DNA of 64,000 nt from Octopus sinensis (taxonomy: Eukaryota). Both the position numbers and the translations under genes were made by a program. Below the pieces are notes generated by a model that made no database searches, had not been told where the DNA came from, and saw only the letters and a list, made by a program, of their open reading frames with translations. Location: the NCBI RefSeq assembly GCF_006345805.1, contig NC_043024.1, positions 2,542,001 through 2,606,000 of the forward strand, in the 5' to 3' direction. Below are positions 1 to 64,000 of this stretch, in pieces; the stretch's first letter is position 1; every line of letters begins with the position of its first letter.

Positions 1-117
1 AGAAACTGAGATACATTGAAGTCCAGTTATGAAGATATGGTACGGAAGTTTCTAAGACGATTCTTTTGTACAAGACTTTGTAAAGTCCATAGCTGAAGAG
101 AACTTGACAGAAACATA

Positions 118-856
118 GGCGCAGGAGTGACTGTGTGGTTAGTAGCTTGCTTACCAAACACACGGTTCCGGGTTCAGTCCCACTGTGTGACACCTTGGGC
201 AAGTGTCTTCTACTATAACCTCGGGCCAACCAAAGCCTTGTGAGTGGATTTGGTAGACGGAAACTGAAAGAAGCCTGTCATCATCATCATCATCGTCGTT
301 TAACGTCCGTTCTCCATGCTAGCATGCTGTCGTATATATATATATATGCGTGTGTGTGTGTGTGTGTTTGTCCCCCCAACATTGCTTGACAACCGATGCT
401 GGTATGTTTACGTCCCCGTAACTTAGCGGTTCGGCAAATCACCTCCTTCCTCCAGATTCAGGCAATTTCTAAAAACAAGCATTTGACAGTCTGCAACTCA
501 TTACTCTTTTACTTGTTTCAGTCATTTGACTGTGGCCATGCTGGAGCACCACCTTTAGTTGAGCAAATTGACCCTGGGACTTATTCTTCGTAAGCCTAGT
601 ACTTATTCTATCGGTCTCTATTTGCCGAATTGCTAAGTGACAGGGACGTAAACACACCAGCATCGTTTGTCAAGCGATGTTGGGGGGACAGACACACAAA
701 CATATACACACACACGCATATATATATATACATATATACGACGGGCTTCTTTCAGTTTCCGTCTAACAAATCCACTCACAAGGCTTTGGTCGGCCCGAGG
801 CTATAGTAGAAGATACTTGGTTGGTAAGCAAGCTACTTACCACACAGCCACTGCTA
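118..856. mobile_element. Cluster of SINE copies of the same family in both orientations
   Basis: 118-440 plus and 500-856 minus, both matching 12121-12540. Confidence 0.78.
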
Positions 857-1159
857 CACCTCAATCTTTGATTACGACATCAGGCTGCGAACGTTAGCAA
901 CCAGAGACTCTTCACTGCAGTGAAAATTCATGTTTTTCCCACGTTTCATAGTGCTAAGTATTTCAAGCAGTTCGTCTGGGAGAGCTGGTCTTTCGCACAC
1001 CGACCCCCATTCAACTCCTTGGTTATCACTGACCCCCCTGTAATTGCTCACCAACCCCTAGGGGTCCCTGAGATCCCCTTTAGCAACCCCCGATTTATAG
1101 TTAGTAACATAAATTGCACAATGATGCAGTCATTGGCTTAGGAGACTACATTTCTCAGT

Positions 1160-1395
1160 GAAAGAAGCCTGTTGTATATATGTATATATATGTGTGTCTG
1201 TGTTTGTCCCCTCAACATCGCTTGACAACTGATGCTGGTGTGTTTACGTCTCCGTCACTTAGTGGTCCGGCAAAAGAGACCGATAGAATAAGTACTGGGC
1301 TTACAAAGAAAAAGTTCTGGGGTCGATTTGCTCTACTAAAGGCGGTGCTCCAGCATGGCCAGTCAAATGACTGAAACAAGCAAAAGAGTAAAGAG
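1160..1395 (+). mobile_element. SINE 3' half
   Basis: Matches 12270-12520. Confidence 0.75.
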
Positions 1396-1600
1396 TATAT
1401 ATATATACAAAATAAGAAAATGGAGGAACACATCTTAATCAATGATAAACTACCAGATAATTCCCAATCACATAATTTATTAAACCACTACATATGAACA
1501 TTCAGGTCAAACATAATAATATAGAACAAAACAATGTACATCAATGAGTAATATGATACAATAAGTACAGTATGTATAAGTGAATATAAATATAAACTAC

Positions 1601-1730
1601 ATATTACAGCTGTTTCAGCCATGCAGATATGGGTGCCTCATTAAGCTCATATTAGCCATGTGTGATAGGTTAATATGTGGTTATAAATGAGACACTTACA
1701 AAAATATCCCAAGGCCTCTTCAGAGATTAT
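1601..1730 (-). ncRNA. Minimal type I hammerhead ribozyme motif (degenerate stem I) in a Penelope-like fragment
   Basis: CTGAAGA-GGCC...GGCT-GAAA-CAGCTG-TA on the minus strand. Confidence 0.55.
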
Positions 1731-2034
1731 AAAGTACAAACAAAATTAAATATGAATATCAGAGGAGGTACACCCATATATATATATATCTGCTACTCAT
1801 GTTGGCGAACTCTGTTCCTTATCAGTTGTGATATGATTCTTTCAGTAGCTTTCAATGTCTCTGTAGTTTCCCCTCTCTCTCTCTATTGTATCTTCTCTAC
1901 TCTTATAGCAATCTATGCTGATACTGTTCAAGCAGAAATTGTAATCACCACCTCTTTGCGTTCCATGATTGACTGTGGATGTTGGTTCTGCCTCACCCGA
2001 CTTCATTTCATTGTTCCAAAACAACATAGGTGGA

Positions 2035-4025
<1,991 letters not shown>

Positions 4026-4099
4026 TATTTTTCTCCTCTCACCACAAAGTCCAAATGTTTTTCTTTTTTTTTATATTCTATTCCCCAGTTATTTCTGTT

Positions 4100-4298
4100 G
4101 CTTGAAATGCTTAGTGGTATTTCGTCTGTCTTTTTGTTCTGAGTTCAAATTCCACCGAGGTGGACTTTGCCATTCATCCTTTCAGGGTCAATAAATAAAG
4201 TACCAGTTTCACACTGGGGTAGATATAATCAACTTAATCCCTTTGTCTGTCCTTGTTTGTCCCCTCTATGTTTAGCCCCCTAGTGGGCAATAAAGAAA
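4100..4298 (+). mobile_element. SINE (second family) just upstream of each ZNF ATG
   Basis: GAGTTCAAATTCC B-box; reverse complement of 5533-5700. Confidence 0.72.
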
Positions 4299-4409
4299 TA
4301 TATATCTCCATCAACTGTAATCATTGTCAATATCTGAGGGGGCTGCCAATTCCCTTGCAATCCAGGTTTAATTAGAATACAGGATTGGTTTTCTTGCACC
4401 CATTCCAGG

Positions 4410-4662
4410 CAGTAAAGTACAGAAATGCTGCTAATAATCACACACCCAAAGAAAATCTTTTACAATTCTATAATTGAATTATATAAACAGGGTAATATTT
4501 CTTCTGTGTAGCATCTTAGTTTCATCTTAAACAATACAGTAAAGTACAGAAATGCTGCTAATAATCACACACCCAAAGAAAATCTTTTACAATTCTATAA
4601 TCGAATTATATAAACAGGGTAATATTTCTTCTGTGTAGCATCTTAGTTTCATCTTAAACAAT
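4410..4662. repeat. About 127-bp tandem duplication unique to copy 1 (predicted 5' UTR)
   Basis: CAGTAAAGTACAGAAATG... occurs at 4410 and 4537; single in other copies. Confidence 0.88.
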
Positions 4663-5068
4663 ATATCATATATATTCATGATGTGTTCGATGTAAAATCT
4701 TCTTTTATGCTAAATATCCTCTCTGATACTCTGAAATAAAAAAGAAATAATATGAGATATAGAATATACTTGAAAAGTAAAGATTAAATGAAAATTTTAT
4801 TACGTTTTTATACTGATAAACTGGAGATATAAACCTTTAGCTGGCCAAATAAACTTTAACATGTCAGTCTGACAAACAAACAAGGAGATTATAAGGTAGT
4901 CATGGGATGTGCTAAAAATAATAGCTAAATAGCTCTTAAATCATGCAGCAATTTTTAAAATTTGGTTTTGGTTTTTGCACAATCCTATGAATTACAAATT
5001 CGCAAGAGTTTTCTAAAAATTCCCAAAAGTTTTGAACCAACAAACAATTTACGATTTACATCTGCTGT

Positions 5069-5430
5069 TTGTTTGTTGAGCGAAGCGGTCTTCGTCCCAG
5101 AGCTTGCAAGATGGAAGAAGTCGGAAACGTGGTCCTTTGCTATTCGTAAGACCCGCAGAAGAGAAAGCAGGTCAGCCCCCCCCCCCCTGAATGCGCATCC
5201 AGGCTCGGCGGTTGCATAGGAAGTCGGGGGACAAGAAACAGGAAGAAAGAGTGAGAGAAAGCTAGGGCGAAAGAGTACAACAGGGGTTGCCACCACCCAC
5301 TGCTGGAGCATCGTGGAGCTTTAGGTGTTTTCACTCAATAAACAGTCACAACGCCCGGTCTGGGAATCGAACCCGCGATCCTCCGAATGCGACTCCACTG
5401 CCCTAACCACTGGGCCATTGCGCCTCCACT
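5069..5430 (-). mobile_element. tRNA-derived SINE with 13-bp TSD TTACATCTGCTGT (also about 26112, 38241, 51854, 59009)
   Basis: Minus-strand head TGGCCCAGTGG...GGTTCGATTCC, (AAAC)n tail, flanking direct repeat. Confidence 0.8.
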
Positions 5431-5532
5431 TACATGTGCTGTATATGAAATACCAGAGGTTATTGTGTTAAAAAGAGCAAGGACTAATGTTTACTTTGAA
5501 ACGGTTGATGATGATGATATATATATATATAT

Positions 5533-5743
5533 ATTTATTGCCCAGAAGGGGATATACAAAGAGGGGACAAACAAGGACAGACATAGGGATTAAGTCGTTT
5601 ACATCGAACCTAGTGCATAACTGGTACTTAATTTATCGACCCTGAAAGATGAAAGGCAAAGTCGACCTCAGTGGAATTTGAACTCATAACGTAAAGACAC
5701 ATGCATTTCGCCCGTCGTGCTAATGTTGCTGCCAGCTCGCCAC

Positions 5744-5745
<2 letters not shown>
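5533..5745 (-). mobile_element. SINE (second family) in intron, present in most units
   Basis: Head GGTGGCGAGCTGGCAG, B-box GAGTTCAAATTCC. Confidence 0.72.
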
Positions 5746-5778
<33 letters not shown>

Positions 5779-5784
5779 ATTTTA

Positions 5785-5868
5785 TTTTATAGAAGGAGCT
5801 TCTACAGTACTAGAACTGTTTCATTCAGATGAAACAATTCTAGTCCTGTAGAAGCTCCTTCTATAAAA
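5785..5868. repeat. About 84-bp near-perfect palindrome (also about 26835 and 59769)
   Basis: TTTTATAGAAGGAGCTTCTACAG...CTGTAGAAGCTCCTTCTATAAAA. Confidence 0.85.
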
Positions 5869-6928
5869 TAAATTACTTTACTCTGCTATGTATTGAGTAC
5901 CTTATTTACTGTGGTTAACCCCGACTCAACCCGGGACCTACATATATATATATATTGGTAAAACGGTAAGATAACAAAAGAAAGAAAGAGACCTCAATAT
6001 TATGTAATTAGAGGAAATTTATCTATAAAATAATATGTTACATTTACTCAATAGTCAAGATAAAACTCTAAGTTTCAGATGCCGAAGTGGAAATCCACAA
6101 CACCATCTCTTCGGTTATCTGGCCATCTGAAAAAACTCTATGAAAAAATACCGTTATATAAAGGGAAATTACTGTATTATAATTCTGCGCGCGAAAACCC
6201 ACGTGCGTACTTATACGTCACTATGGAAACGTACACATCTTCACTCGCATTTTTCGCCAAATATATACGCATATATATATACAACCTCTTACATACACAC
6301 ATGCGTACCGTAAAAGTTCATACATACGTCTATATACGCACAAACACAAGAAAAACCATGGTTAAAGGTAACAGAAAAAAAAACATAAGGAAGTATACAA
6401 AGCATAAAAACCACGTTCATATACGGACATGCCCCAATGCACTCATACACACACACACGCCCGTATATGTACATACCCGCACATATTTATATACGCATAC
6501 ATACACACGCATATACAAAAAATGAATATATATATGTCCCCCCCCACCATAAAAATACTAAGTAAAAACGTCTATATATATACATATATATGCACATACA
6601 CACACAAAAGTTGGCGATTACAAAGGTATTTCACAAGGATCACATATATAGTGGAAGCCGCTTATTGTGATCATTTCCGTACAGCACTGGCCAACACCTA
6701 ACAGATGACGTTAAACAAATATAAAGTCTGAACCAATTAATTTCGATAACAATAACCGGCTGATAACGTTATCCGCTATTCCGATTGACCGCCACTCCAT
6801 TCCTGCCCAGCCTACATCAATACACAACAAACTGCGGCATTTCTATAAATCGCAGTATTTGCTATACAACGTTTTCAATCAGATCGTATTCCTCTCCAAT
6901 ATATATACATATATATATAATAACTTAC

Positions 6929-7030
6929 CCCTGATGCTTAATAAATAAATAAATATTTTTTTACTTTCGATTTCGTCTCCAAAGAATTGAGGAAACGTGA
7001 CAAGCCGGAAGTAAGGTGCGTCATGTGACT
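6929..7030 (-). promoter_or_regulatory. Predicted promoter and non-coding exon 1 of copy 1
   Basis: CCGGAAGT (ETS, 7005-7012), TGCGTCA (CRE-like), GTCATGTGAC (E/M-box, 7020-7029); minus-strand donor GG|GTAAGT at 6928; block conserved in 5 units. Confidence 0.6.
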
Positions 7031-7146
7031 TAGACTCTTTAATATATGAAACCACAAAGAGTGCTGCTGACACAAAAGCGAAACTAAGAAGGAAGGGGGA
7101 ACGTAATATTGTTGTCGACTATCACCATGGTTACTGTCTAAGCGGA

Positions 7147-7213
7147 AGGCGCATGGCTCGGTGGTTAGCGCATCGGGCTATCAATCGCGAGTTAGTGAGT
7201 TCGATTCCCTGGA
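7147..7213 (+). other. Isolated tRNA-like Pol III head (A box TGGCTCGGTGG, B box GAGTTCGATTCC); also about 16740, 30238, 43244, 60584
   Basis: A/B boxes at tRNA spacing followed by TCTTTT; no convincing cloverleaf acceptor stem. Confidence 0.6.
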
Positions 7214-7389
7214 TCTTTTCGTTTTGACTGGCAGATTTTTTTAATAATTTCTTTGTAACTAAACACTTTTAAACTTAAGTACCAGTTATGCACTGGGGTC
7301 GATGTAATCAACTTAATCCCTTTGTCTGTTCCCTCCTATCTTTGCCGTTTGAACAGCAGTTTTTAACATAATTTCTAGGTAACTAAACA

Positions 7390-7634
7390 CTTTTAAACTT
7401 CGTGTAATGGTAGAATTTGTTACATAAAACATCTTTTTCTCTTGGCTTTCTTGAGAAAATGCTGTAGTTTGTAAGCTACAATTATTCACCTCAATAGACG
7501 TCATTGATTGGTTGAAATTGCCGAAATGCAAGAAATCAAACAACAAATAGCTTACAAGCCACAGAATTCTCTCAAGAAATCCAAGAGAAAAAGATGTTTT
7601 ATAAACACATTCTACCAGTATACGAAGTTTAAAG
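7390..7634. mobile_element. Palindromic MITE-like relic with about 90-bp inverted arms (also about 16992, 30492, 43485)
   Basis: 7390-7480 is the reverse complement of 7548-7634. Confidence 0.6.
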
Positions 7635-7721
7635 AATAAGTCCTGGGGTCGATTTGATCGACTAAAGGCGGTGCTCCAGCATGGCCACAGTCACATGACT
7701 GAAACAAGTAAAAGAGTAAAG

Positions 7722-7968
7722 AGAGATAGATAGGTATGTAGGTTGGCAGATAGATAGAAAGATAAATAGAGATAGATAGGTAGACATATATAGATAAATA
7801 GACAGACAAATAGATGGATAAACGGATGGACGGATGGATAGAGAGACAGACAGATAGATAGTTAGACACAAATAGATAGATAGATAGACAAATAGATAGA
7901 TAGATAGATGATAGATAGATAGATAGATAGAGAGAGAGAAACAGAAAGATAGATAGTTAGACAGATAG
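7722..7968. repeat. (GATA)n/(GA)n compound microsatellite, length-variable among units (17355, 30855, 43848)
   Basis: Direct inspection. Confidence 0.9.
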
Positions 7969-8454
7969 AAGCATTTCTTCCTTCGAAAAGGACGATTCTT
8001 TTCTTCAGCAAAATTGCTTTGAGTGTTCACGTTGGTGGTGGTGGCCATGTTTATAGCAGTATGGGTTCTCTTTACTTCTTTGTTCTTCTAAGGACAGACT
8101 GGCAGTGTTTGTAGTGAGTGCGCGATTCGAATATAGAGGCACCTACCTCATCTTCGTAGTGACGGAGACCCTCCAGAGATGACTAGTCCTTCCTCACAGC
8201 CCCGACCCGAGCACTAACGATAGCAGCAGCTAGCCCAAACCCTTAGCGACGTCCTCACACGTCTTCTCACCTCCACGACCCACGTTGGAAGGGGCAATTT
8301 CCGCTCCCTGCGCACGCCTGACAGCTGACCCCTTCCGCTTGCCCAAACTTCCGGACAACGCACCCAGCTGATGACGTCATCCCACAGTTTTCTGTGTGCG
8401 TTCAAGCGGAACAACTTCCTTTTCAGACAGATAGATAGACAAACAGATAGATAG

Positions 8455-8678
8455 GGTACTACTTGGGAAGAGTGGTCCCGGTGCGCGCACTCACGCTAGC
8501 TAGTCGTGACTGGTCGATACTACGACTAGCTAGCAAAGTAAATACTACACAAAATAATTTTTGTTAAAATAAATAAAACACAAAAACACAAAGTAAGGAT
8601 CGACTAGTCATGACTAGCTAGCGCGGATGCACGAGTACGCGAGTGCGCGCACCGGGAACACTCTTCTCAAGTAGTACC
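8455..8678. mobile_element. MITE with GGTACTACTTG termini and 9-bp GATAGATAG flanks (also 17993-18216, 31563-31801, right half ending 44751)
   Basis: About 37-bp imperfect TIRs plus an inner inverted repeat. Confidence 0.8.
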
Positions 8679-9529
8679 GATAGATAGACAGACAGAGATA
8701 GACAGGCACAGATATGCTATAGAAATAAACTTTGACGTACGCACCTTGAAGTTTTCCAGTGTTAAAACTTTCTTAGGAAGTTGCACGTCATCTTCAGCAG
8801 GTGCTTCGTGTGTGTGTGTGTGTGTGTAGGCAGAGTACGGCCGAATGGTCAAGAAGATCCCTTAACAACCACGAGGTCCCTCGTTCTGTCCTACTGCGTG
8901 ACACTTTGGACAAATAACACTTTCTGCAGTGTCCAGTTGACCTGAATGAAATCGGACAGAGGGGAAAGTGCTGAACCCAGGAATTCCAAAGAGGTCAGCT
9001 TCGGGTCGCAGAGGTTCTTGTATGATTCCAGCGGAATCCTCGAAGACTCACGGGAATTCCGGAGCAGGGGATTCAGTTGGTCTTACACCTGAATCCTCAA
9101 CGGCGAACGACGGGGATCCACGATGTATAAAAATGTCTGTTTAGTTATAGATGGAAATGGTGAGGATATTAAGAAATGGTTAATAGCAAAATGTGGGAAA
9201 TAAAAAAATGGAATGGGCAGCCGAAAGGAGAACGAAACAGTGAAAGAAATTATATAACTTTGTTTAAGTAATTTTTTATTTAGTCCTTCCTTTTTCCTGA
9301 GTTGTGCGTTAGATATGAAATCATTCGTATCTAATTCCGGTCTCCCAATAATTATCAGTTATAAAGTGGAATTGATCAAGGAATAAAGATTTGTATGAAA
9401 CTATAGCAGGAAATAAACGGAATTTGCAAGACTGAACGGTTAATAGACGAGGGGAAGTAACTCTTCTTTCAACAAAAGTCTTGAATATTTTTATATAGCT
9501 TCGTGTTTAAATGACAATTAATTAATTCA

Positions 9530-10100
9530 ACAAATTATTAGAAAGGATCACAAAAGTACAGCCCCTAAAATAACTGCAGGGGTTAATCACCGCCTCAAGA
9601 ACCCAGTTTCCACAAAAACTGTTCGCCGGGAGCTGCACAAATCCGGATTTTACGGGAGGGATGCAATCAGAATACCACTACTTTCAAAATTAAACGTTGA
9701 AAAGCGTTTAGAGTGGAGTAAAAAACCTACGGAATTGGTCCCTAGAGCAGTGGAAGAATCTTATTTTTCTCGGACGAGTCAACCCTTACCTTATTTCCGA
9801 TCACCGGTCGAGTACACGTGTGGAGACAGCCAAAAAAAGCATTTGACCCAGACTGCCTTCTTCCGACTTTTAAACATGGAGGAGGATCTGTGATGATCTG
9901 GGGAGCTATATCTTGGATATCTGCCAGCCCAATAGTTCCCCTTCATGTCAGAATTAATAGTCAAGACTATTTAAGCATTTTATCTGATCAAATTCATCCT
10001 ATGGTAGGGGAACTGTTTCTGGAGAGAAACGCAAGCTTTCAGGATGATAATGCACCAATTCACACGGCTAAAGTTGTCATTGAATGGCACGAGGAACATT
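9530..10100 (+). mobile_element. Tc1/mariner transposase relic (also about 19065-19625, 32675-33235, 45775-46340, 61185-61750; tail only at 53060-53140)
   Basis: Frameshifted ...STKTVRRELH, IFSDES, KHGGGSVMIWGAIS, FQDDNAPIHTAK motifs. Confidence 0.88.
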
Positions 10101-10367
10101 CATCAACCGTTTCAAAGTAAACATTAGTCCTTGCTCTTTTTAACACAATAACTTCTGGTATTTCATATACAGCAGATCTTTCCTTCTATGTTTCCAACGA
10201 AGAGCTCCGCTCGAAACGTTAAACCCTCCATCTTTTCTGAGCGTCAAATAATACTATATTTGTTCCACGTCCTCGCGTTGTTGTGTTTTTTTTTGTGCTT
10301 TCTTGTATAGATTAACTATATATATACATATATATATATATATATACATATATATATGTATATATAA

Positions 10368-10585
10368 CCGATCGTAGCCGCTGCCAGACTCACCTGGCAC
10401 CTGTGGCGGTGGAATGTAAGAAAAAAACCCTACACTCGCGGAGTGGTTGGCATTAGGAAGGGCATCAGGCTGTAGAAACACTGCCAGATCACACTGGGCC
10501 TGGTGCAGCCTGCTGGCTTCCCAGACCCCGGTCGAACCGTCCAACCCGTGCTAGCATGGAAAGCAACGATCATGATGATGATGAT
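10368..10585 (+). mobile_element. RTE 3'-UTR fragment shared by units (also about 19890, 33510, 46577, 53382, 62000)
   Basis: Homologous to the 3' end of the 39176-41938 LINE; (GAT)n tail. Confidence 0.75.
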
Positions 10586-10660
10586 ATATATACGAATTAA
10601 AATTCAGGAAACACAGAAGTAGCATTAATATAGTTTATTAACTGCAAAAATTCAACATGT

Positions 10661-10742
10661 ACACTTACAGCTGTTTCGATTTTGCTCAAAAGCAATTCCA
10701 ATAATTAAAACATTTAATTGGGCAAAATCTCATCAGAGGAAT
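10661..10742 (-). ncRNA. Minimal type I hammerhead ribozyme motif
   Basis: CTGATGA-GATTTTGC...GCAAAATC-GAAA-CAGCTG-TA; 8-bp stem II, palindromic stem III, weak stem I. Confidence 0.65.
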
Positions 10743-10869
10743 GAAAAAGACATATCGTTAGGTTATCACGTTATTCTTCCAAAACATCTCAACAGACTAA
10801 AACCTTTTTTAATTACTAATATTGGTATAAATCTTGGCCAGTGGGTAACAGGTTGTATAAGGGTAATAA

Positions 10870-11576
10870 TCTTTATATATATAAAACTGAGAATGTGTGC
10901 CTGTCTGTCTGTGTGTTTCCCTTAAACTTGTGAACTACAGAACCAATTTCATTCAAATTTTACACATGCCTTACTTAGGGTCCATGTAGTTTCATGGGCA
11001 AAAAAAAAATGTTCAACTTCTTGCCTAGAGCGAGCCCATAGCAATATCTTCTTCATTGTTTCAGTATTACATGTTAAAAGTGAAACAGAAATATTTCTTT
11101 ATTTTATGTCAGATGCTTTCACTTTAACAATAAAAATAATAACAATTGAATTATATGTAGTAAGTAATAATTAAAATCAAACTAAAGTATAGTATAATTG
11201 TAACATACAAAAGTAAAAATAGCAATTGGTATAAAATTGCATCAATGATTTGAACTTGAATAAGTGGTTTCACATGAATGGGAATAAAGTAAAAATATAA
11301 TTAGCGTGCAGAAATGGAATAGTCCAGAAGGATAATACAAAATTAAATTAAAGAAAAGACTATTGTCTATAAATTATACAACGTAGAGAAAAAAGAAGAG
11401 CTAACAATTCCAGTCTGTTATATATTTTGAATATTGTTATCACTAGCGATATCAAGATATAACTTTGTATTTTGCATTTTATGTGTAGATGTATATAGAT
11501 AGATGTACATGTAATATGTACACATATATACATGCACTAGCACTATGACCCGGCAACGACGGGTCTTTAATGCTAG
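10870..11576 (+). mobile_element. Non-autonomous Helitron (also 20395-21100, 34011-34717; 3' parts ending 47503 and 62604)
   Basis: A|TC start, subterminal hairpin GACCCG-GCAACGA-CGGGTC, CTAG|T end, no TSD. Confidence 0.78.
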
Positions 11577-11770
11577 TTGGTAAATAAATGGTAGATAGTG
11601 AGTGATATTTCTCACTATAATTATTTTATAATGTATCGATTTAATTATTTTCTAATTTATCTATATCAGTTCAATCAATTTCTTTAACAAAGTTATAAAT
11701 GTGATCACGTTGTTCTCTCATTCATATGATACTATTTTTACTATAACTCACTAATCTAACATTTATTTAA

Positions 11771-12010
11771 TGCGGTTTCGATTCCCAGACCGGACGTTGT
11801 GTGTGTTTATTGAGCGAAAACACCTAAAGCTCCACGAGGCTCCGGCAGGGGGTGGTGGCGATCTCTGCTGTACTCTTTCTTCCTGCTTCTTGAGTAATAC
11901 GGCGATGGACTGGCGTCCTGTCCAGCTGGTGGTGTAACACATATGCCACAGAAACCGGGCCCATGAGCCTGGCTAGGTTTGTAAAGGGCGCATAAATAAA
12001 TAAAAATAAT
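11771..12010 (+). mobile_element. 5'-truncated SINE related to the 5069-5430 family (repeated in units)
   Basis: GGTTTCGATTCCCAGACCGG B-box, (TAAA)n tail. Confidence 0.68.
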
Positions 12011-12120
12011 AAATATACTGGCATTTAATAAAACTGTGTAAGAGAATAATTTACCACAACTCAATTGCAAGAAGCACTTCCATCAAGTTAAGCTATTTAT
12101 TCGAGAGAATGATTTAATAG

Positions 12121-12540
12121 AGGTGCAGGAGTGGCTGTGTGGTAAGTAGCTTGCTTACCAACCACATGGTTCCGGGTTCAGTCCCACTGCGTGGCATCTT
12201 GGGCAAGTGTCTTCTGCTATAGCCCCGGGCCGACCAAAGCCTTGTGAGTGGATTTGGTAGACGGAAACTGAAAGAAGCCTGTCGTATATACATATACATA
12301 TATATGTATATATGTGCATGTGTTTGTGTGTCTGTGTTTGTCCCCCTAGCATTGCTTGTCAATCGATGCTGGTGTGTTTACGTCCCCGTCACTGAGCAGT
12401 TCAGCAAAAGAGACTGATAGAATAAGTACTGGACTTACAAAGAATAAGTCCTGGGGTCGATTTGCTCAACTAAAGGCGGTGCTCCAGCATGGCCGCAGTC
12501 AAATGACTGAAACAAGTAAAAGAGAGAGAGAGAGAGAGTA
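12121..12540 (+). mobile_element. Full-length octopus-type SINE abutting the ZNF 3' end (also 21637, 35262, 48048; partial 62847)
   Basis: Head GGAGTGGCTGTGTGG...GGTTCAGTCC, internal (TA/TG) tract, (GA)n tail. Confidence 0.82.
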
Positions 12541-12557
12541 ATAGAATTATCACAGTG

Positions 12558-13314
<757 letters not shown>

Positions 13315-15003
13315 CTATAGCGTGTGAACGTATTTGTGTTTAGTTAGGGTTTGATTCTGAGAGAACGATTCTCCACAAATATCACACTGATAAGGTTTCT
13401 CTCCAGTGTGAATGTATTTGTGAGTAGTTAAGTGGTGATTATGAGAGAATGATTTACCACAGATATCACAGTGATAAGGTTTCTCTCCTGTATGAATGTA
13501 TTTGTGTTTAGTTAAGTGGTGATTATGAGAGAATGATTTACCACAGATATCACAGTGATAAGGTTTCTCTCCTGTATGAATGTATTTGTGAGTAGTTAAG
13601 TGGTGATTCTGAGAGAATGATTTACCACAGATATCACAATGATATGGTTTCTCTCCCGTATGGATACGTTTGTGTTTACTCAAGTGGTAACTTTGAGAAA
13701 AAGATTTACCGCAAATATTACAGGGATAGGGTTTCTCACCTGTATGAATGCGCCTATGAGTAATTAAATGATGATTTCGAGAGAATGATTTACCACAGAT
13801 ATCACAGTGATAAGGTTTCTCTCCTGTGTGAAGGTATTTGTGAGTAGTTAAGTGCTGATTTTGAGAGAATGATTTACCACAGATATCACAATGATATGGT
13901 TTCTCTCCTGTATGAATACGTTTGTGTTGAATTAACTGACTACTTTGAGAGAATGATTTACCACAGATATCACAATGATATGGTTTTTCTCCTGTATGAA
14001 TACGTTTGTGAGTGGTTAGGTAGCAATTTCTAGAGTATGATTTACCACAGGTGTTACAGCGATACGGCTTGACACCTGTGTGAATGTGTTTATGTGTGGT
14101 CAAACGAACCTTTTCAGAGAATGATTTACCACAGATATCACAATGATAAGGTTTCTCTCCTGTATGAATGTATTTGTGTTTAGTTAAGCACTGATTATGA
14201 GAGAATGATTTACCACATATATCACAATGATAAGGTTTCTCTCCTGTGTGAATGTATTTGTGAACAGTTAAGTGGTGATTTTGAGAGAATGATTTACCAC
14301 AGATATTACAGTGATAAGGTTTCTCTCCTGTGTGAATGTATTTATGAGTAGTTAAGTGGTTATTTTGAGAGAATGATTTTCCACAGGTATCACAATGATA
14401 TGGTTTCTCTCCTGTATGAATACGTTTGTGAGTGGTTAGGTCACTATTTCCAGGGAATGATTTACCACAGATATCACAATGATATGGTTTCTCTCCCGTA
14501 TGAATACGTTTGTGTTTACTCAAAGGGTAACTTTGAGAAAAAGATTTACCGCAAATATTACAGGGATAGGGTTTCTCACCTGTATGAATACGTTTGTGAG
14601 TGGTTAGGTCGCTATTTCTAGAGAATGATTTACCACAGATATCGCAATGATGTGATTTAACCACAATGTTGATGCATTTGTGATTAGCTAAGCTATGATT
14701 CTGAGAGAATGATTTACCACAGGTGTTACAGCGATATGGCTTGACACCTGCGTGAATGTGTTTATGTGTGGTCAAACGAACCTTTTCAGAGAATGATTTA
14801 CCACAGATGTCACAGCGATAGAGATCCTCTCCTGCATGGAAACATTTGTGATTCGTCTGTTCATCTTTGAGAAAGAAGGACTTGTTGCAGACATCACAGT
14901 GAAATGATGTTTTCCCTTCTTCTTCTGTTTCATCTTCAGTAAAATCAATCCTTAACGACTGTGTATTACATATAACCTCATTATCACGTAATCCATTTTC
15001 CAT
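13315..15003 (-). CDS. Poly-C2H2 zinc-finger protein, copy 2 (562 aa, about 18 fingers)
   Basis: Same N-terminus as copy 1; ends HTL*(TAG) inside a linker. Confidence 0.92.
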
Positions 15004-15966
15004 TATTTTTCTCCTCTCGCCACAAAGTCCAAATGTCTTTCTTTTTTTTTATATTCTATTCCCCAGTTATTTCTGTTGCTTGAAATGCTTAGTGGTATTT
15101 CGTCTGTCTTTTTGTTCTGAGTTCAAATTCCACCGAGGTCGACTTTGCCTTTCATCCTTTCAGGGTCAATAAATAAAGTACCAGTTTCACACTGGGGTAG
15201 ATATAATCGACTTAATCGCTTTGTCTGTCCTTATTTGTACCCTCTATGTTTAGCCCCCTAGGGGGCAATAAAGAAATATATATTTCCATCAACTTTAATC
15301 ATTGTCAATATCTGAGGGGGCTGCCAATTCCTTTGCAATCCAGGTTTAATTGGAATACATGATTGGTTTTCTTGCACCTATTCCAGGCAGTAAAGTACAG
15401 AAATGCTGCTAATAATCACACACCCAAAGAAAATCTTTTACAATTCTATAATCGATTTATATAAACAGGGTAATATTTCTTCTGTGTAGCATCTTAGTTT
15501 CATCTCAAAGAATATATCATATATATTCGTGATGTGTTCGATGTAAAATCTTCTTTTATGCTAAATATCCTCTCTGATACTCTGAAATAAAAAAGAAATA
15601 ATATGAGATATAGAATACACTTGAAAAGTAAAGATTAAATAATGAAAATTCTATTACGTTTTTATACTGATAAACTGGAGATATAAACCTTTAGCTGGCC
15701 AAATAAACGTTAACACGTCAGTCTGACAAACAAACAAGGAGATTATAAGGTAGTTAATGGGATGTGCTAAAAATAATAGCTAAATAGCTCTAAAATCACG
15801 CAGCAATTTTTAAAATTTCGTTTAGGTTTTTGCACAATCCTATGAATTACAGATTCGCAAGAGTTTTCTAAAAATTCCCCAAAAGTTTTGAACCAACAAA
15901 GAATTTATAATTTACATCTGCTGTTTGTTTGTTGAGCGAAGCGGTCTTCGTCCCAGAGCTCGCAAG

Positions 15967-16275
15967 TTTAAAGGCCGTGGACTGAAGATGTGAAATTTCC
16001 GAAGCCTCTCCCCAACCCCCCTTTCGCGACGGCGCATTTTTTTCATGATAGTCGTTTAGAGCAAGTTGTTTTACACCTATTACGCTGTTTTTGTTTTTGT
16101 GCCCGGTTCAGACGCTTTCGGAAATTCCCGATATAAATATTCCGAGGCCTCTCCCCCAACCCCCTTTCGCGCGCGCGAATTTTTTTTTCCACATTCGTTC
16201 ATAGGAAGTTGTTTTACACCTATTACACACATTTTTTTTTTGATTTTCTGATATTTGTTACGCCCTATATTAACC
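15967..16275. mobile_element. Right-TIR remnant of the same foldback element in copy 2
   Basis: Matches 29120-29586 with an internal subrepeat deletion. Confidence 0.85.
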
Positions 16276-16522
16276 CAGCATTGGCCAACACCTAACATAT
16301 GACGTTAAACAAATATAAAGTCTGAACCAATTAATTTTGATAACAATAACCGGCTGATAACGTTATCCGCTATTCCGATTGACCGCCACTCCATTCCTGC
16401 CCAGCCTACATCAATACACAACAAACTACGGCATTTCTATAAATCGCAGTATTTGCTATACAACGTCTTCAATCAGATCGTATTCCTCTCCAATATATAT
16501 ACATATATATATAATAACTTAC

Positions 16523-16623
16523 CCTGATGCTTAATAAATAAATAAATATTTATTTACTTTCGATTTCGTCTCCAAAGAATTGAGGAAACGTGACAGGCCG
16601 GAAGTAAGGTGCGTCATGTGACT
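16523..16623 (-). promoter_or_regulatory. Predicted promoter/exon 1 of copy 2
   Basis: Same ETS/CRE/E-box block and donor. Confidence 0.58.
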
Positions 16624-17413
16624 TAGACTCTTTAATATATGAAACCACAAAGAGTGCTGCTGACACAAAAGCGAAACTAAGAAGGAAGGGGGAACGTAAT
16701 ATTGTTGTTGACTATCACCATGGTTACTGTCTCAGCGGAAGGCTCATGGCTCGGTGGTTAGCGCATCGGGCTATCAATCGCGAGTTAGTGAGTTCGATTC
16801 CCTGGATCTTTTCGTTTTGACTGGCAGATTTTAAAATAATTTCTTTGCAACTAAACACTTTTAAACTTAAGTACCAGTTATGCACTGGGGTCGATGTAAT
16901 CAACTTAATCCCTTTGTCTGTCCTTGTCTGTTCCCTCCTATCTTTTCCGTTTGAACAGCAGTTTTTAACATAATTTCTAGGTAACTAAACACTTTTAAAC
17001 TTCGTGTAATGGTAGAATTTGTTACATAAAACATCTTTTTCTCTTGGCTTTCTTCAGAAAATTCTGTAGTTTGTAAGCTATAATTATTGCTGTTGATAAA
17101 CTACGGCAGATATTGTATTCACCTCAATAGGCGTCATTGATTGGTTGAAATTGCCGAAATGCAAGAAATTAAACAACAAATAGCTTACAAGCTACAGAAT
17201 TTTCTCAAGAAACCCAAGAGAAAAAGATGTTTTATAAACACATTCTACCAGTATACGAAGTTTAAAGAATAAGTCCTGGGGTCGATTTAATCGACTAAAG
17301 GCGGTGCTCCAGCATGGCCACAGTCACATGACTGAAACAAGTAAAAGAGTAAAGAGAGATAGATAGATAAACAGGTAGATAAATAGGTCGGTAGATAGAT
17401 AAATAGACAGATA

Positions 17414-17472
<59 letters not shown>

Positions 17473-20183
17473 TAGATGGATAGACAGATAGAAGCAGATC
17501 TTCCTTCGAAAAGGACGATTCTTTTCTTCGGCTTTAAAGCTTCAGCAAAATTGCTTTGAGTGTTCATGTTGGTGGTGGTGGCCATGTTTATAGCAGTATG
17601 GGTTGTCTTTACTTCTTTCTTTCTTCTAAGGCCAGACTGGCAGTGTTTGTAGTGAGTGCGCGATTTGAATATAGAGGCACCTACCTCATCTTCGTAGTGA
17701 CGGAGACCCTCCAGAGATGACTAGTCCTTCCTCACAGCCCCGACCCGAGCACTAACGATAGCAGCAGCTAGCCCAAACCCTTAGCGACGTCCTCACACGT
17801 CTTCTCACCTCCACGACCCACGTTGGAAAGGGCAATTTCCGCTCCCTGCGCACGCCTGACAGCTGACCCCTTCCGCTTGCCCAAACTTCCGGTCAACGCA
17901 CCCAGCTGATGACGTCATCGAACAGTTTTCTGTGTGCGTTCAAGCGGAACAACTTCCTTTTCAGACAGATAGATAGACAAGCAGATAGATAGGGTACTAC
18001 TTGAGAATAGTGGTCCCGGTGCGCGCACTCACGCTAGCTAGTCGTGACTGGTCGATACTACGACTAGCTAGCAAAGTAAATGCTACACAAAATAATTTTT
18101 GTTAAAATAAATAAAACACAAAAACACAAAGTAAGGATCGACTAGTCATGACTAGCTAGCGCGGATGCACGAGTACGCGAGTGCGCGCACCGGGAACACT
18201 CTTCTCAAGTAGTACCGATAGATAGACAGGCACAGATATGCTATAGAAATAAACTTTGACGTACGCACCTTGAAGTTTTCCAGTGTTAAAACTTTCTTTG
18301 GAAGTTGCACGTCATCTTCAGCAGGTGCTTCGTGTGTGTGTGTGTGTGTGTGTAGGCAGAGGACGGCCGAATGGTCAAGAAGATCCCTTAACAACCACGA
18401 GGTCCCTCGTTCTGTCCTACTGCGAGACACTTTGGGCAAATAACACTTTCTGCAGTGTCCAGTTGACCTGAATGAAATCGGACAGAGGGGAAAGTGCTGA
18501 ACCCAGGAATTCCAAAGAGGTCAGCTTCGGGTCGCAGAGGTTCTTGTATGATTCCAGCGGAATCCTCGAAGACTCACGGGAATTCCGGAGCAGGGGATTC
18601 AGTTGGTCTTACACCTGAATCCTCAACGGCGAACGACGGGGATCCACGATGTATAAAAATGTCTGTTTAGTTATAGATGGAAATGGTGAGGATATTAAGA
18701 AATGGTTAATAGCAAAATGTGGGAAATAAAAAAATGGAATGGGCAGCCGAAAGGAAAACGAAACAGTGAAAGAAATTATATAACTTTGTTTAAGTAATTT
18801 TTTATTTAGTCCTTCCTTTTTTCTGAGTTGTGCGTTAGATATGAAATCATTCGTATCTAATTCCGGTCTCCCAATAATTATCAGTTATAAAGTGGAATTG
18901 ATCAAGGAATAAAGATTTGTATGAAACTATAGCAGGAAATAAACGGAATTTGCAAGACTGAACGGTTAATAGACGAGGGGAAGTAACTCTTCTTTCAACA
19001 AAAGTCTTGAATATTTTTATATAGCTTCGTGTTTAAATGACAATTAATTAATTCAACAAATTATTAGAAAGGATCACAAAAGTACAGCCCCTAAAATAAC
19101 TGCAGGGGTTAATCACCGCCTCAAGAACCCAGTTTCCACAAAAACTTTTTGCTGGGAGCTGCACAAAGCCAGATTTCAAGGGAGGGCTGCAATCAGAAAA
19201 CCACTACTTTCAAAAACAAACGTTGCAAAGCGTTTAGAGTGGAGTTAAAACCTACGGAATTGGTCCCTAGAGCAGTGGAAGAATGTTATTTTCTAGGACG
19301 AGTCATCCTTTACCTTATTTCCGACAACCGGCCGAGTATACGTGTGAAGAGAGCCAAAAAAAGCATTTGACCCAGACTGCCTTCTTCCAACTGTTAAACA
19401 TGGAGGAGGATCTGTGATGATCTGGGGAGCTATATCTTGGATATCTGCCAGCCCAATAGTTCCCCTTCATGTCAGAATTAATAGTCAAGACTATTTAAGC
19501 ATTTTATCTGATCAAATTCATCCTATGGTAGGGGAACTGTTTCTGGAGAGAAACGCAAGCTTTCAGGATGATAATGCACCAATTCACACGGCTAAAGTTG
19601 TCATTGAATGGCACGAGGAACATTCATCAACCGTTTCAAAGTAAACATTAGTCCTTGCTCTTTTTAACACAATAACTTCTGGTATTTCATATACAGCAGA
19701 TCTTTCCTTCTATGTTTCCAACAAGAGCTCCGCTCGAAACGTTAAACCCTCCATCTTTTCTGAGCGTCAAATAATACTATATTTGTTCCACGTCCTCGCG
19801 TTGTTGTGTTTTTTTTTGTGCTTTCTTGTATAGATTAACTATATATATACATATATATATATATATATACATATATATATGTATATATAACCGATCGTAG
19901 CCGCTGCCAGACTCACCTGGCACCTGTGGCGGTGGAATGTAAAAAAAAAACCCTACACTCGCGGAGTGGTTGGCATTAGGAAGGGCATCAGGCTGTAGAA
20001 ACACTGCCAGATCACACTGGGCCTGGTGCAGCCTGCTGGCTTCCCAGACCCCGGTCGAACCGTCCAACCCGTGCTAGCATGGAAAGCAACGATCATGATG
20101 ATGATGATATATATACGAATTAAAATTCAGGAAACACAGAAGTAGCATTAATATAGTTTATTAACTGCAAAAATTCAACATGT

Positions 20184-20265
20184 ACACTTACAGCTGTTTC
20201 GATTTTGCTCAAAAGCAATTCCAATAATTAAAACATTTAATTGGGCAAAATCTCATCAGAGGAAT
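20184..20265 (-). ncRNA. Hammerhead motif, unit copy
   Basis: Identical core to 10661-10742. Confidence 0.65.
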
Positions 20266-22073
20266 GAAAAAGACATATCGTTAGGTTATCACATGTTATT
20301 CTTCCAAAACATCTCAATAGACTAAAACCTTTTTTAATTACTAATATTGGTATAAATCTTGGCCAGTGGGTAACAGGTTGTATAAGGGTAATAATCTTTA
20401 TATATATAAAACTGAGAATGTGTGCCTGTCTGTCTGTGTGTTTCCCTTAAACTTGTGAACTACAGAACCAATTTCATTCAAATTTTACACATGCCTTACT
20501 TAGGGTCCATGTAGTTTCATGGGCAAAAAAAAAATGTTCAACTTCTTGCCTAGAGCGAGCCCATAGCAATATCTTCTTCATTGTTTCAGTATTACATGTT
20601 AAAAGTGAAACAGAAATATTTCTTTATTTTATGTCAGATGCTTTCACTTTAACAATAAAAATAATAACAATTGAATTATATGTAGTAAGTAATAATTAAA
20701 ATCAAACTAAAGTATAGTATAATTGTAACATACAAAAGTAAAAATAGCAATTGGTATAAAATTGCATCAATGATTTGAACTTGAATAAGTGGTTTCACAT
20801 GAATGGGAATAAAGTAAAAATATAATTAGCGTGCAGAAATGGAATAGTCCAGAAGGATAATACAAAATTAAATTAAGAAAAGACTATTGTCTATAAATTA
20901 TACAACGTAGAGAAAAAAGAAGAGCTAACAATTCCAGTCTGTTATATATTTTGAATATTGTTATCACTAGCGATATCAAGATATAACTTTGTATTTTGCA
21001 TTTTATGTGTAGATGTATATAGATAGATGTACATGTAATATGTACACATATATACATGCACTAGCACTATGACCCGGCAACGACGGGTCTTTAATGCTAG
21101 TTGGTAAATAAATGGTAGATAGTGAGTTATATTTCTCACTATAATTATTTTATAATGTATCGATTTAATTATTTTCTAATTTATCTATATCAGTTCAATC
21201 AATTTCTTTAACAAAGTTATAAATGTGATCACGTTGTTCTCTCATTCATATGATACTATTTTTACTATAACTCACTAATCTAACATTTATTTAATGCGGT
21301 TTCGATTCCCAGACCGGACGTTGTGTGTGTTTATTGAGCGAAAACACCTAAAGCCCCACGAGGCTCCGGCAGGGGGTGGTGGCGATCTCTGCTGTACTCT
21401 TTCTTCCTGCTTCTTGAGTAATGCGGCGATGGACTGGCCAGCTGGTGGTGTAACACATATGCCACAGAAACCGGGCCCATGAGCCTGGCTAGGTTTGTAA
21501 AGGGCGCATAAATAAATAAAAATAATAAATATACTGGCATTTAATAAAACTGTGTAAGAGAATAATTCACCACAACTCAATTGCAAGAAGCACTTCCATC
21601 AAGTTAAGCTATTTATTCGAGAGAATGATTTAATAGAGGTGCAGGAGTGGCTGTGTGGTAAGTAGCTTGCTTACCAACCACATGGTTCCGGGTTCAGTCC
21701 CACTGCGTGGCATCTTGGGCAAGTGTCTTCTGCTATAGCCCCAGGCCGACCAAAGCCTTGTGAGTGGATTTGGTAGACGGAAACTGAAAGAAGCCTGTCG
21801 TATATACGTATACATATATATGTATATATGTGCATGTGTTTGTGTGTCTGTGTTTGTCCCCCTAGCATTGCTTGTCAATCGATGCTGGTGTGTTTACGTC
21901 CCCGTCACTGAGCAGTTCAGCAAAAGAGACTGATAGAATAAGTACTGGACTTACAAAGAATAAGTCCTGGGGTCGATTTGCTCAACTAAAGGCGGTGCTC
22001 CAGCATGGCCGCAGTCAAATGACTGAAACAAGTAAAAGAGAGAGAGAGAGAGAGTAATAGAATTATCACAGTG

Positions 22074-22830
<757 letters not shown>

Positions 22831-25188
22831 CTATAGCGTGTGAACGTATTTGTGTTTAGTTAGGGTTTGATTCTGAGAGAACGATTCTCCACAAATATCA
22901 CACTGATAAGGTTTCTCTCCAGTGTGAATGTATTTGTGAGTAGTTAAGTGGTGATTATGAGAGAATGATTTACCACAGATATCACAGTGATAAGGTTTCT
23001 CTCCTGTATGAATGTATTTGTGAGTAGTTAAGTGGTGATTATGAGAGAATGATTTACCACAGATATCACAGTGATAAGGTTTCTCTCCTGTATGAATGTA
23101 TTTGTGTTTAGTTAAGTGGTGATTATGAGAGAATGATTTACCACAGATATCACAGTGATAAGGTTTCTCTCCTGTATGAATGTATTTGTGAGTAGTTAAG
23201 TGGTGATTCTGAGAGAATGATTTACCACAGATATCACAATGATATGGTTTCTCTCCTGTATGAATACGTTTGTGAGTAATTAAAGGATGATTCAGAGAGA
23301 ATGATTTACCACAGATATCACAGTGATAAGGTTTCTCTCCTGTGTGAATATATTTGTGTCTAGTTAGGGTTTGATTCTGAGAGAATGATTCTCCACAGAT
23401 ATCACAGTGATAAGGTTTCACTCCTGTGTGAATATATTTGTGATTAGTTAGGTTTTGATTCAGAGAGAATGATTTACCACAGATATCACAATGATATGGT
23501 TTCTCTGCTGTATGAATACGTTTGTGAGTGGTTAGGTTGCTATTTCCAGAGAATGATTTACCACAGATATCACAATGATATGGTTTCTCTCCTGTGTGAA
23601 GACGTTTGTGAGTGGTTAGGTCGCCATTTCTAGAGAATGATTTACCACAGATATCACAATGATATGGTTTTTTTCCCGTATGAATACGCATGTGTGTAGT
23701 CAACACAACACTCTGAGAGAATGATTTACCACAGATATCACAGTGATAAGGTTTTTCTCCTGTGTGAATGTATTTGTGAGTAGTTAAGTTGTGATTATGA
23801 GAGAATGATATACCACAGATATCACAATAATATGGTTTCTCTCCTGTATGAATACGTTTGTGAGTGGTTAGGTCGCCATTTCTAGAGAATGATTTACCAC
23901 AGATATCACAATGAAATGGTTTCTCTCCTGTATGAATACGTTTGTGAGTGGTTAGGTCGCCATTTCTAGAGAATGATTTACCACAGATATCACAATGATA
24001 CGGTTTCTCTCCTGTGTGAATGTATTTGTGAGTAGTTAAGTGGTGATTTTGAGAGAATGATTTACCACAGATATCACAATGATATGGTTTCTCTCCTGTA
24101 TGAATACGTTTGTGTTTAATTAAATGACTACTTTCAGAGAATGATTTACCACAGATATCACAATGATATGGTTTCTCTCCTGTATGAATACGTTTGTGAG
24201 TGGTTAGGTCGCCATTTCTAGAGAATGATTTACCACAGATATCACAATGATACGGTTTCTCTCCTGTGTGAATGTATTTGTGAGTGGTTAAGTTGTGATT
24301 TTGAGAGAATGATTTACCACAGATATAACACTGATAAGGTTTCTCTCCTGTGTGAATGTATTTGTGTTTAGTTAAGTCTTGTTTTCGAATGAATGATTCT
24401 CCACAGATATCACAGTGATAAGGTTTCTCTCCTGTATGAATGTATTTGTGAATAGTTAAGCTGTGAATATGAGAGAATGATTGGCCACAGATATCACACT
24501 GATATGGTTTCTCACCTGTATGAATACGTTTGTGACTCGTTAGGTTTTGATTCTGAGAGAATGATTTACCACAGATATCACAATGGTATGGTTTCTCTGC
24601 TGTATGAATACGTTTATGAGTGGTTAGGTTGCTATTTCCAGAAAATGATTTACCACAGATATCACAATGATATGGTTTCTCTCCTGTATGAATACGCTTG
24701 TGAGTGGTTAGGTCGCTATTTCCAGAGAATGATTTACCACAGATATCACACTGATATGGTTTCTCTCCTGTATGAATACGTTTGTGAGTGGTTAGGTTGC
24801 TATTTCCAAAGAATGATTTACCACAGATATCGCAATGATGTGACTTAACCACGATGTTGATGCATTTGTGAATAGCTAAGCTATGATTCTGAGAGAATGA
24901 TTTACCACAGGTGTTACAGCGATACGGCTCGACACCTGCGTGAATGTGTTTATGTTTGGTCAAACGAACCTTTTCAGAGAATGATTTACCACAGATGTCA
25001 CAGCGATAGAGATCCTCTCCTGCATGGAAACATTCATGAATCTTCTGTTCATCTTTGAGAAAGAAGGACTTGTTGCAGACATCACAGTGAAATGATGTTT
25101 TCTCTTCTTCTGTTTCATCTTCAGTAAAATCAATCCTTAACGACTGTGTATTACAATTAACCTCATTATCACGTAATTCAATTTCCAT
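22831..25188 (-). CDS. Poly-C2H2 zinc-finger protein, copy 3 (785 aa, about 26 fingers)
   Basis: Paralogous ORF with the same HTL*(TAG) end as copy 2. Confidence 0.93.
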
Positions 25189-26788
25189 TTTTTTCTCCTC
25201 TCACCACAAAGTCCAAATGTTTTTCTTTTTTTCTTCTTTTTTTTTATATTCTATTCCTCAGTTATTTCTGTTGCTTGAAATGCTTAGCGGTATTTCGTCT
25301 GTCTTTTTGTTCTGAGTTCAAATTCCACCGAGGTTGACTTTGCCTTTCATCCTTTCAGGGTCAATAAATAAAGTACCAGTTTCACACTGGGGTAGATATA
25401 ATCGACTTAATCCCTTTGTCAATCTTTGTCCCGTCTATGTTTAGCCCCTTAGTGGGCAATAAAGAAATATATATTTCCATCAACTGTAATCATTGTCAAT
25501 ATCTGAGGGGGCTGTCAATTCCTTTGCAATCCAGGTTTAATTAGAATACCTGATTGGTTTTCTTGCACCCATTCCAGGTGGTAAAGTACAGAAATGCTGC
25601 TAATAATCACACCCAAAGAAAAACTTTTACAATTCTATAATCGATTTATATAAACAGGGTAATATTTCTTCTGTGTAGCATCTTAGTTTCAACTTAAAGA
25701 ATATATCATATATATTCATGATGTGTTCGATGTAAAATCTTCTTTTATGCTAAATATCCTCTCTGATACTCTGAAATAAAAAAGAAATAATATGAGATAT
25801 AGAATATACTTGAAAAGTAAAGATTAAATAATGAAAATTTTATTACGTTTTTATACTGATAAACTGGAGATATAAACCTTTAGCTGGCCAAATAAACGTT
25901 AACACGTCAGTCTGACAAACAAACAAGGAGATTATAAGGTAGTCATAGGATGTGCTAAAAGTAATAGCTAAATAGCTCTTAAATCACGCAGCAATTTTAA
26001 AAATTTGGTTTTGGTTTTTGCACAATCCTATGAATTACAAATTCGCAAGTGTTTTCGAAACATTCCCAAAAAGTTTTGAACCAACAAAGAATTTACGATT
26101 TACATCTGCTGTTTGTTTGTTGAGCGAAGCGGTCTTCGTCCCAGAGCTCGCAAGATGGAATAAGTCGGAAACGTGGTCCTTTGCTATTCGTAAGACCCGC
26201 AGAAGAGAAAGCAGGTCAGCCTCCCCGACACCGAGAGCATCGACGGATGAATGAATGCGCATCCAGGCTTGGCGGTGGCGTAGGAAGTCGGGGGACAAGA
26301 AACAGGAAGAAAGAGAGAGAGAGAAAGTTGGGGCAAAAGAGTACAACAGGGGTCGTCACCACCCTCTGCTGGAGCATGGTGGAGCTTTATGTGTTTTCGC
26401 TCAATAAACACACACAACGCCCGGTCTGGGAATCGAACCCGCGAGTCCGCTGCCCTAACCACTGGGCCATTGCGCCTCCACTTACATGTGCTGTATATGA
26501 AATACCAGAGGTTATTGTGTTAAAAAGAGCAAGGACTAACGTTTACTTTGAAACGGTTGATGATGATATATATATATATTTATTGTCCACAAGGGGATAT
26601 ACAAAGAGGGGACAAACAAGGACAGACATAGGGATTAAGTCGATTACATCGAACCCAGTGCATAACTGGTACTTAATTTATCGACCCTGAAAGATGAAAG
26701 GCAAAGTCGACCTCAGTGGAATTTGAACTCATAACGTAAAGACACATGCATTTCGCCCGTCGTGCTAATGTTGCTGCCAGCTCGCCAC

Positions 26789-26823
<35 letters not shown>

Positions 26824-27636
26824 TTTTATTTTATTTTATAGAAGGAGCTTCTACAGTACTAGAACTGTTTCATGCAGATGAAATAGTTCTAATCCTGTAG
26901 AAGCTCCTTCTATAAAATAAATTACTTTACTCTGCTATGTATTGAGTACCTTATTTACTGTGGTTAACCCCGACTCATCCCGGGACCTACATATATATAT
27001 ACATATATATTGGTAAAACGGTAAGATAACAAAAGAAATAAAGAAAGAGACCTCAATATTATGTAAATAGAGGAAATTTATCTATAAAATAATATGTTAC
27101 AGTTGCTCAATAGTGAAGATAAAACTCTGAGTTTCAGATGCCGAAGTGGAAATCCACAACACCATCTCTTCGGTTATCTGGCCATCTGAAAAAACGCTAT
27201 GAAAAAATACCGTTATGTAAAGGGAAATTACTGTATTATAATTCTGCGCGCGAAAACCCACGTGCGTACTTATACGTCACTATGGAAACATACACATCTT
27301 CACTCGCATTTTTCGCCAAATATATACGCATATATATACAACTCATACACACACACATGCGTACCGTAAAAGTTCATACATACGTCTATATACGCACAAA
27401 CACAAGAAAAACCATGGTTAAAGGTAACAGAAAAAAAATATAATAAGGAAGTATACAAAGCATAAAAACCACGTTCATATACGGACATGCCCCTATGCAC
27501 TCATACACACACACACGCCCGTATATGTACATACCCGCACATATTTATATACGCATACATACACACGCATATACAAAAAATGAATATATATATGTCCCCT
27601 CCCCACAAAAATTGGAAAATACTAAGTAAAAACGTC

Positions 27637-29586
27637 GGTTAATATAGGGCGTAACAAATATCAGAAAATCAAAAAAAAAATGGGTTAATATAGGGCGTAA
27701 CAAATATCAGAAAATCAAAAAAAAAATGTGTGTAATAGGTGTAAAACAACTTCCTATGAACGAATATGAAAAAGGGGGGGGGGGTGGAGAGGCCTCGGAA
27801 AATTCACATCGGGAAGTTCCGAAAGCGTCTGAGGGGCTGACCCGGGCACCAAAACAAAAAAAAAATAGTGTAATATGTGTAAAACAACTTGCTCTAAACG
27901 AATATGAAAAAAAAAATGCGCTCTCGAGAAAGAGGGGTGGGGGAGAGGCCTCGGAATATTTATATCGGGAATTTCCGAAAGCGTCTGAACCGGGCACAAA
28001 AACAAAAACAAAAACAGCGTAATAGGTGTAAAACAACTTGCTCTAAACGACTATCATGAAAAAAATGCGCGCTCGCGAAAGGGGGTGGGGGAGAGGCTTC
28101 GGAAATTTCACATCTTCAGTCCACGGCCTTTAAACTAAGAAAAAATAGTGTAATTGGTGTAAAACTACTTGTTCTAAACGAGTATCAAGAACACACACTC
28201 ACACATGAATCATAAACTCCGTATTTCGCAAAAAAAAAATAAAGAGAAGAAATTCTGGAAAAAGTGAAGAAATGTTGGATCTCATTCCTTGGTTAAAGCT
28301 ATTTTAAACATTAAATTTATGCTTTTCTTTGAAATAGTTCAGATATATGCAATTCTTCTCACTTATTAAGATGCATTTATCAGAAAAAAAGAGACAGAAA
28401 AAATTATTATTTTGTGTCAATCCTTCCCTAATTATCCTTTATTAATTAGTTTTGGCGTGTATTTCTTTCCCAAATTAATTTTTTCACCTTTACAACACTG
28501 TTTAGTAAAGCAATTAATTATCTTTATAATTTGCATATTTGACTTATTAATCAAAATTCTCTAGATGTAATATATACTAAGTAATGCATCCTTCATTTAT
28601 GTGTTCCGTTCTGTATTATGCATGCGTGACTGTTTGTATGTAAGTGTGTTTAACTGTGCACATGAATGTGAATATTAAAGAACATATTTATTTACTATGA
28701 TTGTTATTTTCAGAACAAATAAATCTTTTGGCTGTTATGTTATTGATGTTATTATTATTGCTAGTTAAAGGGTGGTGACTTGGCTGAATATTTTGAGTCT
28801 TGTAGTATGTAGTTGTGTTAGTCAATATTCTGAGTTCAAATCCAACTCATTTCTTTATCATCATTGTCGATGGACCACTCAAAGAGGTATGTATACATTA
28901 TCATTTTCGTAACATAATTTCTGTAGTATTTCAAGATGTTTCTGACACGTATTTTGATTCACATGGCGGAGATCCAACATTTCTTCACTTTTTCCAGAAT
29001 TTCTTCTCTTTATTATTTTTTTTTTGCGAAATACGGAGTTTATGATTCATGTGTGAGTGTCTGTTCTTGATACTCGTTTAGAACAAGTAGTTTTACACCA
29101 ATTACACTATTTTTTCTTAGTTTAAAGGCCGTGGACTGAAGATGTGGAATTTCCGAAGCCTCTCCCCCACCCCCCTTTCGCGAGCGCGCATTTTTTTCAT
29201 GATAGTCGTTTAGAGCAAGTTGTTTTACACCTATTACGCTGTTTTTGTTTTGTGCCCGGTTCAGACGCTTTCGGAAATTCCCGATATAAATATTCCGAGG
29301 CCTCTCCCCCACCCCTCTTTCGCGAGAGCGCATTTTTTTTTGTCATATTCGTTTAGAGCAAGTTGTTTTACACATATTACACTATTTTTTTTTTGTTTTG
29401 GTGCCCGGGTCAGCTCCTCAGACGCTTTCGGAACTTCCCGATGTGAATTTTCCGAAACCTCTCCCCCACCCCCCTATCGCGTGCGCGAATTTTTTTTTTT
29501 CATATTCGTTCATAGGAAGTTGTTTTACACCTATTACACACATTTTTTTTTTGATTTTCTGATATTTGTTACGCCCTATATTAACC
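27637..29586. mobile_element. Non-autonomous foldback-type DNA transposon, about 620-bp TIRs, 8-bp TSD AAAACGTC (Merlin- or MULE-like)
   Basis: GGTTAATATAGGGCG...CGCCCTATATTAACC termini; TSD at 27629-27636 and 29587-29594; empty site in copy 1 (about 6565) and copy 4. Confidence 0.88.
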
Positions 29587-30020
29587 AAAACGTCTATATA
29601 AATATATGTGCATTCTTATGTCCGCACACATATATACATATATATATAAATATAGACATATATATGTATATACATATATATGCACATACACACAGAGAAA
29701 AGTTGGCGATTACAAAGGAATTTCACAAGAATCATATATATAGTGGAAGCCGCTTATTGCGATCATTTCCGTACAGCATTGGCCAACACCTAACATATGA
29801 CGTTAAACAAATATAAAGTCTGAACCAATTAATTTTGATAACAATAACCGGCTGATAACGTTATCCGCTATTCCGATTGACCGCCACTCCATTCCTGCCC
29901 AGCCTACATCAATACACAACAAACTACGGCATTTCTATAAATCGCAGTATTTGCTATACAACGTCTTCAATCAGATCGTATTCCTCTCCAATATATATAC
30001 ATATATATATAATAACTTAC

Positions 30021-30122
30021 CCCTGATGCTTAATAAATAAATAAATATTTATTTACTTTCGATTTCGTCTCCAAAGAATTGAGGAAACGTGACAAGCCGG
30101 AAGTAAGGTGCGTCATGTGACT
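30021..30122 (-). promoter_or_regulatory. Predicted promoter/exon 1 of copy 3
   Basis: Same block. Confidence 0.58.
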
Positions 30123-30941
30123 TAGACTCTTTAATATATGAAACCACAAAGAGTGCTGCTGACACAAAAGCGAAACTAAGAAGGAAGGGGGAACGTAATA
30201 TTGTTGTTGACTATCACCATGGTTACTGTCTAAGCGGAAGGCGCATGGCTCGGTGGTTAGCGCATCGGGCTATCAATCGCGAGTTAGTGAGTTCGATTCC
30301 CTGGATCTTTTCGTTTTGACTGGCAGATTTTTAAAATAATTTCTTTGTAACTAAACACTTTTAAACTTAAGTACCAGTTATGCACTGGGGTCGATGTAAT
30401 CAACTTAATCCCTTTGTCTGTCCTTGTCTGTTCCCTCCTATCTTTTCCGTTTGAACAGCAGTTTTTAACATAATTTCTAGGTAACTAAACACTTTTAAAC
30501 TTCGTGTAATGGTAGAATTTGTTACATAAATCATCTTTTTTCTCTTGGCTTTCTTGAGAAAATTCTGTAGTTTGTAAGCTACAATTATTGCTGTTGATAA
30601 ACTACGGCAGCTATAGTTATCACCTCAATAGACGTCATTGATTGGTTGAAATTGCCGAAATGCAAGAAATTAAACAACAAATAGCTTACAAGCTACAGAA
30701 TTTTCTCAAGGAACCCAAGAGAAAAAGATGTTTTATAAATACATTCTACCAGTATACGAAGTTTAAAGAATAAGTCCTGGGGTCGATTTGATCGACTAAA
30801 GGCGGTGCTCCAGCATGGCCACAGTCACATGACTGAAACAAGTAACAGAGTAAAGAGAGATAGCTAGATAAACAGGTAGATAGATAGGTATGTAGGTAGG
30901 CAGATAGATAAATAGACAGACAGATAGATAGATAGACACAA

Positions 30942-31038
<97 letters not shown>

Positions 31039-33800
31039 CAGACAGATAAATGGATAGACAGATAGAAGCAGATCTTCCTTCGAAAAGGACGATTCTTTTC
31101 TTCAGCTTTAAAGCTTGAGCAAAATTGCTTTGAGTGTTCATGTTGGTGGTGGTGGCCATGTTTATAGCAGTAAGGGTTGTCTTTACTTCTCTATATCTTC
31201 TAAGGCCAGACTGGCAGTGTTTGTAGTGAGTGCGCGATTTGAATATAGAGGCACCTACCTCATCTTCGTAGTGACGGAGACCCTCCAGAGATGACTAGTC
31301 CTTCCTCACAGCCCCGACCCGAGCACTAACGATAGCAGCAGCTAGCCCAAACCCTTAGCGACGTCCTCACACGTCTTCTCACCTCCACGACCCACGTTCG
31401 AAAGGGCAATTTCCGCTCCCTGCGCACGCCTGACAGCTGACCCCTTCCGCTTGCCCAAACTTCCGGTCAACGCACCCAGCTGATGACGTCATCGAACAGT
31501 TTCCTGTGTGCGTTCAAGCGGAACAACTTCCTTTTCAGATAGATAGACAAATAGATAGATAGGGTACTACTTGAGAATAGTGGTCGCGGTGCGCGCACTC
31601 ACGCTAGCTAGTCGTGACTGGTCGATACTACGACTAGCTAGCAAAGTAAATACTACACAAAATAATTTTTTTTACACAAAGTAAACAATTTTTGTTAAAA
31701 TAAATAAAACACAAAGTAAGGATCGACTAGTCATGACTAGCTAGCGCGGATGCACGAGTACGCGAGTGCGCGCACCGGGATCACTCTTCTCAAGTAGTAC
31801 CGATAGATAGACAGACAGAGATAGACAGGCACAGATATGTTATAGAAATAAACTTTGACGTACGCACCTTGAAGTTTTCCAGTGTTAAAACTTTCTTTGG
31901 AAGTTGCACGTCATCTTCAGCAGGTGCTTCGTGTGTGTGTGTGTGTGTGTAGGCAGAGGACGGCCGAATGGTCAAGAAGATCTCTTAACAACCATGAGGT
32001 CCCTCGTTCTGTCCTACTGCGAGACACTTTGGGCAAATAACACTTTCTGCAGTGTCCAGTTGACCTGAATGAAATCGGACAGAGGGGAAAGTGCTGAACC
32101 CAGGAATTCCAAAGAGGTCAGCTTCGGGTCGCAGAGGTTCTTGTATGATTCCAGCGGAATCCTCGAAGACTCACGGAAATTCTGGAGCAGGGGATTCAGT
32201 TGGTCTTACACCTGAATCCTCATCAGCGAACGACGGGGATCCACGATGTATAAAAATGTCTGTATAGGTATAGATGGAAATGGTGAGGATATCAAGAAAT
32301 GGTTACTAGCAAAATGTGGGAAAGAAAAAAACTGGAATGGGCAGTGAAAAGGAAACGAAACAGTTAAAGAAATTATATAACTTTGTTTAAGTAATTTGTT
32401 ATTTAGTCCTTCCTTTTTTCTGAGTTGTGCGTTAGATATGAAATTAGATATGAAATCATTCGTATCTAATTCCGGTCTCCCAATAATTATCAGTTATAAA
32501 GTGGAATTGATCCAGGAATAAAGATTTGTATGAAACTATAGCAGGAAATAAACGGAATTTGCAAGACTGAACGGTTAATGGACGAAGGGAAGTAACTCTT
32601 CTTTCAACAAAAGTCTTGAATATTTTTATATAGCTTCGTGTTTAAATGACAATTAATTAATTCAACAAATTATTAGAAAGGATCACAAAAGTACAGCCCC
32701 TAAAATAACTGCAGGGGTTAATGACCGCCTCAAGAACCCAGTTTCCACAAAAACTTTTTGCTGGGAGCTGCACAAAGCCAGATTTCAAGGGAGGGCTGCA
32801 ATCAGAAAACCACTACTTTCAAAAACAAACGTTGCAAAGCGTTTAGAGTGGAGTTAAAACCTACGGAATTGGTCCCTAGAGCAGTGGAAGAATGTTATTT
32901 TCTAGGACGAGTCATCCTTTACCTTATTTCCGACAACCGGCCGAGTATACGTGTGAAGAGAGCCAAAAAAAGCATTTGACCCAGACTGCCTTCTTCCAAC
33001 TGTTAAACATGGAGGAGGATCTGTGATGATCTGGGGAGCTATATCTTGGATATCTGCCAGCCCAATAGTTCCCCTTCATGTCAGAATTAATAATCAAGAC
33101 TATTTAAGCATTTTATCTGATCAAATTCATCCTATGGTAGGGGAACTGTTTCTGGAGAGAAACGCAAGCTTTCAGGATGATAATGCACCAATTCACACGG
33201 CTAAAGTTGTCATTGAATGGCACGAGGAACATTCATCAACCGTTTCAAAGTAAACATTAGTCCTTGCTCTTTTCAACACAATAACTTCTGGTATTTCATA
33301 TAAAGCAGATCTTTCCTTCTATGTTTCCGACGAAGAGCTCCGCTCGAAACGTTAAACCCTCCATCTTTTCTGAGCATCCAATAATACTATATTTGTTCCA
33401 CGTCCTCGCGTTGTTGTGTTTTTTTTGTGCTTTCTTGTTTAGATTAACTATATATATACATATATATATACATATATATATATATATACATATATATATG
33501 TATATATAACCGATCGTAGCCGCTGCCAGACTCACCTGGCACCTGTGGCGGTGGAATGTAAAAAAAAAACCCTACACTCGCGGAGTGGTTGGCATTAGGA
33601 AAGGGCATCAGGATGTAGAAACACTGCCAGATCACACTGGGCCTGGTGCAGCCTGCTGGCTTCCCAGACCCCGGTCGAACCGTCCAACCCGTGCTAGCAT
33701 GGAAAGCAATGATCATGATGATGATATATATACAAATTAAAATCCAGGAAACACAGAAGTAGCATTAATATAGTTTATTAACTGCAAAAATTCAACATGT

Positions 33801-33882
33801 ACACTTACAGCTGTTTCGATTTTGCTCAAAAGAAATTCCAATAATTAAAACATTTAATTGGGCAAAATCTCATCAGAGGAAT
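33801..33882 (-). ncRNA. Hammerhead motif, unit copy
   Basis: Identical core. Confidence 0.65.
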
Positions 33883-35693
33883 GAAAAAGACATCTCGTTA
33901 GGTTATCACGTTATTCTTCCAAAACATTTCAACAGACTAAAACTTTTTTTTAATTACTAATATTGGTATAAATCTTGGCCAGTGGGTAACAGGTTGTATA
34001 AGGGTAATAATCTTTATATATATAAAACTGAGAATGTGTGTCTGTCTGTCTGTGTGTTTCCCTAAAACTTGTGAACTACACAACCAATTTCATTAGAATT
34101 TTACACATGCCTTACTTAGGGTCCATGTTGTTTCATGGGCAAAAAAAAATGTTCAACTTCTTGCCTAGAGCGAGCCCATAGCAATATTATATCTTCTCCA
34201 CTATTTCAGTATTACATGTTAAAAGTGAAACAGAAATATTTCTTTATTTTATGTCAGATGCTTTCACTTTAACAATAAAAATAATAACAATTGAATTATA
34301 TGTAGTAAGTAATAATTAAAATCAAACTAAAGTATAGTATAATCGTAACATACAAAAGTAAAAATAGCAATTGATATAAAATTGCATCAATGATTTGAAC
34401 TTGAATAAGTGGTTTCACATGAATGGGAATAAAGTAAAAATATAATTAGCGTGCAGAAATGGAATAGTCCAGATGGATAATACAAAATTAAATTAAAGAA
34501 AAGACTATTGTCTATAAAGTATACAACGTAGAGAAAAAAGAAGAGCTAACAATTCCAGTCTGTTATATATTTTGAGTATTGTTATCACTAGCGATATCAA
34601 GATATAACTTTATGTTTTGCATTTTATGTGTAGATGTATATAGATGTACATGTAATATGTACACATATATACATGCACTAGCACTATGACCCGGCAACAA
34701 CGGGTCTTTAATACTAGTTGGTAAATAAATGGTAGATAGTGAGTTATATTTCTCACTATAATTATTTTATAATGTATCGATTTAATTATTTTGTAATTTA
34801 TCTATATCAGTTCAATCAATTTCTTTAACAAAGTTATAAATGTGATCACGTTGTTCTCTCATTCATATGATACTATTTTTACTATAACTGACTAATCTAA
34901 CATTTATTTAATGCGGTTTCGATTCTCAGACCGGGCGTTGTGTGTGTTTATTGAGCGAAAACACCTAAAGCTCCACGAGGCTCCGGCAGGGGGTGGTGGC
35001 GATCCCTGCTGTACTCTTTCTTTCTGTTTCTTGAGTAATGCTGCGATGGACTGGCATCCTGTCCAGCTGGTGGTGTAACACATATCCCACAGAAACCGGG
35101 CCCATGAGCCTGGCTAGGTTTGTAAAGGGCGCATAAATAAATAAAAATAATAAATATACTGGCATGTAATAAAACTGTGTAAGAGAATAATTTACCACAA
35201 CTCAATTGCAAGAAGCACTTCCATCAAGTTAAGCTATTTATTCGAGAGAATGATTTAATAGAGGTGCAGGAGTGGCTGTGTGGTAAGTAGCTTGCTAACC
35301 AACCACATGGTTCCGGATTCAGTCACACCGAGTGGCATCTTGGGCAAGTGTCTTCTGCTATAGCCCCAGGCCGACCAAAGCCTTGTGAGAGTCATTTGGT
35401 AGACGGAAACTGAAAGAAGCCTGTCGTATATACGTATACATATATATGTATATATGTGCATGTGTTTGTGTGTCTGTGTTTGTTCCCCTAGCATTGCTTG
35501 TCAATCGATGCTGGTGTGTTTACGTCCCCGTCACATAGTGGTTCAGCAAAATAGACCGATAGAATAAGTACTGAGCTTACAAAGAATAAGTCCTGCGGTC
35601 GATTTGCTCGACTGAAGGCGGTGCCCCAGCATGGCCGCAGTCAAATGACTGAAACAAGTAAGAGAGAGAGAGAGTAATAGAATTATCACAGTG

Positions 35694-37307
35694 TTATGGT
35701 TTCTCTCCTGTGTGAATGTGTTTGTGAGAAATTAAGGTATGGTTCTGAGAGAAGGATTTACCACAGATATCACACACGTATGGCTTCTCTCCTGTGTGAA
35801 TACGTTTGTGAGTGGTTAGGTCACTATTTCCAGAGAATGATTTACCACAGATATCACACTGATAAGGTTTCTCTCCTGTGTGAATGTATTTGTGAGTAGT
35901 TAAGTTGTGATTTCGAGAGAATGATTTACCACAGATATCACACTGATAAGGTTTCTCTCCTGTGTGAATGTATTTGTGAGTAGTTAAGTTGTGATTTCGA
36001 GAGAATGATTTACCACAGATATTACAGTGATATGGTTTCTCTCCTGTGTGAATACGTTTGTGAGTGGTTATGTCACTATTTCCAGAGAATGATTTACCAC
36101 AGATATCACAGTGATAAGGTTTCTCTCCTGTGTGAATGTATTTGTGAGTAGTTAAGTGGTGATTCTGAGAGAATGATTTACCACAGATATCACAGTGATA
36201 AGGTTTCTCTCCTGTGTGAATGTATTTGTGAGCAGTTAAGTGGTGATTCTGAGAGAATGATTTACCACAGATATCACAGTGATAAGGTTTCTCTCCTGTG
36301 TGAATGTATTTGTGAGTAGTTAAGTGGTGATCCTGAGAGAATGATTTACCACAGATATCACAGTGATAAGGTTTCTCTCCTGTGTGAATGTATTTGTGTT
36401 TAGTTAGGTTGTGATTCTGAGAGAAAGATTCTCCACAGATATCACAGTGATAAGGTTTCTCTCCTGTGTGAATGTATTTGTGAGTAGTTAAGTTGTGATT
36501 TCGAGAGAATGATTTACCACAGATATTACAGTGATATGGTTTCTCTCCTGTGTGAATACGTTTGTGAGTGGTTAGGTCACTATTTCCAGAGAATGATTTA
36601 CCACATATATCACAATGATAAGGTTTCTCTCCTGTATGAATGTATTTGTGAACAGTTAAGCTGTGATTATGAGGGAATGATTTACCACAGATATCACAAT
36701 GATAAGGTTTCTCTCCTGTATGAATGTATTTGTGAATAGTTAAGTGGTGATTACGAGAGAATGATTGGCCACAGGTACCACACTGATATGGTTTCTCACC
36801 TGTATGAATACGTTTGTGACTCGTTAGGTTTTGATTCTGAGAGAATGATTTACCACAGATATCACACTGATATGGTTTCTCTCCTGTATGAATACGTTTG
36901 TGAGTGGTTAGGTCGCTATTTCCAGGGAATGATTTACCACAGATATCGCAATGATGTGACTTAACCACAATGTGGATGCATTTGTGAATAGCTAAGCTAT
37001 GATTCTGAGAGAATGATTTACCACAGGTATTACAGCGATACGGCTCGACACCTGCGTGAATGTGTTTATGTGTGGTCAAACGAACCTTTTCAGAGAATGA
37101 TTTACCACAGATGTCACAGCGATAGAGATCCTCTCCTGCAGGGAAACATTTGTGAATCGTCTGTTCATCTTTGAGAAAGAAGGACTTGTTGCAGACATCA
37201 CAGTGAAATGATGTTTTCTCTTCTTCTTCTGTTTCATCTTCAGTAAAATCAATCCTTAAAGACTGTGTATTACAATTAACCTCATTATCACGTAATTCAT
37301 TTTCCAT
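35694..37307 (-). CDS. Poly-C2H2 zinc-finger protein, copy 4 (537 aa, about 17 fingers), no pseudo-finger tail
   Basis: Uninterrupted ORF running to the array-terminal KP* stop. Confidence 0.94.
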
Positions 37308-38716
37308 TATTTTTCTCCTCTCACCACAAAGTCCAAATGTCTTTCTTTTTTTTTCTTCTTTTTTTTTTATATTCTATTTCACAGTTATTTCTGTTGCTTG
37401 AAATGCTTAGCTGTATTTCGTCTGTCTTTTTGTTCTGAGTTCAAATTCCACCGAGGTCGACTTTGCCTTTCATCCTCTCGGGGTCAATAAATAAAGTACC
37501 AGTTTCACACTGGGGTTGATATAATCAACTTAATCCCTTTGTCATGCCTTACTTGTCCCCTCTATGTTTAGCCCCCTAGTGGGCAATAAAGAAATATATA
37601 TTTCCATCAACTGTAATCATTGTCAATATCTGAGGGGACTGCCAATTCCTTTGCAATCCAGGTTTAATTAGAATACAGGATTGGTTTTCTTGCACCCATT
37701 TCAGGCAGTAAAGTACAGAAATGCTGCTAATAATCACACACCCAAAGAAAATCTTTTACAATTCTATAATCGATTTATATAAACAGGGTAATATTTCTTC
37801 TGTGTAGCATCTTAGTTTCATCTTAAAGAATATATCATATATATTCGTGATGTGTTCGATGTAAAATCTTCCTTTATACTAAATATCCTGTCTGATACTC
37901 TGAAATAAAAAAGAAATAATATGAGATATAGAATATACTTGAAAAGTAAAGATTAAATAATGAAAATTTTATTACGTTTTTATACTGATAAACTGGAGAT
38001 ATAAACCTTTAGCTGGCCAAATAAACGTTAACACGTCAGTCTGACAAACAAACAAGGAGATTATAAGGTAGCCATGGGATGTGCTAAAAATAATAGCTAA
38101 ATAGCTCTTAAATCATGCAGCAATTTTAAAAATTTTGTTTTGGTTTTTGCACAATCCTATGAATTACAAATTCGCAAGAGTTTTCTAAAAATTCCCAAAA
38201 AGTTTTGAACCAACGAAGAACGTATAATTTACATCTGCTGTTTGTTTGTTGAGCGAAGCGGTCTTCGTCCCAGAGCTCGCAAGATGGAAGAAGTCGGAAA
38301 CGTGGTCCTTTGCTATTCGTAAGACCCGCAGAAGAGAAAGCAGGTCAGCCCCCCCGACACCGAGAGCATCGAATGATGGATGAATCCGCATCCAGGTTCG
38401 GCGGTTGCGTAGGAAGTCGGGGGACAAGAAACAGGAAGAAAGAGTGAGAGAAAGTTGGGGCGAAAGAGTACAACAGGGGTCGCCACAACCCTCTGCTGGA
38501 GCATCGTGGAGCGTTAGGTGTTTTCGCTCAATAAACACACACAACGCCCAGTCTGGGAATCGAAACCGCGATCCTCCGACCGCGAGTCCACTGCCCTAAC
38601 CACTGGGCCATTTCGCCTCCACTTACATCTGTTTTATATGAAATACCAGAAGTTATTGTGTTAAAAAGAGCAAGGACTAATGTTTACTTTGAAACGGTTG
38701 ATGATGATGATGATCG

Positions 38717-38895
38717 TAAAAAACACCCACTACACTCGCGGAGTGGTTGGCGTTAGGAAGGGCATCCAGCCGTAGAAACACTGCCAAATCTGACTGGGCC
38801 TGATGAAGCCTTCCGGCTTCACAGACCCCAGTTAAACCGTCCAACCATGCTAGCATGGAAAACGGACGCTAAATGATGATGATGATGATGATGAT
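38717..38895 (+). mobile_element. RTE 3'-end fragment unique to copy 4
   Basis: Matches the reverse complement of 39176-39360; inserted in a (GAT)n tract. Confidence 0.75.
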
Positions 38896-39175
38896 ATATA
38901 TATTACTACCCACAAAGGGATAAACATAGAGGGGACAAACAAGGACAGACATAGGGATTAAGTCGATTACATTGACACCAGTGCATAACTGGTACTTAAT
39001 TTATCGACCCTGAAAGATGAAAGGCAAAGTCGACCACAGTGGAATGTGAACTCATAACGTAAGGACACATGCATTTCGCCCGTGGTGCAAATGTTGCAGC
39101 CTGCTCGCCACCTTCATATATAAATATATATATTTGTGTATATATATACATATATATATACATATATATATATAT

Positions 39176-41936
39176 CATCATCATCATCATCATCATCGTT
39201 TAACGTCCGTTCTCCATGCTAGCATGGGTTGGAAGGTTCGACCGGGGATCTGGGAAGCCAGTAGGCTGTACCAGGCTGCAGTCTTATCTGGCAATGTTTC
39301 TACAGCTGGATGCCCTTCCTAACGCCAACCACTCCATGAGTGTAGTGGGTGCTTTTTACGTGCCACCTGCACAGGTGCCAGGTGACGCTGGCAACGGCCA
39401 CGGTCGGATTGGTGTATTTTACGTGCCACCGGCACGGAAGCCACTCGAAACGGCGCTGGCATCGGCCACGAGTCGGATAGTGCTTTTTACGTACCACCAG
39501 ACCAGGGATCCTGGCTGGTTCAATTCGATTTCGCTTGTCCCAACATGTCTTCGCAAGCAAAGGAGGGTTGGCATGGGTGCCTGTCATCGGATGAGGTTCT
39601 ATATCGACTTCGCTTGCCTCAACAGGTCTTTGTGTCCAAGGGAGGAAAGGCATTCATAAGTGGGCTGGGCTCACTTGTCCTGCCTGGTCTTCTCACGTAC
39701 AGCATATTTCCATAGGTCTCTCGGTCGATGGTCATTTTCCTCAGTGAGGCCTAAAGTTCAAAGGTCGTGCCTTCACTACACGTCGTCCCGGTATTCCTGG
39801 GTCTACCTCTTCCACGGGTTCCCTCAACTGCTAGGGATGTGCACTTTCTCACACACCTATCTTCATCCATTCTCGCCACATGTCCATACCAGCGCAATCG
39901 TCTCTCTTGCACACCACAACTGATGCTTCTTAGGTACAACAGTTCTCTCAAGGTACTAACGCTCTGTCGAGTATGTACACTGACGTTACACATCCATCGG
40001 AGCATAGTGGCTTCATTCCTCACAAGCTTACGCATGTCTTCAGCAGTCACGGCCCATGTTTCACTGCCATGTAGCATGGTGTTTCGTACACATGCATCAT
40101 ACGTTGCCTTTTTACTCTGAGCGAGAGGCCTTCCTTAGTCACCAGCAGAGGTAAGAGCTCCCTAAACTTGCCCAGGCTATTCTTATTCTAGCAGTTACAC
40201 TTTCAGGGCACCCACCCCAACTCCTGACTTGGTCACCGTATAACGGAAGCTATCAACTACTTCTAGTTTTTCCCCTGGAAAGTGACGGAAGTTGTTTCTG
40301 CAGATTTTCGGAGGTTAATGCTCCCAAGCATCTGCCACATACAAAAAACTATCTTCCAGTTAGCCTACTTTTTGACATTGCTGCACCCCTTATGTGTCCA
40401 TAGCTTACACTGGGTACATCTTATAGAGTTTCTACCTACACCTTTTTCTACAGATCGAGCAGGGGCCATCTTCCTGAAGACATTTGTGGATTATCTACCT
40501 TCCTACTTATTAGTACTTTGGTTTTAGCTAGGTTGACTCTAAGGCCCCTCGATTCTAAATCCTCCTCCAGTTCTGATAGTGACTCAGCAATTAGAGCAAG
40601 GTCGTCAGCATAGAGGAGCTCCCAGGGGCAACCTGTCTTGAATTCCTCCGTAATTGCCTGGAGGACTATGATAAATAGGAGGGGGCTGAGTACTGAACCC
40701 TGGTGGACCCCAACCTCTACTTTGAATTCTTCTGTGTATATGTTACCAACCCTAACCTTACTTACGGCATCTCTGTACATGGCTTGCACAGCCCTCACCA
40801 GCCATTCATCTATCCCTAGTTTTCCTCATTGATTACCAGATAAGGGATCGGGGGACCCTATCAAAGGCTTTCTCCATGTCAACGAAAGCCAGGTACAGGG
40901 GCTTATCTTTGGCTAGGTATTTCTCCTGCAGCTGCCTTACCAGGAATATAGCATCAGTGGTACTTTTCCCTGGCACGAACCCAAACTGCATCTCATCTAA
41001 ACTAACTCTCTCTCTAATTAGTGGGCTATGACCCTCTCCGTAACCTTCATTACCTGATCCAACAGCTTGATACCTCTGTAATTATTTATCTAGGGCATCA
41101 CCTTTACCTTTGTAGCAGTTGACTAGTATGCTGCTACACCAGTTATTGGGTATGACTCCTTCATGTATCACCTGGTTGACTATACGGGTGACTAGGTTAT
41201 ATCCGACACTGCCAGATGTTTTGAGCATCTCTGCAGTAATTCCTGATGGGCCTGGGGCTTTCCCTGTCTTCATGCTTCTAATTGCCTTAGCTACCACGGA
41301 ACTATCAACTCGGATAGCTGGTCCCTCTGTTGGGTCAACATTCGGCAGACTCTCTTTATCCCATTCATTTTCTTTATTCAGCAACCTTTCATAGTGGCAT
41401 CTCCAAACCTCTCTCTTTGCATCCTCATTTAGCGCAAGTGAACCATCATCCATGCGAACACACTTCTCTCCTACCACATCACGATTCTCTCTCACACACT
41501 GTCTTGCAACACGAAATACCTCAAGTCTTTCATCCTCACGGCTCACAACATTGGCAAATTTTTTCTTATCCGCTTCCCCTCTGGCTAAATAAACATGTCT
41601 CCTAGCTTCCCTTCTGGCTGTCTGATACAATTCCCTGCTACCACCGTTCTTCCAGTCCCTCCAAGCCTGTTTCTTTTGTCTAATAGCCCTGTCCACCACA
41701 TTGTTCCACCACCACGTTACTCTGGGTCGAGACGGGACTTTGCTCCATCCACAGATCTGGTCAGTGGCTGTCAGCAGATTGTCCCGTAGAAATCTCCAGT
41801 TGTCTTCCACATTAAGTGAAGCTATATCCCCTTCTATTTCGTCAAAGGCTTCGAGTAGTATGTCTCTAAATCTCTGTCCATTTGCAGGATCTTTAAGCTT
41901 CCAGACCCTTCTCCTCCAAGCTGGTCTTCTTCTGGG

Positions 41937-41938
<2 letters not shown>
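39176..41938 (-). mobile_element. 5'-truncated, frameshifted RTE-clade LINE in the intron of copy 4
   Basis: GKAPGPSGI, YKGKGD, QFGF, DMEKAFD, GVHQGSVLSP, YADD, HGSETW motifs; (GAT)n tail; both flanks are (TA)n. Confidence 0.9.
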
Positions 41939-41975
<37 letters not shown>

Positions 41976-43024
41976 TGGTAAAACGGTAAGATAACAAAGA
42001 AAGAAAGAAAGAGACCTCAATATTATGTAAATAGAGGAAATTTTTATCTATAAAATAATATGTTACATTACTCAATAGTCAAGATAAAACCGTGAGTTTC
42101 AGATGCCGAAGTGGAAATCCACAACACCATCTCTTCGGTTATCTGGCCATCTGAAAAAACGCTATGAAAAAATACCGTTATATAAAGGGAAATTACTGTA
42201 TTATAATTCTGCGCGCGAAAACCCACGTGCGTACTTATACATCACTATGGAAACATACACATCTTCACTCGCATTTTTCGCCAAATATATACGCATATAT
42301 ATATACAACCTCATACACACACACACATGCGTACCGTAAAAGTTCATACATACGTCTATATACGCAAAAACACGAGAAAAACCATGGTTAAAGATAACAG
42401 AAAAAAAAACATAAGGAAGTATACAAAGCATAAAAACCACGTTCATATACGGACAGGCCCCTATGCACTCATACACACACACACGCCCATATATGTACAT
42501 ACCCGCACATATTTATATACGCATACATACACACGCATATACAAAAAATGAATATATATATGTCCCCCCCCCCCACCATAAAAATGGAAAAATACTAAAA
42601 ACGTCTATATATATATATATGTGCATTCTTATGTCCGCACACATATATATATATATATAGACATATATATGTATATACATATAAATGCACATACACACAC
42701 ACAAAGGTTGGCGATTACAAAGGAATTTCACAAGGATCATATATATAGTGGAAGCCGCTTATTGTGATCATTTCCGTACAGTATTGGCCGACACCTAACA
42801 GATGACGTTAAACAAATATAAAGTCTGAATCAATTAATTTCGATAACAATAACCGGCTGATAACGTTATCCGCTATTCCGATTGACCGCCACTCCATGCC
42901 TGCCCAGCCTACATCAAACACAACAAACTACGGCATTTCTATAAATCGCAGTATTTGCTATACAACGTCTTCAATCAGATCGTATTCCTCTCCAATATAT
43001 ATACATATATATATAATAACTTAC

Positions 43025-43126
43025 CCCTGATGCTTAATAAATAAATAAATATTTATTTACTTTCGATTTCGTCTCCAAAGAATTGAGGAAACGTGACAAG
43101 CCGGAAGTAAGGTGCGTCATGTGACT
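43025..43126 (-). promoter_or_regulatory. Predicted promoter/exon 1 of copy 4
   Basis: Same block. Confidence 0.58.
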
Positions 43127-43949
43127 TAGACTCTTTAATATATGAAACCACAAAGAGTGCTGCCGACACAAAAGCGAAACTAAGAAGGAAGGGGGAACGT
43201 AATATTGTTGTTGACTATCACCATGGTTACTGTCTAAGCGGAAGGCGCATGGCTCGGTGGTTAGCGCATCGGGCTATCAATCGCGAGTTAGTGAGTTCGA
43301 TTCCCTGGATCTTTTCGTTTTGACTGGCAGGTTTTAAAATAATTTCTTTGCAACTAAACACTTTTAAACTTAAGTACCAGTTACGCACTGGGGTCGATGT
43401 AATCAACTTAATCCCTTTGTCTGTTCCCTCCTATCTTTTCGGTTTGAACAGCAGTTTTTAACATAATTTCTAGGTAACTAAACACTTTTAAACTTCGTGT
43501 AATGGTAGAATTTGTTACATAAAACATCTTTTTCTCTTGGCTTTCTTGAGAAAATTCTGTAGTTTGTAAGCTACAATTATTGCTGTTGATAAACTACGGC
43601 AGATATTGTATTCACCTCAATAGACGTCATTGATTGGTTGAAATTGCCGAAATGCAAGAAATTAAACAACAAATAGCTTACAAGCTACAGAATTTTCTCA
43701 AGAAATCCAGGAGAAAAAGATGTTTTATAAATACATTCTACCAGTATACGAAGTTTAAAGAATAAGTCCTGGGGTCGATTTGATCGACTAAAGGCGGTGC
43801 TCCAGCATGGCCACAGTCACATGACTGAAACAAGTAAAAGAGTAAAGAGAGATAGCTAGATAAACAGGTAGATAGATAGGTCGGTAGATAGATAGGTATG
43901 TAGGTAGGCAGATAGATAAATAGACAGACAGATAGATAGATAGACACAA

Positions 43950-44026
<77 letters not shown>

Positions 44027-44245
44027 GAGACAGACAGACAGATAGATGGATAGACAGATAGAAGCAGTTCTTCCTTCGAAAAGGACGATTCTTTTCTTCA
44101 GCTTTAAAGCTTCCAACATGAATGTTGGTGGTGGTGGCCATGTTTATAGCAGTAAGGGTTGTCTTTACTTCTTTGTATCTTCTAAGGCCAGACTGGCAGG
44201 TTTCTGTGTGCGTTCAAGCGGAACAACTTCCTTTTCAGACAGATA

Positions 44246-44600
44246 GTGGAAGCACTCCGTCGGTTACGACGATGAAGGTTCCGGTTGATCCGAATCAACG
44301 GAACAGCCTGCTCGTGAAATTAACGTGTAAGTGGCTGAGCACTCCACAGACACGTGCACCCTTAACGTAGTTCTCGGGGATATTCAGCGTGACACAGAGA
44401 GTGACAAGGCCGGCCCTTTGAAATACAGGTACAACAGAAACAGGAAGTAAGAGTGAGAGAAAGTTGTGGTGAAAGAGTACAGCAGGGATCACCACCATCC
44501 CCTGCCGGAGCCTCGTGGAGCTTTAGGTGATTTCGCTCAATAAACATTCACAACGCCCGGTCTGGGAATCGAAACCGCGAGTCCGCTGCCCTAACCACTA
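44246..44600 (-). mobile_element. SINE unique to unit 4, replacing the left half of the MITE
   Basis: Head GTGGTTAGGGCAGCGG...GGTTTCGATTCC on the minus strand. Confidence 0.7.
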
Positions 44601-46877
44601 AATAAAACACAAAAATACAAAGTAAATAATTTTAAAACTAAGTAAATAACACACAAAAATACAAAGTAAGGATCGACTAGTCATGACTAGCTAGCGCGGA
44701 TGCACGAGTACGCGAGTGCGCGCACCGGATTCACTCTTCTCAAGTAGTACCGATAGATAGACAGACGGAGATAGATAGATAAATAGAGATAGATAGGTAG
44801 ACATATAAAGATAAATAGACAGATAAATAGATGGATAAACGGATGGATGGATGGATAGATAGATAGATAGATAGACAGGCACAGATATGCTATAGAAATA
44901 AACTTTGACGTACGCACCTTGAAGTTTTCCAGTGTTAAAACTTTCTTTAGAAGTTGCACGTCATCTTCAGCAGGTGCTTCGTGTGTGTGTGTGTGTGTAG
45001 GCAGAGTACGGCCGAATGGTCAAGAAGATTCCTTAACAACCACGAGGTCCCTCGTTCTGTCCTACTGCGAGACACTTTCGACAAATAACACTTTCTGCAG
45101 TGTCCAGTTGACCTGAATGAAATCGGACAGAGGGGAAAGTGCTGAACCCAGGAATTCCAAAGAGGTCAGCTTCGGGTCGCAGAGGTTCTTGTATGATTCC
45201 AGCGGAATCCTCGAAGACTCACAGCAATTCCGGAACAGGGGATTCAGTTGGTCTTACACCTGAATCCTCATCGGCGAACGACGGGGATCCACGATGTATA
45301 AAAATGTCTGTATAGGTATAGATGGAAATGGTGAGGATATTAAGAAATGGTTAATAGCAAAATGTGGGAAATAAAAAAAACTGGAATGGGCAGTGAAAAG
45401 GAAAACGAAACAGTGAAAGAAATTATATAACTTTATTTAAGTAATTTTTTTTAGTCCTTCTTGTTTTCTGAGTTGTGCGTTAGATATGAAATTAGATATG
45501 AAATCATTCGTATCCAATTCCGGTCTCCTAATAATTATCAGTTATAAAGTGGAATTGATCAAGGAATAAAGATTTGTATGAAACTATAGCAGGAAATAAA
45601 CGGAATTTGCAAGACTGAACGGTTAATGGACGAGGGGAAGTAACTGAATATTTTTGTTTGGCTTCGGGGTTAAATGACAATTAATTAATTCAACAAATTG
45701 TTAGAAAGGACGAGGGGAAGTCCTGAATATTTTTGTTTGGCTTCGGGTTTAAATGACAATTAATTAATTCAACAAATTGTTAGAAAGGATCACTAAAGTA
45801 CAGCCCCCAAAATTACTGCAGGGCTTGATGACCGCCTCAAGAACCCAGTTTCCACAAAAACTTTTTGCTGGGAGCTGCACAAAGCCAGATTTCAAGGGAG
45901 GGCTGCAATCAGAAAACCACTACTTTCAAAAACAAACGTTGCAAAGCGTTTAGAGTGGAGTAAAAACCTACAGAATTGGTCCCTAGAGCAGTGGAAGAAT
46001 GTTATTTTCTAGGACGAGTCATCCATTACGTTATTTCCGACCACCGGCCGAGTATACGTGTGAAGAGAGCCAAAAGAAGCATTTGACCCAGACTGCCTTC
46101 TTCCAACTGTTAAACATGGAGGAGGATCTGTAATGATCTGGGGAGCTATATCTTGGAAATCTGCCAGCCCAATGGTTTCCCTTCATGTCAGAATTAATAG
46201 TCAAGACTATTTAAGCATTTTATCTGATCAAATTCATCCTATGGTTGCGGAACTGTTTCCGGAGGGAAACACAAGCTTTCAGGATGATAATGCACCAATT
46301 CACACAGCTAAAGTTGTCACTGAATGGCACGAGGAACATTCATCAACCGTTTCAAAGTAAACATTAGTCCTTGCTCTTTTTAACACAATAACTTCTGGTA
46401 TTTCATATACAGCAGATCTTTCCTTCTCCTATGTTTCCGACGAAGAGCTCCGCTCGAAACGTTAAACTATCCTTCATTCCTGAGCATCCAATAATACTAT
46501 ATTTCTTCCACGTCCTCGCGTTGTTGTGTTTTTTTTTGTGCTTTCTCTTTTGGATTAACTATATATATATATTTAACCGATCGTGGCCGCTGCGAGACTC
46601 CCCTGGCACCTGTGCCGGTGGCATGTAAAAAATACCCACTACACATGCGGAGCTGTTTATGTTAGGAAGGGCATCCAGCTGTAGAAACACTGCCAGATCA
46701 GACTGGGCCTGGTGCAGCCTCCTGGCTTCCCAGACCCCGGTCGAACCGTCCAACCCGTGCTAGCATGGAAAACTGACGTTAAACGATGATCATGATTATG
46801 ATATATATAGAAATTAAAATCCAGGAAACACAGAAGTAGGATTAATATAGTTTATTCACTGCAAAAATTCAACATGT

Positions 46878-46959
46878 ACACTTACAGCTGTTTCGATTTT
46901 GCTCAAAAGAAATTCCAATAATTAAAACATTTAATTGGGCAAAATCTCATCAGAGGAAT
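46878..46959 (-). ncRNA. Hammerhead motif, unit copy
   Basis: Identical core; an adjacent deletion begins just outside it. Confidence 0.65.
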
Positions 46960-48480
46960 GAAAAAGCAAGCCCATAGCAATATCATATCTTCTCCGCTAT
47001 TTCACTATTACATGTTAAAAGTGAAACAAAAATATTTCTCTATTTTATGTCAGATGCTTTCAATTTAACAATAAAAATAATAATAACAATTGAATTATAT
47101 GCAGTAAGTAATAATTAAAATCAAACTAAAGTATAATATAATCGTAACATACAAAAGTAAAAATAGCATCAATGATATGAACTTGAATAAGTGGTTTCAC
47201 ATGAATGGGAATAAATTAAAAATATAATTAGCGTGCAGAAATGGAATAGTCCAGATGGATAATACAAAATTAAATTAAAGAAAAGACTATTGTCTATAAA
47301 ATATACAATGTAGAGAAAAAAGGAGAGCTAACAATTCCAGTCTGTTATATATTTTGAGTATTGTTATCACTAGCGACATCAAGATATAACTTTGTATTTT
47401 GCATTTTATGTGTAGATGTATATAGATACATGTACATGTAATATGTACACATATATACATGCACTAGCACTATGACCCGGCAACGACGGGTCTTTCATGC
47501 TAGTTGGTAAATAAATGGTAGATAGTGAGTGATATTTCTCACTATAATTATTTTATAATGTATCGATTTAATTATTTTGTAATTTATCTATATCAGTTCA
47601 ATCAATTTCTTTAACAAAGTTATAAATGTGATCACGTTGTTCTCTCATTCATATGATACTATTTTTACTATAACTCACTAATCTAACATTTATTTAATGC
47701 GGTTTCGATTCCCAGACCGGGCTTTGTGTGTGTTTATTGAGCGAAAACACCTAAAGGTCCACAAGGCTCCGGCAGGGGGTGGTGGCGATCTCTGCTGTAC
47801 TCTTTCTTCCTGCTTCTTGAGTAATGCGGCGATGGACTGGCGTCCTGTCCAGCTGGTGGTGTAACACATATGCCACAGAAACTGGGCCCATGAGCCTGGC
47901 TAGGTTTGTAAAGGGCGCATAAATAAATAAAAATAATAAATATACTGGCATGTAATAAAACTGTGTAAGAGAATAATTTACCACAACTCAATTGCAAGAA
48001 GCACTTCCATCAAGTTAAGCTATTTATTCGAGAGTATGATTTAATAGAGGTGCAGGAGTGGCTGTGTGGTAAGTAGCTTGCTAACCAACCACATGGTTCC
48101 GGATTCAGTCACACTGAGTGGCATCTTGGGCAAGTGTCTTCTGCTATAGCCCCGGGCCGACCAAAGCCTTGTGAGTGGATTTGGTAGACGGAAACTGAAA
48201 GAAGCCTGTCGTATATACGTATACATATATATGTATATATGTGCATGTGTTTGTGTCTATGTTTGTCCCCCTAGCATTGCTTGTCAATCGATGCTGGTGT
48301 GTTCACGTCCCCGTCACTTAGTGGTTCAGCAATATAGACCGATAGAATAAGTACTGGGCTTCGAAAGAATAAGTCCTGCGGTCGATTTGCTCGACTGAAG
48401 GCGGTGCTCCAGCATGGCTGCAGTCAAATGACTGAAACAAGTAAAATAGAGAGAGAGAGAGTAATAGAATTATCACAGTG

Positions 48481-48969
<489 letters not shown>

Positions 48970-50934
48970 TCAAATATTACAGGGATAGGGTTTCTCACCT
49001 GTATGAATGTGCTTATGAGTAATTAAATGATGATTCTGAGAGAATGATTTACCACAGATATCACACTGATAAGGTTTCTCTCCTGTGTGAATGTATTTGT
49101 GAGTAGTTAAGCTGTGATTTTGAGAGAATGATTCTCCACAGATATCACACTGATAAGGTTTCTCTCCTGTGTGAATGTATTTGTGAGTGGTTAGGTTTTG
49201 ATTCAGAGAGAATGATTTACCACAGATATCGCACTGATAAGGTTTCTCTCCTGTGTGAATGTATTTGTGAGTAGTTAAGCTGTGATTTTGAGAGAATGAT
49301 TTACCACAGATATCACAATGATACGGTTTCTCTCCTGTGTGAATGTATTTGTGAGTAGTTAAGTGCTGATTATGAGAGAATGATTCTCCACAGATATCAC
49401 AATGATAAGGTTTCTCTCCTGTATGAATATGTTTGTGAGTGGTTAGGTCGCTATTTATAGAGAATGATTTACCACAGATATCACACTGATAAGGTTTCTC
49501 TCCTGTGTGAATGTAATTGTGAGTAGTTAAGTGGTGATTATGAGAGAATGATTTACCACAGATATCACACTGATATGGTTTCTCTCCTGTGTGAATACGT
49601 TTGTGAGTGGTTAGGTCGCTATTTCCAGAGAATGATTTACCACAGATATCACACTGATATGGTTTCTCTCCTGTATGAATACGTTTGTGAGTGGTTAGGT
49701 CACTATTTCCAGAGAATGATTTACCACAGATATCACACTGATAAGGTTTATCTCCTGTGTGAATGTATTTGTGAGTAGTTAAGTGGTGATTATGAGAGAA
49801 TGATTTACCACAGATATCACAATGATATTGTTTGTCTCCTGCATGAATACGTTTGTGAGTGGTTAGGTCGCTATTTCCAGAGAATGATTTACCACAGATA
49901 TCACACTGATATGGTTTCTTTCCTGTATGAATACGTTTGTGAGTGGTTAGGTCGCTATTTCCAGAGAATGATTTACCACAGATATCACACTGATATGGTT
50001 TCTTTCCTGTATGAATACGTTTGTGAGTGGTTAGGTCACTATTTCTAGAGAATGATTTACCACAGATATCACACCGATAAGGTTTCTCTCCTGTATGAAT
50101 GTATTTGTGAGTAGTTAAGTGGTGATTTCGAGAGAATGATTTACCACAGATACCACACTGATATGGCTTCTCTCCTGTATGAATACGTTTGTGTTTAATT
50201 AACTGACTACTTTTAGAGAATGATTTACCACAGATATCACACTGATATTGTTTCTCTCCTGTATGAATACGTTTGTGAGTGGTTAGGTCGCTATTCCCAG
50301 AGAATGATTTACCACAGATATCACACTGATAAGGTTTCTCTCCTGTATGAATGTATTTGTGAGTAGTTAAGTGGTGATTTCGAGAGAATGATTTACCACA
50401 GATATCACACTGATATGGTTTCTCTCCTGTATGAATATGTTTTTGTTTAATTAACTGACTACTTTTAGAGAATGATTTACCACAGATATCACACTGATAT
50501 GGTTTCTCTCCTGTATGAATACGTTTGTGAGTGGTTAGGTCGCTATTTCCAGAGAATGATTTACCACAGATATCGCAATGATGTGACTTAACCACAATGT
50601 GGATGCATTTGTGAATAGCTGAGCTATGATTCTGAGAGAATGATTTACCACAGGTATTACAGCGATACAACTCGACACCTGCGTGAATGTGTTTATGTGT
50701 GGTCAAACGAACCTTTTCAGAGAATGATTTACCACAGATGTCACAGTGATAGAGATCCTCTCCTGCATGGAAACATTTGTGAATCGTCTGTTCATCTTTG
50801 AGAAAGAAGGACTTGTTGCAGACATCACAGTGAAATGATGTTTTCTCTTCTTCTTCTGTTTCATCTTCAGTAAAATCAATCCTTAACGACTGTGTATTAC
50901 AATTAACCTCATTATCACGTAATTCATTTTCCAT
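48970..50934 (-). CDS. Poly-C2H2 zinc-finger protein, copy 5 (654 aa, about 21 fingers); own promoter/exon 1 deleted
   Basis: ORF ends CNI*(TGA replacing Cys); the frame continues to 48481. Confidence 0.85.
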
Positions 50935-52688
50935 TATTTTTCTCCTCTCACCACAAAGTCCAAATGTCTTTCTTCTTTTTTATATTCTATTCCCCAGTTA
51001 TTTCTGTTGCTTGAAATGCTTAGCAGTATTTCGTCTGTCTTTTTGTTCTGAGTTCAAATTCCACCGAGGTCGACTTTGCCTTTCATCCTTTCAGGGTCGA
51101 TAAATAAAGTACCAGTTTCACACTGGGGTAGATATAATCGACTTAATACCTTTGTCTGTCCTTGTTTGTGCCCTCTATGTTTAGCCCCCTAGTGGGCAAT
51201 AAAGAAATATATATTTCCATCAAGTGTAATCATTGTCAACATCTGAGGGGGCTGCCAATTCCTTTGCAATCCAGTTTTAATTAGAATACAGGATTGGTTT
51301 TCTTGCACCCATTCCAGGCAGTAAAGTACAGAAATGCTGCTAATAATCACACACCCAAAGAAAATCTTTTACAATTCTATAATCGATTTATATAAACAGG
51401 GTAATATTTCTTCTGTGTAGCATCTTAGTTTCATCTTAAAGAATATATCATATATATTCATGATGTGTTCGATGTAAAATCTTCATTTATGCTAAATATC
51501 CTCTCTGATACTCTGAAATAAAAAAGAAATAATATGAGATATAGAATATACTTGAAAAGTAAAGATTAAACAATGAAAATTTTATTACGCTTTTATACTG
51601 ATAAACTGGAGATATAAACCTTTAGCTGGCCAAAAAAACGTTAACACGTCAGTCTGACAAACAAACAAGGAGAATATAAGGTAGTCATGGGATGTGCTAA
51701 AAATAATAGTTAAATAGCTCTTAAATCATGCAGCAATTTTAAAAATTTTGTTTTGGTTTTTGCACAATCCTATGAATTAGAAATTCGCAAGAGTTTTCTA
51801 AAAATTCCCAAAAAGTTTTGAACCAACAAAGAATTTACAATTTAGATCTGCTGTTTGTTTGTTGAGCGAAGCGGTCTTCATCCCAGAGCTCGCAAGATGG
51901 AAGAAGTCGGAAACGCAGTCCTTTGCTATTCGTAAGACCCGCAGAAGAGAAAGCAGGTCAGCCCCCCCGACACCGAGAGCATCGACGGATGGACGAATGC
52001 GCATCCAGGCTTGGCAGTTGCGTAGGAAGTCGGGGGACAAGAAACAGGAAGAAAGAGTGAGAGAAAGTTGGGGCGAAAGAGTACAACAGGGGTTGCCACC
52101 ACCCTCTGCTGGAGCATCGTGGAGCTTTAGGTGTTTTCGCTCAATAAACACACTCAACGCCCAGTCTGAGAATCGAACCCGCGAGTCCGCTGCCCTAACC
52201 ACTGGGCCATTGCGCCTCCACTTACATCTGCTGTATATGAAATACCAGAAGTTATTGTGTTAAAAGAGCAAGGACTAATGTTTACTTGGAAACGGTTGAT
52301 GATGATGATATATATATATATATATTTATTGCCCACAAGGGGATATACAAAGAGGGGACAAACAAGACATAGGGATTAAGTCGATTACATCGAACCCAGT
52401 GCATAACTGGTACTTAATTTATCGACCCTGAAAGATGAAAGGCAAAGTCGACCTCAGTGGAATTTGAACTCATAACGTAAAGACACATGCATTTCGCCTG
52501 TCATGCTAATGTTGCTGCCAGCTCGCCACCTTTATATATATATAAAAGCAATTAAGATTCAAGTCAGTTCTAATGAATTCACTTGAATGCGGTACTTAAC
52601 TTAGATGCACCAGAAAACTATATGGTGTTAACCATACAGTAATGTGGGGTGATTATAAACGAGAAAGAAGCAACAAGAATGGATTAGT

Positions 52689-52779
52689 TTTTAGTACAAT
52701 TGTTTCATACAAAGACTGGCTTTATTAAAAGTTGCAAATATTGCAGCAGATAAAAGTGTCCCGTACTCATCAGCTAAAA
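52689..52779 (-). ncRNA. Complete minimal type I hammerhead ribozyme in a unique Penelope-like insert (about 52545-53058)
   Basis: TTTTAG-CTGATGA-GTAC...GTAT-GAAA-CAATTG-TA-CTAAAA; perfect 6-bp stem I; predicted cleavage after GUA at 52695. Confidence 0.75.
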
Positions 52780-53470
52780 CACATATGAGTTCTCCAAACA
52801 TCTTAGTGGGTGAGGTTACACTCATGAAGTATCGGAGATAATTTTATAAAAAGCAGATTCAGGTTGTAAACAGACTTCCAAAGTTCTTTAATGACGATGC
52901 ACAGTCTTATCACAGGTTTTAAAAAAGCTTATTAGCTTCACAGAGAAGGTGAATCAATCCATAGTGTAGGTGCAAATATCCAGAGATATGAGGAGGTATT
53001 TCATACTCACAGACGATGAATCTATCCATGGTTAATCCACAATGAGGTGGGTATAATTTCCGGAGGGAAACGCAAGCTTTCAGGATGATAATGCACCAAT
53101 TCACACAGCTAAAGTTGTCACTGAATGGCACGAGGAACATTCATCAACCGTTTCAAAGTAAACATTAGTCCTTGCTCTTTTTAACACAATAACTTCTGGT
53201 ATTTCATATACAGCAGATCTTTCCTTCTATGTTTCCAACGAAGAGCTCTGCTCGAAATGTTAAACCCTCCTTCTTTTCTGAGCGTCCAATAATACTATAT
53301 TTGTTCCACGTCCTCGCGTTGTAGTGTTTTTTTTGTGCTTTCTTGTTTGGATTAACTATATATATATATATATATATTTAACTGATCGTGGCCGCTGCCA
53401 GACTCCCCCGGCACCTGTGCCGGTGGCATGTAAAAAACACCCACTACACTCGAGGAGTGGTTGGCGTTAG

Positions 53471-58108
<4,638 letters not shown>

Positions 58109-59716
58109 TATTTTTCTCCTCTCACCACAAGGTCCAAATGGTTTTCTTTTTTTATATTCTATTCCCCAGTTATTTCTGTTGCTTGAAATGCTTAGGGGTA
58201 TTTCGTCTGTCTTTTTGTTCTGAGTTCAAATTCCACCGAGGTTGACTTTGCCTTTCATCCTTTTGGGGTCAATAAAGTACCAGTTTCACACTGGGGTAGA
58301 TATAATCGACTTAATCCCTTTGTCAGTCCTTGTTTGTCCCCTCTATGTTTAGCCCCCTAGTGGGCAATAAAGAAATATATATTTCCATCAACTGTAATCA
58401 TTGTCAATATCTGAGGGGGCTGCCAATTCCTTTACAATCCAGGTTTAATTACAATACAGGATTGGTTTTCTTGCACCCATTCCAGGCAGTAAAGTACAGA
58501 AATGCTGCTAATAATCACACACCCAAAGAAAATCTTTTACAATTCTATAATCGATTTATATAAACAGGGTAATATTTCTTCTGTGTAGCGTCTTAAAGAA
58601 TATATCATATATATTCATGATGTGTTCGATGTAAAATCTTCTTTTATGCTAAATATCCTCTCTGATACTCTGAAATAAAAAAGAAATAATATGAGATATA
58701 GAATATACTTGAAAATAAAGATTAAATAATGAAAATTTTATTACGTTTTTATGCTGATAAACTGGAGATATAAACCTTTAGCTGGCCAAATAAACGTTAA
58801 CACGTCAGTCTGACAAACAAACAAGGAGATTATAAGGTAGTCATGGGATGTGCTACAAATAATAGCTAAATAGCTCTTAAATCACGCAGCAATTTAAAAA
58901 ATTTTGTTTTGGTTTTTGCACAATCCTATGAATTACAAATTCGCAAGAGTTTCTAAAAATTCCCAAAAAGTTTTGAACCAACGAAGAATTTATAATTTAC
59001 ATCTGCTGTTTGTTTGTTGAGCGAATCGGTGTTCGTCCAGAGCTCGCAAGATGGAAGAAGTCGGAAACGTGGTCCTTTGCTATTCGTAAGACCTGCAGAA
59101 GAGAAAGCAGGTCAGCCCCCCCCCCCCCCGACACCGAGAGCATTGACGGATGGATGAATGCGCATCCAGGCTCGGCGGTTGCGTAGGAAGTCGGGGGACA
59201 AGAAACAGGAAGAAAGAGTGAGAGAAAGTTGGGGCGAAAGAGTACAACAGGGGTCGCCACCACCCTCTGCTGGAGCATCGTGGAGCTTTAGGTGTTTTCG
59301 CTTAATAAACACTCACAATGACCGGTCTGGGAATCGAAACCGCGTTCCTCTGAATGCGAGTCCGCTGCCCTAACCACTGGGCCATTGCGCCTCCACTTAC
59401 ATCTGCTGTATATGAAATACCAGAGGTTATTCTGTTCAAAAGAGCAAGGACTAATGTTTACTTTGAAACGGTTGATGATGATGATGATGATGATATATAT
59501 ATATATATAGTTATTGCCCACAAGGGGATATACAAAGAGGGGACAAACAAGGACAGACATAGGGATTAAGTCGATTACATCGAACCCAGTGCATAACTGG
59601 TACTTAATTTATCGACCCTGAAAGATGAAAGGCAAAGCCTACCTCAGTGGAATTTGAACTCATAACGTAAAGACACATTTCGCCCATCGTGCTAATGTTG
59701 CTGCCAAGCTCGCCAC

Positions 59717-59761
<45 letters not shown>

Positions 59762-59924
59762 ATTTTATTTTATAGAAAGAGCTTCTACAGTACTAGAACT
59801 GTTTCATTCAGATGAAACAGTTCTAGTCCTGTAGAAGCTCCTTCTATAAAATAAATTACTTTACTCTGCTATGTATTGAGTACCTTATTTACTGTGGTTA
59901 ACCCCGACTCAACCCGGGACCTAC

Positions 59925-59955
<31 letters not shown>

Positions 59956-60365
59956 TGTGCATTCTCATGCCCGCACACACACATATATATATAAATATAG
60001 ACATATATATGTATATACATATATATGCACATACACACACACAAAAGTTGGCGACTACAAAGGAATTTCACAAGAATCATATATATAGTGGAAGCCGCTT
60101 ATTGTGATCATTTCCGTACAGCATTGGCCAACACCTAACATATGACGTTAAACAAATATAAAGTCTGAACCAATTAATTTTGATAACAATAACCGGCTGA
60201 TAACGTTATCCGCTATTCCGATTGACCGCCACTCCATTCCTGCCCAGCCTACATCAATACACAACAAACTACGGCATTTCTATAAATCGCAGTATTTGCT
60301 ATACAACGTCTTCAATCAGATCGTATTCCTCTCCAATATATATACATATATATATAATAACTTAC

Positions 60366-60467
60366 CCCTGATGCTTAATAAATAAATAAATATTTATTTA
60401 CTTTCGATTTCGTCTCCAAAGAATTGAGGAAACATGACAAGCCGGAAGTAAGGTGCGTCATGTGACT
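60366..60467 (-). promoter_or_regulatory. Predicted promoter/exon 1 of copy 6
   Basis: Same block intact although the CDS is rearranged. Confidence 0.58.
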
Positions 60468-61963
60468 TAGACTCTTCAATATATGAAACCACAAAGAGTG
60501 CTGCTGACACAAAAGTGAAACTAAGAAGGAAGGGGGAACGTAATATTGTTGTTGACTATCACCATGGTTACTGTCTAAGCGGAAGGCTCATGGCTCGGTG
60601 GTTAGCGCATCGGGCTATCAATCGCGAGTTAGTGAGTTCGATTCCCTGGATCTTTTCGCTGTTCCACGTTGCCAGCGGAATTCTCGGCGACTCACGGGAA
60701 TTCCGGAGCAGGGGATTCAGTTGGTCTTACACCTGAATCCTCATCGGCGAACGACGGGGATCCACGATGTATAAAAATGTCTGTTTAGGTATAGATGGAA
60801 ATGGTGAGGATATTAAGAAATGTTAATAGCAAAATGTGGGAAATAAAAAATTGGAATGGTCAGTGAAAAGGAAAACGAAAAGTGAAAGAAATTATATAAC
60901 TTTGTTTAAGTAATTTTTTTTAGTCCTTCCTTTTTTCTGAGTTGTGCGTTAGATATGAAATTAGATATGAAATCATTCGTATCTAATTCCGGTCTCCTAA
61001 TAATTATCAGTTATAAAGTGGAATTGATCAAGGAATAAAGATTTGTATGAAACTATAGCAGGAAATAAACGGAATTTGCAAGACTGAACGGTTAATGGAC
61101 GAGGGGAAGTAACTCTTCCTTCAACAAAAGCCCTGAACATTTTTATATAGCTTCGAGTTTAAATGACAATTAATTAATTCAGCAAATTGTTAGAAAGGAT
61201 CACAAAAGTACAGCCCTCAAAATTACTGCAGGGCTTAATGAAACGCCTGAAGAACCCAGTTTCCACAAAAACTTTTGCTGGGAGCTGCACAAAGCCAGAT
61301 TTCAAGGAGGGCTGCAATCAGAAAACCACTACTTTCAAAAACAAACGTTGCAAAGCGTTTAGAGTGGAGTAAAAACCTACAGAAATGATCCCTAGAGCAG
61401 TGGAAGAATGTTATTTTCTAGGACGAGTCATCCATTACCTTATTTCCGACCACTGGCCGAGTATACGTGTGAAGAGAGCCAAAAGAAGCATTTGACCCAG
61501 ACTGCCTTCTTCCAACTGTTAAACATGGAGGAGGATCTGTAATGATCTTGAGTGCTATATCTTGGAAATCTGCCAGCCCAATGGTTCCCCTTCATGGCAG
61601 AATTAATAGTCAAGACTATTTAAGCATTTTATCTGATCAAATTTATCCTATGGTTGTGGATCTGCTTCTGGAGGGCAACGCAAGCTTTCAGGATGATAAT
61701 GCACCAATTCTCACAGCTAAAGTTGTCACTGAATGGCACGAGGAACATTCTTCAACCGTTTCAAAGTAAACATTAGTCCTTGCTCTTTTGAACACAATAA
61801 CTTCTGGTATTTCATATACAGCAGATCTTTCCTTCTCCTATGTTTCCGACAAAGAGCTCCGCTCGAAACGTTAAACCCTCCTCCTTTCCTGAGCGTCCAA
61901 TAATACTATATTTGTTCAGCGTCCACGCGTGGTTGTGTATTTTTTGTGCTTTCTTGTTTGGAT

Positions 61964-61999
<36 letters not shown>

Positions 62000-63635
62000 G
62001 ATCGTGGCCGCTGGCAGACTCCCCTGGCACCTGTGCTGGTGGCATGTAAAAAACACCCACTACACTCGCGGAGTGGTTGGCGTTAGGAAGGGCATCCAGC
62101 TGTAGAAACACTGCCAGATCAGACTGGGCCTGGTGCAGCCTCCTGGCTTCCCAGACCCTGGTCGAACCGTCCAACCCATGCTAGCACGGAAAACGGATAT
62201 TAAATGATGATCATGATGATGATATATATGTACAAATTAAAATCCAGGAAACAGAGAAGTAGCATTAATATAGTTTATTCACTGCAAAAATTCAACATGT
62301 ACACTTACAGCTGTTTCGATTTTGCTCAAAAGAAATTCCAATAATTAAAACCTTTAATTGGGCAAAATCTCATCAAAAATTGAATTAAAGAAAAGACTAT
62401 TGTCTATAAAGTATACAACGTAGAGAAGAAAAGAGCTAACAATTCCAGTCTGTTATATATTTTGAGCATTGTTATCACTAGCGATATCAAGATATAACTT
62501 TGTATTTTATGTGTAGATGTATATATATAGATGTACATGTAATATGTACACATATATACATGCACTAGCACTATGACCCGGCAACGACGGGTCTTTCATG
62601 CTAGTTGGTAAATAAATGGTAGATAGTGAGTTATATTTCTCACTATAATTATTTTATAATGTATCGATTTAATTATTTTGTAATTTATCTATATCAGTTC
62701 AATCAATTTCTTTAACAAAGTTATAAACGTGATCACGTTGTTCTCTCATTCATATGATACTATTTTTACTATAACTCACAAATCTAACATTTATTTAATG
62801 CGGTTTCGATTCCCAGACCGGGCGTTGTGTGTGTTTATTGAGCGAATTTGGTAGACGGAAACTGAAAGATGCCTGTCGTATATGTGTATATATATATATA
62901 TGTATGTGTGGGTTTGTGTGTCTGTGTTTGTCCCCCTAGCTTTGCTTGTCAATCGATGCTGGTGTGTTTATGTCCCCGTCACTTAGTGGTTCAGCAAAAG
63001 AGACCGATAGAATAAGTACTGGGCTTACAAAGAATAAGTCCTGGGGTTGATTTGCTTGACTAAAGGCGGTGCTCCAGCATGGCCGCAGTCAAATGACTGA
63101 AACAAGTAAAATAGAGAGAGAGAGAGTAATAGAATTATCACAGTGTTATGGTTTCTTTCCTGCGTGGATATGTTTGTGAGTAGTTAAGTTACCTTTTTGA
63201 GAGAAAGACTTTTCACATACATCACAGTGAAAAGGCTTCTCTCCCATGTGAATGTGTTTGTGAGAAATTAAGGTATGGTTCTGAGAGAAGGATTTACCAC
63301 AGATATCACACACGTATGGCTTCTCTCCTGTGTGAACACGTTTGTGTTTGATTAAGACATCGCTCTTTGAAAAAGACTTTCCACAGATATCGCAGTGATA
63401 TGGCCTCCCTCCTGTATGAATAAGTTTGTGTTTAGCTAAGTGATGATTTAAAGAGAATGATTTACCACAGATATCACAGTTATACGGCTTCTCTTTACTA
63501 TGAATGTGTTTATGAGGATTTAAGTCACCAGCGAGTGACTTTCCACAGGTATCACAGTAGTATAGTTCCTCTCCAGTATGGAAGGGTTTGTGTTTAGTTA
63601 AATGTTAATTTTATGAGAATGATTTACCACAACTA

Positions 63636-64000
<365 letters not shown>

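Follow-up and report, generated by a model that had tools for sequence, protein, structure and literature searches.

Downstream of a C2H2 zinc-finger gene of Octopus sinensis lies a motif that is, as judged by its sequence, a minimal type I hammerhead ribozyme of the kind found in Penelope-like elements (PLEs). It occupies positions 10664-10738 on the minus strand of the window, the whole stretch of 64,000 nucleotides that was analysed. The motif belongs to a transposon-derived repeat, which was duplicated at the DNA level together with the neighbouring gene. It is highly probable that an old Penelope-like insertion 3′ of a zinc-finger gene was multiplied in this manner to 17 copies, likely passively, and that the hammerhead is a passenger. 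The original prediction had named a passive passenger as its fallback, which the data favour; the role that it had put forward, cutting of read-through RNA, is unsupported.

Read on the minus strand, the motif begins with CUGAUGA (10736-10730, with C3 at 10736), followed by an 8-bp stem II (10729-10722 paired with 10685-10678; stem II insert 52 nt, capped by a 36-nt insert), GAAA (10677-10674), CAGCUG, U 10667 and A 10666. Stem III is an 8-nt palindrome (10674-10667). Stem I, expected to be short (2-4 bp), is indeed short and can be narrowed to 2 bp (10738-10737 with 10665-10664). The predicted cut site is 3′ of A17, which is A 10666. The order of core elements typical for PLEs (CUGANGA, GAAA, UH) is present, the corresponding descriptor being passed by 14 of the 17 array copies, and the long, 8-bp stem II is closed by G10.1-C11.1. 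In the window copy and in the dispersed copies of the family, G10.1 follows directly after A9; an extra nucleotide between the two is described as usual, not obligatory, in the consensus of 2014 (passages of PMC4209133). The hallmarks of canonical fast hammerheads, a 6-bp stem I and contacts between loop I and loop II, are lacking, stem I having 2 bp, and an Rfam scan of the window at the gathering threshold yielded no match.

The ORFs neighbouring the hammerheads encode C2H2 zinc-finger arrays on the same strand as the motif (Table 1). Minus-strand cores had been reported near 10661, 20184, 33801 and 46878, about 1.5-1.8 kb past the finger regions; the four cores are identical, C3 could be placed in each of them, and the distance was measured as 1.5-1.8 kb. 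An unchanged core in four copies is to be expected because the duplication is recent (94-100% identity). The copy near 62301 had been thought to lack its first C owing to a deletion. Since the deletion junction is common to two other array copies of equal length that retain C3, a C-to-T substitution is the simplest and most likely explanation. A candidate AATAAA does lie between gene and motif, as had been noted, and it is not distinctive: between 12600 and 10200 there are four AATAAA and seven ATTAAA hexamers, that is, 11 in 2.4 kb. The AATAAA just beyond the predicted cut is probably native to the transposon, because several dispersed family copies carry AATAAA at this place.

Table 1. Features of the window; positions and strands refer to the window.
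Feature	Position	Strand	Basis or remark
Independent hammerhead, family B, sense, ~1.0 kb 3′ of zinc-finger copy 1	1605-1725	-	
Direct piece of Penelope-like pseudo-LTR (family A), ends at (TA)n run	10584-10870 (290 bp)	-	70-86% identity to 45 dispersed pieces
AATAAA, 26 nt 3′ of predicted cut	10634-10639	-	occurs in several dispersed family copies too
Minimal type I hammerhead	10664-10738	-	sequence; stem II predicted, first pair probability 0.95
~700-bp later insertion splitting the pseudo-LTR	10871-11577	.	family sequence continuous there in dispersed copies
Inverted piece of family A pseudo-LTR, boundaries approximate	11610-11769	+	order in dispersed copies
Candidate poly(A) signal AATAAA	12096-12101	-	not the only such hexamer
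C2H2 zinc-finger ORF upstream of motif, 577 aa stop to stop	13315-15048	-	more fingers to 12558
Paralogous hammerhead, intact core, C3 20259	20187-20261	-	sequence
Paralogous hammerhead, intact core, C3 33876	33804-33878	-	sequence
Paralogous hammerhead, intact core, C3 46953; upstream deletion ends 12 nt before C3	46881-46955	-	
Paralogous hammerhead, T replacing C3 at 62376, just past upstream deletion junction	62304-62376	-	

Exact matches to the 22-nt 3′ half of the motif number 65 in the genome (15 of them within the array, the other 50 spread over 25 further contigs), versus none for the reversed 22-nt control, and the descriptor matches seven times in 400 kb of arbitrary genome (40 stretches of 10 kb; two of the seven motifs are one family at one locus) versus twice in ten shuffles. 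Because of both contrasts, the motif is not a chance occurrence. A genome search with a 261-base query around the motif, in which the best 40 of 426 candidates were scored, returned 42 matches, 17 within the array (94-100%) and 25 elsewhere (78-86%). In its dispersed copies the repeat, referred to here as family A, reaches ~950 bp, often with an adjacent piece on the opposite strand: the sequence of the inverted piece is found directly upstream of the direct piece in opposite orientation. Such 5′ inversion is typical of Penelope-like elements. 5′-truncated and inverted partial copies occur in the window (11610-11769) and at several loci. The 700-bp insertion that splits the truncated repeat, which may be Helitron-like by its end motifs, is common to all array copies. 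The window copy ends at (TA)n, and in five further copies (L014, L017, L023, L024 and L099) the end falls at the same position, within a microsatellite; of the 15 other copies shown, most besides those five run on past this point.

The attribution to Penelope is borne out by linkage. The repeat that holds the motif is the pseudo-LTR of a Penelope-like element, since it adjoins decayed RT/GIY-YIG ORF remnants at four loci. At L061, RT remnants lie between a 3′ half hammerhead, placed at the 5′ end, and a complete one 3.8 kb farther downstream; L099/L063 has inverted and direct 5′ copies, RT and GIY-YIG-type remnants and a third copy 5.0 kb on; at L062, the ORF remnant is accompanied by an inverted 5′ piece and a 3′ copy of the repeat; at L105, the repeat is on one side of the ORF remnant. 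The remaining four among the first eight loci of 10 kb (within L064-L068) gave no match to the ORF at E 1e-3. Piecewise, the remnants share 31-74% identity with the stop-to-stop ORF (960 aa) of L100, one of the 150 candidates scored in a search with an endonuclease piece. The 14,383 first-look candidates of this search indicate that Hydra-type Penelope elements are abundant in the genome, some with long ORFs still open. The L100 ORF is flanked by 2.2-kb direct repeats, both with the same hammerhead design and a different stem II, and other families, too, preserve the pairing of stem II with different letters. In its Atlas neighbours (0.95-0.98), HTH_animal, GIY-YIG and RVT_1 are present on some of the members, the top matches being cnidarian and ctenophore clusters. 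Neither the L100 ORF nor four pieces of decayed ORF were recognised by Pfam, and a PDB sequence search with the L100 ORF yielded no match.

The element probably belongs to the Hydra clade, an assignment made from the motifs of L100 and not from a tree. The L100 ORF contains DKT, a CxCx5C linker plus a GIY-YIG-type domain at its C-terminus that lacks the CCHH cysteine pair, in agreement with the clade features (DKT, CxCx5C linker, no CCHH) given in parts of Craig et al. 2021 (bioRxiv 10.1101/2021.04.23.441226). A further likeness to that description is the presence of hammerheads in both L100 repeats, and the ending of some copies at (TA)n or other microsatellites may be another. Unlike the Hydra-clade elements, which are generally under 3 kb, the units measured from hammerhead to hammerhead span 3.8-5.6 kb here. 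The family A ORF is too decayed for reading DKT, CxCx5C or CCHH, and an open ORF was not encountered in any copy of family A. L100, L101 and L102 are 99% identical Hydra-type elements on different contigs with open ORFs of 831-960 aa; their near-identity suggests a recently active Hydra-type family.

The survey of the zinc-finger array covered 656 kb of contig C28, on which 42 finger clusters (six or more fingers each) and 17 family A pieces are located. All 17 pieces lie 3′ of a finger cluster in the sense orientation, and they share 94-100% identity. Within 3.5 kb downstream, 17 clusters have an intact sense motif (14 of family A, three of family B) and 25 have none; no intact antisense motif is found within this distance at any of the 42. 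Grouping of the clusters by their 3′ flanks gives 20 lineages, two of which bear a motif. Neighbouring hammerhead copies are spaced 9.5-13.6 kb, one per gene unit. Since paralogy extends for kilobases past the repeat, across intergenic DNA and into the next unit, the amplified unit is a 10-13 kb DNA duplication. The short tandem hammerhead monomers of a non-LTR retrozyme are absent and, given the wide spacing of the copies, this classification was rejected.

Family B, the source of the second sense hammerhead, is a younger repeat related to the pseudo-LTR of L100/L108. It is situated about 1.0-1.1 kb 3′ of four units, one in the window and three near G000:C28 2137700, 2172071 and 2438280. The search for it gave 2,112 candidates, 21 of 27 close copies being intact and one of the four array copies having a broken core. 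By our count, 20 of 25 units of the subfamily hold a remnant of family A or family B. Two further hammerhead-like motifs occur in the region. One, with a CAAUUG palindrome, is found at 52695-52773 (minus strand), ~2 kb upstream of zinc-finger copy 5, and again at G000:C28 2466251, with a dispersed relative in L190. The other, a fourth family at ~10190-10240 (plus strand), is antisense to the genes and ~450 bp 3′ of the focal motif; it is decayed in copy 2 and intact at G000:C28 2408375 and 2614390.

No constraint on the hammerhead since the expansion of the array is detectable among the aligned copies. Across the 17 array copies, 5 of 38 hammerhead columns vary (four in the alignment, five when the trimmed C3 change is counted) versus 35 of 249 in the rest of the repeat (Fisher p = 1.0), a test of low power with 38 columns, copies 94-100% alike and a single genome. 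The original prediction had regarded equal divergence of core and flanks as evidence against a function, and equal divergence is what the copies display. Lesions within or adjoining the core affect three of the 17. The changes recorded are A17 to G together with a mismatch in stem II, loss of G10.1, C3 to T, and C11.1 to T, which is tolerated; 14 of the 17 keep an intact core, stem II and palindrome. Before the expansion the situation may have differed: compared with the commonest letter of the family in each column, the array copy deviates in 25 of 249 other columns and in none of the 38 hammerhead columns (Fisher p = 0.056, binomial 0.018), a contrast that is biased because the motif was picked out for being intact. 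Of the 45 dispersed pieces, 39 span the whole motif and 10 of these pass a looser intactness test; the dispersed copies, a set selected for resemblance to the query, diverge by a mean of 11.8% outside the motif and 9.0% within it. Two independent deletions upstream of the hammerhead reach to within 1 and 12 nt of C3, where the stem II hairpin has its base; they are borne by the copies at G000:C28 2480377, 2498862, 2604375 and 2511259, 2588966. Chance, a hairpin-linked breakpoint or selection may equally underlie these end points.

Folding prediction forms stem II (0.95) and neither stem I nor stem III; the active monomer, imposed as a constraint, makes up ~4e-8 of the predicted ensemble, tertiary contacts being ignored. 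For the 8-nt palindrome an intermolecular duplex of -11.1 kcal/mol is predicted. The palindrome dimer (-38.1) is level with two separate monomers (-38.2), and an alternative dimer that pairs through the long stem II is more stable than either (-46.4). Given the 9.5-13.6 kb between copies, dimer formation in cis within the array is unlikely. According to passages of PMC4209133, a minimal motif showed no cleavage as a monomer and low cleavage as a dimer, and for an anole PLE hammerhead, parts of PMC11167929 describe cutting only with the element protein and no RNA-seq ends at the site.

RNA coverage was assessed with assembled contigs from five of 23 runs (X1, X5, X9, X10 and X15), whose RNA status is a guess, none of the listed runs being recorded as RNA, and which reveal neither transcript ends nor strand. 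Contigs from probable RNA runs span array-specific junctions around the motif, and one X9 contig runs unbroken over the site from 10795 to 10513. Among the listed pieces of probable RNA runs, none ends at the cut site, although contigs cannot show ends; the X5 contigs end at 10770, which is an indel polymorphism rather than the cut site. One X1 contig passes the site by 22 nt and leaves the repeat at GT 10643. A splice junction at this position was considered and rejected: the 28 foreign letters, absent from the window and from 191 loci, are found at two positions of contig C4 and code for ribosomal protein S8e, which points to a probable library or assembly chimera.

These data can be reconciled in the following manner. 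Likely, a single old and truncated insertion took place 3′ of an ancestral zinc-finger gene, with its 5′ inverted piece beside (TA)n; the 700-bp insertion would later have split the pseudo-LTR. Duplication of the 10-13 kb gene unit would then have expanded the array, the hammerhead decaying neutrally. Precursor RNA of the active element would be cut by the ribozyme after GUA, probably through a palindrome dimer or with the element protein. At the array loci little or no cutting would be expected, and the genes would be independent of the hammerhead.

Other readings of the same data differ in what the ribozyme does. The motif could be competent and unselected, cutting some long transcripts as a trans dimer or with an element protein and having no function for the host. 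The 14 intact copies, the stability predicted for the palindrome duplex, the tie between palindrome dimer and two monomers and the presence of related elements with long open ORFs in the genome agree with this reading, which we nevertheless consider unlikely, as the competing dimer through stem II is more stable and family A has yielded no open ORF; that no contig ends at the site is uninformative alone. If native cleavage were true, it would provide an in vivo handle on what Penelope hammerheads do. Selection for cutting zinc-finger or read-through RNA, with the motif co-opted as a 3′-end element (termination, promoter insulation or destabilisation of a long 3′ UTR), is quite improbable. Weak hints in its direction are the unchanged hammerhead columns before expansion and the capture of the second family's hammerhead in the same orientation, so that four units have an independent sense motif and most of the subfamily holds one remnant or the other. 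The sense, 3′ placement of all 17 family A copies also fits, although it reflects one insertion event, as do the two deletions that spare the core, the coverage of the region by contigs of probable RNA runs and, as a precedent, the Clec2 3′ UTR hammerheads (treated in passages of the review PMC6765202). Co-option is opposed by the missing constraint since expansion, the 2-bp stem I with negligible predicted folding of the monomer and the existence of units with open 348-aa finger ORFs and no hammerhead. Moreover, the two flank lineages with a sense motif among 20 compare with 0.61 expected from the genomic background (Poisson p = 0.13). The unbroken X9 contig is weak counter-evidence, since contigs hide ends and its RNA status is guessed. 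Native cleavage combined with such a role would mean that a transposon ribozyme had been recruited to regulate genes in an invertebrate gene array, which is rare.

Two more far-reaching proposals concern the array as a whole. The zinc-finger subfamily, a young one, may have captured a sense Penelope hammerhead twice in its 3′ flank as a conditional switch, with long 3′ UTR or read-through RNA being cut only upon pairing of two transcripts or with a Penelope protein; this would couple zinc-finger expression to transposon activity and is very improbable. Amplification of the zinc-finger units through RNA by the Penelope machinery, with the pseudo-LTR as 3′ end of the mobilised unit, is hardly credible. 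The two motif-bearing flank lineages (16 and 4 copies) do rank among the three most amplified, and Penelope-like elements retain introns (according to parts of PMC4209133). However, another four-copy lineage is without the motif, a later insertion common to all copies interrupts the repeat, which is itself truncated, and the unit ends differ from the end of the pseudo-LTR; the paralogy that continues for kilobases past the pseudo-LTR largely refutes RNA-mediated amplification. Passive multiplication of one old insertion is the reading that we retain, and it offers an example of a transposon ribozyme that seems conserved beside a gene family only through recent duplication of the gene unit.

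The motif resembles the PLE minimal hammerheads of Cervera and de la Pena 2014 (PMC4209133), as described in the passages concerned, in being of type I with a long stem II, G10.1-C11.1 and a small palindromic stem III, in its short stem I (2 bp, a length shared with the Drosophila virilis variant), in its location in a pseudo-LTR and in the predominance of single truncated copies genome-wide. It departs from them in lacking the extra nucleotide between A9 and G10.1, in the 36-nt insert that caps stem II and in the secondary amplification of the window copy inside a host gene array. Non-LTR retrozymes, to the extent covered by sections of bioRxiv 10.64898/2026.07.22.740005, are likewise type I hammerheads in head-to-tail repeats derived from Penelope pseudo-LTRs; the repeated unit here is, in contrast, a 10-13 kb gene unit instead of a short tandem monomer, its spacing resulting from gene duplication. 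With the mammalian Clec2 hammerheads (same passages of PMC6765202) the motif shares the sense orientation downstream of a protein-coding ORF; the Clec2 hammerheads, which cleave in vitro, are discontinuous, whereas the present motif is a remnant of a transposon, has a 2-bp stem I and gives no sign of constraint. A literature search found no paper joining octopus, Penelope and a C2H2 cluster, the hammerhead and octopus literature as seen by title or abstract start contains nothing on zinc-finger arrays, and the searched passages of PMC13282606 and PMC12513265 do not mention hammerheads or ribozymes.

Several minor observations concern the surrounding DNA. A ~278-bp tandem repeat resembling the ribosomal protein S8e CDS (75% to L193) has more than 100 copies listed (L194-L201, G000:C27 near 16.89-16.91 Mb, and C10293 too). 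In several units the finger array runs beyond the stop of the main ORF (12558-15048 in the window, and paralogues); in copy 2 the longest frame holds 18 of 24 fingers, and the number of fingers per protein varies via stops or frameshifts. Just left of the window, ~212 C2H2 fingers are packed into 19 kb of the plus strand (G000:C28 2520521-2539659), with a longest open frame of 1593 aa and 56 fingers. Within the window, zinc-finger fragments in both orientations (53471-58225) surround an APE-RT LINE remnant (54122-56715; Pfam Exo_endo_phos and RVT_1), and a mirror arrangement is found at G000:C28 2461107-2465423.
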